Shown here piece by piece: positions 1 to 64,000 of a stretch of 64,000 nucleotides of DNA. The notes beneath the pieces are model-generated. The model saw only the letters and a list, made by a program, of their open reading frames with translations. It made no database searches and had not been told where the DNA came from. Position 1 is the first letter of the stretch, and each line of letters starts with the position of its first letter. The stretch spans positions 53,075 to 117,074 of the forward strand of contig JBPCOQ010000128.1 in assembly GCA_051000095.1 (NCBI GenBank), read 5' to 3'. A program made the position numbers and the translations under genes. The DNA is from Bryobacteraceae bacterium. GTDB lineage: Bacteria; Acidobacteriota; Terriglobia; Bryobacterales; Bryobacteraceae.

Positions 1-741
1 GCCCATGATGAAATTGTGGTGCCAAATCCTTTGGCGGATGCCATCCTGGTTTTCCGGGCGGGAGCGAACGGCGCGGAGCCTCCCCTGCGGGTGATTCAAG
101 GTCCATGCACGAAACTGGTTCTTCCACACTCGGTAAGCCTGGATCTCGAACATCACGAGATCCTGGTCGCCAGCTTGACTGGAAAGACCATTACCGTTTA
201 CCCCTGGAATGCAAATGGAAACGTCACGCCGCTACGAATGCTGAAAGGTCCGAAGACGAAACTGGGGCATGTGGTGGGCCTGGGCGTGGATGCGGCCAGC
301 GACTTGCTAGCGGTGGCCAACTCCGAGGAGATACTCGTTTTCCACCGCACCGACAATGGTGACGTGGCTCCGCGCAGTGTCATTGGCGGGCCGAATACTG
401 GCATAGGCGATGAGCCTTGGCAGATGCAAATACATCATGGCAAGATCTTCTTGGCTGCCTCGAACCACCTTCATCAAAACCTGTATTCGGGAGTCACCTT
501 GAAAAAGGGATACACCAAGCCGCCGGCGGATCCTTGGAATAATCCCAACCTTGGTTTTATCGGCGTTTGGAACATCACTGACAACGGAGACGTGGCTCCG
601 CGCGCCATCGTCAAAGGGCCATTTAGCGGTCTGCTGCACCCGGTGGGTTTAGCGCTTAGCCCTCAGGATGGCGAGATCTTCGTTTCCGATAGCGTGCGCA
701 ATGGATTGTTTACATTCTTGACGCCAGAATTCTTCAGGTGA
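1..741 (+). CDS. C-terminal part of a repeat protein (beta-propeller-like); the 5' end lies outside the window
   Basis: The frame is open from base 1. There are four to five ~47-aa repeats of the form NG(D/N)VxPxRxIxGPxTxLxxPxG...EIxV. The stop is at 739-741. Confidence 0.4.
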   Translation, partial: AHDEIVVPNPLADAILVFRAGANGAEPPLRVIQGPCTKLVLPHSVSLDLEHHEILVASLTGKTITVYPWNANGNVTPLRMLKGPKTKLGHVVGLGVDAASDLLAVANSEEILVFHRTDNGDVAPRSVIGGPNTGIGDEPWQMQIHHGKIFLAASNHLHQNLYSGVTLKKGYTKPPADPWNNPNLGFIGVWNITDNGDVAPRAIVKGPFSGLLHPVGLALSPQDGEIFVSDSVRNGLFTFLTPEFFR

Positions 742-760
742 AATTAGATTCTTAGATACG

Positions 761-786
761 CCAGCCTTATTTCGGCTGGGTTTTCG
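761..786 (+). terminator. Candidate rho-independent terminator
   Basis: ccagcc-ttatttc-ggctgg followed by gttttcg, 20 nt after the stop at 741. Confidence 0.45.
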
Positions 787-891
787 ACCGGATGCTTCCA
801 AACTGATTCCAAAGGAGTTTGATCTTCTCGACGAACACTTCTGTGGAATGGAACGGCCTGAGCCTCGGCCCTCTAAGCTATTGAATGTAAG

Positions 892-967
892 TGGTGGCCA
901 GGGACGGAATCGAACCGCCGACGCCAGCCTTTTCAGGGCTGCGCTCTACCGACTGAGCTACCTGGCC
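892..967 (-). tRNA. tRNA-Phe (anticodon GAA), with CCA encoded
   Basis: The reverse complement reads GGCCAGGTAGCTCAGTCGGTAGAGCGCAGCCCTGAAAAGGCTGGCGTCGGCGGTTCGATTCCGTCCCTGGCCACCA. It folds as a 76-nt cloverleaf with a 7-bp acceptor stem, anticodon loop CTGAAAA and T-loop GGTTCGATTCC. Confidence 0.93.
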
Positions 968-988
968 GTAGAACTCTATTCTAACAAA

Positions 989-1705
989 CTACGCTTTTAG
1001 CGCCTGCCTTTGGATCTCAATCAGATCCATCGCGCCCCGGCGCCCCAGCGCAATCAGACTCGCCAAATGGCAGTCGTCGAATGGAGTCTTCTCGGCCGTC
1101 GCTTGCAGCTCGACAAACTGGCCGGAGCCGGTCATCACAATGTTCATGTCAACGTCCGCTCGTGAGTCCTCCTCATAACAAAGGTCCAGCATGGCGGTGG
1201 AATGGACGATCCCGACGCTGGTGGCTGCAATGTGATCGCGAATCGGCAGCGCCTTGAGCGATCGATATTGAACCAACTGCTTCAGCGCGAGAGAGAGCGC
1301 GACGAAAGCGCCGGTGATGGCGGCGGTGCGAGTTCCACCGTCCGCTTGCAGCACATCGCAATCCAGCAGAATGCTCCGTTCGCCCAGCGCCACCAGATCG
1401 ATCACGGAGCGCAACGAGCGGCCAATCAAACGCTGGATTTCGTGCGTGCGCCCGGATGGCCGGCCTTTCGCCACTTCGCGCGGCGTGCGGGTCGCGGTGG
1501 CGCGCGGCAGCATTGCGTACTCGGCCGTCACCCATCCCTTGCCGCTTCCCCGCAGGAACGGAGGCACGGTATCCTCAATCGAAGCCGTGCACAGCACGCG
1601 TGTATTGCCCACTTCGATCAGCGCCGAGCCTTCGGGAGTCATCAGATAATTTGTTGTTATGCGCACAGGACGCATCTGATCGTCCCTGCGGCCATCAATT
1701 CTCAT
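989..1705 (-). CDS. rph: Ribonuclease PH
   Basis: [20 protein letters not shown]...[11 protein letters not shown]...[15 protein letters not shown]...[19 protein letters not shown] is a typical RNase PH sequence. The start was chosen at the MRIDGRR methionine inside the longer ORF 989..1780. Confidence 0.9.
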
Positions 1706-1854
1706 ACAGTTCCGGATTGCAGCGAAAGATAGAACATCAAACACAAGATCGCGATGCCGCCAATGATCAACACCAGGCACGGCACTGCGCCTTTCATCGA
1801 TTTTGCGTTAGTAGCTTTGGATTTGTTTTGTTCGGCTAATTTGTATTTCGCCAT
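1702..1854 (-). CDS. Possible 50-aa single-pass membrane protein, translationally coupled to rph
   Basis: [13 protein letters not shown]...[20 protein letters not shown] has one hydrophobic helix. Its TGA overlaps the rph ATG (ATGA at 1702-1705). No homology was recognised and the RBS is weak. Confidence 0.3.
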
Positions 1855-1906
1855 CTTGCCCGCAAACGGGTCTTGCCCGCAAGCGGGTCCCCTTACTAGA
1901 GTGACA

Positions 1907-2653
1907 CTATTGTGTGCATCTGGCGGCGTCCACCAGGAAACTTCCCACGGCCTGCCATCTTTCCGGCTGGCGCTTTTCAATTTGAAAGGAGTGCGTTTTG
2001 GCATCGGCGTGTATGCGCCACGCCTGCTGTTCACCGTCCTCTGAGTGCGGCCACCGAATCGGTTGATCGCTCACTTGCTGAGGCGTCCAACTTTCGCCGC
2101 CGGTCATGCTCGCGTACAGCTCATGCCGTTTGCGAAGGCCGGTGCCGAGCAGCATCGTCCCGCGAGTTCGCGATTCAAACCGGAAGCGCTCGATCACGCC
2201 GGCTCGCCCGTCTTCGAAAACCAGGCTTTGACGCCACGTTTTGCCGCCGTCGGAGGTGACCAGGAAAAAGGGATCGCGAGGAATACCTTGCACCATATGG
2301 CCCGAAATCCATCCGGTTTCAAAGTCGATGAATTGAATTTGATCGAGTGCGGTGAATCGTAGCCGCTCGTGCGGCTCGGTCCAAGTCTTGCCCGCGTCCT
2401 CGGTGGCCAGCAGAATCGAATCCAGCGTGATCGTCGCCGAATGCAGATTTCCCGCTAGAAAGATCCTGTTGCCGACCGCCTCGATACCGCTCAGTTCCAG
2501 GTAGACCGGGCATGGCTCCTCTTCGGAGCACGCTAGCCCGGCGGTCTGCATGCTCTCGGACGTGCAGGTGAACGGGACGCGCATCGGCGCGCCGCTGTTC
2601 TCGATAGCAGCTTGCGCGTGGAGAATCGGAAGCAAGAATAGAAGGCGGCGCAT
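1907..2653 (-). CDS. Secreted BNR/Ycf48-like repeat protein
   Basis: Signal-like MRRLLFLLPILHAQA and BNR-type motifs TEDAGKTW, TSDGGKTW and TGGESW. The start was chosen at MRRLL, 5 nt after the upstream stop. Confidence 0.55.
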   Translation of the reverse strand: MRRLLFLLPILHAQAAIENSGAPMRVPFTCTSESMQTAGLACSEEEPCPVYLELSGIEAVGNRIFLAGNLHSATITLDSILLATEDAGKTWTEPHERLRFTALDQIQFIDFETGWISGHMVQGIPRDPFFLVTSDGGKTWRQSLVFEDGRAGVIERFRFESRTRGTMLLGTGLRKRHELYASMTGGESWTPQQVSDQPIRWPHSEDGEQQAWRIHADAKTHSFQIEKRQPERWQAVGSFLVDAARCTQ

Positions 2654-2657
2654 GCGG

Positions 2658-5228
2658 CTACTCCTCGCGCAAGATCTGGAGCGGCTTTTGGCCGAGGATG
2701 CGGAAGCTCGCCATCCATCCGGCGAAATTGGCGATGAGCGCGGTGATTCCAACGCACGCGATGCTCGGCCATATTTCGAAACTGACATGCGCATTCAGCA
2801 TGCGTTTCAGCAGCAGGCTTGCGAATCCGTTGGCCAGTAGACTGCCCATCACGCCAGCCACGGCGCCGAGAACCAGAAACTCCACCGAGAAGATCTTGCT
2901 CACACGCCAGCGGGTGGCGCCAAGCGTCTTCAGAATCACTACTTCCCGGACCCGGCGGAAGCGCGTCCCCGCAATGCTGGATGCCAGGATGATTGTGCCT
3001 GCGAGGATCGCGAATAGCGAGATGAACCGGATCACGATCGCGATCTGATCCACCACACCCTGGAAAGTTTGCAATACATCGGCCATGTTCATCACCGTGA
3101 CGGTCGGGTAGCCTTGATAAAGCGCCTGTTGCAAGCCGGACACCGCGCCCGGCGCGACGCGCAGACTTCCGTAGTAGATCCCAGGAAAGCTGTCCAGCGC
3201 GCCCGGGCTGAAGATGAACTCGACGCGGCTCGCCAGGTGGATGGAATCGATCTTCTGAATACACGCGACCCGCGCCGTCACTTTGCGTCCCGCTATCTGC
3301 CATTCCGTGGTCGAGCCGGGCTGCACCTTCAGCGTGTGCGCGACCTCATCGGACACGGCCACCTGTGGAGCCAAGTGACGATCGGCTGGATTCCACCAGT
3401 TGCCTTGGACGATATCCACGTATTCGGGCTTAACGCCGGCGGAGGTGACAGTCCGTGTGTAATGGAACCGCCGGGCCCAGCCTTTGAGCGGAAGCTTGTC
3501 GATTTGCTTACCGTCATAGGCTAACATTTTGGCCGCGACTGTTCCTATGAATTCGGGTGGTGCGCTGATGCCGGGCTGGTGGGCAATGAGATCGAGCACG
3601 CCTTGTTTTTGTTCGGGCGACACATCGATCAGGAACACGTTCGGCATGCCAGGCGGCGCGCTGCGGCGGATCTCTTTCAACAACCCATGCTGCACAAGAT
3701 AAACCGTCAGCGTGAACATCACTCCAATGCCTAGCGCCACCAGCGCAGCCTGGGCGTGATTGCCGGGCCGGTAGAGATTCGCGATACCGTGGCGTAGCGA
3801 CATCGGCAGCTTCCACACGGGGCTGCGGGAAAGCTTTCGAAGACCGCCCAGCAGGAGCCATGCGATCGCAGATAGAACCAGCAGGCTGACAATCAGGCTG
3901 CCGGTAAAATATGCGCCGGTCTGAAACGCATCCGGGCGCTTTCCGGAAGTGAGCGAAGCGGCGATCCCGCCAATGCCAAAGATAATCAGCGCTCCCGCAA
4001 TCAGAGACTCCTTGGATTGCGACAGACGCGTGCGCCAGCCCGGCTTGGTCTCTTCCATCTCGCGGCGGAAGATTGCTCCCGGCTTGATCCGGCGAACGGT
4101 GAGCAACGGAGGCAGCGTGAACAGCAGGGTTGCCAGCAGACCGACGCTCATCCCCTGGGCCGCGGTGATGAAATCCCACGTGACCGAGGGCTGAAGCTGA
4201 AAGAAGCGCGCCAGAAAGACCGGGAAGGCGCGCTGCACCGCAAGCCCAATCAGGACGCCCAGCAGACCACCCAGAGTTCCGAGAGCCAGCGTCTGGAGGA
4301 CATAAATGCGGATGATCTGGTTCGATCGCGCGCCGATACACTTCATGATCGCAATCGAATCCATTTTTTGCTGCAGGTGCGCGTGCATTGCAGTCGCGAC
4401 GCCCAAAGCGCCGATGATCAACGTGATCAGGCTCACCAGACTCAGGAATGTCGTGGCACGATCCAACCCCTGCGTAATGATCGGATGGGTTTCGCGGTAA
4501 TCGGCAATCAGCGCTTCCGGAAATGCTTTCTTGAGCGTGTCGCGCGCCTGTTGAATGCCGGGGGTGCGGGGACCCAGCCGGAACAGATAACGCTCGGCCG
4601 CGCGGCTGCCAGGAAGCATCAGGCCGGTCTTTTCCAGGCCACCTCGCGTGATCATGACGCGCGGCCCCACGTTCAAGCTTCCCAGCATGCGGTCGGGTTC
4701 GTAAGCGACTCGGCCAACGATGTTGAACGGGTGGCCGCCCAGGCGAATCGTATCGCCCGGCTTCAATTGCAGCCGAAGCAGCACATCGTCCGAAACAGCC
4801 ACTGTATCGGCGGTCAGCTTCTGCGAGAGCGGACCCGGCGGGTCGAGCCGAATCTCACCATAGAACGGGTAAACGGTTGGGTCCACGGCCTTGATCGAAA
4901 CCAACATGGGAGGGTGGCCCGGCGCAGCCGAAGCCATTGAAAGTGTTTCCGTGATCCAGGTGCGTTGAACGCCTCGCCGGGAGAGATCTTCAAGCGCCGC
5001 TTGTTGATCGGGGTCCGGCAAAGTAAACACCCGAAGCGAGAGGTCCGCCGCCATCAGCGTGCGCGCCTGGCTGAGCAGCAGGCCATGAAATGCACGGCTG
5101 AATCCGCGGACTCCCGTCAGCGAACCCACTCCGATGGCAACGGCCACAATAACGAAAAGGAACTTGACCGAGGACGCGCGAGATTCACGCCACGCGATCT
5201 TCCAAGCCGTGTGCCAGCCGAACCTCAT
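2658..5228 (-). CDS. ABC transporter permease, FtsX/MacB-type (YbbP-like, duplicated FtsX domains)
   Basis: 856 aa with multiple TM segments and large periplasmic loops. It is paired with an upstream ATPase through an ATGA overlap. Confidence 0.8.
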   Translation of the reverse strand: MRFGWHTAWKIAWRESRASSVKFLFVIVAVAIGVGSLTGVRGFSRAFHGLLLSQARTLMAADLSLRVFTLPDPDQQAALEDLSRRGVQRTWITETLSMASAAPGHPPMLVSIKAVDPTVYPFYGEIRLDPPGPLSQKLTADTVAVSDDVLLRLQLKPGDTIRLGGHPFNIVGRVAYEPDRMLGSLNVGPRVMITRGGLEKTGLMLPGSRAAERYLFRLGPRTPGIQQARDTLKKAFPEALIADYRETHPIITQGLDRATTFLSLVSLITLIIGALGVATAMHAHLQQKMDSIAIMKCIGARSNQIIRIYVLQTLALGTLGGLLGVLIGLAVQRAFPVFLARFFQLQPSVTWDFITAAQGMSVGLLATLLFTLPPLLTVRRIKPGAIFRREMEETKPGWRTRLSQSKESLIAGALIIFGIGGIAASLTSGKRPDAFQTGAYFTGSLIVSLLVLSAIAWLLLGGLRKLSRSPVWKLPMSLRHGIANLYRPGNHAQAALVALGIGVMFTLTVYLVQHGLLKEIRRSAPPGMPNVFLIDVSPEQKQGVLDLIAHQPGISAPPEFIGTVAAKMLAYDGKQIDKLPLKGWARRFHYTRTVTSAGVKPEYVDIVQGNWWNPADRHLAPQVAVSDEVAHTLKVQPGSTTEWQIAGRKVTARVACIQKIDSIHLASRVEFIFSPGALDSFPGIYYGSLRVAPGAVSGLQQALYQGYPTVTVMNMADVLQTFQGVVDQIAIVIRFISLFAILAGTIILASSIAGTRFRRVREVVILKTLGATRWRVSKIFSVEFLVLGAVAGVMGSLLANGFASLLLKRMLNAHVSFEIWPSIACVGITALIANFAGWMASFRILGQKPLQILREE

Positions 5229-5965
5229 CGCGGTAGCGGTTCGGCTCGTATCTCGCGAGACGATTCCTTGTATTCGTCGCTGAAGACCGATCCGTCGTTC
5301 AGCAGAATACGGCGATCGGCATGAGCAGCGAGCGTCTGGTCATGCGTAACCAGGACCAGCGTTGTGCCTTCGCGCTTGTTAAGCGACATCAGAAGGTCTA
5401 AGATGTGCCGGCCATTTTGGCTGTCGAGGTTGCCGGTGGGCTCATCCGCTAACAGAATCGGGGGGCTCACCATGAATGCGCGGGCGATCGCGATGCGCTG
5501 TTGCTCGCCACCCGAAAGCTGCACCGGGTAATGGTCGCGGCGGTCCAGCAGGCCGACGCTCTCGAGCAGCTCCGCCGCGCGACGCGATCCGTTCGTGCCG
5601 TTGCCAGTCAACTCGAACGGAAGGAGAACATTCTCCTCGGCGGTCAGCGTAGGGATCAAGTGATAGGACTGAAAAACAAAACCGATCTTGCGGCCGCGCA
5701 GCACTGCCAGGCGGTCCTCATCGAGACCCGTGATGTCCTCGCCATCGAGCAGGATCTGGCCAGTGGTCGGTGAATCCAGACCGGCGAGCAGGCCGAGTAG
5801 CGTGCTCTTTCCACTGCCGGAAGGTCCCATGATTGCAGCGAACTGGCCCGCCGGGATGTCGAAATCGATGCCCTTCAGGATGTCGACGCGATGGGTGGCG
5901 GTGGCTATGCTCTTCGTAAGACCGGAGACCCGGATCATCGGACCGCGGCCGGGATTCGCTTGCAA
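5225..5965 (-). CDS. ABC transporter ATP-binding protein (LolD/MacB/YbbA-like)
   Basis: Walker A GPSGSGKST, signature LSGGEQQR, Walker B ILLADEPT. An alternative start is MIRVSGL at 5938. Confidence 0.88.
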   Translation of the reverse strand: MQANPGRGPMIRVSGLTKSIATATHRVDILKGIDFDIPAGQFAAIMGPSGSGKSTLLGLLAGLDSPTTGQILLDGEDITGLDEDRLAVLRGRKIGFVFQSYHLIPTLTAEENVLLPFELTGNGTNGSRRAAELLESVGLLDRRDHYPVQLSGGEQQRIAIARAFMVSPPILLADEPTGNLDSQNGRHILDLLMSLNKREGTTLVLVTHDQTLAAHADRRILLNDGSVFSDEYKESSREIRAEPLPR

Positions 5966-6063
5966 AGCTCATTATCTCAGGTGCAGCCACTGCCCCGATT
6001 CTAAGCACCGTGGGAAATGCTTCAGCGGGAGCGACGGGGGCCGTCACAAGTATCGGAAACTGA

Positions 6064-6130
6064 GTGGAGTGGGCGTTTCGCCCGCCTTCGGCATTGCTTT
6101 GCCCCTGGGCAGGCAAATTGCCTACCCCAG
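6064..6130. repeat. Inverted doublet of GTGG-hairpin (REP-like) units
   Basis: gtggagtgggcgtttcgcccgcc ... gggcaggcaaattgcctaccccag: two hairpin units in opposite orientation. Confidence 0.6.
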
Positions 6131-6409
6131 TCAGAATCAATCACCTAGCCGTGAGTTTCTGAGAAGCTTGTCCCTGCGGAGCAATCATCCCGAACCGGCG
6201 AAGTCGTCTCCCGTCTTTCGCTGGATGCGAACGTTAGTATCAGTCCGGTGTTCGTCTCCGAAAGCGTGTGGTTAGGATCGGAGAACTCGTTCATAATAAA
6301 TGTTCGAGAAGAGGCTGTGATCGCTTGATCCCGGCTTCGCGGGGAGTCGAGCGAACAGGGACTCCAGTCTAACAAGCACAGCGGTGTCCATGCCGGTGAG
6401 CAGTTTGTT

Positions 6410-6688
6410 CTATGCGCGCCGGCGCCCCTTTTCCAGGCGTTCCGCCAGAAACACTTTAAGAAGAGACGGGTACGGAACGTCCCGTTTGTTCGCGAGTACT
6501 TTTAGATCTTCAATTATGGATACAGGCAGGCGCAACGAGATGGTACGAAGGGACGGCTTCAACTTCGGGAATCGGCGCTTTTGAGCGGCTTGCCAGTCAA
6601 TGAACTCGGTGGAATCGTGCTCGGCCCAGAAGTTTCGCTCTTGCTCTTCGGAACGAAATTCAGGAATTTTTTTCTTGGTGTTTGTCAT
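6410..6688 (-). CDS. brnA: BrnA-type antitoxin (CopG/RHH-like)
   Basis: EFRSEEQERNFWAEHDSTEFIDW...LKPSLRTISLRLPVSIIEDLKVLANKRDVPYPSLLKVFLAERL is a typical BrnA pattern. It lies 8 nt after the BrnT ORF. Confidence 0.75.
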   Translation of the reverse strand: MTNTKKKIPEFRSEEQERNFWAEHDSTEFIDWQAAQKRRFPKLKPSLRTISLRLPVSIIEDLKVLANKRDVPYPSLLKVFLAERLEKGRRRA

Positions 6689-6695
6689 AGAACTC

Positions 6696-6986
6696 TTACT
6701 CTCTGCGATTCATTTCTCGAACGGAAATTACTCGAATCAACTTATGCCGCGTGGTGAAGGCGGCAAACAAGTACCGGCCGCGGGTCGTCTGACCCAACAC
6801 GTAGTATCTTTTTTCGCGCTGCGAGTAGCGGATGTCGGCCCGAAGGACAAGAGGCTCATTGAAGAACACCTCTTCTGCTTCTTCCGGGGTGACCCTATGG
6901 CGATCCCAATTCTTCTGAGCGTTCGCTTCGTCCCAATCAAAGCCGGAGCAATCATCCAGCGGGTGTCTATGTTCCGTCACTATCAA
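6696..6986 (-). CDS. brnT: BrnT-type toxin (DUF497 ribonuclease)
   Basis: FDWDEANAQKNWDRHRVTPEEAEEVFFNEPLVL...RYYVLGQTTRGRYLFAAFTTRHKLIRVISVREM matches the DUF497 pattern. The toxin-first order is as in brnTA. Confidence 0.75.
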   Translation of the reverse strand: MIVTEHRHPLDDCSGFDWDEANAQKNWDRHRVTPEEAEEVFFNEPLVLRADIRYSQREKRYYVLGQTTRGRYLFAAFTTRHKLIRVISVREMNRRE

Positions 6987-7330
6987 TCGTATATGGCTGA
7001 CATATACAACAAGCCAGGGTCGCCGTTAAGCCTGAGGCGGGCCGTTCTCGAAAGAGGTCGGCTTCAACGGAATCGATCGCGCAGTAAAGGCGGGCGGCCT
7101 CGTGCTTGCGGAAAGGGTTGAGCAGGATCTGCCCTTTCCAATCTGGTGGCGCTGTTACGCCCGCAGTTGTTTGTACCGGGATTCCCTTCCAGGCGCCTCC
7201 GGTACTGGCCGGCATCTACGACGGCCAACCGCTGATGGATTTTTAGCTTGGACAGCAGGCAGGCATTCGAAGTGACCAAACCCTATAGCCCTCATCGCCG
7301 ATCGTGGTTTTTAGCGAATTTGGCGCTATG

Positions 7331-7384
7331 GTTTCCGACCTGTCCGGTCAAGCGCGGGGAGGGCAGGTCGGAAACCTGCCCCAC
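7331..7384. repeat. REP-like hairpin doublet just 3' of the transglycosylase gene
   Basis: ggtttccgacctg (7331-7343) and caggtcggaaacc (7365-7377) form a 13-nt inverted repeat. The right unit reads GTGGGGCAGGTTTCCGACCTGCC on the minus strand. Confidence 0.55.
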
Positions 7385-7389
7385 ATGGG

Positions 7390-8034
7390 TTACCAGGGCG
7401 ATACCGCCTTCAGAATATCCGACACGTAATTTACCGTCTCGGGAATTGCCGGTACTCCACCATCCTTGTCCACGCGCCCTGGCCCGGCATTGTAAGCGCC
7501 CAGCGTCAATGCCAAATCGCCGTTATATTTCGTCAGAAGCTGTTTCAGCAGTTTCGTCCCAGCCTCGATATTTTGCTTCGGATCGAACGGGTCCCTCACG
7601 CCAAGCTCGTCCGCTGTGCCGGGCATTAATTGCATCAGTCCCTGGGCGCCTTTGACCGACACCGCGCACGGTTTGGCCCCGGACTCCTTATGAATCACCG
7701 CCTGGATCAGATCGGCTTGGACGCCCGCCTTCCCACCCGCCGCGCTCACTAGTGAATCAAGCTGATCTTTCGGCATCGGATCGCAGTCCACCCCCGAAGC
7801 CAGACCGATATTCATGTTCACCGGGGCCGGCCAGGGGACGGTGAAGAACGCGGATGAAGGTCCTGGGTCTGAAGCAACCACCTGAGCGGCAACCGACTGC
7901 TTCTGCGCGGATGCTTTCTGCTTCTCCAGGGATGCAGCCATCGCCGCGCGAACCTTCGTTTGGAAATCTGCTACATCCTGTCCGGCCAGAATGTAACTGT
8001 ATAAAAATATGACACCTAAGGCTCGACTCACCAC
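7390..8034 (-). CDS. Lytic transglycosylase (SLT domain)
   Basis: ESGAKPCAVSVKGAQGLMQLMPGTA...AGTKLLKQLL...ALTLGAYNAGPGRV. The long ORF (to 8178) would overlap the divergent M16 gene, so a GTG start at 8034/8031 before the hydrophobic SRALGVIFLYSYILAG is more likely. Confidence 0.75.
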   Translation of the reverse strand: MVSRALGVIFLYSYILAGQDVADFQTKVRAAMAASLEKQKASAQKQSVAAQVVASDPGPSSAFFTVPWPAPVNMNIGLASGVDCDPMPKDQLDSLVSAAGGKAGVQADLIQAVIHKESGAKPCAVSVKGAQGLMQLMPGTADELGVRDPFDPKQNIEAGTKLLKQLLTKYNGDLALTLGAYNAGPGRVDKDGGVPAIPETVNYVSDILKAVSPW

Positions 8035-8107
8035 CCTCCATCGGCCATTCCTTTCCGCCGGAACATACCACCCTTGAAATTCAAGAGTTACACTGGAGTG
8101 AACCCTT

Positions 8108-9460
8108 ATGCGCCTTCTGATCTCACTCGCTCTGCTTCCGCTCCTCTCAGCCGCCGATCCGCCTCGGCCTAAGCCCATTCAAATCCCTGTCCGCCAGTAC
8201 AAGCTGGACAACGGACTCCGGATCGTGATGTCTGAGGACCACTCGGCTCCCACTTATACCGTGGCCGTGACTTACAACGTCGGATCGCACGACGAGAAGG
8301 CCGGACGCACAGGCTTTGCTCATCTGTTTGAACACATGATGTACCAGGGTTCCCAGAATGTTGGCAAGGGCGAGCACTTCATCTTGGTCCAGAACAACGG
8401 TGGCAATATGAACGGCACTACCAACGAGGAGAGGACAGTTTACTTCCAGGCCTTTCCTTCGAATCAGATCGATCTGGGCCTGTATCTCGAAGCAGACCGC
8501 ATGCGCTCGCTGGTCATAAACCAGGCCAATCTCGATAATCAACGCAATGCGGTCCAGGAAGAGCGCCGATTAGGCATTGACAACCAACCTTATGGCAAAA
8601 CACAGGAGGCATTGGACGATACTGCTTTCGATAATTTCGCGAACAAGCATTCGGTGATCGGATCGATGGAAGACTTGAACGCGGCCAGCGTAAAGGACGT
8701 TCAGGATTTTTTTCGCATGTACTACGCTCCTAATAACGCGGTGCTGACACTCGTCGGTGATTTCAAGCAGGAGGAAGCGCTGGCGAAAATCAAGAAATAT
8801 TTTGAAGACATCCCGAAGCAACCCACGCCGCCTGTTCCGGATCTGACGGAGAAACCGCAAGCGGGAGAGCGCCGCAAGACCATTGAGGACAGCTTCGCGC
8901 AACTCGCGCGAGTTGACGTGCTGTTCCGGATTCCTCCAGGAAATACCGATGATTGGTACGCCGCCAGCGTTCTCGCGAGTGTTCTGGGCGGCGGCCAGTC
9001 CTCGCGGCTGTATCAAAGTCTGGTTAAAGATAAGGAGCTCGCCATCCAGACGGTATCCTTCGCTCAAGAGCACCGTGGGCCCGGGCTGTTGGATGTGATC
9101 GCGTTGGTGCGCCCGGGGAAAGACCCTAAAGACGTTGAGAATGCGATCTACGCGGAAATTGAACGCCTCAAAACCGAGCCAATTGCGGACTGGGAACTCG
9201 ACAAAGTGCGCATGGCAACGCGCCGCCAGAGCGCCCAACAGTTGCAGAGTACTCTTTCCCGCGCGATTCTGATCGGTCAGATGACGGTGTATTACAACGA
9301 TCCGAACCTGATCAACACCCATTTTGTCAAAATACAAAACGTAACCAAGGCGGACGTCCAAAGAGTAGCGAAGAAGTTCCTCACGGACGACAACCGGACA
9401 GTAATTACCACTGTGCCGAAGCCGAAGACTATGATGCCGCCCAAGCCGGCCGCGCAATAA
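8108..9460 (+). CDS. M16 family zinc peptidase (catalytic subunit)
   Basis: Signal peptide and the inverted zinc motif HLFEH (HxxEH) in GFAHLFEHMMYQGS. Confidence 0.85.
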   Translation: MRLLISLALLPLLSAADPPRPKPIQIPVRQYKLDNGLRIVMSEDHSAPTYTVAVTYNVGSHDEKAGRTGFAHLFEHMMYQGSQNVGKGEHFILVQNNGGNMNGTTNEERTVYFQAFPSNQIDLGLYLEADRMRSLVINQANLDNQRNAVQEERRLGIDNQPYGKTQEALDDTAFDNFANKHSVIGSMEDLNAASVKDVQDFFRMYYAPNNAVLTLVGDFKQEEALAKIKKYFEDIPKQPTPPVPDLTEKPQAGERRKTIEDSFAQLARVDVLFRIPPGNTDDWYAASVLASVLGGGQSSRLYQSLVKDKELAIQTVSFAQEHRGPGLLDVIALVRPGKDPKDVENAIYAEIERLKTEPIADWELDKVRMATRRQSAQQLQSTLSRAILIGQMTVYYNDPNLINTHFVKIQNVTKADVQRVAKKFLTDDNRTVITTVPKPKTMMPPKPAAQ

Positions 9461-9469
9461 GGAATATCC

Positions 9470-10936
9470 ATGAGAATCTTACAGAGCCACGACCGCGAGG
9501 GAGTGTACGTCTTAATCGCCGCCACACTGCTTTTTCCAATCTTTGCCCTCGCTCAAGCGCCGCCGCCTGACACCGCACCGGGAGCTAAAGCGGCGCCCAT
9601 GAGCAAAATCGACCGCAAGCGTAAAGCTCCGGTCTCGAACGATGTTTTGCGCGTTCATCTGCCCAAAGCAAAGGAAATGACTCTGGACGATGGGCTGAAA
9701 ATCCTGCTGATTGAAGATCACCGGATGCCCACCGTAACAGTCAGCCTGGTAATTCCTGGGGCCGGCGGCATCTACGATCCACCGGATATGCCGGGACTCG
9801 CCAGCTTCACGGCCACTATGCTGAAAGAGGGAACAACCACTCGCAACAGTAAGCAGATCGCCGAGCAACTTGACCGGCTGGGCGCTTCCCTGTTCACCTC
9901 CGCGGGCTTTAACTCCCGTTCGGCGAGCATCAACATCTCCGGACTTAGCGATAACATGCCGGAGTGGATGGCGCTAGCGGCGGATATCATATTGAACCCG
10001 ACCTTTCCCGCCGATGAGTTAGCCAAGCTGAAGCAGCGCCAAAAGGCTCAACTGCAGCAGCAACGGTCGTCCCCGAGTTTCCTGGTGAACGAGCGGTTCA
10101 GCAAAGCCGTATTCGGCGATCATCCGGCCGCCAGGACCGCGCCGACTCTGGCTTCGATCGAGGCAACCACGCCGGAGATGCTTCAGAAATGGCACAAAGA
10201 ACGGTATGTGCCGCAGAACGCGATTCTGGGCGTAGCGGGCGATATCACGGCCGACGCTTTGATGAAGCAGTTGGCCAACCTGAAGTCCTGGGAGCGTACA
10301 GACTTTAAGGTCGCGCCCATCGCGGCGACCAAACCTGTTGCCGCCAAAAAGATCTATATTGTGGACCGGCCAGGATCTGTTCAGACCGAGGTGTATCTTG
10401 GCAACATCGCGGTCAGCCGCACCGACCCGGACTATATTCCGATGACGGTAATGAATCGCATTATCGGCGGAGGACCCGCTGCGCGTTTCTTCATTAATCT
10501 TCGCGAGGAGAAAGGCTATACGTACGGGGCGTATAGCCGTCTGGATGCGGGGCAGTGGGCGGGGCCGTGGATTGCCTTCGCGAGCATGCGGACCGATGCT
10601 ACCGAAGGCGCGATGACCGAGTTTCTGAAGGAGATCCGCAGAATTCGCGAAGAACCGGTCCCTGAGAGTGAACTGGAAGAAGACAAGCGCTCGGTGGTAG
10701 CATCGTTCGCGCTCTCGCTCGAGAGTCCCGCGGAGCTTTTAAGCTATGCCATGACCCAGAAGCTGTACGGCCTACCGGCCGACTACTGGGATACCTACCC
10801 GTCGAAGCTCACGCAGGTTACAGCCGAGCAGGTGCAGACGGAAGCCCGCAAATACCTGGATCCCGACCAATGCAGATCGTGGCGGTCGGCGATGCGAGCA
10901 AGATCAAGCCGGTCCTGGAGAAGCTTGGACCAGTAG
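9470..10936 (+). CDS. M16 family peptidase, second subunit (no HxxEH); the 3' end appears frameshifted
   Basis: M16 inactive-domain-like sequence. The last 25 aa (CRSWRSAMRARSS...) look out of frame, and the +1 frame 10870-10971 encodes MQIVAVGDASKIKPVLEKLGPVEVYDTQGKKLQ. Confidence 0.8.
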   Translation: MRILQSHDREGVYVLIAATLLFPIFALAQAPPPDTAPGAKAAPMSKIDRKRKAPVSNDVLRVHLPKAKEMTLDDGLKILLIEDHRMPTVTVSLVIPGAGGIYDPPDMPGLASFTATMLKEGTTTRNSKQIAEQLDRLGASLFTSAGFNSRSASINISGLSDNMPEWMALAADIILNPTFPADELAKLKQRQKAQLQQQRSSPSFLVNERFSKAVFGDHPAARTAPTLASIEATTPEMLQKWHKERYVPQNAILGVAGDITADALMKQLANLKSWERTDFKVAPIAATKPVAAKKIYIVDRPGSVQTEVYLGNIAVSRTDPDYIPMTVMNRIIGGGPAARFFINLREEKGYTYGAYSRLDAGQWAGPWIAFASMRTDATEGAMTEFLKEIRRIREEPVPESELEEDKRSVVASFALSLESPAELLSYAMTQKLYGLPADYWDTYPSKLTQVTAEQVQTEARKYLDPDQCRSWRSAMRARSSRSWRSLDQ

Positions 10937-10967
10937 AAGTGTACGACACCCAGGGCAAGAAGCTGCA

Positions 10968-10995
10968 GTAGCACAGGCATTCCTGCCTGTGTGGT
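10968..10995 (+). repeat. Type A REP-like hairpin (GTAG + cacaggca-ttcc-tgcctgtg)
   Basis: gtagcacaggcattcctgcctgtgtggt. The TAG of the alternative M16 frame lies inside the GTAG. Confidence 0.7.
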
Positions 10996-10998
10996 TCT

Positions 10999-13209
10999 TT
11001 GATGAAGACAGTCCTCAACTGTCTGTTCGGCTGGACCCTGACCACCGCAACAGCGTGGGCACTCGGCGTTTTCCTGTTACGCCGAATCAGCCTGCGGCTC
11101 CATCGATCCGAAGAGATCCTACTCGGGTTTCTAGCCGGCGTGCCCTGTCTGAGCGGCTTAATCTTCGCCTTGTGCGTCCTACACCTGATTCATAAAGGTG
11201 TTTTCCTGGCAGTAGCGATTGCGTCACTTCTCCTGGTTGCAAAAACGCGAAGCTGCATCCCGCCGGAAGCGCCGCTGGCACCCGTTCCGAAAATTTGGAA
11301 ATGGACCTTCGCCCTTGTTTTCGCGATCTTCGCTTTTCTCTATTTCATTAATGCACTCGCGCCCGAGATGAGCCCGGACGGCGCGGGTTACCACATTCCC
11401 ATAGCGGCCCATTACTATCGCGCGCATGGCTTCGAGCGAGCCACCTGGAACATGTACTTCAATCTGTCTCAGGGAATCGAACTGCTCTTCCTGATGGCAT
11501 TCTCGTTTGGTCGGCATTCCGCGGCGGCCCTGACGCACTTCAGCTTCCTGCTCGCCTTTCCGTTCCTGATAATCGCTTATGCGCGCCGGTTTGGCTTCGC
11601 TTCGGCAGGCGTCGCCGCGGCACTCATCGTCTTTGTAAGTCCGGTTGTCGGCAGGGACGGGTCCTGCGCGTATAATGACGTCGCTGTCACGGCAATTGTC
11701 TTTGGCATGTATTACTTTCTGCAGCTTTGGCATTCCGATAAAAACTGGCGGTTCCTGGTTCCAGCAGGCCTTTTAGCGGGATTCGCGTTCGCTGTGAAAT
11801 ACACAGCGGTTATGGCCGTTGTTTACGCAATCTTGTTCGTTGCGTGGAGTGCCCGGCGGCGAAATGTCCCTATTCTACGGCCAATTGCCTTAGTCGCGTC
11901 CCTCGCCTTCATCATGATCGCGCCTTGGCTAATCAAGAACTGGATATTCGTACGTAATCCAGTCGCGCCACTCGCGAACAGCTTGTTTCCCAATCCGTAC
12001 TTCCATATCTCAGCAGAACAAGATTTACGCGCCTACACGAAAATGTACGATCTGACAAGCTATCGGGAACTCCCTCTGGAATTAACAGTCCGTGGAGAAA
12101 AACTGGCTGGTCTATTCGGACCGGTTTTACTGCTGGCCCCGCTTGTGGTCTTCGCGTTACCGTATCCAGCCGGCCGCCAGTTATTGCTCGCAGCTCTTGT
12201 CCTCGGCAGTACTTACTTTAATAACATCGGCGCGCGTTTACTGATGCCTGTAATCCCATTTGTGTGTCTGGCTCTGACACTTGTACTTCAACGATTTCGT
12301 TGGGTCTTGTTCGGTTTGGCATTAGCGCAGGCGATTCTATGTTGGCCCTGGGTGCTGAAAACGTATTGCAGCCAGTATGCATGGCGGCTGGACAAGCTAC
12401 CGGTCGCCCAGGCCTTCAGGCGAGAATCCGAAGATCATTACATGGCGCGAACCTGGCCCGCCTATCACGTCGATCGCATGCTGGACGCGCAGATGCGCCC
12501 ATCCGATAAAGTGTTCTCCTTTGGGGGCATCCCGGAAGCGTACACGTCCCGGCAAATATTGGTCCAGGGGCAGGGCGCGCAGAACGAAGTGCTTGGCGAC
12601 ATGCTCGCGACTGCGCTAATCACGGACTTCCAGCCACGCCACCTTGTGGATTTCCATTTCCCCGAACAGCAACTTAGCCGGGTTCGCGTAGTGCAAACCG
12701 CGCGCCTCGCAACCGATCAATGGGATGTCTCGGAGTTCCGCGTTTTCAATAAGGGCCTGGAATTGGCTCGTGATCCGCATTGGCGGTTGCTGGCACATCC
12801 CAATCCGTGGGATGTGCAACTCGCTTTCGATAACGCCCCGGTAACAAGGTGGCGAAGCTGGCAAGCCGCGCAACCCGGCATGTTCCTCGAAATTGATTTT
12901 GGCGCGCCGCGGGCGGTCGATAGCGTTCGCATCGAGACTAGCGATCACGACCTGATCAAGATGCGGGTGGCGGGTATGAAACCGTCTGGAGGGTGGTTCG
13001 TTCTCAGCGATCAAGAGATCTGGAGTGAACATGCACTTACTCAGAATTTGAGGCGATCGGCAACCGAAGAGTTCACCAGACGCGGCGTGCGCTACCTTCT
13101 GATCGACTCATCGAACTACCGGGCGGACGATTTCTTCACGTACTCCGCCAATTGGGGCTTGAAGGAATTGGGACGGCCAGGCACGGCTCGCTTGTATCGC
13201 ATCGAGTAA
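10999..13209 (+). CDS. Polytopic membrane protein, GT-C/ArnT-PMT-like glycosyltransferase candidate with a C-terminal discoidin (F5/8 type C)-like domain
   Basis: About 12 hydrophobic segments in the first ~480 aa. The C-terminus WDVSEFRVFN...WRSWQAAQPGMFLEIDFGAPRAVDSVRIETSD resembles a discoidin domain. Confidence 0.5.
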   Translation: MMKTVLNCLFGWTLTTATAWALGVFLLRRISLRLHRSEEILLGFLAGVPCLSGLIFALCVLHLIHKGVFLAVAIASLLLVAKTRSCIPPEAPLAPVPKIWKWTFALVFAIFAFLYFINALAPEMSPDGAGYHIPIAAHYYRAHGFERATWNMYFNLSQGIELLFLMAFSFGRHSAAALTHFSFLLAFPFLIIAYARRFGFASAGVAAALIVFVSPVVGRDGSCAYNDVAVTAIVFGMYYFLQLWHSDKNWRFLVPAGLLAGFAFAVKYTAVMAVVYAILFVAWSARRRNVPILRPIALVASLAFIMIAPWLIKNWIFVRNPVAPLANSLFPNPYFHISAEQDLRAYTKMYDLTSYRELPLELTVRGEKLAGLFGPVLLLAPLVVFALPYPAGRQLLLAALVLGSTYFNNIGARLLMPVIPFVCLALTLVLQRFRWVLFGLALAQAILCWPWVLKTYCSQYAWRLDKLPVAQAFRRESEDHYMARTWPAYHVDRMLDAQMRPSDKVFSFGGIPEAYTSRQILVQGQGAQNEVLGDMLATALITDFQPRHLVDFHFPEQQLSRVRVVQTARLATDQWDVSEFRVFNKGLELARDPHWRLLAHPNPWDVQLAFDNAPVTRWRSWQAAQPGMFLEIDFGAPRAVDSVRIETSDHDLIKMRVAGMKPSGGWFVLSDQEIWSEHALTQNLRRSATEEFTRRGVRYLLIDSSNYRADDFFTYSANWGLKELGRPGTARLYRIE

Positions 13210-13211
13210 AC

Positions 13212-14654
13212 ATGATGTTCCGCAATCGGCGCTTGGCCTATTACGGCATTCCGATGCTGTTCTGCCTGACGGTGCATTTCATGGGACTGAGGACCTGGTT
13301 TTACCTGGACGATTTTGCGTGGCTGGGTCTGCGCCTGGAAGTGCATTCGTTTCGCGATCTGCTCGGGGTGCTATTTCGCCCGGAAGCGCAAGGGACGGTA
13401 CGCACCTTGAGTGAGCGGCTGTTTTTCCTGACCTTCTCCATCCTCTTCGGTCTGAACGCGCTTCCGTTCAAGATTTGGGTGTTTCTCACACAGTTTGCGA
13501 ACATCGCATTGCTGGCCCAGATCACCTGGCGGATCACCGGCTCGGCGCTGGCCGGCTTTCTTACCGCCCTACTCTGGACGGCAAATCCGGGCATGGCCAT
13601 TCCGCTCGCGTGGGTATCCGCTTATAATCAGATCGCTTTCAGTTTCTTCATTCTGCTGGCGTTTCGCTTATTTTTGGCATACATCGACACGGGAGAAGCC
13701 AAGTATTGGGTCTGGCAGTGGGTAGTGTTCCTTTTCGGCTTTGGATCTCTCGAGTTAAATGTCGTCTATCCAGTGATCGCGGCAGGCTATGCTCTTTGCT
13801 GTGCGCGTACATATCTTCGCAAAACGCTGTATCTCTTTATACCGTCCATAGCGTTCACGGCAGTACATTTCTTACTGATCTCGCGGCCAGACGCCGCGTC
13901 ATACAAAATGTATTTCGGCGGTAACTTATGGACGGCGCTCTGGCAGTATCTGTTGTTTGCGCTCGGTGCGGTGCGAACTTCCAAGATAGATTGGCGCCCC
14001 CTGTGGCTGGGAAGATCTGTCGCTGTCGCGGCGTTGTTACTAATCCTGTTCTTCGTGTTCAGAGCACTGTTTCGTCGTGAATATTTACCGTTGTTTGCAT
14101 TCGGGTGGTTTGTGGTGGTGCTCTTTCCGGTTCTGCCGCTCAAGAATCATTTCACCGACTACTACGTTACCGTTCCAGCAATTGGCTTGGCCATGCTAAG
14201 TGGCTGGGCGATTGCGAGCATACGCGGCCCGTCGATCGCGCCTGCCTGTCTGTTAGTAGCGGTCTATCTCGCGGTTGCTATCACCGATATCCACGCAGCG
14301 CAGAGGTTCTACTATAATAAAGCGCGGAAAATCAAACACCTGCTTACCGCCGTCACTTCCGTGCAGCGAGAGCATCCGGGCAAGACCATCCTGGTCGAGG
14401 GTGTCGATAACGATACTTACTGGCTGGGGTTCTATGGCGACCCGTTCCGCCTGATCGGCGTAAGCCGGATCTATCTCGTCCCAGGATCGGAAAAGGCGAT
14501 CGACCCACATCCCGAGATGGGCGGCATCTCGCGGTTCATGATCCCTCCGGAAGACCTGCTGCCGCTGCTCCGCAAACACGACGTGGTAGTGCTCGCGTTT
14601 GAGGGATCCAAAATCCGCGACGTAACGCAAGCCTACCAGGAAAGGCTAAGGTAA
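13212..14654 (+). CDS. Polytopic membrane protein (second GT-C-like candidate)
   Basis: Start MMFRNRR lies 3 nt after the previous stop. About 10 TM segments are followed by a soluble ~100-aa tail. No specific family was recognised. Confidence 0.45.
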   Translation: MMFRNRRLAYYGIPMLFCLTVHFMGLRTWFYLDDFAWLGLRLEVHSFRDLLGVLFRPEAQGTVRTLSERLFFLTFSILFGLNALPFKIWVFLTQFANIALLAQITWRITGSALAGFLTALLWTANPGMAIPLAWVSAYNQIAFSFFILLAFRLFLAYIDTGEAKYWVWQWVVFLFGFGSLELNVVYPVIAAGYALCCARTYLRKTLYLFIPSIAFTAVHFLLISRPDAASYKMYFGGNLWTALWQYLLFALGAVRTSKIDWRPLWLGRSVAVAALLLILFFVFRALFRREYLPLFAFGWFVVVLFPVLPLKNHFTDYYVTVPAIGLAMLSGWAIASIRGPSIAPACLLVAVYLAVAITDIHAAQRFYYNKARKIKHLLTAVTSVQREHPGKTILVEGVDNDTYWLGFYGDPFRLIGVSRIYLVPGSEKAIDPHPEMGGISRFMIPPEDLLPLLRKHDVVVLAFEGSKIRDVTQAYQERLR

Positions 14655-14667
14655 CTGTGGGACATGA

Positions 14668-14787
14668 GTGGGGTGGGCTTCAGCCCGCCTTCTGAAGCGC
14701 AGTCTGAAGGACCGCGCCACTCAGAATCAACACCTTAGCCGTGGGTTTCTAGAGCATGTCCCCGGCAGGCGAAACCGCCTACTCCAC
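14668..14787. repeat. Composite MITE-like element bounded by inverted GTGG-hairpin units
   Basis: Left unit gtggggtgggcttcagcccgcc and right unit ggcaggcgaaaccgcctactccac (inverted). The core tcagaatcaacaccttagccgtgggtttctagag is shared with 6131-6171. Confidence 0.55.
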
Positions 14788-15702
14788 TCAGCGAAGCTTT
14801 GGCCCGAGTCCCAGTTTGTTACCCAATTCTATCCATTTGGATTGCGAGGCAAGGCGTATCTCCCGTGCCAACAAGTCCGCGCGGTCCCGCTCTCTCGAAG
14901 CCTGGTCTTCAGCGGCCCGCCACAGATCGATGAGCTGAGCTTCTGCGCACCTATTCAGCACAAACGCTTCCTTGCGTGCAAGCAGCGGCTGAGATACATC
15001 GTGGTCGAAGAATATTCCTATCTCCGGAACGTTGTCATTCAGAAAATGGACCTCTCGAAATCCCGAAGCCAACAATTTCGCCCTCAGCTCCGTGATTCCA
15101 AACTCGCGCATCTCGAGCGTAGCGCCGCTACCGCCATGGAAGATCAGCTCATCTCTGACCGTCACAGTGCCGTCTTGCGCGCGATTGACGAGCAACGCTG
15201 ACTCACCCAACGGTACCACCCGAAACTCATGCAGGTCCGGAAAATGCTCACGCATCCGATCGTTCGGGTTACAGTACACCGTAACTACAAAGAAGCCCTG
15301 CGGCTTCAATAGTACGCACACTTCTGTCAGAGCGCGCTCTACCGGCGGCGCAATATGTTCGAGCACGTCAGCCGACAGGATGAAGTCATACGTTCCGGCC
15401 AATTGTTCATGCGCTTCCGTGAAGTCGAAACTGGGTTCCCGGTCGTAAAAGGTATTGGTATAGTCAAACTTCTCAGCAAGAATACTGGCGTACCCTTCTT
15501 TGTCAGTCATGCCGAGTCCGCGAATCGCTTTGAGTTTAGGGAACTCTGTCAAGTGCAGGCTTTTCCCAAATAACTCCGTTGACAGTAAGTGGATCAGTGC
15601 ACGTACCCGGACATTGGAGCCACAGGAGCAACTGGCGGGCTCCGTTGCGAAGTTCTCCACCTGGTTGTGAGCGCCGCATATGTTGCAAATGAACGAAACC
15701 AC
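14788..15702 (-). CDS. Class I SAM-dependent methyltransferase with an N-terminal zinc ribbon
   Basis: CNICGAHN...CSCGS (CxxC...CxC) followed by GLGMTD... and YDFILSADVLEHI, typical of the Methyltransf_11/23 type. Confidence 0.6.
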   Translation of the reverse strand: MVSFICNICGAHNQVENFATEPASCSCGSNVRVRALIHLLSTELFGKSLHLTEFPKLKAIRGLGMTDKEGYASILAEKFDYTNTFYDREPSFDFTEAHEQLAGTYDFILSADVLEHIAPPVERALTEVCVLLKPQGFFVVTVYCNPNDRMREHFPDLHEFRVVPLGESALLVNRAQDGTVTVRDELIFHGGSGATLEMREFGITELRAKLLASGFREVHFLNDNVPEIGIFFDHDVSQPLLARKEAFVLNRCAEAQLIDLWRAAEDQASRERDRADLLAREIRLASQSKWIELGNKLGLGPKLR

Positions 15703-15755
15703 GACGCTCTATTCTGGCATATGGCGGCGCTACGTGAAGCTAAACTGAATGAGGG

Positions 15756-16592
15756 ATGGCATTTGAATTCCGCCAGGCGATCTGCAATGAAGTGTACGGT
15801 ACCACGGGCTTCGCGGAAGTGTGCCGCGGCATCCGCCGTATCGGCTACGCTGGCATCGAGATTGCTCCGTTTACGCTGGCGGAAAGTCCCTCGGCCATTG
15901 ACGCCGGGCAGCGTAAGCGCTATCGCGAGATTATCCAAGCCGAGGGTCTCACGTTCGTCGGGTTGCATTGGCTGATGGTCTCGCCCAAAGGGCTGCATGT
16001 AACAACTCCCGATCCTGTTTTGCGGGAACGTAGCTGGCATCATATTCGAGATCTGATCGATCTCTGCGCCGACCTCGGCGACAACGGCGTCATGGTATTT
16101 GGCTCGCCAAAGCAGCGGGCCACCCAAGGCATCAGCCGTGAAGAGGCTACCCAAAACTTCGTTGCCGGTCTGGCTGGTGTCGCGAAGCACGCGGGTGACC
16201 GGGGCGTTACGATTCTGGTGGAAGCGCTTCCACTGAATCAATGCGATATCGTCAACAGTCTCGCGGAAGCGGTAACCGTTGTCGAGCAGATCGGGAGTCC
16301 GGCTGTTCGCACCATGTTCGACATACACAACGCGGTCGATGAAACCGAGCCTCACGCCGTTCTCGTAGACCGGTACTTCGAATACGTCCGGCATGTGCAC
16401 GTCAATGAGATGGATGGACGGCATCCCGGAACAGGTGACTACGATTTCAAGCCGGTCCTTCAAGTATTGCGGCGGCGCAACTACGCGCATTGGGTTTCGC
16501 TAGAGGCCTTCGACTTTACGCCCGGACCCGAGAAAATCGCCAGCGATTCACTACACTTCATAGAGAAGGAGATTCAGCAACTCGCCTTATGA
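15756..16592 (+). CDS. Sugar phosphate isomerase/epimerase (xylose isomerase-like TIM barrel)
   Basis: GYAGIEIAPFTL...GLHWLM...TILVEALP...FDIHN...HVHVNE pattern. Confidence 0.7.
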   Translation: MAFEFRQAICNEVYGTTGFAEVCRGIRRIGYAGIEIAPFTLAESPSAIDAGQRKRYREIIQAEGLTFVGLHWLMVSPKGLHVTTPDPVLRERSWHHIRDLIDLCADLGDNGVMVFGSPKQRATQGISREEATQNFVAGLAGVAKHAGDRGVTILVEALPLNQCDIVNSLAEAVTVVEQIGSPAVRTMFDIHNAVDETEPHAVLVDRYFEYVRHVHVNEMDGRHPGTGDYDFKPVLQVLRRRNYAHWVSLEAFDFTPGPEKIASDSLHFIEKEIQQLAL

Positions 16593-17548
16593 AGAGATTC
16601 GTCGTAACAGGGGGTGCAGGGTTCATTGGCTCTGCGTTGGTCCGGGCTTTGCTTGCGGAAGGTAACGGCGATGTCGTTGTCATCGATAATCTGCTGACCG
16701 GTCACGAACGCAACCTGGCTGAGGTGCAATCCCGAATCGAGATGTATCGCGTGGATATTCGGGACTATGATCGCATCGCGCCCATTCTGGCAGGCGCCGA
16801 TACTGTGTTCCATCTGGCTGCAATCCCGTCGGTGCCACGATCGATCCACGATCCCGTGCCGTCTCATGAGGTAAATCTGGATGGCTGCTTCAACGTGTTG
16901 CACGGCTGCGTGCAAGGAAAGGTGCGCCGCGTAGTGTACGCCGCTTCCTCGTCCGCGTACGGCGATACCGAGGTGTTGCCCAAAGTAGAAACGATGCGGC
17001 CCAGTCCCAAGTCGCCGTATGCGGTTCAAAAGCTGGTGGGCGAGCTTTACGCGAATACCTTCCATTCCTGTTATGGACTGGAAACGGTTTCGCTGCGCTT
17101 CTTCAACGTGTATGGCGAGCGGCAGGACCCCGGCAGTCCGTATTCGGGCGTGATTTCCGTGTTCATGAAGGCGCTGCTTGAAGGCACGCGGCCCACGATC
17201 CATGGTGACGGCGAGCAGTCTCGCGACTTCACCTATGTCGAGGACGTGGTGGCGCTCTGTCTGAAAGCTGCAAGTGCACCCAACGTTTCGGGCAACATGT
17301 ATAACGCGGGGAATGGCAATCGGTACACGCTGAATGAAGTTTGGCGGCAGTTGCAAGAGATCGAGGGCGTCAGTCTGCCCGCGAAGTACGGTCCCTCCCG
17401 GGAGGGGGATGTGCGCCATTCACAAGCCGGCGCCTCGGCGGCGCGCAGCGAGTTAGGCCACGACCCGCAGTACACTCTGGAGCAAGGCTTGCGAAGAACC
17501 CTGGCCTGGTACCGTAGCACAGGCATTCCTGCCTGTGTTGCACTTTGA
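16589..17548 (+). CDS. NAD-dependent sugar nucleotide epimerase/dehydratase (extended SDR)
   Basis: MKRFVVTGGAGFIGS, catalytic SPYAVQK (YxxxK), and an ATGA overlap with the previous gene. The last 11 codons and the stop lie inside a REP element. Confidence 0.85.
   Translation: MKRFVVTGGAGFIGSALVRALLAEGNGDVVVIDNLLTGHERNLAEVQSRIEMYRVDIRDYDRIAPILAGADTVFHLAAIPSVPRSIHDPVPSHEVNLDGCFNVLHGCVQGKVRRVVYAASSSAYGDTEVLPKVETMRPSPKSPYAVQKLVGELYANTFHSCYGLETVSLRFFNVYGERQDPGSPYSGVISVFMKALLEGTRPTIHGDGEQSRDFTYVEDVVALCLKAASAPNVSGNMYNAGNGNRYTLNEVWRQLQEIEGVSLPAKYGPSREGDVRHSQAGASAARSELGHDPQYTLEQGLRRTLAWYRSTGIPACVAL
17514..17546 (+). repeat. Type A REP-like hairpin
   Basis: gtagcacaggcattcctgcctgtgttgcactttga, between convergent genes. 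Confidence 0.7.
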
Positions 17549-17557
17549 TAAAGAATG

Positions 17558-19102
17558 TCATTTGACCGTCGGATAAGTGATTCCGAGTTGCTCCAGATAC
17601 GTCTTGTATTTCGCCGGATCGTAATAGTATTTCTTCAGCTCGGGTGTAAACTTCCCCATCTTCTCTTTATTCAACTCGATTGCAGGCTGATCGCTGGGGC
17701 TGATGAGCGGCTGGTATTTTATATCTTTCGTCTGAACGTTACGAAAATAATCCCAGGCCTGCGTCACCAGCTCCGGGCGTAACAGAAAATCCAGCGCGGT
17801 CGCCACTTGAACTTTCGCGCCCGCCGTCGAGCCCTTGTGCGCGATCGGAGTCGCCATCGCAACGGCATTCGGCCAACTGTGCCCAGGCAGGTTCGGGATA
17901 TTGGCAGGGTATCGCAAGTAGACGGTTGGCACGTTCCATGCGATGTCGCCGATGTCGTCCGACCCGCCACCGCGAGGTTGCTTGGGCGGCGTGAGCGGCT
18001 TCACCTGATGACTCAATCCCTCCACCTTGGCCCCGATGTCTTTCTGCAGAGCCTTGGCGAGCGCCTGGTCGTTGTCGCTCCATTCTGGCATGCCAACCAT
18101 CTCCATATTCTTCTGCTCTACCTCGGCAATCACCTTATTGAAATGCGGAGGCCAGGCGGAGCCCAGCACCCGTTGCGTCACGGTTGTTCCCGTCATCATT
18201 GCGGCGGCGTTAGCGAATGTATTCCCAAATTCGTGGAGTTCCTTGATATGTGGATAATCCAACTCGCGGAAGTAATACCAGACGGAGGCTTCGGATGGGA
18301 CGACGTTCGGCTGGTCGCCGCCATTCACGATCACATAGTGCGAGCGCTGCTCCGGCCGCAGATGCTCGCGCTTGAAATTCCAAGCCACGTCCATCAATTC
18401 CACCGCGTCCAGAGCGCTCTTCCCCTGCCAGGGAGCTCCGGCCGCATGCGCCGCCACTCCGTGAAACGAGTACAGCACGGAGACCAGGCCGCTACTGATG
18501 TCGCTCACGCCATAGTTGGTCGCAAACTCGTGGCCCACGTGACATCCCAGCACCAGGTCGACATCCTTGAATAGCCCGGCTCGCACATAGAACGCTTTTG
18601 TGGCGACCAGTTCTTCCGCCACTCCCGGATACAGTCGAAGCGTGCCCGGAATGTGGTATTTATTCATGAGATTCTTCAGCACCAGCGCGGCCGTAACATT
18701 CACGGCCTGTCCCGAGTTGTGCCCTTCGCCATGCCCCGGCGCTCCTTCGATAATGGGAGCGTGATAAGCCACGCCTGGCTTCTGCGAGGCTCGTGGAATC
18801 CCATCGATGTCGGTCATAAACCCGATCACCGGCTTGCCCGACCCGTAGCTCGCAATCCAAGCTGTCGGAATGCCCGCCACTCCACGCTGCACGGCGAACC
18901 CGTTCTTCTCGAGAACGCCGGTCAGATACCGCGAAGTTTCAATTTCCTGAAATCCCAACTCGCTAAAACTGAAGATCTGATCCACCATCTGCTGCGTCAT
19001 GGTGCGCAGTTGATCGACTCCGGCGATACCCTCCTTCTTCAACTCATCGAGAGGCTGAGCGAATACAAGAGCAGGCGCGATTAGCAACACCAGGAGTTTC
19101 AT
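17558..19102 (-). CDS. Secreted M20-family amidohydrolase (AbgB-like)
   Basis: Signal MKLLVLLIAPALVFA, then GFMTDIDGIP...GHGEGHNSG...GCHVGHE, in 514 aa. Confidence 0.75.
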   Translation of the reverse strand: MKLLVLLIAPALVFAQPLDELKKEGIAGVDQLRTMTQQMVDQIFSFSELGFQEIETSRYLTGVLEKNGFAVQRGVAGIPTAWIASYGSGKPVIGFMTDIDGIPRASQKPGVAYHAPIIEGAPGHGEGHNSGQAVNVTAALVLKNLMNKYHIPGTLRLYPGVAEELVATKAFYVRAGLFKDVDLVLGCHVGHEFATNYGVSDISSGLVSVLYSFHGVAAHAAGAPWQGKSALDAVELMDVAWNFKREHLRPEQRSHYVIVNGGDQPNVVPSEASVWYYFRELDYPHIKELHEFGNTFANAAAMMTGTTVTQRVLGSAWPPHFNKVIAEVEQKNMEMVGMPEWSDNDQALAKALQKDIGAKVEGLSHQVKPLTPPKQPRGGGSDDIGDIAWNVPTVYLRYPANIPNLPGHSWPNAVAMATPIAHKGSTAGAKVQVATALDFLLRPELVTQAWDYFRNVQTKDIKYQPLISPSDQPAIELNKEKMGKFTPELKKYYYDPAKYKTYLEQLGITYPTVK

Positions 19103-19159
19103 ATGATCTATAGATTAACGCGTTAGCGTTCTTTCGGATGCGATGATTGTTGGAGATCA

Positions 19160-20386
19160 ATGAACTATATAACCCATCTAGAGTGCAGCCTGTGTAGCAA
19201 ACAATTCCCGGCGGCAACCGTGCAGAACCTATGCTCCTGCGGCGGTCCGCTGCTGGTCCGCTACGATCTCGAGAAGACCAGGCAAACCTGGCCGCGGGAT
19301 TCCGTCGCGCGTGGGCCTTCCAGCATGTGGCGGTACGCTCCGGTGCTACCGGTTCGCAACGCGTCCTCCATCGTCACCTTGGGAGAGGGAATGACGCCGC
19401 TCATCAGGACCGATCGGCTTGCAAAGCGCCTCGGGGCGCGCAACCTGTGGGTCAAAGATGAGGGGATCAACCCCACCGGGTCGTTCAAGGCGCGCGGCCT
19501 TTCGTGCGCGATCTCGATGTGCGTCGAGCTTGGCATTCGGAAAGTGGCCATTCCGTCCGCTGGCAACGCGGCGAGCGCCATGGCGGCGTATGCGGCGGCC
19601 GCTGGATTGGAGTCGTTCATTTTCATGCCGCGCGATGTGCCTCAATCGAATTACATCGAGTGCAAGGCTTTCGGAGCAAACGTCACGCTGGTGGACGGAC
19701 TGATCAGCGATTGCGGAAAAATCGTCGCGGAGCGCAAGGACCCCGAAGGATGGTTCGACGTCAGTACCTTGAAAGAGCCTTACCGCATCGAAGGTAAAAA
19801 GACGATGGGCTACGAGGTTGCCGAGCAGTTCGATTGGGAGCTGCCCGATGTGATCTTCTATCCGGCGGGCGGCGGGGTCGGGCTAATCGGGATGTGGAAA
19901 GCGTTCGGCGAGATGGACGCCATGGGCTGGATCTCATCCAAGCGGCCCAAGATGATCGCGGTTCAGGCGGAAGGCTGCCAGCCAGTGGTCCGCGCTTTCG
20001 AGCAAGGAAAAGAGCGCAGTGAGTTCTGGGAAAATGCATACACGATAGCAAGCGGGCTACGGGTCCCGAAGCCACTTGGGGATTTTCTAATCCTCGATGC
20101 AGTTCGAAAAAGTGGCGGAACCGCGATCGCGGTGAGCGACGCCGAGGCGCTGGATTCCGGCGTGGACCTGGCAACGGATGAGGGAATCTTCGCCGCTCCG
20201 GAAGGCGGCGCCTGTATCGCGGCGCTCCGGAAATTGCTGGCAAATGGCTTCCTCAAGGCGGACGAGCGAATCGTGATCTACAACACCGGCGCGGGTCTGA
20301 AGTATCTGGAAGCGTACTCGACCCGCTTCCCCCGGGTAACGGCCTCGGAGCAGGACAAACTGGGCGGCTTGATCACACCAAGATAG
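19160..20386 (+). CDS. thrC: Threonine synthase
   Basis: N-terminal zinc ribbon HLECSLCSK...CSCGG, PLP lysine motif GSFKARG, 408 aa. Confidence 0.88.
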   Translation: MNYITHLECSLCSKQFPAATVQNLCSCGGPLLVRYDLEKTRQTWPRDSVARGPSSMWRYAPVLPVRNASSIVTLGEGMTPLIRTDRLAKRLGARNLWVKDEGINPTGSFKARGLSCAISMCVELGIRKVAIPSAGNAASAMAAYAAAAGLESFIFMPRDVPQSNYIECKAFGANVTLVDGLISDCGKIVAERKDPEGWFDVSTLKEPYRIEGKKTMGYEVAEQFDWELPDVIFYPAGGGVGLIGMWKAFGEMDAMGWISSKRPKMIAVQAEGCQPVVRAFEQGKERSEFWENAYTIASGLRVPKPLGDFLILDAVRKSGGTAIAVSDAEALDSGVDLATDEGIFAAPEGGACIAALRKLLANGFLKADERIVIYNTGAGLKYLEAYSTRFPRVTASEQDKLGGLITPR

Positions 20387-20430
20387 TGGCACAGGCACGA
20401 TCGTGCGCAAGCGCATTCTTGCCTGTGTTG
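20386..20430 (+). repeat. Type A REP-like hairpin with an expanded loop
   Basis: gtggcacaggca-cgatcgtgcgcaagcgcattct-tgcctgtgttg, starting at the last base of the thrC stop codon. Confidence 0.6.
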
Positions 20431-20575
20431 GATTGCGCCAGCCCATGCGCCGTCGCAGACGCGCGAACCGATCGAACGAATGCCCCCGAGCCGAGCTGCT
20501 CACTGACATCCGCCGGCGGCACACATTAGCATTGGGCAGAAGATTTCCCCACCAAAACGGAAGACTGCTACTCCC

Positions 20576-20590
20576 TTTGCTATCCTGATC
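20576..20590 (+). promoter_or_regulatory. Candidate extended -10 promoter (TGcTATCCT) for a leaderless DUF1015 mRNA
   Basis: tttgctatcctgatc. The hexamer TATCCT ends 6 nt before the ATG at 20592. The same 15-mer recurs at 29389 and 29888. Confidence 0.3.
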
Positions 20591-20591
20591 G

Positions 20592-21830
20592 ATGGCCAAC
20601 CTACATCCGTTCCAACCCTACCGTTACAGTTCCAAAGCAGGCCCCCTCGAAACACTGGTCACGCAGCCCTACGACAAGATCTCGCCCGCCATGCAGACCC
20701 GCTATCTTTCGCTCAACCCTCACAACCTGGTGCGCGTGATCTTAGGCGAGCGGTTCCCGTCGGACACGGACCAGAACAACGTGTACACCCGTGCCGCGCA
20801 GTATCTAAACGACTGGATTCGAGACGGAATTTTGGTGCAGGAAGATCGGCCCAGCTTCTATGCCTACTCGCAGGAGTTCACACTCCCGGATAGCGACGAA
20901 AAACTGCGGCGCCAAGGCCTGATCGGCCTGTGTGCCTTGGAGGAATACCAAAAGGGAGTCGTGCATCGTCACGAACAGACACTGACCGGGCCCAAGAAGG
21001 ATCGCACGGAGCTCCTGAACCATACTCGCGCCCATTTTGGGCAAATCTTCATGCTCTATCCCGATCCGGAGCTTGCCGTGGATCGATTGCTGGAACAGGC
21101 AGCGCGCAACGCGCCGTCGGCCACCGTCACCGACGAGTACGGGACGATTCACCGGGTTTGGAAGATTGCGGATTCCAAACTGACCTCGAAGATCCAGCAG
21201 TTGATGTCGGACAAGAAACTGCTGATCGCCGACGGCCACCATCGCTACGAGACGGCGCTCGCTTTCAAGAATGCGAATCCGCGGGTTGCGGACGCCTCGA
21301 AAGTGATGATGACCTTCGTCAACATGCATTCACCCGGCCTCAAGATCCTGGCTACGCACCGGTTAGTGAACGGCCTCGATGGATTCGAAGCCTCGGCATT
21401 CCTCGGCAAGGTGCAGACCCGTCCCTTGGCGTCGATTGAGGAACTCAAGGCGCTGTTCGCGAAACCCGCGCCGGAGAAAGTCAGGATCGGCATTGCAATC
21501 GCCGGATCGCCTCACATCCGCTTGTATGAGCGTAATCGCGGGCCGGGCGAACTGGACATCAAAGTTCTACACGACTATTTACTCGGACAGGTGCTCGGTA
21601 TCGGCGAAGAGGCTGTGCGGGAAGAGAAGCATCTGGAGTACGTGCGCGGCGTGGATGCGGCCTATGACAAAATCCGTAGCGGGTCGGCCCAGATCGGATT
21701 TCTACTTGAGCCAACTACCGTCCAGCAGGTAGCCGACGTGGCATTTTCGGGTGGCGTAATGCCCCAGAAGTCGACCGACTTTTACCCCAAGCTGCTTACC
21801 GGGCTGACAATCTACAAATTAGAGAAGTGA
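20592..21830 (+). CDS. DUF1015 family protein
   Basis: MANLHPFQPYRYS...LVTQPYDKIS...ADGHHRYETAL is a typical DUF1015 pattern. Confidence 0.8.
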   Translation: MANLHPFQPYRYSSKAGPLETLVTQPYDKISPAMQTRYLSLNPHNLVRVILGERFPSDTDQNNVYTRAAQYLNDWIRDGILVQEDRPSFYAYSQEFTLPDSDEKLRRQGLIGLCALEEYQKGVVHRHEQTLTGPKKDRTELLNHTRAHFGQIFMLYPDPELAVDRLLEQAARNAPSATVTDEYGTIHRVWKIADSKLTSKIQQLMSDKKLLIADGHHRYETALAFKNANPRVADASKVMMTFVNMHSPGLKILATHRLVNGLDGFEASAFLGKVQTRPLASIEELKALFAKPAPEKVRIGIAIAGSPHIRLYERNRGPGELDIKVLHDYLLGQVLGIGEEAVREEKHLEYVRGVDAAYDKIRSGSAQIGFLLEPTTVQQVADVAFSGGVMPQKSTDFYPKLLTGLTIYKLEK

Positions 21831-21930
21831 GGCCGGGCATAGCGCGCCACAACCTGCTTGCCACCGTTCGCGAAGCGCTCCCGGCCCAACCCTCCATTAA
21901 GAGAAGCGTCGCCGAGCCGCGATATGCTGA

Positions 21931-22098
21931 ATCTACGTCTCTCAAAATAAGAATGAACATCCCAAGCCGGGTCCCGAGGATCGTGCCCGTGCTAGTATCG
22001 ATCGCCTGCTCGTCAGCGCCGGTTGGTCGATCCAAAATCCCCCTGCCCGGAGGCCGGGCAAAGACTTGAATCAAAACAAAGGACTTGCCATGGCCGCA
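21931..22098 (+). pseudogene. Start-less remnant of the N-terminus of a restriction-type helicase (HsdR/Res-like)
   Basis: The frame opened by the TGA at 21928 reads ...SQNKNEHPKPGPEDRARASIDRLLVSAGWSIQN...KGLAMA. The xE(D)xAR..ID.LL..AGW.(V/I)Q motif is the recalled N-terminal signature of type I/III R subunits. There is no start codon and no downstream helicase. Confidence 0.35.
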
Positions 22099-22612
22099 TC
22101 CTGTGTTTTCGAGGGTGCCGTGAGACGGGTTCCGCCCGCCTCGCCGTCGTCGTGGTGCTGTTGGCTTTGCTGCTGCTCTGCGTTCATCGAATCCTCCCTC
22201 TGCTCCTTGCATTTGAAGATTCAGCCCTGCGCCCCGTAGGGCTACTATGGCTGCTGACTTCTCCATTCCTGTCCCGCTACATTGCTGGCGCGGTAGTCCG
22301 GTGTGAACGGACCAGAACGGAGTTCTCGAGGTAAGACATGCCTTCTTCTTCCGAATGCGTCGGATCTACCCCGCAACGTTCCGAATGACAATCGGGCTTC
22401 CCCACGGCACGTGCGCAAGCGCATCCCTGGCTGGGTGACCCAACGCTGCTTGGCCTTGTATCCGCTTCCTGTAAGTCGCATCTGGGATTTCGTCGTCGGC
22501 TTTCTTCAGATTCCGCCTCGCGGCGGACGCCCTTGCTTAGACGGATGGTTCCGGTCATTAACGGTCCATAGGGAACTTGCACCCCCTGAATGCACATCAC
22601 GACTCGACACAC
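22071..22612 (-). mobile_element. Truncated group II intron (class C-like): domains I-III plus the first ~38 codons of the intron ORF
   Basis: The minus strand starts GTGTG at 22612. It contains ...UAAGCAAGGGCGUCCGCCGCGAGGCGGAAUCUGAAGAAAGCCGACG... and ...GAGAAGUCAGCAGCCAUAGUAGCCCUACGGGGCGCAGGGC..., then GGGAGG-N5-ATG at 22187. No domain V/VI or RT follows. Confidence 0.6.
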
Positions 22613-22634
22613 CAGGCGAAACCGCCTGTTCCAC
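22613..22634 (-). repeat. Type B REP-like hairpin, the apparent insertion target of the intron
   Basis: The minus strand reads GTGGAACAGGCGGTTTCGCCTG, immediately followed by the intron GTGTG. Confidence 0.65.
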
Positions 22635-22705
22635 TATGCTGAGAACCAGTCGCTTCTCGCAAAGTAGAGTGGCATTGGCCACCCATTCGATACGACGACG
22701 CTACA

Positions 22706-23584
22706 ATGGCGTCATATATGCACCGCCTCTTGTTGCATAACGACGACATTGTGGACACCACAGCTCCCTGCGTTTCACCCGGGCAAGTCGGACTGCTGAA
22801 CGGCTGGGGCGTGTTCAGCACCATCCGGGTTTCAAACGGCGCGCTGTTCGTATTCCCGCGGCATTGGGAGCGAATGAAAGCCGACGCGCACAAGCTGCAT
22901 GTTCCGTTTCCGGACGATCCCGAGTGGATGAGCAGCCGGCTGTTGAAGCTCGTCGATGCCAATCGCGCGACCGACGCAACCTTGCGGGTGGCTGTCGTCC
23001 GGAATCGCGGAGGGCTTTTTGAAGCGCCTGGTCAAAGCCGGGCCTTCGACCTGATCGCCTTTACCGCCGATACCGTGGCGTGGCCGCAAGGCGTGCGGTT
23101 AGGGATCAAGCCACAAGCCCGGCACGCGCAATCCGAGTTTGCAGGCACCAAGATTTTATCCTGGGCCTTCAACCTGACCTGGTACGAGGAGGCTCATCAG
23201 AAAGGCTTCGACGAATACCTGCTGCTGAATGAGCGCGGCGAGGTGTGCGAGTGTACCTCGGCGAACATCTTTGCTGTGTACGGGACCGGCGTCTGGACGC
23301 CGCCTCTCGATTCCGGCTGCCTGGGCGGCATCACCCGGGCGATTCTGGTCGAGGAAATTCGCCTCCCCGGAATCGGGATTGGTGAGAAGCCCTTGTTGCC
23401 GGCCGACCTCGCCCGGGCCGATCAGGTCTTTATTACCTCAACCACGCGTGACTTGCTGCCGGTGATTCACATCGAAGGTCTGGATGTGAAGACCGGGTCT
23501 CCGGTCGTGTCTAAACTACAACAGGCGTTTACCGGCTATCGCAGCAGGCTATTAACCCCAGAGTGTACTGTTGGTAATTTGTGA
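22706..23584 (+). CDS. Class IV aminotransferase (BCAT / aminodeoxychorismate lyase-like)
   Basis: GLLNGWGVFSTIR...HWERM...LRVAVVRNRGG...EYLLLNERGEVCECTSANIF is the fold-type IV pattern. An alternative start is MHRLLL at 22718. Confidence 0.75.
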   Translation: MASYMHRLLLHNDDIVDTTAPCVSPGQVGLLNGWGVFSTIRVSNGALFVFPRHWERMKADAHKLHVPFPDDPEWMSSRLLKLVDANRATDATLRVAVVRNRGGLFEAPGQSRAFDLIAFTADTVAWPQGVRLGIKPQARHAQSEFAGTKILSWAFNLTWYEEAHQKGFDEYLLLNERGEVCECTSANIFAVYGTGVWTPPLDSGCLGGITRAILVEEIRLPGIGIGEKPLLPADLARADQVFITSTTRDLLPVIHIEGLDVKTGSPVVSKLQQAFTGYRSRLLTPECTVGNL

Positions 23585-23606
23585 TTCGATCTATAATCGA
23601 GTGACA

Positions 23607-24029
23607 ATGGCTTTTGTTGCCTGCCCCAGTTGCGGCGGGAAGAATGTTCGTACATCCCGAATCCACTCGAGTGTCGAACGGGTTCAGAGCCTGATTGGCA
23701 TCTGCCCGTTCCGCTGCAAGGGTTGCAGCCACCGATTTACCGCGTCCGTTTGGGATCTCAGCACCTGGCGGTTTGCGCGGTGTCCGAAGTGCCTGCGCGC
23801 TGAGCTAAGTACCTGGTCGGAGCAGTACTACAATCCACCGTTCCGGACGGTTTTCCTGCTGCGGATTGGAGCAACGCCTTACCGGTGCGAGGGTTGCCGT
23901 TGTAATTTCGCGAGCTTCCGCGCGTGCAAAGAGCGCTTTTCCTGGAGACGACGGCGCGAGGAGACAGTGGAAGCTCAAGCAGCGGCGGCAGCCCGATCGG
24001 CGAACCCGCAACCCGCAGCCGAGTCATGA
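23607..24029 (+). CDS. Cys-rich protein with two tandem zinc-ribbon-like modules
   Basis: CPSCGG...CPFRCKGC and CPKC...YRCEGC (four CxxC pairs in two similar modules), with a basic/Ala-rich tail. The start was chosen at MAFVACPSCGG. Confidence 0.45.
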   Translation: MAFVACPSCGGKNVRTSRIHSSVERVQSLIGICPFRCKGCSHRFTASVWDLSTWRFARCPKCLRAELSTWSEQYYNPPFRTVFLLRIGATPYRCEGCRCNFASFRACKERFSWRRRREETVEAQAAAAARSANPQPAAES

Positions 24030-24816
24030 GTGTATTGCGGATCGGATAGACCCAAAAAACAAAAATGGTTCCAAGTGACCCGTTGAGCAGTCTGTTCTCC
24101 GACCGGCATGCACGGTCTGAACGTGGCATGCAGCGTAGCCGGGCTTGTTGTCCTTAACTCCCCGTAGCTGTTTTTTGACAGCTACGAATCAGTGCTCAGG
24201 ACTGCATCCGCGGTCTATCTGCTAGAAGCCTGCAACTCGAAACGGCCTTTCGCTCGCCCGCAACGACTGCTCTCTTTCGAAAGCCACCGTGGCGAGGTCA
24301 ATGTTCCCGGCCTATCTCTTCGCTGCGAGCCGAATCTTTCCACCGGCCCGTTCGGCCGCAAACTCCTGCCCTCGTTTCCGGGGACAATCTGCGTTTGCTG
24401 CCCGTTGCCGATTTCCGAACTCGGAACTCCCGGCGTCCTTCTAACTTTCGCTTCCTGTCAGGATCGAGATCCCTTCAGATCATAGCGCTCAGTTAGAGGC
24501 ACACCTGAAAGACTTACCTTTGTGATCAGCCCGATTTCCCTTCGCTCCCCAACTGCTTTACGTTTTCAGGGTTGCTGCCGGATCATCGTTCCAGGTCCGC
24601 TACCGATCACCAGGTTTACTACTCGCTGAACCTCTCGGAACCAGAACCATCATGTACCCAAAGCAAGGTTGCGTCAATTGTTAATTGCACGTAATAGCGC
24701 GATTTCCTCCGTCTTTATTCCCTGTGATTTCATGGTATTAGATCTAGCGTGGTGTGGAATAGGTGTGGATAAAACAGCACATGGGTCATCTGTTTTGTCA
24801 AAAGTACTGTTGTGAT

Positions 24817-25029
24817 TTAATGTTTGTGGTGCTTGAGCGCCTCGCGAATCTTGGCGACATGAGTGCCATGCACACGAATCGCTTCATGCAACTGCTGGCC
24901 GGTAACATGAAGCTCCGCGGCCCAGTAATGGATATCGGAGGCCAGCTTCGGATTGATCTCGTTCGGATCGTGCGGGCCCGTCTTTTTTGGGACTTCCTGC
25001 TCGTCTGGAACTGGTTTTTGGTCTGACAT
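24817..25029 (-). CDS. DUF3606 family protein
   Basis: DPNEINPKLASDIHYWAAELHVTGQQLHEAIRVHGTHVAKIREAL matches the DUF3606 pattern (D..rIn...e.e.rYW...l.vs...L..Av..vG). GAGG RBS. Confidence 0.6.
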   Translation of the reverse strand: MSDQKPVPDEQEVPKKTGPHDPNEINPKLASDIHYWAAELHVTGQQLHEAIRVHGTHVAKIREALKHHKH

Positions 25030-25066
25030 GGTTCCTCTTTCCTGCCCGAAGGCTACTTAGGTGAAT

Positions 25067-25075
25067 ACTATAGCA
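25067..25075 (-). promoter_or_regulatory. Candidate extended -10 promoter (TGcTATAGT) for the DUF3606 gene
   Basis: The minus strand reads aaTGCTATAGTattc, about 40 nt upstream of the ATG at 25029. Confidence 0.3.
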
Positions 25076-25082
25076 TTTGTAC

Positions 25083-25103
25083 AAAAAGCGATAAGGCCAT
25101 CGC
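25083..25103 (-). terminator. Rho-independent terminator of hicBA
   Basis: The minus strand reads GCGAT-GGCCTT-ATCGC-TTTTT, 55 nt after the hicA stop. Confidence 0.55.
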
Positions 25104-25157
25104 TCTTCTGTGCAGGTTGCCCTTTACGCTATCCATCATGCGGCAATGGTGATGCAT

Positions 25158-25355
25158 CTACCACCGCAAGTTCGCGTCCCGCGCGATGCGATTCGCGAGT
25201 CCGGGCTTGAGACCGCGGCTTCCATGGACTGGGAATGCGAGCACTTTGCGCTCGCCAGGCTTGGCATAAATGTGATGACTGCCGGCGATCCTCTGGAGTT
25301 TCCAGCCGTTGGCCACGAGCAAACGGCACATCTCTGGTCCCGTGATGGGCTTCAG
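25158..25355 (-). CDS. hicA: HicA-type toxin (mRNA interferase)
   Basis: (L)KPITGPEMCRLLVANGWKLQRIAGSHHIYAKPGERKVLAFPVHGSRGLKPGLANRIARDANL. The GW...GSHH...P.H motifs are typical. It is absent from the ORF track because the only ATG (25331) gives 57 aa. The full-length alignment needs the CTG at 25355. Confidence 0.7.
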   Translation of the reverse strand: MKPITGPEMCRLLVANGWKLQRIAGSHHIYAKPGERKVLAFPVHGSRGLKPGLANRIARDANLRW

Positions 25356-25359
25356 ACAG

Positions 25360-25560
25360 CTACATCAGAATCTGGATATTCGGCTCTGGCTGGCGACCCT
25401 GCTCCCTTAGAACTTCAAGCACTCCAGCGATCGCCTCGCGCACGTTGTCCCTGAGTTCTGCGACCGATTCTCCTTGTGAATAGCAGCCGGGCAAAGCTGG
25501 CACTTCGGCCCAAAAACCCCCTTCGGGATCTTCGTGAATCACAACGGCATACTTGGTCAC
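25360..25560 (-). CDS. hicB: HicB-type antitoxin (UPF0150 fold)
   Basis: YAVVIHEDPEGGFWAEVPALPGCYSQGESVAELRDNVREAI is the typical HicB N-domain. Confidence 0.75.
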   Translation of the reverse strand: MTKYAVVIHEDPEGGFWAEVPALPGCYSQGESVAELRDNVREAIAGVLEVLREQGRQPEPNIQILM

Positions 25561-25632
25561 GTTCTCATTCTGACATGGAGCGGCGCGGCGGCAAGGTCAA
25601 ATCTGAGCGCTGGTTAGCGGCGATCGCGTTTA

Positions 25633-27714
25633 CTACCAAACCCGGCACCCCGGTTCCCGGACCATCGGCTGCCCCACCTTGCATCCGTACGCCTCCCGGA
25701 ATTCCGGCATGTTCGACAGCACGCCATTCACCCGGAATTGTCCCGGCGAGTGCGGGTTTGTCGCAGCGCTCATGCGGGAATACTCTTCGCGAGCGCTTTC
25801 ACACCAGATCTGCCCCCATCCGAGAAATAGCCGCTGCGGCGGAGTGAGCCCATCGATCTTCTGTGCAGTCTTGCCTTTCAGGCTGTCCATCAACGCCATG
25901 AACGCAAGCCGTACGCCCCCGTTATCGGCTGTGTTTTCACCCAACGTCAGCTTCCCGTTCAGATGAACCCCCGGCGCCGGGCTGAAACTCTCGTATTCTT
26001 TGACAAAACAGTCCGCCCGCTTCTGAAATTCCTGCGCATCCTGGGGCGTCCACCAATCGCGCAGGTTGCCCTTCGGATCGAACTGCCTCCCCTGGTCGTC
26101 GAACCCGTGCGTGAGCTCATGTCCCACCACGGCCCCCATGCCTCCATAATTCGGCGCATCGTCCAGCTTATTGTCGTAGAAGGGCGGTTGCAGGATGCCG
26201 GCCGGGAAGTTGATATTGTTCTCGAGCGGATTGTAATAAGCATTTACTGTAGGCGGCGTCATTCCCCATTCCTTCGGGTCCACCGGATTCCCGATCTTGT
26301 GTAACTGGCGCTGGATTTCGAACTCCGTCGCGCGCTGATCGTTCCCGATGGCGTCGCCACGAATAATCCGTACGCTCGAATAGTCGCGCCACTTTTCCGG
26401 AAACCCGATCTTGTTGCTGATGGCGTCCAGCTTGACGACCGCTTCTTTCTTGGTAGCTGGAGTCATCCACGACAGCGTCTTAAGATCGTCCGCGAGCGCC
26501 TTCTCGATCTCCTGAACCATCTTCAAGGTCCGCTGCTTGCCTTCGGCGCCGAACGTCAAATCAACGTAGCGCTGGCCGAGCGCCTCGCCCAGATCGCCAT
26601 CGGTATACGCTACGCAGCGTTTCCAGCGCGGCCGCAGTTCCTTTGCCCCGGTAAGTGTCCTACCGTAGAAGTTGAAATTCTCGTAAACAAACGCCGCCGG
26701 AAGCAGAGGCCCTTCGGCCCGCACTAAGTGCCAGCGCAGGTACGTTTTCAGGTCATCCAGGCTGGTTTGCACGACACTCGACTCGAGCTGCCGGAAAAAG
26801 GTGGGGTGTTCGACGTTCAAGCCGTCCATGGCCGGCGCGCCCATGCCCGTGAAGTACTTGTTCCAATCGAGAAAGGGAGCGAGTGAAAACAACTCGTGTT
26901 CGGTCAGCTTGTGATACGTTTTTTGTGGATCGCGCAAAGACACGTTATCGAGCGAGCCCTTGGCCAGATTCGTCTCGAGGGTCATCACTGCTTTAGCGTC
27001 CGCAGAGGCCTTCTCGGGCGTTCCGCCCAGCAGCTCCAACATTTTCTGAACGTGCGTCTGATACTTGGCCCGTAACTCAACCGATTTCGCGTCCTCTTTA
27101 AGGTAATAGTCGCGGTCGGGCAAGCCGAGCCCGCCCTGGCTGGCCTGACCGATGTTCATGGATGAGTTCTTGAAGTCGGCGCCCGACGAAAAGTTGAAGA
27201 ATACATTCACGCCCATGCGGTGCAAGCGCACCAGCTCGCCGATCAACGCGTTCTTGGCGGGGATGGCGGCGATCCGGTCCAACTCCGGCTTGAGCGGATC
27301 CAGCCCACGGCGGTCGATCGACGATTCATCCATGCAGGACGCGTAGAAGTCGCCGATCTTCTGATCAATCGGACTGCGGCTCGAATCATCGGCCGCGGCC
27401 TTGTCGAGAATCCCGCGCAGGATCTCCCGATTGCGCTCCTCGAGCTCGTCAAAGCGGCCCCAGCGCGGCTGATCCGCGGGAATTGGGTTGTTCTTTATCC
27501 AAGTCCCGCACGCGTACTGATAGAAATTGACGCACGGATCGGCGGTGCGGTCCATATTGGCGGGGCTGAAGCCCGGCAGCTTGGTAGCTGCCACAGCGGA
27601 CTTGCCTTGCTCGGGAAAATTTGCGGGATTGGGGGGGTGCTTGGCAGGAGCTTGTGCGGAAGCGCCAGCCGCCCCCAGGATCAAAAATGCAAATCGAACG
27701 CGTAAATGGATCAC
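25633..27714 (-). CDS. M13 family metalloendopeptidase (PepO/ECE-like)
   Basis: VVGHELTHGFD (HExxH), NAYYNP, GENTADNGG, signal peptide, 693 aa. Confidence 0.88.
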   Translation of the reverse strand: MIHLRVRFAFLILGAAGASAQAPAKHPPNPANFPEQGKSAVAATKLPGFSPANMDRTADPCVNFYQYACGTWIKNNPIPADQPRWGRFDELEERNREILRGILDKAAADDSSRSPIDQKIGDFYASCMDESSIDRRGLDPLKPELDRIAAIPAKNALIGELVRLHRMGVNVFFNFSSGADFKNSSMNIGQASQGGLGLPDRDYYLKEDAKSVELRAKYQTHVQKMLELLGGTPEKASADAKAVMTLETNLAKGSLDNVSLRDPQKTYHKLTEHELFSLAPFLDWNKYFTGMGAPAMDGLNVEHPTFFRQLESSVVQTSLDDLKTYLRWHLVRAEGPLLPAAFVYENFNFYGRTLTGAKELRPRWKRCVAYTDGDLGEALGQRYVDLTFGAEGKQRTLKMVQEIEKALADDLKTLSWMTPATKKEAVVKLDAISNKIGFPEKWRDYSSVRIIRGDAIGNDQRATEFEIQRQLHKIGNPVDPKEWGMTPPTVNAYYNPLENNINFPAGILQPPFYDNKLDDAPNYGGMGAVVGHELTHGFDDQGRQFDPKGNLRDWWTPQDAQEFQKRADCFVKEYESFSPAPGVHLNGKLTLGENTADNGGVRLAFMALMDSLKGKTAQKIDGLTPPQRLFLGWGQIWCESAREEYSRMSAATNPHSPGQFRVNGVLSNMPEFREAYGCKVGQPMVREPGCRVW

Positions 27715-27738
27715 GCCTTCAGTGTATCGGTTTGGGCC

Positions 27739-28311
27739 TTAGCCCTTGAATTCGCCCGCCAAACGGCTGGCTAGCGGCCGGTCCTGGCCAGCGTACTTAT
27801 TACCCTTTTTCTTACCGTACGGAACCGACGACGGGGTTGAAAGCTGTTCAAAGGTGAACGAACAGATCCGCATTCCGGGATAGAGCGCCACCGGCATGCG
27901 GCCAAGATTGCTCAGTTCGAGCGTAGCTTTGCCGGACCAACCGGGGTCGAAAAGACCGGCGGTCCCATGCACGATGATGCCGATTCGGCCGAGGCTCGAT
28001 CGCCCCTCGAGTCTCCCAAGCACGTCGTCCGCAAGCTCCAGGGTCTCCTCGGTGATCGCGAGGACAAACTCGCGCGGCTGAAGAATGAAGGCATCCCCAT
28101 CAGCGATCATGACGGGCTTCATCAGATCCTCGATGCCCTTCTTCTCCCGCAGATCGATGAAAGGATAACGGCTATGCTCGAACACGTTGAATTCGTGACC
28201 GAGGCGGAAATCGACCGAGCAGCTTCCAAACTGTTCCGGGGGCAGTTCCGGCGCGACCTTGATTTTCCCAAGCGCCAGATAGCGCCGGATGTCTACGTCG
28301 GAAAGGACCAT
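27739..28311 (-). CDS. dcd: dCTP deaminase
   Basis: MVLSDVDIRRYL...SVDFRLG...GRLEGRSSLGRIGIIVHGTAGLFDPGW. The start was chosen at MVLSD; the longer ORF starts inside a REP element. Confidence 0.88.
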   Translation of the reverse strand: MVLSDVDIRRYLALGKIKVAPELPPEQFGSCSVDFRLGHEFNVFEHSRYPFIDLREKKGIEDLMKPVMIADGDAFILQPREFVLAITEETLELADDVLGRLEGRSSLGRIGIIVHGTAGLFDPGWSGKATLELSNLGRMPVALYPGMRICSFTFEQLSTPSSVPYGKKKGNKYAGQDRPLASRLAGEFKG

Positions 28312-28332
28312 AGAAACAATTCTACAGAACGG

Positions 28333-28380
28333 GTAACACAGGCATTCTTGCCTGCCTGCCGGCAAGCGGGTGTTGCACTT
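28333..28380 (+). repeat. Type A REP-like hairpin with a nested insertion
   Basis: gtaacacaggcattcttgcctg-cctgccggcaagcggg-tgttgcactt. Confidence 0.55.
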
Positions 28381-28394
28381 TGGACTTCAAACCT

Positions 28395-29342
28395 TCAAAG
28401 CCGGCCCAGGATCTGCCCGAGGATGTCGTCACAGCTCTCGATGTATCGCTGGATCAGTTGCAGCAACGCAATGGGTTCCTCAATTCCTATGCGGCAAGAC
28501 GTCTTTACCTTGTTTTCGGGAATCATGGCGACCACATGAACCAGGAGACGATTCAGCCAAACCCACAGATCTACCAGATCCGGCCATGAGAGTTTTTCGT
28601 ATTGTTGCGCGGCCACCCAGTCAGGGCCGGGGTACCCACTGGCCGCGATTCCCGGTTCCGTCATGGCACGGACGAACCAGTTGTGATGCGTTGTTGCCAA
28701 GTCGATCAGATGTCCCAAAGCTTGCTTGCGTGTCCACGGTTTGCGTTTTAGCTTCTGGTCACCGTGGACATCGGAGTAATTACGAAGATAGTTGCTCGAG
28801 GTGTCGATTAACTCGTCTAGATGAGCGGTCGCTGCCCGAAGCGACGGCGCCGCCGTTTCCCTCGGTTGAATGGCCCGGGTCTCCTTCTGTGTAAAATAGC
28901 TGCCCACGGGCGGCCTGGGAGGCGTTGAACGGACCACTTCGCGATAGCTCGCATAATCGACGCCGTGTTCCCGGAGAATGCCAGCCGCGGTACAGGTCTC
29001 CACCCGCAGCAGGCCCAGCACCATGTGGGCGCAATCGATATGCTTGTGTTGCAAGCGCTCCGATTCCTCGGCTGCAAATGCCAGAGATTGCTTGGTTTCC
29101 GCGCTTAATGGCAGATCCACCGAGGTGGAGACTTTTTCGCGCGCGACCGCCTGCGATTCGATCTGCCTGCGAATCTCTTCCACTTCGGTGCTTGGCCACA
29201 CCCGGTTTGCTATCGACTTGTCCTCACGGAGCAGGCCCAGCAGCAAATGCTCGGTCTCGATGTAGCGGCTGCCGAACTGACTGGCCTCGTAGCGCGCAAA
29301 GAAAATGGTTCGGCGTGCGATCTCGGTGTATCGCTCGAACAT
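28395..29342 (-). CDS. Clp N-terminal (Clp_R) repeat domain fused to a DinB-like C-terminal domain
   Basis: MFERYTEIARRTIFFARYEASQFGSRYIETEHLLLGLL plus a second repeat around HIDCAHMVLGLL. The C-terminal half has LGHLIDLATTHHNWF, which is DinB-like. Confidence 0.55.
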   Translation of the reverse strand: MFERYTEIARRTIFFARYEASQFGSRYIETEHLLLGLLREDKSIANRVWPSTEVEEIRRQIESQAVAREKVSTSVDLPLSAETKQSLAFAAEESERLQHKHIDCAHMVLGLLRVETCTAAGILREHGVDYASYREVVRSTPPRPPVGSYFTQKETRAIQPRETAAPSLRAATAHLDELIDTSSNYLRNYSDVHGDQKLKRKPWTRKQALGHLIDLATTHHNWFVRAMTEPGIAASGYPGPDWVAAQQYEKLSWPDLVDLWVWLNRLLVHVVAMIPENKVKTSCRIGIEEPIALLQLIQRYIESCDDILGQILGRL

Positions 29343-29387
29343 GTACTCCACCCTCGCTTTTTTATTATGCGCCAGCGCCACAACCGC

Positions 29388-29508
29388 CTTTGCTATCCTG
29401 ATCTTTAAGCTCCTACTGCATTATGTTCGAGGGATACGATCCGGGCGGCGCGGCCGTGCTGGTCAACGTGGCAACCGGCGATGAGGACCAGTGGAGAAGT
29501 GATCTCGG
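29388..29508 (+). pseudogene. Mosaic, internally deleted copy of the yebC upstream region and two yebC coding segments
   Basis: 29388-29419 is identical to 29887-29918. 29423-29477 matches 30202-30256 with 3 mismatches. 29478-29508 matches 30442-30472 with one extra A. Confidence 0.8.
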
Positions 29509-29596
29509 TCGCGGATCGCTATAATTCCCCAAACAATACCGATGAAACTGGAAGGCCCTCCACTACCCCTGCGCGGACCGGAAAGAGGACTCACTC

Positions 29597-29802
29597 TTGC
29601 AAGTGATCGTACGAAACGCCGATATCCTCGGTGGCACGCCGTGTTTTCGCGGAACGCGGGTACCGTTCAAGAATCTGCTTGATTACCTGGAAACTGGGGA
29701 GACGCTGGATGAGTTTCTAGACGATTTTCCGAGCGTCACCAGAGAAATGGCATCGAGGCTCTCGAGACCGCCAAGGATTCCTTGTTTGCCGCGATCGGAT
29801 GA
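29597..29802 (+). pseudogene. DUF433 antitoxin-like gene with a 1-nt frameshift
   Basis: ADILGGTPCFRGTRVPFKNLLDYLETGETLDEFLDDFPSVTRE is typical DUF433. After gaaatggca the frame shifts, and the other frame gives IEALETAKDSLFAAIG* ending in an ATGA overlap with the next ORF. Confidence 0.65.
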
Positions 29803-29900
29803 AAATCCTGCTCGATGAATGCTTGCCACGGAAGCTAGGCAGGCTTTTGGAAAGACACTCTATCCGGCAAGGTCCCGATCCAGCGTCTTTGCTATCCTGA
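29799..29900 (+). pseudogene. Truncated DUF5615-like (PIN-like partner of DUF433) gene
   Basis: MKILLDECLPRKLGRLLERHSIRQ matches the N-terminus of the DUF5615 family. It then runs into the 32-nt repeat and stops after 33 codons. Confidence 0.55.
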
Positions 29901-29949
29901 TCTTTAAGCTCCTACTGCTCCCGGCTTTCGGAGCGCACGAGGTCTAACC

Positions 29950-30693
29950 ATGTCAGGACATTCAAAATGGGCGACGATTAAGCACAAGAAAGCCGCTCTC
30001 GACGCGAAGCGCGGGAAATCGTTCACCCGCATTATTAAGGAAATCATGATTGCCGCCCGCAGCGGGGGCGACCCGGACATGAATCCGCGGCTGCGCACCG
30101 CCATCGTTGCGGCGAAAGCGGCCAGCATGCCGGCCGACAACATCAAGCGCGCGATCATGCGCGGCACCGGTGAGCTCGAGGGCGGGCAGATCGATGAAAT
30201 CATGTTCGAGGGGTACGGTCCGGGCGGCGCGGCCGTGCTGGTCAACGTGGCTACCGACAACCGCAACCGCACGGTCAGCGAAATTCGCCACATGTTTTCA
30301 AAGAACGGCGGTAATCTCGGCGAGCAAGGCAGCGTGGCGTGGATGTTCGAGCGCAAAGGCCAGATCCTGATCGAGAAGGATAAAGCTGGCGAAGATCAGT
30401 TGATGAACATCGTGCTGGACTCGGGCGCCGACGACCTGCGCGGCGATGAGGACCAGTGGGAAGTGATCTCGGCGCCGGAAGCGCACGAAGCCGTGCAACT
30501 AGCCATTCAAAAAGCCGGCATACCCACGCTTTCCGCGCAGCTTGCCATGATTCCCAAAAACCTGATGAAGCTTGAGGGCAAGAATGTTTCCGGCATGCTG
30601 CGTCTGAGCGAGGCTCTGGAAGAGCACGATGACGTGCAGAACGTGTATTCCAATTTCGACGTCGACGAAAAAGAGCTCGAGGCTCTCGCTTAA
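29950..30693 (+). CDS. yebC: YebC/PmpR family transcriptional regulator
   Basis: [23 protein letters not shown]...[13 protein letters not shown]... is canonical. Confidence 0.92.
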
Positions 30694-30713
30694 ACGCGGG
30701 CCGCGGGACTGCC

Positions 30714-31211
30714 ATGCGTGTTCTCGGCATCGATTGCGGCACGGAGAAGACCGGCTACGGAATGATCGAGAGCGATGGCCGCGGGCACCAGATGATAGCG
30801 GCTGGCGTGATTCGGACCAGCCCGCGAGATCCGCTGGAACGGCGGCTGTTTCTGATCGCGGCCGGATTGCGTGAAGTGATTCGAGAACATCTGCCGGAAA
30901 GCGCCGCGGTGGAGGAGGTGTTTTATTCGCAAAACGTCAAAACCGCTCTCAAGCTGTCCCATGCGCGCGGAGTTGCGCTGCTCACGGTTGCGGAAGCCGG
31001 CCTTTCGCTGGGTGAGTATTCGCCGCTCGAGATTAAGACCAGCGTGGTGGGTTATGGGCGCGCTGAAAAGCACCAGGTGCGCATGATGGTTCATTCCCTG
31101 CTACGTATCACGACCGAGATCGAATCGGAAGACGCCTGCGACGCAATCGCCGTCGCCATCTGCCATGCAACGCACTACTCTTCAGAGCAACGCATGAAGG
31201 CCGTGCGATGA
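30714..31211 (+). CDS. ruvC: Holliday junction resolvase RuvC
   Basis: [16 protein letters not shown]...[21 protein letters not shown]...[13 protein letters not shown]. Confidence 0.9.
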
Positions 31212-31864
31212 GAGCGGCCGGGCTGGTATGCATTGCCTGTGTTGCCGCGCTCGCGCAGGCGGGCTCTGGCGGGCCGCGCATCGAATACTCTAAGTTTTTT
31301 AAGGGCAGCGTTCCGGAATATGTCGCCATCACGATTGAAAAGCCCGGGCAGGTAACGTACCAGGAGGCGAAGGATGATGAACGACCGATCCGTTTTCAGA
31401 TTCCGGCGGATCAGGTCAACGAGGTATTCGGCCTCGCCGCCAAGCTGGATCATTTCACCAGGCCGCTGGAGTCGGGGCTCAAGGTGGCGCAGATGGGCGT
31501 CAAGAGCTTCCGGTTTGCGGATGGCGGCACCACCGGCGAGGTGAAATTCAACTACTCGGAAGACCCGGATGCCCGTCAGCTCGCCGACTGGTTCGAGCGC
31601 ATCACCGAGACGGAGCAGGATTTTATCGGGCTGGAGCGCGCGGTGAAGTTCGACAAACTGGGCGTGAATCAGGCGTTGCTGCTGCTCCAGATCACCTATG
31701 ACAAGAAACGGCTGATGGCTCCCGAGCAGTTTCTGCCTTTGCTCGACCGCATCGCCAAGAACGAGAGTTTCATGCACATGTCACGGGAGCGTGCCGCCAC
31801 TATAGCGGGTTTGTTCCGGAATCAGACCGTAGCGAACACCGAAGGCCGCAAGACTGAAAAATGA
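31208..31864 (+). CDS. Secreted hypothetical protein
   Basis: Signal-like [19 protein letters not shown] and ATGA overlaps on both sides. No family was recognised. Confidence 0.45.
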
Positions 31865-33240
31865 TCAACAAGTTTTTTCTGGCGCTTCTTGTTAGCGCCG
31901 CTCTCATTGCGCAAAACCCTCCGAAAGGGGAGAGCCAAATGCCGGAGGACGAGCAGGCGAGCTTGCGGCAGGTCCTGGGCGAAGCGGGCAACAGTCCGGT
32001 TGATTTTATCCATGCGCTCGAAGGTCATCTCGCAAAGTACCCCAACACAGTGCGGCGCGCGGAGCTGGAGCGAGCGCTCGTCAAAAGCGCAATTGATGTC
32101 AAGGACAACCCGCGCATCATTCGTTGGGGCGAAAAGGTACTGGCGCGAGAGCCGGATGACGCCCAGGTGCTCGAGAGAGTGGTGGTGGCTCTGCTCCAGA
32201 AAGGCGATCCGGCCAGCGCCGAACGGGCGCAAAAGTACGCCCGTCATTTCTCGGAGCTAATTGCCGATGCGAGCAAGCAAGAGAGCAAGAGCGGAAAGGA
32301 AACGGTGAAAGTAAAGGAAGGCGCCGATCGCGGCAAGGCGCGCGGCTTGATTCTGGAAGCCCGCGCGGAGGGCTTGTTGGGCCATAAAGAGAAAGCCGCC
32401 GAGCTGGCCAAGACCAGCTATGCCGCGTACCCAAGCGTGGAAGGCGCGCGCGAGGCATCTCACTGGTTAACCGAAACGGGAAAAGACGAGGAGGCGATTC
32501 GCTATCTTGCCGATGCGTTCAGCATTACCGAGCTGAAAGCCACCGATCCCGAGGTAACCCTGGATCGCGTCAAGCTGGGTGAGTTGTACCGCAAGCTCAA
32601 GGGCTCGGAAGCTGGATTAGGCGATCTGGTCCTGAAGGCCTACGATGAAACCGCGAGCGTGTTCTCGGCACGCCGCCATCAGATCCGCAAGCTCGATCCA
32701 AACGCGGATGCAAAGGACGCCATGCAGTTTACGCTCAGCGGAGTGGAAGGGGACAACCTGCAGCTTGCGTCGCTCCGAGGCAAAGTGGTGATCATGGATT
32801 TTTGGGCGACATGGTGTGGCCCGTGCCGTATCCAGCATCCGTTGTATGAGGATGTGAAGGCCAAGTTCAAGGATCGCAGCGATATCGTGTTTCTGGCGAT
32901 TGACACAGATGAGGACCATTCCCTGGTGAAGCCGTTTCTCGACCAGGCGCAGTGGAATCACAAGGTCTATTTCGACGACGGCCTGGGGCACTTATTGCAG
33001 GTCAGCTCCATCCCAACCACCGTCATCTTTAACAAAAAAGGTGAAGTTGCGAGCCGCATGAACGGGTTTCTGCCGGACCGCTTTGTCGATATGCTCACGA
33101 TGCGAATTCAAGAGGCGCTGAATGAGTTGGGGCCGAAAACGGTCGCGATGGAGCAACCGCTCCCTAACGGTCGCGGCTCAGTAGGTTCCCACGCGCTAAC
33201 TGAGCCGCGACCGTTAGGGAGCGGTTCGCGGCGACGATGA
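31861..33240 (+). CDS. TlpA-like thiol:disulfide oxidoreductase with an N-terminal TPR-like helical domain
   Basis: Thioredoxin motif FWATWCGPC. The last ~29 codons read through a 28-bp perfect inverted repeat. Confidence 0.72.
   Translation: MINKFFLALLVSAALIAQNPPKGESQMPEDEQASLRQVLGEAGNSPVDFIHALEGHLAKYPNTVRRAELERALVKSAIDVKDNPRIIRWGEKVLAREPDDAQVLERVVVALLQKGDPASAERAQKYARHFSELIADASKQESKSGKETVKVKEGADRGKARGLILEARAEGLLGHKEKAAELAKTSYAAYPSVEGAREASHWLTETGKDEEAIRYLADAFSITELKATDPEVTLDRVKLGELYRKLKGSEAGLGDLVLKAYDETASVFSARRHQIRKLDPNADAKDAMQFTLSGVEGDNLQLASLRGKVVIMDFWATWCGPCRIQHPLYEDVKAKFKDRSDIVFLAIDTDEDHSLVKPFLDQAQWNHKVYFDDGLGHLLQVSSIPTTVIFNKKGEVASRMNGFLPDRFVDMLTMRIQEALNELGPKTVAMEQPLPNGRGSVGSHALTEPRPLGSGSRRR
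33155..33226. repeat. Perfect 28-bp inverted repeat with a 16-nt loop
   Basis: aaccgctccctaacggtcgcggctcagt (33155-33182) and actgagccgcgaccgttagggagcggtt (33199-33226). Confidence 0.9.
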
Positions 33241-34412
33241 CTGGTGCTACTTTCCGCCGCGTCGTCTGGATCGTGCTCGATAGCGTTGGCATCGGCGCCA
33301 TGCCGGACGCCGATGAGTACGGCGATGTGGGCAGCGATACCCTCGGCAATATCGCTCGGCAACGAACGCTGCGGCTTCCCAATCTGCTGAACCTCGGGCT
33401 CGGCAATATCAAGCCGCTCGCGCATCTCGATCCGGTCGCCGCTCCGGCGGCCGCCTATGGCCGTTGCGCGTTGGCCTCTCCCGGCAAGGACACCACCACC
33501 GGTCATTGGGAAATGGCCGGCATTCATCTGGCAAAGCCGTTCCCGGTATATCCAAATGGTTTTCCGCCGGAGATCCTGGGTGAACTCGAAAAGCGAACCG
33601 GGCGGAGCAGTATCGGCAACATCGCCGCGTCCGGTACGGAGATCATCCAACAGCTTGGCGAAGAGCACATGCGCACCGGGTCGCCGATCGTTTACACCTC
33701 GGCTGACAGCGTGTTCCAGGTGGCGGCGCATGACGAAGTGATTCCGCTGTGGGAGCTCTACCGGATTTGCGAGGCCGCCCGCGATATTCTGCGCGGGCCG
33801 TACGAAGTTGGCCGTGTGATCGCGCGGCCTTTCGAGGGCCAGCCCGGAGCATTCGTGCGAACAGCGAACCGGAAGGACTTTGCCGTGCCGCCCCCCAAGG
33901 GCATGCTGCTCGATCAGCTCGACGACGCGGGCGTGCGAGTGTTCAGTGTGGGTAAGATCTTCGATGTTTTTCTGGGGCGGGGGATTCGCGATCACGAGAA
34001 GACCAAGAGCAACGCGGACGGGATGGCCAAGACGATGGCCGCGCTGAATGAGCTGGACGCGGGAATGGTGTTCACCAACCTGGTCGATTTCGATCAGCAG
34101 TACGGGCACCGCAATGATGTCGAGGGCTACGCCCGGGCGCTGGAAGAAGTGGACGCGTGGCTGCCCGCCATCGAGAAGAAGCTCACGCCGGAAGACCTGC
34201 TGATTTTGACGGCCGATCATGGCTGCGATCCAACCACGCCTTCTACCGATCACAGCCGTGAGTATGTGCCGCTCCTCGCCTGGACGCCGAGAAAGCGCGA
34301 GGGGCGGGATCTCGGGACTCGCGCCACGCTGTCGGATATCGGGCAAACGGTGGCGGAGAATTTCGGAGTGCGGATTGTGAAGGGCGAGAGCTTCCTGAGT
34401 GAAGTAGCGTAG
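33237..34412 (+). CDS. deoB: Phosphopentomutase
   Basis: RVVWIVLDSVGIGAMPDADEYGDVGSDTLGNI...TADHGCDPT. Confidence 0.9.
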   Translation: MTGATFRRVVWIVLDSVGIGAMPDADEYGDVGSDTLGNIARQRTLRLPNLLNLGLGNIKPLAHLDPVAAPAAAYGRCALASPGKDTTTGHWEMAGIHLAKPFPVYPNGFPPEILGELEKRTGRSSIGNIAASGTEIIQQLGEEHMRTGSPIVYTSADSVFQVAAHDEVIPLWELYRICEAARDILRGPYEVGRVIARPFEGQPGAFVRTANRKDFAVPPPKGMLLDQLDDAGVRVFSVGKIFDVFLGRGIRDHEKTKSNADGMAKTMAALNELDAGMVFTNLVDFDQQYGHRNDVEGYARALEEVDAWLPAIEKKLTPEDLLILTADHGCDPTTPSTDHSREYVPLLAWTPRKREGRDLGTRATLSDIGQTVAENFGVRIVKGESFLSEVA

Positions 34413-34425
34413 GACAGAAGACGCG

Positions 34426-35331
34426 GTGAGTCCGGACCAACTAGGGAAACGTGTCGCGCTGGCGAGCATGTTCGTGAGCGCTGCCCTGGCGGCTGCCAAG
34501 ATCGTTGTCGGGTTAATGGCCGGTTCCACCGCGGTTGTTTCCGATGGCATCGAGTCCGCGGGCGATGTGCTCGCATCCGGTCTGGTGCTGTTCGGACTGA
34601 TCATCGCATTTAGACCGCCTGACGTCGAGCATCCTTATGGACATGGCAGGGTGGAAACGCTGACGGCGCTCGGCGTGGGCATGTTGCTGATTGTTTCCGG
34701 AGCATTCATCTGTTACGGTTCTGTGGAACGTGCCTATAGTACCGGCCGTCCGCCGGCATTGTTTGCGATCTGGCCACTGATTGGCTCGATCATCGTCAAG
34801 AGCGGCACCTGGTCCTCGAAGCGTTATTACGGCCGCAAGCTCCGCAGCGACGCGCTGACCGCGGATGCCTGGAACGACGCGGTGGACATACTGTCGGGCT
34901 TGACGGCGCTGGTGGCGCTCGGGCTGGCTGTGTCGAACCCAGCCAGGTTTGCCTCCGCCGATCACATCGGGGGATTCGTGGTCGGGCTGATCGTGATCTT
35001 TCTCGGCATTCATGTAGTGCGTGACACGACAATGCAACTGATGGATACCATGCCGGACCCGAACCTCCTCCAGCAGGTTCGGGAGACCGCGCTCAGCGTG
35101 CCCGGAGCTCTCGCCGTAGAGAAGTGCTACGCCCGTAAAACCGGACTCAAGTATCACGTTGACCTGCATCTGGAAGTGGACCCGGCCATGACGGTGCACG
35201 ACTCGCACCAGATCGCAACTCAGGTGCGATCCGGAATCCGCAACAACCTCGATTGGGTTGCGGACGTGCTGGTGCACGTGGAGCCGCACACGCTCGCTAC
35301 AATCGCAGGCAGGACGCATGGGAAATCGTGA
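34426..35331 (+). CDS. Cation diffusion facilitator family transporter
   Basis: Six TM segments, HPYGHGRVE, and a C-terminal cytoplasmic domain of CDF pattern. Confidence 0.82.
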   Translation: MSPDQLGKRVALASMFVSAALAAAKIVVGLMAGSTAVVSDGIESAGDVLASGLVLFGLIIAFRPPDVEHPYGHGRVETLTALGVGMLLIVSGAFICYGSVERAYSTGRPPALFAIWPLIGSIIVKSGTWSSKRYYGRKLRSDALTADAWNDAVDILSGLTALVALGLAVSNPARFASADHIGGFVVGLIVIFLGIHVVRDTTMQLMDTMPDPNLLQQVRETALSVPGALAVEKCYARKTGLKYHVDLHLEVDPAMTVHDSHQIATQVRSGIRNNLDWVADVLVHVEPHTLATIAGRTHGKS

Positions 35332-37048
35332 GATCGCGCGGCTCCTGTATGAGACCGCGGACTTGATGGAGATCGCCGCCGAAGACGGCTTTCGTATTCG
35401 CAGTTACCGCAATGCGGCGGCGGCTATTGAAGGGTACCCGGAGAAGCTAGCCGATATCGTGTGCAATGCCGATCGCAAGGTGACGGAAGTCCCGGGCGTT
35501 GGAAAAGGAATCGCCGCGATTCTCGAAGAGATTTGCCGCCGCGGATCGTTCGACAAGCGCGATCAACTGCTCGCCAAGTATCCTCCCAGCGCGCTCGAGC
35601 TGCTCAAGATCCAAGGGCTCGGGCCCAAGAGCATCGCGCTGCTGTTCGAGCATTTCCGGGTCAGCACCATCGATGATTTGGAGCGAATCTGTAAAGAGCA
35701 GAAATTGCGCGACCTGCCGCGTATGGGCGCGAAGCTGGAGGAAAAGGTACTCCGGTCGATTTCACAATACCGGCAGAGCGCCGGCCGTTACCTGCTGAGC
35801 TTCGGACACCGCGTAGCCGCCGAATTGACTGCGTATCTGTCGCAAACCGCGGGTATCGAGAAGATCACGCCTGCCGGGAGTCTACGGCGCGGCAAGGACA
35901 CGATCGGCGACCTGGACCTGATTGCGACCGGCCCCGGCGCAGAGGCGGCGCTCGAAAGCTTTGTCCAAAACCCGCGCGTGCACGAGGTGCTCGGAAAGGG
36001 TTCGAACAAGGCGAGCGTGCGATTCGGGCTGGAGGGACTGCAGGTGGATCTGCGCGCGCTTGCGCCCGAAAACTACGGCGCGGCCATGCAATATTTCACG
36101 GGCAGCAAAGAGCACAACGTTACTCTACGCAGCCGCGCGCTCAAGCTGGGCATGACGCTGAACGAGTATGGTCTGGTCCGGCTGGAGGATAACACTCGCG
36201 TCGCCGGCGAGACCGAAGAAGGAGTCTACGAAGCACTGGGGCTCCCGTGGATTCCGCCGGAGCTTCGCGAGAACTGCGGCGAGATTGAAGCGGCGCTCGA
36301 AGGCAAGCTGCCCGCCCTGCTTGAGCTATCGCACATCCGTGGCGATCTCCACATGCACACCACAGAAACGGATGGGCGCGCTTCTCTCGAAGAGATGGCG
36401 GAAGCGGCCCGGGCGCTCGGATACGAGTACATCGCGATCACGGACCACTCGAAGGCGCTCGCCATGGCGAATGGGCTCGACGAACAACGGGCCGTGGCGT
36501 TCGCAAAACAGGTGCGTGAGCTGAACCGGAGCGGGCTGGGAATTCGCGTGTTCTCCGGTCTGGAGTGCGACATCCTGCGTGATGGATCGATGGATCTGGC
36601 TGAGGACGCGTTGGCTGAACTCGACCTGGTGGTGGGCAGCGTCCACAGCCTCATGAATATGGAGTCGCGGGAGATGACCGACCGGCTGCTCCGCGCTCTC
36701 GCATCGCCGAACATCCGCATTCTCGGGCATCCCACCGGGCGCATCCTGCTGCACCGCGAAGGGTATCCGTTCGACTTCGACCAAGTGGCCCGGGAAGCTG
36801 TGCGGCGCAATGTCTACCTGGAGATCAATGCCAGCCCGGAGCGGCTCGACTTGGGAGGCGCGATGGTCCGGACAGCGAAAAGCTTGGGCGCGAAGTTCGC
36901 GATCTCGACGGACTCGCACCATCCCAAAAGCCTCGGGTTCAACATGCCCTACGGCGTGACGATGGCGCGCCGCGGATGGCTCAGCCCGTCCGATGTGCTC
37001 AACACGCTGCCCGTCGATCGATTCTCAGAGGCAATCCGAAAGAAATGA
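35318..37048 (+). CDS. polX: Family X DNA polymerase with a PHP domain (PolX)
   Basis: [19 protein letters not shown], HhH motifs, [15 protein letters not shown], and the C-terminal PHP motif GDLHMHT...ITDHS. Confidence 0.88.
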
Positions 37049-37578
37049 AACTCGTCTCGTCAGTAGAAAAATACAGCAACCCGCTCTTCCGGGTTACCGA
37101 AGATCACGCCGTCGATCCCAGCGGCTTTGAAATCCACCGAGCCATCGTGCAGCACATAGGGTCGGCGGTAATGATGGCCGTGGATGAGCGCAAGCGCATT
37201 CTGCTTGTCAGGCAGTACAGGCTGCCCGCGCGGCAATACCTATGGGAGCTGCCCGCCGGCCGTCTGGACGAAGGCGAAACGCCGCTGCAAGCTGCCAAGC
37301 GCGAGTTGATCGAGGAGACCGGCTACCGCGCCCGCCAGTGGGACAAGCTGGCAGTCTTCTATCCCAGCCCTGGCTACGTGGCCGAGAAGATGACGATCTA
37401 TCTTGCGACCAGTCTGACGGAAGGCGAGTCCGCGCCCATGGAAGACGAGCGCATCGAGGCGCGCTGGTTCGGCGCCAGGGAGTTAGCCGAGTGGATCGAT
37501 AGCGGAAAGATCATCGATGCAAAGACGATGATTGGCTATTTCCACTGGAAGCGCCACTTTGCAAGTAAAAGAGCATAG
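37045..37578 (+). CDS. NUDIX hydrolase (ADP-ribose pyrophosphatase-like)
   Basis: Nudix box GRLDEGETPLQAAKRELIEETGY and an ATGA overlap with polX. Confidence 0.82.
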   Translation: MKLVSSVEKYSNPLFRVTEDHAVDPSGFEIHRAIVQHIGSAVMMAVDERKRILLVRQYRLPARQYLWELPAGRLDEGETPLQAAKRELIEETGYRARQWDKLAVFYPSPGYVAEKMTIYLATSLTEGESAPMEDERIEARWFGARELAEWIDSGKIIDAKTMIGYFHWKRHFASKRA

Positions 37579-38125
37579 CGCGCAAGGCCTGCGTGCGATG
37601 GCTGACCTGTAGCTTTTGTTCGAGCGGCGCTTGGCCGAACGAACAACCGAACAGCGGGTAATAAAAAAGCGGATCGTAGCCGAACCCGTTGGAGCCCGCG
37701 GGCGCTTCGAGTAATTGCCCTTCGATAACACCATGAAATGTGCGTACCAGTTCGCCCGCATTCGCTAGCGCGATCACACAGATAAACCGAGCGGTCCGGT
37801 CGGAGACTCCGCGCATTCGTTCCAGAAGCAGGCGATTGTTGTCGTCGTCAGACGCCCCTGGACCTGCAAAGCGCGCCGAGTAAACGCCGGGCTGCCGATC
37901 GAGCGCATCCACCTCTAAGCCGGAATCATCCGCGAATAAGAAGCCGTCCACCTGTTTTGAGTAATAGGTCGCCTTGAGAATGGCGTTCTCCTCGAACGTT
38001 GCGCCTGTCTCCTCGGGTTGTTCGATCTGATCAAGGTTCGGCATAGCTTGAAGCGAAACACCGCTGCCGTCCAAAGCTAAATAAAATTCACGGAGCTTGC
38101 CGGGGTTGGTGGTAGCGCAATACAC
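37511..38125 (-). CDS. rdgB: RdgB/HAM1 non-canonical purine NTP pyrophosphatase
   Basis: TTNPGKLREF...FADDSGLEVDAL...PGVYSARF...GFGYDPLF...SHRTQAL. Confidence 0.88.
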   Translation of the reverse strand: MYCATTNPGKLREFYLALDGSGVSLQAMPNLDQIEQPEETGATFEENAILKATYYSKQVDGFLFADDSGLEVDALDRQPGVYSARFAGPGASDDDNNRLLLERMRGVSDRTARFICVIALANAGELVRTFHGVIEGQLLEAPAGSNGFGYDPLFYYPLFGCSFGQAPLEQKLQVSHRTQALRAMLFYLQSGASSGNSQSSSLHR

Positions 38126-38140
38126 ATTTACATTCTTAAC

Positions 38141-38167
38141 GTGGAGCAGGTGGTCTTGCCACCTGCT
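38141..38167 (+). repeat. REP-like hairpin (GTGG + agcaggtgg-tcttg-ccacctgct)
   Basis: gtggagcaggtggtcttgccacctgct, at the left edge of the R-M islet. Confidence 0.55.
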
Positions 38168-38668
38168 TTCCTTCAGAGATCGTTGAATTCGCCCCGGTTA
38201 CTCCGCAGCTCATCGGCGCATCTTTCACGAGTAACTCCTTTTTTGGTGAAAGGCACCAAGTCGCTCAAACTACGGCATTAGGGGCCCTAGCTGCGCATCT
38301 GATGAGGTCAAAAGTCACGGAATCTGCAAAGATGCGCAGCAGAGGGTTGGCGCAGTCAAGGACGGACTCACCTATGGTTTGGGTGAAATATTCCGTTATC
38401 AAATAGCGCGCCGGCGGGACGGCTTGCGGGTCCCGAGCGATTTAATTGTACTGGGGGAAGTGCGGGGGCAGAGGGATGAAGGCGTCCAAGGCGTTGAGGA
38501 GGAAGGATGAAATAAATTTCGAGCGATGGTGATGGGTCCGGATTGCTCGCCATAGTTTGCCGCTTCTTGCTGGAGTAGCAAACAACCTGCCCGAACAAGA
38601 CAGCGGCACATGGTTGGATACCGCTACACTGGTCGTTGGGTTGGGCCGTACCTGGCCGATAAGAAGGT

Positions 38669-40333
38669 ATGGCGCCAGGGGGTCCCGTCACACAATGGCA
38701 TCTATTCATGAGACGGGTTGATCTCATCGCCGCGCTACGGACGGAGTACCATCTTATCTCCGCGGCTCTAGGTTTGAACGCCGAGAAAGTACCGGGGCTG
38801 TCAGCGGAAGAGCGGATGCTGACCCGCAACGTTGCAATGCCGCCACGTGAGATCATTGAGCAACTTCGTCGTGAAATTGCTCGCCGGCGCGATCCTCTGG
38901 GTGACGCGTTCACGAATATTCGGGCGGCCGGGCAGCGGCGCGAACGCGGCGCCACGTACACTCCGCATGCAATCGTGAACGCGATGGTAAAGTGGGCGAA
39001 AAAAGCCGGCAATGCACGAGCTGTTGATCCTCAGCGCGTTATCGATCCAGGCGTGGGATCAGGGCGCTTCCTTGTGGCTGCGGGCCGGGAGTTCCCCAAT
39101 GCGGAATTGATCGGCATCGACATTGATCCGCTTGCGGCATTGATGGCACGAGCGCACCTTGCAGCGGCGGGCTGCGCGGAACGGGCGCAAATTCTTGTCG
39201 GTGACTACCGGGAGCTCTTGCTACCTGCCGCGGATGGAAGCACGTTATACATTGGCAACCCGCCTTATGTCCGTCATCACCGCTTGGATGCCCGCTGGAA
39301 ACAGTGGTTAACAACCGAAGCAAACAAGCTCGGTTTCAAAGCCAGTCAGCTCGCGGGCCTCCACGTACATTTCTTTATCGCAACTGTTCTGCAAGCGAAG
39401 GCCGGCGATATGGGTTCATTCATTACCGCGGCTGAATGGCTAGATGTTAACTATGGCCGGCTCGTTCGGGAATTGTTTTTGAATGATCTCGGCGGGCAGA
39501 GTGTCACGATTCTCGAGCCGGCTGCAAAGCCTTTTGCCGATGCGGCGACGACAGCAGTTATCAGCACTTTTGAAATTGGATCGAAGCCCAAGAGTATTCG
39601 TGTAAAGCGCATCCAACATGTTCACGAGCTAGAACCCCTCGCCACGGGCCGGTTGCTTCACCGTAGCCGGCTGGAGATGCAGCCCAGGTGGTCGCGTCTG
39701 ACGCGGAGGATACAGGCTGTGCCGTCCGGCTATGTAGAGCTTGGCGAACTCTGTCGCGTTCACCGCGGTCAAGTGACGGGGGCCAATCGTGTTTGGATTG
39801 CCGGTGAGCACAGCAGGGAATTGCCAACAAGTGTTTTGTTCCGCAGCGTGACGAAAGCGCGCGAGCTGTTCGCGGCCGGAGACACGCTCGCGGACGATTC
39901 GATGCTGCGCGATGTCATTGACCTGCCAATTGATCTCTCGGCGTTCGATAAGGCAGAGCGGCAAACCATTGAGCAGTTTCTGAAATACGCGAAAAAGGCT
40001 GGCGCGGCAGACGGCTATGTCGCGGAAAACCGGCACGTCTGGTGGTCCGTTGGACTCAAAGCTCCAGCGCCAATCCTCGCGACATACATGGCGCGTAGGC
40101 CTCCCGCATTCGTGCGTAATCTTGTGGCCGCACGTCACATCAATATCGCGCATGGACTGTACCCTCGCGACCCGTTGCCCGCGGCGGCGCTCGACCGCTT
40201 GGCTACGTACCTTTCGGATACAACGACTATTCGGGGCGGCCGCACATATGCAGGAGGTCTGACGAAATTCGAACCCCGGGAAATGGAGCGGCTGCTTGTA
40301 CCTGGCCTTGAAGCTCTCATACAGGCAAGCTAA
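38669..40333 (+). CDS. N6-adenine DNA methyltransferase (gamma class, Eco57I/TaqI-like) with a C-terminal target-recognition region
   Basis: Motif I VIDPGVGSGRFL, motif IV IGNPPYV, 554 aa, GAAGG RBS, in-frame TAA 9 nt upstream of the ATG. Confidence 0.82.
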   Translation: MAPGGPVTQWHLFMRRVDLIAALRTEYHLISAALGLNAEKVPGLSAEERMLTRNVAMPPREIIEQLRREIARRRDPLGDAFTNIRAAGQRRERGATYTPHAIVNAMVKWAKKAGNARAVDPQRVIDPGVGSGRFLVAAGREFPNAELIGIDIDPLAALMARAHLAAAGCAERAQILVGDYRELLLPAADGSTLYIGNPPYVRHHRLDARWKQWLTTEANKLGFKASQLAGLHVHFFIATVLQAKAGDMGSFITAAEWLDVNYGRLVRELFLNDLGGQSVTILEPAAKPFADAATTAVISTFEIGSKPKSIRVKRIQHVHELEPLATGRLLHRSRLEMQPRWSRLTRRIQAVPSGYVELGELCRVHRGQVTGANRVWIAGEHSRELPTSVLFRSVTKARELFAAGDTLADDSMLRDVIDLPIDLSAFDKAERQTIEQFLKYAKKAGAADGYVAENRHVWWSVGLKAPAPILATYMARRPPAFVRNLVAARHINIAHGLYPRDPLPAAALDRLATYLSDTTTIRGGRTYAGGLTKFEPREMERLLVPGLEALIQAS

Positions 40334-40336
40334 ACG

Positions 40337-41271
40337 ATGCTCGCGCCGCCGGTATGGACCGAGAAACAACTCTGGAGGGATCTCAATCGGTCAAAAGATC
40401 TGTTTCGAAAACAGCGGATGCTAGAGCCGCTTGATGCTTACCTCAAAGCATTCGATCATTTCCAGGGCTCGGTCGAAAACCTGTTTGAAACGAGTGTCGA
40501 TCTTACCGGCCTGAAGGCCACAGCAATTGACATCCTCACCAATCATCAGCTTCTCGCCGCGTTCCGCTATTTGGCTGGTCCGCCACTATCGGCTGATGAC
40601 CTGGAGACCTTAAGCGAAGCGTCGCTCAGCCGAAAGCAGTTAGAAAACGACCCGGAGATGGTGCAGCGCGTGGTAGAAATTGTACGCATGGGATTGGACC
40701 GGCGCCGGTTTCCGTGGGTGCCGGAAAACCGTGAGCCCACCGAACGGGAGCGGGCGGCGGCTGTGCTCGCCTCCGCCGCTATGATGGCGCACAGCCGGGT
40801 CGGCACGCTTCGCCGGATCAAGGGAAAAAGGAGCAGGAGGAGATCTTGGAAAATTCGATGCTGAAGGCGGGTCTTAAGAAAATTCCCGCCCGCTCGATCC
40901 CGACGTTAAACCAAGCGCCTGCGCCCGGCGAATTCTGCCGCGAAAGCATTCTCGGGCCACATAAGAAAAGCGAGCGGCTCAAGGGCAGAAAAGCCGATAT
41001 ACTCATCGGTTTCTGGGACAACAGGATCATGCCGATTGAATGCAAAGTCTCGAATTCGGCCGTGAACTCGGTAAAGCGGCTCAACAATGATGCCGCGGTT
41101 AAAGCTGAGACGTGGGTGCGAGATTTTGGTCAGATTCAGGTTGTGCCCACGGCCGTGCTGAGCGGCGTGTATAAGCTGCACAATCTTGTGAACGCACAGC
41201 AACGCGGGCTGACTCTGTTTTGGGTTCACAATCTCAGAGCATTAGTTAATTGGATTGAAGCGACCCGTTAG
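40337..41271 (+). pseudogene. Type II restriction endonuclease (PD-(D/E)xK; XamI-family-like as recalled) split by a frameshift
   Basis: ORF1 (40337-40864) ends in junk-like IKGKRSRRRSWKIRC. The other frame reads DQGKKEQEEILENSMLKAGL... through to 41271 and carries the D-x(n)-ECK catalytic-like motif (ADILIGFWDNRIMPIECK). Confidence 0.55.
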
Positions 41272-41555
41272 GCGATGCAACGGTTGGCCGGCGCAGACGC
41301 CCCCTCTAGAAGTTACCAATTACCTAAGCTTCTCAATGCCCGCCGGAATGACGCAGGATTTCTAACCCCAAAAACAGCAGTTGGGGTTCGCCAAATCAGT
41401 TTCAGCGTATGCATCGGAAGGCGATCAGGCCAGGCCTAGCCGACAGGCGACCCAAACTGACCGCCTATTCCACGGTGCCACCACGAGCTACGAGCTATTT
41501 TCGAGACAAAGCAATGTCCCACAGTTGGCACGGTTGTAGCCAAATACCGTTTAGG

Positions 41556-42350
41556 TTATCTCGTTGCCCGTCTCCTGAACCGCCGTGCCAGGCCAATGGC
41601 GCACAAACCCGCCCCGAGCATCCCAATCGACCCAGGTTCCGGCACCGCCGGTCCACCTGGGTCCGTGGCGATGAACGACAGATTGTCGGCGTATCCATCA
41701 TCCTGATGCCCGTCGATTCCGGTCAGCACCAGCTTGAAATCGATAGTGCGCGTTCCCATGGGGATCAACCCGGTCGCGCTTCTTGGGAACAGTCCGGTCA
41801 CGCTGTACCCAACATTCGGGTCAAAGCGGTCCGCGAGCAGAACAGGTCCGATGGTTGTGCTGCCCAGGCTAGCCATGCCGGCGTTCTCAAATATCGCAGT
41901 GAACATGGCGTTGTCCCGCTGGTCGAAATAGCCGCCCAGGTAGGCGCTTAACGTATAAGGAACCAGGCCGGTATCGATCAACCCCGCCACATTCGAGACA
42001 TCCTGGAGCTGCTCTCCGATCGACAGAAACGCGGGAGCGTCCGGATTGGGATTCGTACCGCCGGCGAAGAGATTCACACCGCGGTTCACCGGTCCTGGAT
42101 CCGTGAGCCGGGGCACTGACATCGGGAGCGTGGTGTACTGGACCGCCGTGAAGTTTCCAGCCGTGGTTGTCCAGTTTGGCACCGGCTCGACAATGTTGTT
42201 GGTTGGGGCTCCGAGTCCCGCCTCAGCGCCCGGATTTTGAATGAGGTTGACGCCGAATAGGAGTGCCGCTTGAGCGCTGTCGCACGTAAAGAAAGCAAGC
42301 GCGAACACGGAAGGAATCACGAAAGCGAGTTTTCGATTTATCAAAGCCAT
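41556..42350 (-). CDS. PEP-CTERM sorting-domain protein
   Basis: Signal peptide and the C-terminal VPEPGSIGMLGAGLCAIGLARRFRRR (PEP-CTERM motif, TM segment, basic tail). Confidence 0.78.
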   Translation of the reverse strand: MALINRKLAFVIPSVFALAFFTCDSAQAALLFGVNLIQNPGAEAGLGAPTNNIVEPVPNWTTTAGNFTAVQYTTLPMSVPRLTDPGPVNRGVNLFAGGTNPNPDAPAFLSIGEQLQDVSNVAGLIDTGLVPYTLSAYLGGYFDQRDNAMFTAIFENAGMASLGSTTIGPVLLADRFDPNVGYSVTGLFPRSATGLIPMGTRTIDFKLVLTGIDGHQDDGYADNLSFIATDPGGPAVPEPGSIGMLGAGLCAIGLARRFRRRATR

Positions 42351-42617
42351 TCTCCCCGAATGTCAATGCTATGGCACGTGCAGCGTGGGCGCGATAGGCA
42401 TTTGATCCTACAAGTACCCTTACTCGCGGAGTTTTCGATTACAGATTGTCTCGGATATTACCGTGGTATGGTGCGGTCTATAGGCGACGGATGGCGTCAG
42501 CTTATGTCGAATGCATACAACGGTTTTGAGCGATGTATCTTTTCGCCGGCACTCCGTGTGAGCGCGTTGCATACTCAACCGAAATACCTGCTCGGAAATA
42601 GTACCAAGCAGCTCGCT

Positions 42618-43955
42618 CTACGGGGTATGGCGCAAGAATGTTTGCTTGCCCAGCTCCAGATGCAAACGAAGACTTGAAATCCAGACCGGCCCGCGATCCT
42701 GGTTGTAGGCCGGGTTGGCAACATGCTGAAGGTCGAAAGTGGTCCAGAATCCGGGGAACAGACGAGCGGTGTAGTAGCTCTCCCAGATGGTTTCGGAAGC
42801 ATACCGCAGCGCGCCATCACCGATCAGGAAATCGAGGCCGCCGCGCGCCAGATAAACCGCATGCACACCCGAGATACCACTGACTGTCAGCCCCGTCGCA
42901 ACCGTATCGGAGGGGCGCTTCCAGCGAGTGCCTGTAATCGACAGACCGCCTTGCGCAAGCCGGTCGATGGCTGTGAAGGCGAAGCTTTCTGTTTTCCCAT
43001 CGTTCCAGCCGAGCCGGCCAAAAACTCCGACGTCCTTACTTAACTCCTGTTCCACGCTAAGGCCACTCCCATACTTGAAGGTTCCGTTCCGGCGAGTGGC
43101 CGTGACGTCGGGGACACCACCGGCCTGATCGCTCAATGCGATCGCTTCACTGTATGTGCCCGACCGCGTATGAAGAAGAAAGCCCAGCAGCCGGACAGCA
43201 CCCGGATGCGAGCCGAGCGAGTAGCGCGCTTCGCCTTCAAACATGTCGGCCCGATTGCGAAACAAGCGCCGGTCGAATCGAAGGCCGTTCGCAAACTGGG
43301 GTTCCGCCGCGCTGGCATACCGGAGAGACCAGTGGCGCGCATGAAACTCGTGCATCCAACCCCAGGTGTATCCGCGCGTATCCGCTGGGTAATCCCAGGC
43401 GCCGTTGAACATGATGGCCCAGCCCATAAACTGCGTTCGCGGGTCGTGCGTGTAGCGGTTGTTGTCGAAGAAATCGGTCACGGTAAACCGCCCCACGGTG
43501 ACGCTGTAGCGGGTCATTGGCCGCGAGCCGGCAAGCTGGTTCTCCGCGGTGTCGAAGCTCTCGCGTTCGGCGCCGAATCCGAAATCCCGGGTTACGTAAG
43601 CGCGCGCCAGATACGGCTTGGGAGCCGCCGACGCAACCCGCGGCAATTCGCCATTCGAGAAATTCGCCAGCCCGGTCACTCCGCTAAACCCGCGGCCGCC
43701 CGCGATCTCCGGATCGATGTACACCTGCGTGTTGGCTCCAAGCCGGAAGCCGAGAAACAGCGTGGTGGTGAGCGAAACATCACGCTCCGGGGAAGCGTGC
43801 AGGCTGTTCACTCCCTGGTAGGGTGAGCGGAAAGCTCCATGGTACTGGCCAATCGAAGTCGCCTGATAAAACAGGTTCCAACGCTCTTGGGCGAGCCCGG
43901 CGGATGCACAAGCTAGCGCCACGAAGGTGGCACAGGTTTTCGAGCCCAATGTCAC
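42618..43955 (-). CDS. Carbohydrate-selective porin, OprB family
   Basis: WNLFYQATSIGQYHGAFRSPYQGVNSL...LFLGFRL is the typical OprB N-terminal pattern. The rest looks beta-barrel-like and ends in an aromatic-rich segment. Confidence 0.68.
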   Translation of the reverse strand: MTLGSKTCATFVALACASAGLAQERWNLFYQATSIGQYHGAFRSPYQGVNSLHASPERDVSLTTTLFLGFRLGANTQVYIDPEIAGGRGFSGVTGLANFSNGELPRVASAAPKPYLARAYVTRDFGFGAERESFDTAENQLAGSRPMTRYSVTVGRFTVTDFFDNNRYTHDPRTQFMGWAIMFNGAWDYPADTRGYTWGWMHEFHARHWSLRYASAAEPQFANGLRFDRRLFRNRADMFEGEARYSLGSHPGAVRLLGFLLHTRSGTYSEAIALSDQAGGVPDVTATRRNGTFKYGSGLSVEQELSKDVGVFGRLGWNDGKTESFAFTAIDRLAQGGLSITGTRWKRPSDTVATGLTVSGISGVHAVYLARGGLDFLIGDGALRYASETIWESYYTARLFPGFWTTFDLQHVANPAYNQDRGPVWISSLRLHLELGKQTFLRHTP

Positions 43956-43975
43956 TTACTTTTCTGCATCGCGGA

Positions 43976-44038
43976 GTGGAACAGGCGCTTTCGCCTGTTC
44001 TCCAAAAAAAACACGAACAGGCGAACCGCCTGTTCCAC
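43976..44038. repeat. Inverted doublet of type B REP-like units (REPIN-like)
   Basis: GTGGAACAGGCGCTTTCGCCTGTTC - tccaaaaaaaacac - GAACAGGCGAACCGCCTGTTCCAC. Confidence 0.7.
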
Positions 44039-44077
44039 TCTGGAAGTTGCATTGAGGCACTTTGCCTGTGTTCCCCA

Positions 44078-45208
44078 TCAGCTCGGGAACTTGTACATCG
44101 CCTTTGCAATCGGAACACCCGCTACCTCGATGCGGCTGAGGTCGCTGGTCCCCACACCCAGCGATTCCGCCAAGGTCAGAGTGTTGTCGCACATCGTGAA
44201 GGGAGCTGTGCCGCGGGCGGCGCGCGGGTTGTAGCCCATCACCGCGGTTGCCACGGTGTCGGCATTGACGGCATTTGTTCCGAGGATCAGGACCCCCGGT
44301 TTCACCGCGGTGATGTCTTTGACCCATGGCCCTTCGCCTCCGGCCATGGTCTCGATTCCGTCGATGAAGGCGATATCGATGGGACGCGCCGCGGCGAGGT
44401 CCGCCACAATCCGCGGCATGCGATAGCCCGGATCCCGGTTTGACTGGGGATCGTTCTCCTGAGGAGCGGTCTTGGATGGCCCGCGCTTGCCTGCGTGGCA
44501 AACCTCGCCGCGGCCCTTCGCCGGGTTTTCGTTGGGTCCGTCAATCCCCGCATCGTCGCCATAGATCGAAGCCGGCGTGATACCGAAGCAGTTCTTCATC
44601 GAGAGCGTTACGCCGCACGTCGCGTGATTCTTCAGCTTGGCCATCGACATGAAGACGTCCGTGTCCTCGTACGAGTGGTTCACGTCGAAGCCGGGGTAAA
44701 TAATTCCGCCGTTCCTGTTCTTCAGGCGCGAGTAACGCTTGCCCTGTCCGATTGCGTTCGTATTCTCGAACTCCAGTTTCGACGACACACGTTGCAGAGC
44801 GCGCACATTCCACCCGGAATCGAGCATGTACTCTTCGAGCGGCCCCGGCGTTCCCCAACAACTTTCGACCAGCCGGATCCGCTTCGCGCCCGCCGCATCG
44901 AGCAGGTGCACCACCGGCATCAGCGTTTTCGGATGGGTGTAGTGAGTGGAGCCGAGCGGCAGGCCCTGGAATCGCAGTCCCGGACTACCGGTGAGGTTGA
45001 GCTTGATGGTTACAGTCTTGTTCTTAACGATACGGCCCAGGCCGCCGGTCTGGTCGAACATGGTGGAGAGCACGGCCGCCAGGTCCCCATCATAAGAAGC
45101 GCACTTCGCAATCGAAACTGTGGTGGCGGGCGCTGATGCCGCGCGGAGCCGGGTGATTCCGGCAACAGAAGCGGCAGCAGCCAGAGAAAGCATTTCGCGG
45201 CGGGTCAT
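44078..45208 (-). CDS. Tat-exported DUF362 domain protein
   Basis: Twin-arginine-like MTRREMLSLAAAASVAG and a DUF362-like body (VTIKLNLTG...). Confidence 0.55.
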   Translation of the reverse strand: MTRREMLSLAAAASVAGITRLRAASAPATTVSIAKCASYDGDLAAVLSTMFDQTGGLGRIVKNKTVTIKLNLTGSPGLRFQGLPLGSTHYTHPKTLMPVVHLLDAAGAKRIRLVESCWGTPGPLEEYMLDSGWNVRALQRVSSKLEFENTNAIGQGKRYSRLKNRNGGIIYPGFDVNHSYEDTDVFMSMAKLKNHATCGVTLSMKNCFGITPASIYGDDAGIDGPNENPAKGRGEVCHAGKRGPSKTAPQENDPQSNRDPGYRMPRIVADLAAARPIDIAFIDGIETMAGGEGPWVKDITAVKPGVLILGTNAVNADTVATAVMGYNPRAARGTAPFTMCDNTLTLAESLGVGTSDLSRIEVAGVPIAKAMYKFPS

Positions 45209-45231
45209 CGTTTTAGTTTATCTTCTATCGT

Positions 45232-45987
45232 ATGCTCTCCGTTCTGTTAATGCAGACTGCCCTGGGTCTGGCGCAGGCGCAAGATCCTCTTGCGACCGTG
45301 TCGCCCGCCGGCATCGAACACGGCCAGCGCCTGTTCCGCCGTAACTGCGCTGTGTGCCATGGATTTGATGGGACTGGCGGCACCGGGCCGTCGCTCGCGC
45401 GCGCCAAGTTCCATCGAGCCGCCGACAACCAGGAACTGATCGACCTGATCACCAAAGGCATTGCCGATCGAGGCATGCCGCCGTCCTGGCATCTGCTGCC
45501 GAATGGCCCCCGGCAGGTAGCTGCCTATGTCCGCACGCTGGGTCGTGTGGCCGAGGCACCCGTCACCGGGAACATCAAGCATGGACGCGCTCTCTTCCGG
45601 AGTGCCGGATGCACGGGCTGTCACATCGCTCGGGGAGAGGGCACGGGGCTCGGTCCCGAGTTGACGGACATCGGCCTGCGGCGGACCGCGGCCGTGTTGC
45701 GCAAAACAATCCTGCAGCCAGAGAGCACCATCCCGCAGGGTTTCATGATGCTGCGGGTTCAACCCAAGGGCGCGCCGGGGATAGTTGGCATTCGTGTGAA
45801 CGAGGATAGCTTCACGATCCAGTTGAAGGACGAGCGCGGGCAGTTCCATTCGTTTGAGAAGGCGAACTTGATCAAGATCGAAAGGCAACCTGGCAAGACA
45901 TTCATGCCAGCTTACGCAACGTCGCTGGCAGCGGCGGATGTCGGTGACCTTGTCGCATTTTTGGCAAGCCTGCGGGGCGCGCAATGA
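45232..45987 (+). CDS. Dihaem c-type cytochrome
   Basis: Two CxxCH motifs (CAVCH, CTGCH) and a signal-like N-terminus. Confidence 0.78.
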   Translation: MLSVLLMQTALGLAQAQDPLATVSPAGIEHGQRLFRRNCAVCHGFDGTGGTGPSLARAKFHRAADNQELIDLITKGIADRGMPPSWHLLPNGPRQVAAYVRTLGRVAEAPVTGNIKHGRALFRSAGCTGCHIARGEGTGLGPELTDIGLRRTAAVLRKTILQPESTIPQGFMMLRVQPKGAPGIVGIRVNEDSFTIQLKDERGQFHSFEKANLIKIERQPGKTFMPAYATSLAAADVGDLVAFLASLRGAQ

Positions 45988-47564
45988 AGCGGCTGCTTTT
46001 GCTTGGGTGTGTGGTTGCTTGTTGTGGTGTCGCGCAGGTCCGCTATGCAGCGCTGGTCGATCCGGCCAAAGCGCCCGGCGATTGGTTGACCTACTCGGGC
46101 AATTACGCAGCGCACCGGTTTTCACCTTTGGCCCAGATCACGCCTGCCAACATCGGCAACCTGCGCGTCAAGTGGATTCATCAACTGAGCGGGCCCGCGG
46201 AATTCGAAACGTCGCCGGTGGTCGCGGGCGGAGTGATGTACATCACGGAGCCGCCATCGAATGTCACCGCATTGGACCTGCGGACCGGCCGGCCTCTGTG
46301 GCAATGGGAGCGCGCCATGCCGAAGGACCTGCAGACCATCGGCTTCGGCCGGGTGAATCGCGGTGTGGCCATACTCGGCGACATGGTGTACGTGGGAACG
46401 CTGGATGCCCACTTGATTGCGCTCGACGCGAAATCCGGCGCCGTTCGCTGGGACTCGGTCGTGGCCGATTACAAAAGCGGTCACTGCATTACCTCCGCGC
46501 CGCTCGCCCTGAAGGATCGCATCATTACCGGCATTAGCGGTGGCGAGGCCGGCATTCGCGGCTTTGTGGATGCGTACGACGCGAAGACCGGCAAACGGAT
46601 CTGGCGCTTTTGGACTGTTCCAGCCGCGGGCCAGCCGGGCAATTATTCCTGGGTGGGCGATTCCTGGAAGACCGGCGGCGGTTCCACCTGGGTTACCGGG
46701 TCTTACGATCCCGCGCTCGATCTCGTGTATTGGGGCGTTGGCAATCCGGGCCCGGATTGGAATGGCGACAGCCGCTCGGGCGACAACCTCTATACGTGCT
46801 CGCTGGTGGCGCTGGATGCGACATCGGGCAAGCTACGCTGGCATTTTCAATTCACGCCGCACGACACGCACGATTGGGACGCAACGGAGATTCCGGTATT
46901 GATCGACACGATGATTCGAGGCCGTCAGCGAAAAGTGGTGGCCATGGCCAATCGCAACGCGTTCTATTATGTCCTGGACCGGACCTCGGGCGAGTATCTC
47001 GCCAGCGCAGCCTACGCGAAGCAAACCTGGGCGAAGGGACTGGATGACCGGGGCCGCCCCGAGATGATTCAAGGCAAGGAGCCCAGTGAGGAAGGAACCC
47101 TGGTCTGGCCCAGCCTGCAGGGCGCGACGAACTGGTTTAGCCCGTCCTACCATCCGGGACTGAATCTGTTTTATGTCTCGGTCCGGGAAATGGGCTCGTA
47201 TTTTTTCAAGTCCGAGGCCGAATATCAACCCGGAACCTTTTTTGCCGGTGGAGGTGAACGGACGCTGCCGCCGGATCGGAACTCTGGCGCCGTACGCGCG
47301 CTGGACGCCGCGACCGGCAAGCTGAAATGGGAGTTCCCCCTGCAATCGCCGCCCTGGGCGGGCGTGATGGCTACGGCCGGCGGACTGGTATTCGGCGGCT
47401 CCCAAGAGGGCAACTTCTACGCGCTGGATGCAGTCACCGGCAAAGCGCTGTGGCAAATCCAGACGGGAGGACCGATCGGCGCCAATCCGGTAGGATTCCT
47501 GGTCGACGGAAAAGAGCACGTCGCGATCGCGGCGGGGCATTCGATGATGGTGTTCGGGCTGTGA
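45984..47564 (+). CDS. PQQ-dependent dehydrogenase (quinoprotein, 8-bladed propeller)
   Basis: GDWLTYSGNYAAHRFSPLAQI...NLRVKW, repeated W-motifs, DTHDWD, and an ATGA overlap with the cytochrome gene. Confidence 0.8.
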   Translation: MKRLLLLGCVVACCGVAQVRYAALVDPAKAPGDWLTYSGNYAAHRFSPLAQITPANIGNLRVKWIHQLSGPAEFETSPVVAGGVMYITEPPSNVTALDLRTGRPLWQWERAMPKDLQTIGFGRVNRGVAILGDMVYVGTLDAHLIALDAKSGAVRWDSVVADYKSGHCITSAPLALKDRIITGISGGEAGIRGFVDAYDAKTGKRIWRFWTVPAAGQPGNYSWVGDSWKTGGGSTWVTGSYDPALDLVYWGVGNPGPDWNGDSRSGDNLYTCSLVALDATSGKLRWHFQFTPHDTHDWDATEIPVLIDTMIRGRQRKVVAMANRNAFYYVLDRTSGEYLASAAYAKQTWAKGLDDRGRPEMIQGKEPSEEGTLVWPSLQGATNWFSPSYHPGLNLFYVSVREMGSYFFKSEAEYQPGTFFAGGGERTLPPDRNSGAVRALDAATGKLKWEFPLQSPPWAGVMATAGGLVFGGSQEGNFYALDAVTGKALWQIQTGGPIGANPVGFLVDGKEHVAIAAGHSMMVFGL

Positions 47565-47571
47565 GGGGATA

Positions 47572-47997
47572 TCACGGCTGTCCGGCCTTCTTCTCCTGGG
47601 CTCGAGCGTCCAGCTTGCGTTGCAGTTCTTCCCACTGCTCGGCTTTCAACACGGTCCTCAGCTTCAGGCTCATTTGGGAGAGCGTCCGGGTCAGGTCGCC
47701 TCGCGCTGAGGCGAACCGGTCGATGGCGTCATTGGCCTTCCGGGTGTCTACGGAGCTCTGGTTGAACTCAGCCTCCAGATCCGATTCCGCCCGCTCCAGG
47801 CTGGCGCGCAACTCCAGAAGCCGGGGCCGGTAGTCTTTGATGGTTAGACGAATCTGCTTTCGTTGCTCGTCGGACAGCTTCAGGTCCTGCGCGATCGGGC
47901 TGCTCCACCAGGCAAAGGTGGGCCTCGGAAGTTGAGCCAAGCCGACCGGGGAGGAGGCCAGCGCTCCGATAACGGCAACAATAACCGCTCGTCGCAT
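47572..47997 (-). CDS. Periplasmic Spy/CpxP-like (LTxxQ) protein
   Basis: Signal peptide, LKLSDEQRKQI (LxxxQ repeat) and a helical heptad-like sequence. Confidence 0.55.
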   Translation of the reverse strand: MRRAVIVAVIGALASSPVGLAQLPRPTFAWWSSPIAQDLKLSDEQRKQIRLTIKDYRPRLLELRASLERAESDLEAEFNQSSVDTRKANDAIDRFASARGDLTRTLSQMSLKLRTVLKAEQWEELQRKLDARAQEKKAGQP

Positions 47998-47999
47998 CT

Positions 48000-48428
48000 C
48001 TATTCCTGAAATAGATTATGAATGGGCCGAATCGCTCTGGGCTCGCTGGACTGCTCGATCGACGCCAAGTCTGAGAACAGCTTCGCGTCTGAGCTCGTAT
48101 ACAAGGCAGGGCTCGTATATAAGGCGGGATCTTTTCCCGCCCATGGCCGCAGCAGTGTCAAGCTGAGCGCGATGATGCAGACCAGGCTTGCAAAGGCTAC
48201 CGCCCAACGTTTCGCCATCCCGCCCTTCGCTCCAAGCTGCTGGTAAATGCTCCGCCGCTGCGCCGCCAGAAACTCCCAGGAAACCTCCGGCGCGGCAGTA
48301 GCTGTCCGTCGCGTCTCACTGATCCGCTCCGCCTGCGCGCGGCATTCGTGGCATTCATCCAGATGCTTCGCGTCGCCTTCTCCAGTGTAAAGCCAATTTA
48401 GGAATTCGTCTTCTGTCCAGTGCTTCAT
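48000..48428 (-). CDS. Anti-sigma factor (zf-HC2) with one TM segment
   Basis: HLDECHEC (H-x3-C-x2-C), a central TM segment WAVAFASLVCIIALSL, and an ATGA overlap with the sigma gene. Confidence 0.55.
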   Translation of the reverse strand: MKHWTEDEFLNWLYTGEGDAKHLDECHECRAQAERISETRRTATAAPEVSWEFLAAQRRSIYQQLGAKGGMAKRWAVAFASLVCIIALSLTLLRPWAGKDPALYTSPALYTSSDAKLFSDLASIEQSSEPRAIRPIHNLFQE

Positions 48429-49021
48429 TTCGTTGTCCGTTCGCGGAAGTACAGGTCCCGCAAGTCTTCCCTCAATTTTTCAATGGCGCGAAACAGGTGT
48501 GCCTTCACTGTTCCCACATCCAGCTCCAGAATCTCGGCAATCTCCGCCAGACTCAGATCCTCATAATGCCTCAGAGTGAACACCGAGCGTTGCCGCGCGC
48601 TCAACTTGTCCAGCGCCTTTGAGAGCCGCCGGTCAATTTCGGATGCAAACACCTGGTCCTCGGCGCTGGGCCGTGGGGACTTCGTAAACTCCAGTATGGT
48701 CGCTTCGTCTTCCGAATTCGGACGTTTGCGCCAGAACTGCCATCGCCGGGAGCGCAGCTTATCCAGGCAGGTGTTGATCGCGATTCGTGTTAGCCACTTC
48801 CCTGGATCGTCCACCTCTAGCGCTTCCTGGCGAGTCGATGCCTGCCACGCTTTGAGGAAGGTATCCTGGGTTGCGGAATCCGCCTCGCCGGCATCCTGCA
48901 ACATCCTCTGGCAGATCAGGAAAATGCGCTTCTGCTCGGACGCCATCCAGGAACCGAACTCCCGCGTGCCGGCGCTCTTATCCACCACCGCTTCCAGGCT
49001 CCCAGCCATGAGGCCCATCAT
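48425..49021 (-). CDS. ECF (sigma-70 family) RNA polymerase sigma factor
   Basis: Region 2 (DTFLKAW...) and region 4 (LSARQRSVFTLRHYEDLSLAEIAEILELDVGTVKAHLFRA). Confidence 0.85.
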   Translation of the reverse strand: MMGLMAGSLEAVVDKSAGTREFGSWMASEQKRIFLICQRMLQDAGEADSATQDTFLKAWQASTRQEALEVDDPGKWLTRIAINTCLDKLRSRRWQFWRKRPNSEDEATILEFTKSPRPSAEDQVFASEIDRRLSKALDKLSARQRSVFTLRHYEDLSLAEIAEILELDVGTVKAHLFRAIEKLREDLRDLYFRERTTK

Positions 49022-49112
49022 ACTCTGAGGACGGCCTTTCGCGAGAAAAGTTGACGCCCTAAACCGTCTTTTGACTTGACCTTAGTATGAATCTGGAATC
49101 ATACTTGGAAGT

Positions 49113-49309
49113 ATGAGAATTGGCGAGCGTGGCCAAGTGACGATTCCGAGACGGAAGTCGAGTTCCGGGTGATTGGCGGATTGATCGTGCTCAAGAAAGC
49201 GCCCAGGAAACTGAACCTCGAGAAATGGAAAGGCCGTTGCGGCGATACGTTCGCCAAGCTAGACTACTTCTCCGTGGACAAGTTCATTGACGACGTGCGT
49301 GGACGATGA
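49113..49309 (+). pseudogene. Decayed AbrB/SpoVT-type (VapB-like) antitoxin
   Basis: MRIGERGQVTIPR then out of frame. The other frame resumes with TEVEFRVIGGLIVLKKAPRK...VDKFIDDVRGR*, so an internal deletion with a frameshift is inferred. Confidence 0.6.
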
Positions 49310-49538
49310 GCACTGCCATACACTGGTGATCAGCGATATCGTCTACGCGGAACTGTGCATTCACTTCAAGACCCAGCGCGAATGCGACGAGATCCGCGCG
49401 CAGGCATTGGCGCGCGAAGCGCATTTCCTCGCAAGCCGCGCGTGGCGGACATATCGCCAAGCCGCACGCCTGCTCTCGCGGGATCGGGGTTTCTACCGCA
49501 AGCTGTTTCCATCGCTTGACCTTCGCGACCCAACCTAA
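49306..49538 (+). pseudogene. Decayed PIN-domain (VapC-like) toxin
   Basis: The ATGA-coupled MSTAIHW* stops after 7 codons. The downstream frame has VISDIVYAELCIHF...FLASRAWRTYRQ...LLSRDRGFYRKLFPSLDL, which are PIN C-terminal fragments with internal deletions. Confidence 0.55.
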
Positions 49539-49566
49539 TTACACGCATCCGCCGTGTCGCGCCGAG

Positions 49567-49595
49567 TGGCACAGGCATTCCTGCCTGTGTTGCAC
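49567..49595 (+). repeat. Type A REP-like hairpin (consensus copy)
   Basis: gtggcacaggcattcctgcctgtgttgcac. Confidence 0.7.
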
Positions 49596-49693
49596 TTAGA
49601 CGAGGACCCCAATGCTTTCAATCCGGCCTTGCCCGGCGGGCCGGGGGCAAAAGAACACTCTTGTCGACTCTTGTGCTTCAACTCGGTTGAGAA

Positions 49694-51100
49694 ATGCAGC
49701 CTAATCTCCGCAGACCCCTTTCGCACAATACCCGGCTGTTACTGCTGGCAGGCTTTGGTGGCTTGCTCCTGCTCATGGCGTTTGCAGGCCTGGACGCGAT
49801 GCGCGTGCTCCGAACCATCCAGAATCGCAACGACGCGATCCGTCGCGAGTTCCTGGCGCGAAACCGCTTCCTAAATCAGATCCGGTCCGACCTGTACCTG
49901 TCCGGGACCTACGTTCGCGATTACCTGTTAGAGCCGGAGATGGAGAAAGCGGAATCGCACCGCACCAGCTTGGAAAACGCGCGCCGGGATATGGAATCGG
50001 CTTTGCAGTCCTACGCGACCCTGAAGAATATCAATCAAAGAAAGCCCTTCGGCACTCTCGAGGAAGAGTTGACTCAATACTGGCGCGTTCTACAGCCTGT
50101 AATGCTTTGGGACGCGCGCGAACGGCAGGCACGTGGTTACGCTTTCCTTCGGGATGAAGTGTATCCGAGGCGGACCGCGATGCTCAACCTTGCCGACGAA
50201 ATCGGTGAAGTCAACGAACACCAGTTGAATGCCGGTGATATTCAAGTTGCCGATCTGTTCTCGGGTTTTCGGATTCGTCTGAGTCTCACTCTGCTTGTAA
50301 CGTTGGGCCTCGGCGCAATTCTCGCCGGTTTCAGCATGGTCAGGGTACTTCATTTGGAACAGGAATCGGCTGCACGCTTTGAGGAGACCGCACAAGCGCG
50401 TCATGAGTTGAAGGCGCTATCGGCGCGCTTAGTTGAAACACAGGAGAGCGAGCGCCGGGCGGTGTCACGTGAATTGCACGATGAAGTGGGCCAGTCGCTT
50501 TCAGCTCTTCTCGTAGGGTTAAGTAACTTAGCGGCCGCCATTCCCGCTGCTCACGTATCGGAACTCGAGGGACAGGTCGCGAATCTCCGTAAGCTCGCCG
50601 AATCCTCCGTGGGCGTGGTGCGTAATATGACTCTTCTACTTCGTCCGTCCATGCTCGACGATTTGGGCCTTGTGCCGGCGCTTCAATGGCAGGCTCGGGA
50701 GATTTCGAAGAGGAGCGGCATGATCGTCAACTTCGCGGCGGAAGGCGTAGCCGATGAGCTTCCGGACGAATACAAAACGGCAATTTATCGAGTGATGCAA
50801 GAGGCGCTACACAATTGCGAGAAGCATTCAAATGCGAAAGTCGCGCGCGTGACCGTCCGGCAACAACGCTATGCCTTGTCGATGTCCATCCAGGATGACG
50901 GTTGCGGCTTCGGCCCGCTCATTGAAAAAGGGCTGGGGTTACGCGGGATGCAAGAGCGCATTGAGAACCTTGGAGGAAATTTCAGCGTGGATTCGGAAGC
51001 CGGCCGCGGGACACTGATTATGGTGATGCTGCCGTTCGACGGCGGCACACATCGACAGGCGGAGAACGGTTATGAACGAGATCAGGATTCTGCTCGCTGA
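49694..51100 (+). CDS. Sensor histidine kinase (HisKA_3/NarX-LiaS type)
   Basis: Two TM segments flank a ~170-aa periplasmic region. H-box LHDEVGQSLSAL and a HATPase_c domain (DDGCGF...GLRGMQERI). Confidence 0.85.
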   Translation: MQPNLRRPLSHNTRLLLLAGFGGLLLLMAFAGLDAMRVLRTIQNRNDAIRREFLARNRFLNQIRSDLYLSGTYVRDYLLEPEMEKAESHRTSLENARRDMESALQSYATLKNINQRKPFGTLEEELTQYWRVLQPVMLWDARERQARGYAFLRDEVYPRRTAMLNLADEIGEVNEHQLNAGDIQVADLFSGFRIRLSLTLLVTLGLGAILAGFSMVRVLHLEQESAARFEETAQARHELKALSARLVETQESERRAVSRELHDEVGQSLSALLVGLSNLAAAIPAAHVSELEGQVANLRKLAESSVGVVRNMTLLLRPSMLDDLGLVPALQWQAREISKRSGMIVNFAAEGVADELPDEYKTAIYRVMQEALHNCEKHSNAKVARVTVRQQRYALSMSIQDDGCGFGPLIEKGLGLRGMQERIENLGGNFSVDSEAGRGTLIMVMLPFDGGTHRQAENGYERDQDSAR

Positions 51101-51722
51101 CGATCACACGGTCATGCGATCCGGTTTGCGAGTACTTCTGGAGCGGCAACCGGGCTTCCTGGTAGTTGCCGAAGCAGCGGATGGCCGCGAGGCCGTTGAA
51201 ATGGCGGAGTCGCATGCTCCCGATGTGGCAGTGGTGGATGTCGCCATGCCGAAACTGAATGGAATTGATGCCGTTCGTCAGATCACAGCGAAGCTGCCCA
51301 AGATTGCCGTTGTCATCCTCAGCATGCATTCGGACGAGAGCTATGTATTGCGAGCCCTCAAGGCCGGCGCGCGGGCTTATCTGCTTAAGGACGCCCCTGA
51401 AACGGACCTCATCGGCGCAATCCGTGCCGTGCACGAAGGCAAGGCTTTCTTTAGCCCCGCGATCAGTAAGATGCTTGCCGAGGACTATCTACGGAATCTG
51501 CAGCAGCGCGGCGGCGAGGACAGCTATGAGCTGCTGACCGGTCGTGAACGCGAAGTCTTGCAGCTATTGGCGGAAGGACGGTCCAATAAAGAAGTTGCGA
51601 GCGTTCTCAATCTGAGTCTCTATACCGTCGAAACGCATCGCTCCAATATTCTTCAGAAACTGAACTTGCGCGGAACTCCTGAGTTGATCCTGTACGCCGT
51701 ACGAAAAGGCGTAATCTCCTAA
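51072..51722 (+). CDS. NarL/FixJ-family response regulator
   Basis: REC (ILLADDH...VVDVAMP) plus a LuxR-type HTH (LTGREREVLQLLAEGRSNKEVA). It overlaps the kinase gene by 29 nt. Confidence 0.88.
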   Translation: MNEIRILLADDHTVMRSGLRVLLERQPGFLVVAEAADGREAVEMAESHAPDVAVVDVAMPKLNGIDAVRQITAKLPKIAVVILSMHSDESYVLRALKAGARAYLLKDAPETDLIGAIRAVHEGKAFFSPAISKMLAEDYLRNLQQRGGEDSYELLTGREREVLQLLAEGRSNKEVASVLNLSLYTVETHRSNILQKLNLRGTPELILYAVRKGVIS

Positions 51723-51738
51723 GAGTGTTATGGATTTT

Positions 51739-51760
51739 GTGGGGCAGCTTGGCAAGCTGC
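51739..51760 (+). repeat. REP-like hairpin variant
   Basis: gtggggcagcttggcaagctgc, 17 nt after the response regulator stop. Confidence 0.5.
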
Positions 51761-52027
51761 GCGCCGATGTCATCCGCGCAGTGGCCTCCCGGAATCGCGG
51801 AAACGCTGTATTCCAGTCCTTTGTTGGGTCGGCTCGAGAACCGGCTGCAAACATAAGTGCCATAAAATGTCGTGTTTGAGCGCTCATACGAAAAACTAAG
51901 TGATATTAGCTTCTGCCCGCCCTCTATAACGGTCCTAACGTGGTGTTATGCTTTTAGGAACGCGTCAGCAAGCGGCTAGCGGCGGCAACAAGCAAGCTTT
52001 GACAAGTCACAACTGAGTAGGAGGCAT

Positions 52028-55000
52028 ATGAGAACTGTGATCGCAAAATTAACTGTGTCGATGGTTGTGTTCGCACTCGCCTTTTTTCCGCAAACCTTAA
52101 AAGCGCAGTCCGGACGAATTACAGGTCAGGTACTGGACGCATCGCAAGCAGCCGTGCCCGGAGCGGCTATCACTCTCGAAAATCCGGTGAACTCCGACCG
52201 GCGGCAGCTCGTCACCGATAATGCCGGACGATACACTTTCGTGGATCTTCCCGTCGGAAACTATAATGTGCGCGCCGAGAAGGCCGGCTTTCAAACCCAG
52301 ATCAGACAGAGCGTCGCAGTCAACGTGGGGGCATCCGTCCCAGTCGATTTTTCGCTGCCCACCGGCCAGTTATCGGAGCAGGTGCAAGTGGTGGCCGAGG
52401 CCAGCGTCTTGCAAACCGAAGGCGCCAACACTGGCGGAGTAATGGAGAATCGCCAGCTTACCGAACTCCCCATCAACGGACGCGACTATGCGCGCTTCAG
52501 CCTGCTGATGCCAGGCGCCATCGCCCGCAGTAATTTCATCGCCGACCTGGCTTTCAACGGACTGCACACCGTGCACAACCAGTTCTCCATCGATGGAGTG
52601 GACGCCACGCGCGTCGATCAGCCCTATATGTCGAACGGTTACGAACGGGGAGCCCGGTTACTGACCGGCAGCCTGGATACGATCGCCGAATTCCGGGTGC
52701 AGACCAGCGACTATCAAGCTGAGTACGGCCGCTCGGCGGGATCGAATATCAATATTGTGAGCAAATCCGGCGGGAATGTCTTTCACGGCACGCTGTTCGA
52801 ATTCTTCCGGAACAGCGCGCTGGATGCAAAGAACTACTTTGCTCCGAAGACCTTTAAGCCGCCATTCCGTTTCAACGATTTTGGCGGCAATATAGGCGGT
52901 CCGCTCAGAAAGGAAAAGACCTTTTTCTTCGCCAACTATGAAGGCTCCCGGCAGCGCATCGGTATCTCGGGCGCGGGCACGGTTCCGAGCGCCAAGCTGA
53001 GGCAACTGGTGCTCCAGACCTCGCCGGTGCTCGCTCCCATCCTGGCCTTGTATCCGGTTGGAACATCTCCCACCGCCGCCAGCGACCTGGTCGACAACTA
53101 CGTGACGGCTAAAACATCGCAAGTGCGCGAGGATACCGGGAGCGTCAAAATCGATCAGCGTTTCTCGGATAGTGACACTGTTTTCGTGCGTGTGAACGTG
53201 AACGACACCCACACCTTTGGTCCCCTGTTCGGCGTGACGCCTTCGGCGCTTGGTAATCTCGATTTTCAGAATGTCCCGATCCGCACCAGTAACGTCGCAA
53301 TCCACGAGCAACGTTTGTGGAGTCCAACCGTTATTAGCGAGTTTCTGATTGGAGCCCAGCGCTGGGGTAGCCACATTATTTCGAACGAGCCATATCCACT
53401 CGTATCTATCACCGGCCTGACAACCGTGACCGGCGATCGCGGACGCAGCATTCAGAACGCTACCAGCTACCAAGCGGGGGGGAACACGACAATTGTGCGC
53501 GGCGCTCACGCCATAAAGTTCGGCGCCACGCTCTACGATATCTGGGTCTCTCGCTTGTCCAAGAACACCTCGAACCTGATGTATACCTCTCTTCAGAACT
53601 TTATCGACAACTCGGTCGCGGCCGCGAATTTCAATGTTGGCGATCCCGGGCATACCACGCGCGCCGATCAGATCGGTGTGTTTCTGCAGGACACTTACAA
53701 GATAAAAGAGACCCTGACAATCGATTACGGCCTGCGTTACGACTATGAGACCGTGCCGCACGATAAACACAACGCCACGCAGACCTACGACGAGCGGATC
53801 GGCATGCTTGGGCCGCCGGGGACACAGTATTTCCGCGCCAATAAAAACGATTGGGGACCTCGCCTGGGAATCGCCTGGCAGCCTACCAAGCGGATGGTGG
53901 TGCGCGCCGGGGGCGGCATCTTCTTTCAGTCGTATCCGGTTGGTTTCGGATCTTATACCATTCCAACCAATAACATTCCCGGCAATACAGCGCTTCTGCA
54001 GAAGACTATTCCCACGTTGTCCTATCCCATCGTGAATTTCCTCTCCCTGGGAACCGCGCCCTTACCGTCGGTGGCGGGGTTCGATTGGATTCGACGCGAC
54101 ATTTACACTGAGCAATGGAACTTCAGCGTCGCTCGGGAGCTTGCGCCGGGCACCGCGTTGCAGGTAGCGTATATCGGCAACCGCGGGCTGAATCTTCGCC
54201 GCGGCTATACGATTAACTTCTTCGATCCCGCGCTGGGGCGGCGTCCCAATCCGCTTTACTCCAATATCTCGATCGAGGGCAACACTGGCCAATCCACTTA
54301 CAACGCGCTGCAAGTCTCTTTTCATCAACGGCTGAAGAGCGGACTGGTGGTGCAAGCCGAATACGGCTGGGCACATGGCATCGACGACGTGCAAGACCAG
54401 GGCCTGTTTGGCAGCCAGCCGCAGGACGACAACAATTTTAAAGCCGAGCGTGGAAATAGTTCCGGGGATATTCGGCACAACCTGGCTTATAGCTTGCTGT
54501 ACACCATACCCATGGGATCCGGGCATTCGTTCCTGGGCAACTGGAAAGGCGTCCCCGGGAGTCTGGTGAGCGGGTGGACTATCGCATCGTTGGGCGTGAT
54601 CCATACCGGCATACCGTTTACGGTATTCATCGGCACCAACCCTTTCGGCAATGGCAATTTCACCAACCAGCGCCCGAATGCCGTCCGCGGAGCCGATCCG
54701 TATGCGGCCACCAAGGGCGTCACCGGATGGTTGAATCCGGCGGCCTTTACCCTGCCCGCCTCCGGGACGTTCGGGAATCTGGGACGCAACACGGTGTATG
54801 GACCTGATTTCGCAAACGTCGACTTCTCGCTATTGAAGAGCACGAAGTTCAGCGAGAGCAAGGACCTCGAATTCCGCGCGGAATTCTTCAACATTCCGAA
54901 CCATCCGAACTTCGCGCAACCGAGCTCGACGTTCGGAACAGCCAGCTTCGGCCAGATCTTCCAGACTTTCGGCGCCACTTTGGGCCTCGGTACTCCGCGC

Positions 55001-55033
55001 CAAATCCAACTCGCCCTGAAGCTGAATTTCTGA
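52028..55033 (+). CDS. TonB-dependent receptor with an N-terminal carboxypeptidase-regulatory-like domain
   Basis: RITGQVLDASQAAVPGAAITLEN...AGRYTFVDLPVGNYNVRAEKAGF, then plug and barrel. The C-terminus ...QIQLALKLNF ends in F. 1001 aa. Confidence 0.8.
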   Translation: MRTVIAKLTVSMVVFALAFFPQTLKAQSGRITGQVLDASQAAVPGAAITLENPVNSDRRQLVTDNAGRYTFVDLPVGNYNVRAEKAGFQTQIRQSVAVNVGASVPVDFSLPTGQLSEQVQVVAEASVLQTEGANTGGVMENRQLTELPINGRDYARFSLLMPGAIARSNFIADLAFNGLHTVHNQFSIDGVDATRVDQPYMSNGYERGARLLTGSLDTIAEFRVQTSDYQAEYGRSAGSNINIVSKSGGNVFHGTLFEFFRNSALDAKNYFAPKTFKPPFRFNDFGGNIGGPLRKEKTFFFANYEGSRQRIGISGAGTVPSAKLRQLVLQTSPVLAPILALYPVGTSPTAASDLVDNYVTAKTSQVREDTGSVKIDQRFSDSDTVFVRVNVNDTHTFGPLFGVTPSALGNLDFQNVPIRTSNVAIHEQRLWSPTVISEFLIGAQRWGSHIISNEPYPLVSITGLTTVTGDRGRSIQNATSYQAGGNTTIVRGAHAIKFGATLYDIWVSRLSKNTSNLMYTSLQNFIDNSVAAANFNVGDPGHTTRADQIGVFLQDTYKIKETLTIDYGLRYDYETVPHDKHNATQTYDERIGMLGPPGTQYFRANKNDWGPRLGIAWQPTKRMVVRAGGGIFFQSYPVGFGSYTIPTNNIPGNTALLQKTIPTLSYPIVNFLSLGTAPLPSVAGFDWIRRDIYTEQWNFSVARELAPGTALQVAYIGNRGLNLRRGYTINFFDPALGRRPNPLYSNISIEGNTGQSTYNALQVSFHQRLKSGLVVQAEYGWAHGIDDVQDQGLFGSQPQDDNNFKAERGNSSGDIRHNLAYSLLYTIPMGSGHSFLGNWKGVPGSLVSGWTIASLGVIHTGIPFTVFIGTNPFGNGNFTNQRPNAVRGADPYAATKGVTGWLNPAAFTLPASGTFGNLGRNTVYGPDFANVDFSLLKSTKFSESKDLEFRAEFFNIPNHPNFAQPSSTFGTASFGQIFQTFGATLGLGTPRQIQLALKLNF

Positions 55034-55063
55034 GTGGCACAGGCATTCTTGCCTGTGTTGCAC
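55034..55063 (+). repeat. Type A REP-like hairpin between convergent genes
   Basis: gtggcacaggcattcttgcctgtgttgcac, starting 1 nt after the receptor stop. Confidence 0.7.
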
Positions 55064-55075
55064 TTAGATTCAAAC

Positions 55076-55558
55076 TCAAGCTTGCGTCCTTTGTGCCTGC
55101 GCCCGGGTCAGGTCGCTTTTCCAGCAAGACCACGCGAAGCGGACAGCCCTAACAACCCGCTCTTCTTGAAATGGCTTGGTGAGGACATCATAGCCGCCGC
55201 GTTCAATCACTTCCTGCCAGAGATAATCGTCGTTCACGGGCGAGGTGAGTATGACGCAGGTTCGCGGCGCCTTGGCGGCCAAGGTCTGTACCGCATCGCG
55301 CCAGTTGGAACCGGGCACATCGCGGTCGCAAAGCACGATCGCGAAGTTTTGATCGCTCAGTTTATCGATCGCCGATTCGCAGCTTTCAGTAAGCTCGAAA
55401 TGCCACTGGGCCCGTTTCGCAATTTGACTGAGAGCCACGCCATCTGAATTGTTGGGCATCACCGCCAGAATTCTGACTGGATTGCGATTGGTAGGACGAC
55501 CGCCGCTCTGTGCAAAACTGAACCATGCCGCCAGTTTCTTTAGGGTACGAGGCATCAT
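55076..55558 (-). CDS. Stand-alone receiver (REC) domain protein, atypical acidic pocket
   Basis: RILAVMPNNSDG...FAIVLCDRDVPG...VILTSP...DVLTKP. The phospho-acceptor Asp position is present, but the N-terminal DD pair is replaced by NN/SD. ATGA overlap with the TolC gene. Confidence 0.55.
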   Translation of the reverse strand: MMPRTLKKLAAWFSFAQSGGRPTNRNPVRILAVMPNNSDGVALSQIAKRAQWHFELTESCESAIDKLSDQNFAIVLCDRDVPGSNWRDAVQTLAAKAPRTCVILTSPVNDDYLWQEVIERGGYDVLTKPFQEERVVRAVRFAWSCWKSDLTRAQAQRTQA

Positions 55559-56862
55559 CGTAAATCCCCAATCTCGTACTGCAGGAGCGAGTGCTGGGTT
55601 TGATAGTCGTACTTAGCTCCCGCATTCGCAATCTGAGCGGAGGTGAAATTCAGTTGAGCCTGGCTGAGCTCGATGATAGAGCCCAAACCGAGATCGTACC
55701 GGCTCTGGGCCAGATCCTGCCCAAGTTTCGCCTGATCGAGGAGTTGGGCCGTGAGGCTCATGCGATCATACGCATTCAGCGCGTTGAGATAGGCGATCCG
55801 GACGTCGCGCACGATGCGGTTTTCCTGATCCTGGATACGCTTCGTTGCGGCCTGCGCCCGCAGTTCGGCTTCCGTCCGCCGGGCTTTGAATAAGCCGCCG
55901 TTGAAAATCGGCACCGTGACGTTTGCCCCGAACGCGCCGTACCGGCCAGGAATGGCCGCCTGGCCCGCCGGAACAAAACCCGCGGTGGCGATCACTCCCA
56001 CCGAAGGATAAGCCAACGCCTTTTCAGCCTGGAAGAAGCGCTCCGCCGCGGTGGATTGGAACCGCAAATTTGCCAGTTCCGGACGCTGCCGGATAGCGTG
56101 GTCGATCAGGGGATTGATGCGATCGGGCGGAGCATCGGGCGTTGGTTCTTCCGCAAGAACGAACCCCACTTGGCCCGGGATTCCCATTGCCGTCGCAAGC
56201 TGCGCTTCAGATGCCTGCAGTCCGTTTTGAGCGTCTAGTAACTGCAGTTTCGCATCGGCAAGGTTCACATTCGCGAAGCTCACGTCGAGCTGCGATTTCA
56301 GTTTGCTGGCCGCGAGTTGTGCCACCTGGTCGGCGACAAGTTGACGGGCGGAAACGGTCTGCAGCGCGACCGTTAATAGCGAGTGGGCTCGCAGTACCGC
56401 GAAATATGCGCGATCGGTGTCGAGCAGAATGCCGGCATGCACGGTTTGCGTGACCTGGTCCTGAGCCGCGGCGCTGAACTTCGCCTCCGATATCAGGTTC
56501 GAGGTTCGGCCAAAGTCGGTAATCAACTGGCTGAGCGAGAGCCCTGAGCCGATTCGGTTGTAAACGACGGGATTATTCAGTCCCCCCGCGGCCAGACGGC
56601 TCCCTGAATCGGCGCCCACCCCTGTAAAGCTACCGAAGAAATTAGGTTCAAGCCCCGCGCGCACCTCGTTCGGAACCTGGGCCGCCGCTCCCGCGGTGAA
56701 TTCCGCCGCCGAAAGCGCCGGATTGCTTTGAAGCGCTATCTTCTCCGCTTCCGCCAACGTCAAGTGCAAGGTGTCTTGTTGCGCCAGAGCTGCGCCGGTC
56801 GCCAGGAGGGCGGACAAAAAAACCACACAGGCACGAATGCCTGTACCACTGGCTTCGATCAT
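55555..56862 (-). CDS. TolC-family outer membrane efflux protein
   Basis: Two OEP repeats. The start was chosen at MIEASGTGIRACVVFLSALLATGAALAQQ. The longer ORF (to 57093) is a translation of REP repeats. Confidence 0.8.
   Translation of the reverse strand: MIEASGTGIRACVVFLSALLATGAALAQQDTLHLTLAEAEKIALQSNPALSAAEFTAGAAAQVPNEVRAGLEPNFFGSFTGVGADSGSRLAAGGLNNPVVYNRIGSGLSLSQLITDFGRTSNLISEAKFSAAAQDQVTQTVHAGILLDTDRAYFAVLRAHSLLTVALQTVSARQLVADQVAQLAASKLKSQLDVSFANVNLADAKLQLLDAQNGLQASEAQLATAMGIPGQVGFVLAEEPTPDAPPDRINPLIDHAIRQRPELANLRFQSTAAERFFQAEKALAYPSVGVIATAGFVPAGQAAIPGRYGAFGANVTVPIFNGGLFKARRTEAELRAQAATKRIQDQENRIVRDVRIAYLNALNAYDRMSLTAQLLDQAKLGQDLAQSRYDLGLGSIIELSQAQLNFTSAQIANAGAKYDYQTQHSLLQYEIGDLR
56824..56849 (-). 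repeat. Type A REP-like hairpin variant inside the predicted TolC signal-peptide codons
   Basis: The minus strand reads GTGGTACAGGCATTCGTGCCTGTGTG. Confidence 0.55.
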
Positions 56863-56916
56863 TCCTGGCTGTTTAGATGGGCGGGATCGCCCACCAAAGG
56901 CGATGAGAAAAGGTGA

Positions 56917-56964
56917 GTGGAGCAGGCGGTTTCGCCTGCCCGGCAGGCCAACGGCCTGCCCCAC
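56917..56964. repeat. Inverted doublet of type B REP-like units
   Basis: GTGGAGCAGGCGGTTTCGCCTGC-ccg-GCAGGCCAACGGCCTGCCCCAC. Confidence 0.65.
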
Positions 56965-57034
56965 TCTTCCTTGTACGACCGAAGTTTTTCGAGAGTGGAT
57001 TCCGAAGGCATGTCTGGCATTTTCCAGCATTCTG

Positions 57035-60000
57035 TTAGGCATTTTGGAGCTCGTTGTGATCGGAAGAACCAACCCCCGGATTGCGCCGCCCATAAACCAA
57101 CAGATACGCCGCGGGTACGAGAAAGACAGTCAAGAGAACGGATACACTTAATCCGCCCAGGATCGCGCGCGCCAATGGGGCGTATGACTCACTGCCGGCG
57201 CCGAGTTTGAGCGCCATGGGCAAAAGCCCGATGATCGTGGCCAGTGACGTCATCAGAACGGGGCGGAGACGAACCCGGCAGGCCATCGCAACCGCTTCCC
57301 GGACAGCCATGCCTTCCTCTCGCAAATGACGCGTGAACTCGACGATGAGGATGCTGTTCGAGACAGCAATGCCGACCAGCATCACCACTCCCATCAGCGA
57401 CATCACATTCAGGGTGGTTCCGCTCAGGTAGAGCGTCACGATGACGCCCATGAGCCCCGGAGGCACCGCTACCAGGATGATAAACGGATCGATAAACGAG
57501 TGGAATTGCGCCACCAGAATCAGGTACAGGAGCACCACTGAGAGGCAGAGTCCCAGCGCAAAGCTCCGAAACGACGCGCGCATACCCTGGACCATGCCGC
57601 GCAATACTACCGCCACTCCTTCCGGCGTTTTCGTCCGGGCGACGATCCGGTCAATCGAGTTCGCAATTCTGGCCAAATCCTCGTTCAGCGGACGAACGTA
57701 GATATCGATAGTGCGGCGTAATTGATAATGGTCGACTTCGGTCGGCGACTTTATGCGCCGGATATCGCTGATCATATCCAGCCGGGTCGGCTCGACATGA
57801 GTGGGACCGCGCAACGGAATGGACCTGAGGTCGAGAACATTTCTAACCTGGCGCTCGGGGTACTGAACGGTCAGCATGTAATCGTTCCCGTTCTTAGGAT
57901 CGATCCAGTAGCTCGGTGCGATCATCTGATTTGACGTGAGGGCAGTGATGAGATTGCCGACGATCTCCCTCTGATCGAGACCCAGTTCGCTGGCGCGAGT
58001 GCGGTCGATTTTTAACTTGAGGGCCGGATAGTCGATATCTTGAGGAATAAATGCGTCGGCTACGCCCGGGATTTTCCTGATCTTGGATGCTAACCGCAGC
58101 GCCGTCGCGTAAGCCTTGTCTATGTTTGAGCCAGCGACCTGAACGTCGATTGGGGCTGGCAGACCCATGTTCAAAACCGCGTCCACCAAGCCGCCGGATT
58201 GGAAGTAAGCGCTGAGCTCGGGCAGTTCGGTTTCGATCTTTTCTTTCACTCGCGACATGTACTCATAACTGCCCACCTTGTGTTCGTCTTTCAAGCTGAC
58301 CTGCACAAAAGCGGTGTGCATGGCGGAGTTCGTCGTGTAAATAGAGGAGAACCCCGGGGTGACGCCCACGTTCGACACAATCATTCCGAGGTCCTCCGCG
58401 CTTACGACTCTGCGAATGAGGTCCTCGACCTTGGCGACTTCCAGCTCGGTTACGCCCAATCGCGTTCCCGTGGGAGCCTTCAAGTTGATCACGAATTGGC
58501 CTGCGTCGGTTCTGGGAAAAAAGGACAGCCCGAGCAGAGGAAACAGAGCGAGAGTTGCAAGGAACAACACGCCAAATGCGGCCAGGGTAAGCACCGGCCG
58601 GCGCAGGACGGCAGCGACGGACCTGTCGTACACCCGCAGAAACACTTCAAAACGGTCGTTAAACCACACATTGAAGCGATTGCCGAAAGCCCACCGGCCC
58701 TTGTTCTCTTTCCTTATTTCGACCGGCTCTTCCGAAGAAGGCGTGCCGTGATGCGCGGGCGCCTTGATGAAGCGGGCGCAGAACAATGGCACGACCGTGA
58801 GCGCTACCACATAGGACGCGAATAGCGAAAGCGCAACTGCGAGAGCGAGCGCCGAAAACAGGTACTTGCTCACCCCATACAGGAACGTAACCGGGAAAAA
58901 GACGACCACGGTGGTCAAGGTTGCCGATAAAACCGGGAGCGCTACTTCCCGTCCGCCCTTCTTCGCCGCTTCCTCCGGAGTTTCTCCTAACTCCAGATGA
59001 CGGTAGATGTTCTCCAGCACCACGACGGAGTTATCGATCAAGCGGGAAAACGCCAGCGCCAGACCGCCCAGCACCATGCTGTTGATCGAGCCCCCGCCCA
59101 ACGAGAGCGCGATGAATGCGGCCAGCGCCGACAAAGGAATTGAGAAGAACACGGCCACGGTCGCCCGCATGCTACCCAGAAAAATCAGGATCATGATCGA
59201 AGTCAGGAATAATCCGATCGCTCCTTCGTCCAGCAGCGTCTCAATCGCCGTCTTCACAAACTTCGACTGGTCGAAGACCACTTGAGTGACTAACTGCCGA
59301 GGCACGTCGAAAAGCTTTGTTAGGGCCTGTCGCACGCCATCCACGACGGCAATCGTGTTCGTATCGCCGCCTTGCTTCAGCACTGGAACATAGACGGACC
59401 GCTGTCCATCCACGCGCACCAGGCTGGTCTGGATCTGGTGCGCATCCTGAGCGTATCCGATATCCGCTATCCGGACGGGAGATTCTCCAACCATCTTGAG
59501 CGGTAGTTGATTGATCTCGCCGATCGTGTCTAGCTGGCTGTTGGTGTAGATGTTATAGTCCAGTGGACCGATCTGTACGTCGCCCGCGGGAAGAATCAGG
59601 TTCGAATTGTTTACGGAACGCACTACATCCATCAGGCTGAGCTGATGGGCTTCCAGCTTGTATGGGTCCGCGTACACCATGATCTGACGGTACAGCCCGC
59701 CAAACGGCACTGGGACCGATGCTCCCGGCACGCTGGCAATCTGGTTCCGAACCTGGAATTGCGCCAGGTCGCGCAGGTTCGTTTCCGTCAGGCCTTCACC
59801 TTTGAACGTGACCAGACACACCGGAAGACTCGACGCGTCAAACTTGAGCACAACTGGAGGTAGTGTGCCCGGTGGCAGGCGCCGCAACTGGGCCATCGCG
59901 AGGTTGGAGATGGTGGTCACGGCGGAATCGGCGTTGGTGCCCGGTTGAAAGTAAACTTTTATGATGCTCACACCCGGGAGCGAGCGGGATTCGATGTGCT

Positions 60001-60226
60001 CGATTCCACTACCCAATGTGAAGAAGCGTTCGAAGCGGCTGGTTATGTCGGTCTCGATCTGCTCGGGTGGCATCCCGGAGTAGAAGGTTGCAACGACGAC
60101 CACCGGGATGTTCATCACCGGGAACATGTCGACCGGCATTCGTACTGTGCTAGTCACGCCGACAACGGCGATCACCAGGCAAATGACGACGATAAAGTAT
60201 GGATTACCGATGGCAAAGCGCGACAT
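57035..60226 (-). CDS. RND efflux transporter permease (AcrB/HAE1-like)
   Basis: 1063 aa with 12 TM segments and two large periplasmic loops. MSRFAIGNPYFIVVICLVIAVVG is a typical N-terminus. Confidence 0.88.
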   Translation of the reverse strand: MSRFAIGNPYFIVVICLVIAVVGVTSTVRMPVDMFPVMNIPVVVVATFYSGMPPEQIETDITSRFERFFTLGSGIEHIESRSLPGVSIIKVYFQPGTNADSAVTTISNLAMAQLRRLPPGTLPPVVLKFDASSLPVCLVTFKGEGLTETNLRDLAQFQVRNQIASVPGASVPVPFGGLYRQIMVYADPYKLEAHQLSLMDVVRSVNNSNLILPAGDVQIGPLDYNIYTNSQLDTIGEINQLPLKMVGESPVRIADIGYAQDAHQIQTSLVRVDGQRSVYVPVLKQGGDTNTIAVVDGVRQALTKLFDVPRQLVTQVVFDQSKFVKTAIETLLDEGAIGLFLTSIMILIFLGSMRATVAVFFSIPLSALAAFIALSLGGGSINSMVLGGLALAFSRLIDNSVVVLENIYRHLELGETPEEAAKKGGREVALPVLSATLTTVVVFFPVTFLYGVSKYLFSALALAVALSLFASYVVALTVVPLFCARFIKAPAHHGTPSSEEPVEIRKENKGRWAFGNRFNVWFNDRFEVFLRVYDRSVAAVLRRPVLTLAAFGVLFLATLALFPLLGLSFFPRTDAGQFVINLKAPTGTRLGVTELEVAKVEDLIRRVVSAEDLGMIVSNVGVTPGFSSIYTTNSAMHTAFVQVSLKDEHKVGSYEYMSRVKEKIETELPELSAYFQSGGLVDAVLNMGLPAPIDVQVAGSNIDKAYATALRLASKIRKIPGVADAFIPQDIDYPALKLKIDRTRASELGLDQREIVGNLITALTSNQMIAPSYWIDPKNGNDYMLTVQYPERQVRNVLDLRSIPLRGPTHVEPTRLDMISDIRRIKSPTEVDHYQLRRTIDIYVRPLNEDLARIANSIDRIVARTKTPEGVAVVLRGMVQGMRASFRSFALGLCLSVVLLYLILVAQFHSFIDPFIILVAVPPGLMGVIVTLYLSGTTLNVMSLMGVVMLVGIAVSNSILIVEFTRHLREEGMAVREAVAMACRVRLRPVLMTSLATIIGLLPMALKLGAGSESYAPLARAILGGLSVSVLLTVFLVPAAYLLVYGRRNPGVGSSDHNELQNA

Positions 60227-60235
60227 GTTTGAACT

Positions 60236-61513
60236 TCAGTTCTCCTCTTTTGCCATAGCGACCGTGACTTTAGGCTTTACAAGTTGCCCGGTCTGCAAAG
60301 CGGCCCGGCTTCCGATGACGACCAGTTCCCCATCGCGCAAGCCGGAGCGGATTTCCACGCGATTGGCTGTTTCCAGCCCGACGGTGACGTTACGAAATTC
60401 AAGGTGGTTATCCGGCCTGACGACCAGCACTTTCCCTGTCGTATTCTTCCGTCCATCATCGGACGATCCGCTGTTATCAAGATCGACAGCCGAGACCGGG
60501 ATCGCCAATGCGTGGTTGCTTCGTTGCAGCGTAAGATCGACTTCAGCGTACATTCCTGGCACCAGGATCAGCTTTGGGTTTGGAACGTCAACCTCGGTAT
60601 CCATGGTTCTGGTCGCGAGTTGAAGCTTGTCGGCGGAACGGGCCACTTTGCCCGGGAACGTCCGATTGAGCGTGGGGACGCGCACGTCTACCTGTTGGCC
60701 CACGTGAACGGAAGGGACCGCTGATTCGGGCACGGGAAGAGTCAGCCTCAGCAGAGAGTTTTCGGATAGACGCACGATCGGCATCGCCTGAGTCTGGGAT
60801 GCGGTACCGGCCTGGATCATGGAGCCGGTGTTCGCATATCGCTTCGTGATCACTCCGGAGAAAGGAGCCGTGACGCGCGTATAATCCAACATCGTCTGAT
60901 CTTTGCCGAGATCCGCTTTGGTCACTCCGACCTGCTCGGCGGCGGCGGCCAAATTCGATTTGGCGGCCTGAACCTGGGCCTCTCCAACCAGGTCTTTGCC
61001 TTGCGCGTCATCCACTTCCTGTTGGGCGATTAAGCCTGGCCGTGTCTTCATGACGGAAGCCAGGCGGTCGTAGTTTAGATGGGCCATCTGGTGCGCCGAC
61101 TCCGCTCGCCGCACCTCATCTTGCGCCTGCGTGACTTGGGCCTGGCTCCGGAGTACTCCGGCTTTGGCTTTCGTCACCTCGTCGCCCATCTCGGGTATTT
61201 CGAGTACCGCAATCAACTGGCCTTGCTTCACACGGTCGCCGATGTCGACGTTGATGTTTTTGACATAGCCGGCTACCTTTGCCATAAGGTCGACTTCTTG
61301 AAACGGCGTGAACTCAGCGGTGAGCACAAGAACCTGGGATAAATCGCTCGTGCCCGCCTTCGCTACAGCCACAGTTGGAATGTCTTCGGCCATTTTCTGC
61401 TGAGCCTCAACGTTCCGCGGGTCATGACAAGAGCTCGCCGCCAGTGCGGCCAGCATCACCAGCACGGCACTTGTTAACGACGGCAATAGTTTTCGAGAAG
61501 ATGAATTAATCAC
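60236..61513 (-). CDS. RND efflux periplasmic adaptor (MFP/HlyD family)
   Basis: Lipoprotein-like signal (AASSC), a coiled-coil hairpin region and beta-barrel motifs (GMYAEVDL). Confidence 0.82.
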   Translation of the reverse strand: MINSSSRKLLPSLTSAVLVMLAALAASSCHDPRNVEAQQKMAEDIPTVAVAKAGTSDLSQVLVLTAEFTPFQEVDLMAKVAGYVKNINVDIGDRVKQGQLIAVLEIPEMGDEVTKAKAGVLRSQAQVTQAQDEVRRAESAHQMAHLNYDRLASVMKTRPGLIAQQEVDDAQGKDLVGEAQVQAAKSNLAAAAEQVGVTKADLGKDQTMLDYTRVTAPFSGVITKRYANTGSMIQAGTASQTQAMPIVRLSENSLLRLTLPVPESAVPSVHVGQQVDVRVPTLNRTFPGKVARSADKLQLATRTMDTEVDVPNPKLILVPGMYAEVDLTLQRSNHALAIPVSAVDLDNSGSSDDGRKNTTGKVLVVRPDNHLEFRNVTVGLETANRVEIRSGLRDGELVVIGSRAALQTGQLVKPKVTVAMAKEEN

Positions 61514-62217
61514 GGTTTGAATTGCTTTACCTCGTCAACGAGCCGATCCAGCGAGAAGCCGCTCGATTGGCAGAACTCGATAAATCTCTGTTTTCCATGC
61601 AGCAGATCAGCGGCTACTTCCGGCAATTTGGGAGCGATCTCGAGAGGAATCGACAGCACGCCGTGGGAGTCGGCGATGAGCAAGTCGCCAGGATTTATGT
61701 GCAGGCCACAGATGTCTACGGGTTGAGCGCAATCGGTTAAGTGCGAGTAGGAGTGCGAGGGCGATACATGGACCGCGAATAGTGGAAAATTCATCGCCGC
61801 GATGACAGGGAGGTCGCGCACGGCTCCATTCGTCACGGCTCCAGCGCAACCTAAAGCTTTGAAAATCGCCGCCGCGAGTTGTCCGACGCACGCGCCAACT
61901 CCAGGGTGACCGTCAATATCCTGGATGACGGCAATGCGTGGCCTCGGCAGACGCTCCATCGCCTCCCACCAGTCGTGGTGCTCAAAATAGTAGCGGCCGG
62001 ACAGCGGCGGCTCCGACGATTTGATCCGGGCAGTGGAAGCGTAGCCGATCACGGGCGCGCTTCCCGTCCAGGCCCGCAGACCTGGGCGTGTGTAACCTTG
62101 GTTGAGCAGCCGTACATCGAACATTTCCAGCGCGTCCGAGAGAATACACGTATCGAACTGCTGAAGCGCGTCGATTACCGCTTGGGGAAGGGGTAAATTG
62201 TCAGGTGAATTTAGCAA
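61510..62217 (-). CDS. RraA-family protein (RraA / HMG-CHA aldolase-like)
   Basis: FDTCILSDAL...GACVGQLAAAIFKALGCAGAVTNGAVRD...GDLLIADSHGVLSIP. TTG start and an ATGA overlap with the adaptor gene. Confidence 0.62.
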   Translation of the reverse strand: MLNSPDNLPLPQAVIDALQQFDTCILSDALEMFDVRLLNQGYTRPGLRAWTGSAPVIGYASTARIKSSEPPLSGRYYFEHHDWWEAMERLPRPRIAVIQDIDGHPGVGACVGQLAAAIFKALGCAGAVTNGAVRDLPVIAAMNFPLFAVHVSPSHSYSHLTDCAQPVDICGLHINPGDLLIADSHGVLSIPLEIAPKLPEVAADLLHGKQRFIEFCQSSGFSLDRLVDEVKQFKP

Positions 62218-62514
62218 GCCGGAGTGGCGCTCGGTTCCGGGCGCCTACTTAGAAATATAAAGAAACCTTCAGCAGCTTTCCATACCGGGAAGTGGGTAGT
62301 TTGCGAGATAAGCCTGGGTAGAGCGTCCAGTTTCAGGCGGACTCCACATGGTTTTGCCGTCCCAGTGAGAGATCGACGAACGTGGTCCGGCCAGCCTCGC
62401 GACTCGGCAGCGCGGCGAAGCGCTCCTTCAGCTTTTGCGCCTCTGCGGCGAATCGCAGCGCCGGTGAGAACCCGTCCCCTTGATTCCACACCGGAAGGGG
62501 GAAGATGATAAACC

Positions 62515-62913
62515 ATGGCTTACGACTTGGGTCTGGCCGAACGCGTTCGATCGATTCTGAAGGAACGCGGCGGATTCTCGGAATGCAAAATGTTCGGATG
62601 CATAGCCTTCATGATCAACGGCCACATGTGCTGCGGTGTCATGAAGACAGATCTGTTTCTGCGGCTTTCGCCGGAAGGAGCGGTCACAGCGCGCGGCCAG
62701 CGGCATACGCGGCCGATGGATTCTACCGGCAAGCGGATGAAGTCGATGATTCTCGTCGACGCCCAAGGTACCGCTTCCGACCAGACGCTACAGGAGTGGG
62801 TCGAATCCGCCTTTGCGGTTGTGCGAACACTTCCTCCTAAAAACCCGCTGGCCAAGAGTCCGAGAGGCGCTTCTCGATCCAGTCGCAAGCGGAGGTATAC
62901 ACGAAGCAGGTGA
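62515..62913 (+). CDS. TfoX N-terminal domain protein
   Basis: LAERVRSILKERGGFSECKMFGCIAFMINGHMCCGV...LFLRL matches the TfoX_N pattern. Confidence 0.62.
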   Translation: MAYDLGLAERVRSILKERGGFSECKMFGCIAFMINGHMCCGVMKTDLFLRLSPEGAVTARGQRHTRPMDSTGKRMKSMILVDAQGTASDQTLQEWVESAFAVVRTLPPKNPLAKSPRGASRSSRKRRYTRSR

Positions 62914-62930
62914 CAAGATCACCTGCTCCA

Positions 62931-63836
62931 CTATTCCAGATTCAGGGCCTGCTCGCGGATCTTCTCGATATCGGCTTTGGTCGCTAGCGCTAAATCGGTG
63001 ATCTTGAGCCCCAGGTCGCCGATACCGTTTGTCTTTGACAGGATTGTGTTGGTCTCGCGGTTCATTTCCTGCAGCAGAAAATCGATTTTCTTGCCGACCT
63101 CGCCGCCGGTGCTCAACAGTTCATCGAGCTGGCGGGAGTGGATACTCAGGCGTGTGCATTCCTCGCCGATGTCGCTGCGATCCGATATGAGAGCTGCTTC
63201 CTGAGTGAGACGCTGAGGGTCGATGGCGGCGCCGCGGAGCAGTTCTTTCAGCCGGTCGGTCAGGCGTTGTTGGAACGCCGGCATGGCAGTGGAGCGGATG
63301 TCCTCCACCTGTTTGCACCGCCGGGCGATGGCGCCGTTGTGATGGCGAATAACAGCCGCTAACTCAGCGCCCTCCCGCGCGCGGAACTGATTCAGCGCCG
63401 CGAGCGTTTCCTCCAAAGCCGCCAGTAAAAGAGGCTCGAGGCTGCCGCTGACCGTTTCGTCAACCACAGAACCGAACATTCCGGGGATACGGAAAGCGGT
63501 GTTGAGATCGGGGGCCGCCTCGGGCAGATGGTGAAGCTCCGCGGCTCTTCGGAACGCGCCGATGTACTGACCTAGCATCGCCTCGTTCAGCCCGGTGGCG
63601 CCGTCCTGGGAACGCACCAGAGAGACCCGGATATCCACGTGGCCTCGAAGCACCGCCCGCTTGATGGCGCTCCGCATCGCATTCTCGAATGGATCGACCT
63701 CGGCCCCGTGATGGAAGTGCAGATCGAGCCCTCGGTGATTCAGACTCTTGATCGTGATGGCAATCTCGCCGTTGCCGGCCGAGGTAGAGACACGGGCGAA
63801 GCCTGTCATGCTGCGGATGGGATGGTTCGGCTTCAT
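62931..63836 (-). CDS. yicC: YicC family stress-induced protein
   Basis: [10 protein letters not shown]...SLNHRGLDL...DIGEECTRL...[19 protein letters not shown]. Confidence 0.85.
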
Positions 63837-64000
63837 GGCTTCACCAGAGGGTCTGGTTCCAGGAACTGCAGTTGGTGAAGACGTTGATAGATGCCGCCAT
63901 GATTCACCAGCTCTTCATGAGCGCCGGTTTCCGTGATGCGGCCCTGATCGATCACGACGATCTTGCCGGCGCGGCGAATGGTTGAAAGGCGATGGGCGAT
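63833..64000 (-). CDS. C-terminal end of an ABC transporter ATPase (MsbA-like exporter); the 5' part lies outside the window
   Basis: The minus strand reads [45 protein letters not shown]... (H-loop onward). Its TGA overlaps the yicC ATG. Confidence 0.6.

Follow-up and report, generated by a model that had tools for sequence, protein, structure and literature searches.

A 3'-truncated group IIC intron at a REP-type hairpin and its relatives in Acidobacteriota

The spacer between the DUF1015 and aminotransferase genes

The DNA analysed here, called the window in the following, is a single stretch of 64 kb. Two plus-strand genes, encoding a DUF1015-family protein and a class IV aminotransferase, flank a spacer of 875 bp that holds the remnant of a group II intron in minus-strand orientation (Table 1). 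The stump is intergenic, lying between 21830 and 22706, and is preceded by a hairpin of 6 bp which closes at position -1. Three overlapping ORFs in the spacer had been described in a first-pass annotation as having no protein-like character; a Pfam scan of the three indeed gave no match, including none to a reverse transcriptase (RT) domain, and a dead retroelement explains these otherwise meaningless reading frames. "Group II intron fragment" is a suitable annotation for the region and no functional label is needed. The palindrome GCGCAAGCGCAT was considered as a repeat family and dropped: its 3 matches against ~1 expected are, alone, not significant.

Table 1 Features of the spacer and its flanking genes (window coordinates)
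Feature	Positions	Strand	Basis or remark
DUF1015-family gene	20592-21830	+	ORF list, Pfam
Flanking non-intron DNA adjoining the breakpoint: terminator-like hairpin (22040-22064) and 11-bp inverted repeat (22073-22109)	22040-22109	-	
Shine-Dalgarno GGGAGG (22198-22193), ATG (22187) and 38-codon IEP stub	22071-22198	-	ORF list
Truncation breakpoint zone	22085-22115	-	Alignments
Stump of the group IIC intron (nt 1 to ~498-528); domains I-III, start of domain IV, first ~24-34 IEP codons	22100-22612	-	3' limit within 22115-22085
Domain III-like segment, RF01998-like	22224-22296	-	31.7 bits, under the gathering score of 35
Domain I core, RF02001 (group-II-D1D4-3), model positions 1-170 (full length)	22335-22527	-	99 bits, E 5.9e-19, gathering score 32
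EBS1 hairpin: stem CCCA (22435-22432)/TGGG (22404-22401), loop GCCAGGGA (22431-22424), EBS1 CAGG (22429-22426)	22401-22435	-	
AGGAA motif, IIC-type epsilon-prime bulge	22466-22470	-	Conserved in family alignment
REP-type hairpin (5' exon): GTGG head, 6-bp stem CAGGCG/CGCCTG, loop GTTT; final CCTG (22616-22613) is IBS1	22613-22634	-	
Class IV aminotransferase gene	22706-23584	+	ORF list, Pfam

Read on the minus strand, the intron begins with GTGTG at 22612, right after GTGGAACAGGCGGTTTCGCCTG (22634-22613), and this GUGUG 5' end (22612-22608) is common to the window copy and all relatives in its family. The sequence elements quoted in the first-pass annotation were all recovered at their coordinates, and the blocks GGAAUCUGAAGAAAGCC and GAGAAGUCAGCAGCCAUAGUAGCC are both present on the minus strand. 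The suggested check with the group-II-D1D4 covariance models gave a match of RF02001 to the domain I core far above its gathering score, and a sub-threshold match of RF01998 to the domain III-like segment; on the D3-like block of full-length relatives, RF01998 scored 52-68 bits. Rfam detected no further group II signal beyond the stump in the whole 64-kb window. The AGGAA motif lies within ACAGGAAGCGG (22472-22462) and is conserved family-wide. The start of the intron-encoded protein (IEP) had been placed about 410 nt into the intron; ribosome-binding site and start codon (GGGAGG-ATTCG-ATG) are present, but the ATG is located 425 nt from the intron 5' end, a distance to domain IV which is consistent with a domain I of IIC size. 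The ORF of 38 codons (22187-22071) exists as described, and codons 1 to ~24 alone are homologous to genuine IEPs; the N-terminus of this stub (MNAEQQ..HH..GGTR.T) agrees with the IEPs of two full-length relatives (L011 and L036). We conclude with high confidence that a group IIC intron is represented on the minus strand of the window, from 22612 to ~22100, by its first ~500-528 nt.

Two sets of contigs cover the junctions of the stump. A contig from an independent JGI assembly (L001, 99% identical) is base-for-base the same from the DUF1015 gene across the truncation to 22457 and past this point is a ~90% paralogue, and three Logan assemblies (L002-L004) are identical from the aminotransferase side over the REP/intron junction to 22499 or 22530. 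Each of the two junctions is independently supported, on separate contigs of which no single one covers both. The contig breaks inside D1 show that these communities hold several copies of the intron, which breaks assemblies; the contig ends at 22499 or 22530 and the shift to a paralogue after 22457 would also fit an assembly artefact, in which the real locus is full-length or empty and the assembler joined the 5' part of an intron to unrelated DNA at a repeat. We regard this as very improbable, since the independently assembled contig is identical through the truncation junction, one would look for a chimeric join at the intron 3' end or at a shared k-mer and not at IEP codon ~25 beside unique DNA, and private lesions in the stump point to a long-resident dead copy. 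A search for further contigs over the breakpoint added none: a 156-aa ORF is without a database record, and L091 begins ~8 nt before the aminotransferase ORF.

Full-length relatives and class of the intron

A scan of the genome collection for the conserved D1 pattern revealed closer copies in Acidobacteriota MAGs, namely L011 (Bryocella), L036 (Ca. Sulfotelmatobacter) and L020, and a plasmid search revealed distant IIC relatives only. Related full-length introns, for which a search had been proposed, were thus found in Acidobacteriota MAGs and in soil/peat metagenome contigs. Full-length family members have 1,860-1,890 nt. The Bryocella and Ca. Sulfotelmatobacter copies and at least 15 metagenome copies can be aligned with the window copy over its intron nt 1 to ~497; by BLAST, the identity to the Bryocella copy is ~80% across intron nt 1-497, and in the family alignment the closest full-length copies are at most 87% identical to the window copy. 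Since the nearest sampled full-length copy is only 87% identical, the donor lineage is unsampled.

The IEPs of the Bryocella and Ca. Sulfotelmatobacter copies have 459 aa and contain the Pfam domains RVT_1 and GIIM, but no HNH/endonuclease domain. Among solved structures, the GsI-IIC RT (6AR1) is closest to them with 472 bits, followed by other IIC RTs, compared with 144 bits for the IIB T.el4h RT and 130 bits for the IIA protein LtrA. Domain V of the full-length relatives (CCGCCGUAUAC...GUACGGUGG) has a CGC triad, which can be checked in the full-length members of the lineage only, as the window stump is without domain V; likewise, the window retains just the ~24 homologous N-terminal codons of the IEP. 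The AGGAA epsilon-prime bulge is a hallmark of IIC introns (PMC1702495).

The distant plasmid introns, from Lactiplantibacillus (L005), an Enterobacter IncC plasmid (L006) and Cohnella (L007), are annotated as full-length. [quoted passage not shown] At the junctions of L005 and L006, an intrinsic terminator hairpin and a T-run are followed by GUGCG.

The family-invariant loop ACCCG-GCCAGGGA-CGGG holds CAGG, which is complementary to the 5'-exon end CCUG, and in the window copy CAGG (22429-22426) pairs with CCUG (22616-22613) over 4 bp. EBS1 and IBS1 covary at homologous loop positions across three lineages: the acidobacterial family including the window has IBS1 CCUG and the loop GC[CAGG]GA (EBS1 bracketed), L005 has UUGA and GC[UCAA]CA, and L006 has UAUG and GC[CAUA]AU. 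Because these loop positions co-vary with the 5' exon, EBS1 is identified and intron nt 1 is fixed at 22612. The window copy, L011, L036 and L020 have G|GTGTGTCGAG in common, and farther upstream they show no likeness but for a hairpin of the GT(A/G)G type.

The IEP nearest to the GsI-IIC RT, the CGC domain V, the AGGAA motif and the 4-bp EBS1-IBS1 pairing thus assign the lineage to class C, in agreement with the class C-like reading of the first-pass annotation. On these sequence features, the assignment is well founded for the lineage, of which the window copy keeps the checkable parts. The Rfam D1D4 models carry no class label and the window copy has neither IEP nor domain V, the usual basis for classification, so that the stump could have come from another group II class (IIB-like D, E or F). 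This is extremely improbable: the full-length copies with ~80-87% DNA identity combine stem-loop targets with a 4-bp EBS1, a domain V of the CGC type and an IEP of the class C type, and intrinsic terminators precede the more distant relatives which RF02001 likewise matches.

Truncation and decay of the window copy

Homology to the full-length copies collapses past 22115, with a faint resemblance continuing to ~22085, and the DNA from the breakpoint to the DUF1015 stop, aligned to the remaining 1.4 kb of the intron or to the 3' exon, scored like shuffles. Rfam found no domain V/VI in 19000-24000 at E<=10. The silence of RF00029 is insufficient as proof that domain V is absent, since at its gathering threshold the model is also silent in L011, L036, L024 and L035. 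Because RF00029 missed domain V in these four relatives, we built a DV/DVI covariance model, R1, from 13 family members, which gave 40-95 bits for positive controls, including the three plasmid introns. Over the entire 64-kb window with filters off, the best R1 match had 12 bits (E 0.55), and no DV/DVI was found; a 10-bit R1 match at 22070-22111 is noise. With the RT/maturase gene, both DV and DVI and the 3' splice site, ~72-74% of the intron has been lost.

The first-pass annotation had proposed that a deletion removed the 3' two-thirds of the intron. The absence of these parts holds, but the loss is larger than stated, and the deletion is the probable cause rather than an observed event. Abortive reverse transcription starts at the intron 3' end (TPRT) and yields 5' truncations. 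The intact 5' junction combined with the lost 3' part is incompatible with such a process, and a deletion after insertion is therefore the best inference; that it was a simple deletion, where its far end lay and in which order the events took place, we infer likewise. Among aminotransferase orthologues, the nearest are only 76-81% identical and have other upstream neighbours, and neither an empty site nor one from before the deletion turned up.

Three private lesions are present in the stump: the conserved D3 motif AGCAGAGGCC has lost 3 nt (AGCA---GCC), the EBS1 loop has gained a 19-nt insertion, TGCGCTTGCGCACGTGCCG (22423-22405), which was seen in the window and L001 only, and there is the substitution A12C. 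A compensatory pair (CCCA/TGGG) maintains the EBS1 stem. What looks like a 24-nt deletion in domain I was rejected as a sign of decay; here, an extra hairpin is lineage-specific and is missing from many full-length copies too. As judged from its sequence, the window copy is almost certainly dead, unable to splice or to move.

A stump which ends in domain IV could also have a function as RNA. It might be the 5' half of a trans-splicing intron, as natural split introns are broken in this domain (PMC4424553), or have been domesticated as a structured RNA or as a promoter element, and both the compensatory change which preserves the EBS1 stem and the retention of the stump in a 99%-identical strain are in line with this. 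Yet there is no DV/DVI partner in the 64 kb, IIC introns are located outside genes (PMC1702495), hence no selection for trans-splicing, and the private lesions strike conserved elements (D3 motif, EBS1 loop, A12C). Besides, a sigma-70-like promoter was sought over 21700-22800 and none was found, and many other copies are cut at arbitrary points. A functional RNA is thus very unlikely.

Decay is common in the family, with 9 of 24 assessable copies truncated or internally deleted. These include stumps of 45, 74, 143, ~330 and ~430 nt as well as ORF-less minis which retain DV/DVI; at the breakpoints of the other stumps no common motif (REP, microhomology or nested intron) was found. The window stump is one ordinary example of this family decay, with no sign of function.

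REP hairpins as insertion sites

The hairpin at the 5' junction is of the REP type, with the GT(A/G)G head which Nunvar et al. in 2010 reportedly took as defining REPs. The window contains 13 strict REP copies in two subfamilies, of which 12 are unoccupied; their distance to the ends of long ORFs is 0-40 nt, and inverted pairs occur at 43976/44018 and 56917/56944. L020 has four REPs in 8 kb, one of them occupied, and an inverted pair at 7849/7872. Intact REPs have GTGG or GTAG heads and 9-bp stems (-9 to -11 kcal/mol), and the occupied REP keeps a stem of 6 bp (-7.3 kcal/mol, z = -4.1, DNA fold), from which it follows that the intron entered the extended stem at a point 6 nt 3' of the loop. 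The earlier placement of the intron exactly 3' of the hairpin needs a small correction: the 6-bp hairpin ends at -1, but the site itself is inside the extended stem of the REP.

A scan of metagenomes with the first 30 nt of the intron gave 50 loci, mostly on JGI soil and peat metagenome contigs; metagenome and MAG loci together were dereplicated to 47 insertion sites with distinct upstream contexts. The 5' exon ends with CCTG at 42 of the 47 sites and has G at -1 at every one (47/47). A GT[AG]G head is located 16-24 nt upstream at 44/47, and a predicted hairpin closes exactly at -1 at 37/47, with most others within 1-2 nt. The first base of the 3' exon is a pyrimidine (20/20), and the 3' exon carries on the 3' arm of the REP. 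In L074, the exons GTAGCACAGGCATTCCTGCCTG|intron|TGTGGTTTTT restore an intact REP which is identical to the window REP at 10968. The first-pass annotation had proposed that the REPs act as a landing pad and that relatives should be inspected for the same hairpins; the GT(A/G)G…CAGGC-loop-GCCTG type precedes the intron at all 47 independent sites, and the landing-pad idea is strongly supported by this survey.

A hairpin at every copy, with a highly conserved core (CAGGC...GCCTG), might also be cargo of the mobile element and not a host REP serving as target. This is exceedingly unlikely: hairpins free of introns prevail in the window (12/13) and in L020 (3/4), hairpin loops and stems vary with the host REP subfamily while the first 11 intron nt are invariant, the 3' exons complete the REP stem, and the intron begins at the canonical GUGUG. 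The hairpins are host REPs.

Sister copies in Chloroflexia MAGs (~67% identical) are located behind terminators consisting of a GC-hairpin and a T-run, or in tandem behind the DVI of another copy. This use of terminators by the sisters suggests that the use of REPs is a lineage-specific specialisation which accompanies the change of EBS1. The finding is modest but clean: integration appears to be near-exclusive at GCCTG^Y within REPs of the GT(A/G)G type, and EBS1 = CAGG would explain it. As IBS1 is part of the 3' arm of the hairpin, full EBS1 pairing and a closed 6-bp stem cannot exist at the same time.

IIC introns are described to be located downstream of terminators "or other inverted repeats", and the splice sites of B.h.I1 are 3-11 nt downstream of the stem (PMC1702495). 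The intron studied here resembles the terminator-type IIC introns B.h.I1 of Bacillus halodurans and GsI-IIC of Geobacillus stearothermophilus in its small ribozyme (~425 nt to the IEP start), AGGAA motif, 4-bp EBS1-IBS1 pairing and extragenic position directly 3' of a stem-loop and, as far as the relatives are concerned, in the CGC domain V and the En-less RT/maturase. Unlike in both, the stem-loop is a dispersed REP and not a terminator with a T-run, and the window copy is a dead fragment; unlike in B.h.I1, the IBS1 CCTG is in the 3' arm of the hairpin and the insertion splits the extended stem. A review names three kinds of target for bacterial group II introns, namely attC, homing sites and terminators (PMC4424553). 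Like the attC-targeting IIC introns (e.g. S.ma.I2), the acidobacterial introns are a sublineage specialised on one family of repeated imperfect-palindrome hairpins (PMC4424553), but these hairpins are chromosomal REPs of the GT(A/G)G type in Acidobacteriota, and no integron context was seen. REPs also serve as targets for the insertion sequences ISPpu9/10, ISPa11 and IS1397 (PMC1525189); these too are mobile elements which insert at REPs, whereas the present element is a retroelement for which the site would be recognised by RNA-DNA pairing. A group II intron of P. putida KT2440 has a loose association with REPs, in 2/9 copies (PMC1525189), in contrast to the essentially complete association found here (47/47 sites). 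The window copy itself is a non-functional remnant like other degenerate bacterial group II introns, here 3'-truncated with an intact 5' junction. In the open-access literature searched, the P. putida association was the only match to REP-targeting introns and we found no description of a REP-specialised IIC lineage, although an earlier mention may exist.

The following history would account for the locus. A mobile IIC intron of ~1.87 kb would have retrohomed, on the minus strand, into the REP hairpin of the spacer between the DUF1015 and aminotransferase genes. EBS1 (CAGG) would have paired with CCTG in the 3' arm of the GT(A/G)G-type REP, and reverse splicing would have occurred between ...GCCTG and the next pyrimidine, inside the extended REP stem. 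If the intron behaved like other IIC introns which lack En, its target may have been a hairpin extruded on single-stranded DNA, and cDNA synthesis may have been primed by the nascent strand at a replication fork. A later deletion which began at IEP codon ~25-35 and took in the 3' splice site would then have removed the RT/maturase gene, DV, DVI and the REP tail, and the remaining inert 5' stump of ~500 nt would have gained the 19-nt insertion, the 3-nt D3 deletion and A12C. As a whole, we consider this account of retrohoming and later deletion to be very probably correct.

With regard to the lineage, we find it fairly probable that the acidobacterial introns are a distinct target-specificity type of IIC introns, comparable to IIC-attC, in which EBS1 was retuned to CAGG and which integrates at GCCTG^Y in the REP stem, hundreds of REPs serving as a fitness-neutral landing array, with the Chloroflexia sister still on terminators. 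In that case, the population biology of a retroelement would be shaped by REPs and perhaps by the RAYT system which spreads them, and intron stumps embedded in REPs would record past invasions. Specialisation on REPs is an addition, clear and numerically strong, to the three target habits reviewed, with the RNA-DNA pairing identified by covariation, and a natural example of retargeting by a change of EBS1. Since IBS1 sits inside the stem, the lineage is also a simple system in which to test how DNA hairpins are read by IIC introns. A practical effect is that short-read assemblies of soil Acidobacteriota are broken at REPs by such introns.

Repeats within hairpin loops and at REP sites

The REPs of the window fall into two subfamilies, GT(A/G)GCACAGGCATTC(C/T)TGCCTGTG and GTGGA(A/G)CAGGCGGTTTCGCCTG, both of which frequently lie directly at gene 3' ends and frequently occur in inverted pairs. 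Some are terminator-like, with a T-run after the hairpin (44018 and 56828, both on the minus strand). Members of both subfamilies are targets of related metagenome introns, for example those on contigs L074 and L037.

The EBS1 loop of the stump carries a private 19-nt insertion (22405-22423, minus strand), which holds a 14-15-nt palindromic core, CGTGCGCAAGCGCA(T). A REP variant located 2 kb away has the same core in an 18-nt insertion in its loop. The 12-mer of this core alone is not significant (3 matches vs ~1 expected). The two copies of the 14-mer, each enclosed by a hairpin loop, could derive from a mini-palindrome insertion or from a templated patch.

An exact 16-mer, CTTTGCTATCCTGATC, is present in three copies vs a chance expectation of 0.01. 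The first copy ends 1 nt upstream of the ATG of the DUF1015 gene and the second has an ATG ~20 nt 3' of it; downstream of the third, no obvious start codon was seen within the stretch read. The second and third copies are embedded in longer repeats of 93-97% identity (29385-29477 vs 29884-29918 and 30199-30256). Possible explanations for the 16-mer are a leader or promoter-proximal motif and the duplicated 5' end of a gene.

Features of the window and of related contigs (window positions unless a contig is named)
Feature	Position	Strand	Sequence or basis
tRNA gene	895-967	-	Rfam RF00005, 70 bits
REP subfamily GT(A/G)...	10968, 17514, 28333, 49566, 55034, 56828
REP subfamily GTGGA(A/G)...	14766, 22613, 43976, 44018, 56917, 56944
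REP variant with loop insertion	20386-20430	+	GTGGCACAGGCA[CGATCGTGCGCAAGCGCA]TTCTTGCCTGTG
Further site listed with the palindromic core	37188-37199
16-mer copies	20575-20590, 29388-29403, 29887-29902	+	exact match
Terminator-like hairpin	22040-22064	-	TCTTTGCCCGGCCTCCGGGCAGGGG + GATTTTGG
11-bp inverted repeat	22073-22109
Divergent end of L001	L001 3594-3714		counterpart: window 22458-22563 and beyond
DUF3606 gene	24817-25029	-	precomputed Pfam matches, identical contig L091
HicA/HicB toxin-antitoxin pair	25158-25331 and 25360-25560	-	precomputed Pfam matches, identical contig L091
ORF-less mini-introns, acidobacterial family	L051, L058, L080
ORF-less mini-intron, Chloroflexia	L035 4981-5661

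Reduced and tandem introns among the relatives

Among the related introns are ORF-less mini-introns of about 656-680 nt, which kept D1-D3 and DV/DVI while the entire IEP gene is gone; with full-length copies acting in trans, their splicing or mobilisation could still be possible. On L022, a contig with Chloroflexia sister introns, two introns lie in tandem (about 2500-2620), the second starting at most 2 nt from the 3' end of the first (…CCUACCCG), an arrangement suggesting that IIC introns can also use the DVI hairpin as a target.

Surroundings of the stump

The truncation point of the stump is directly adjoined by the terminator-like hairpin and the 11-bp inverted repeat. The independent JGI contig L001, 99% identical to the window overall, shows no difference from it as far as 22457; from there on, about 9 in every 100 nt are mismatched, and its last 16 nt are not intron-like. 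Either the assembly switched to a paralogous intron copy, or the local structure differs in that strain. The HicA/HicB pair and the DUF3606 gene (24817-25560, minus strand) are located 2 kb away from the stump.
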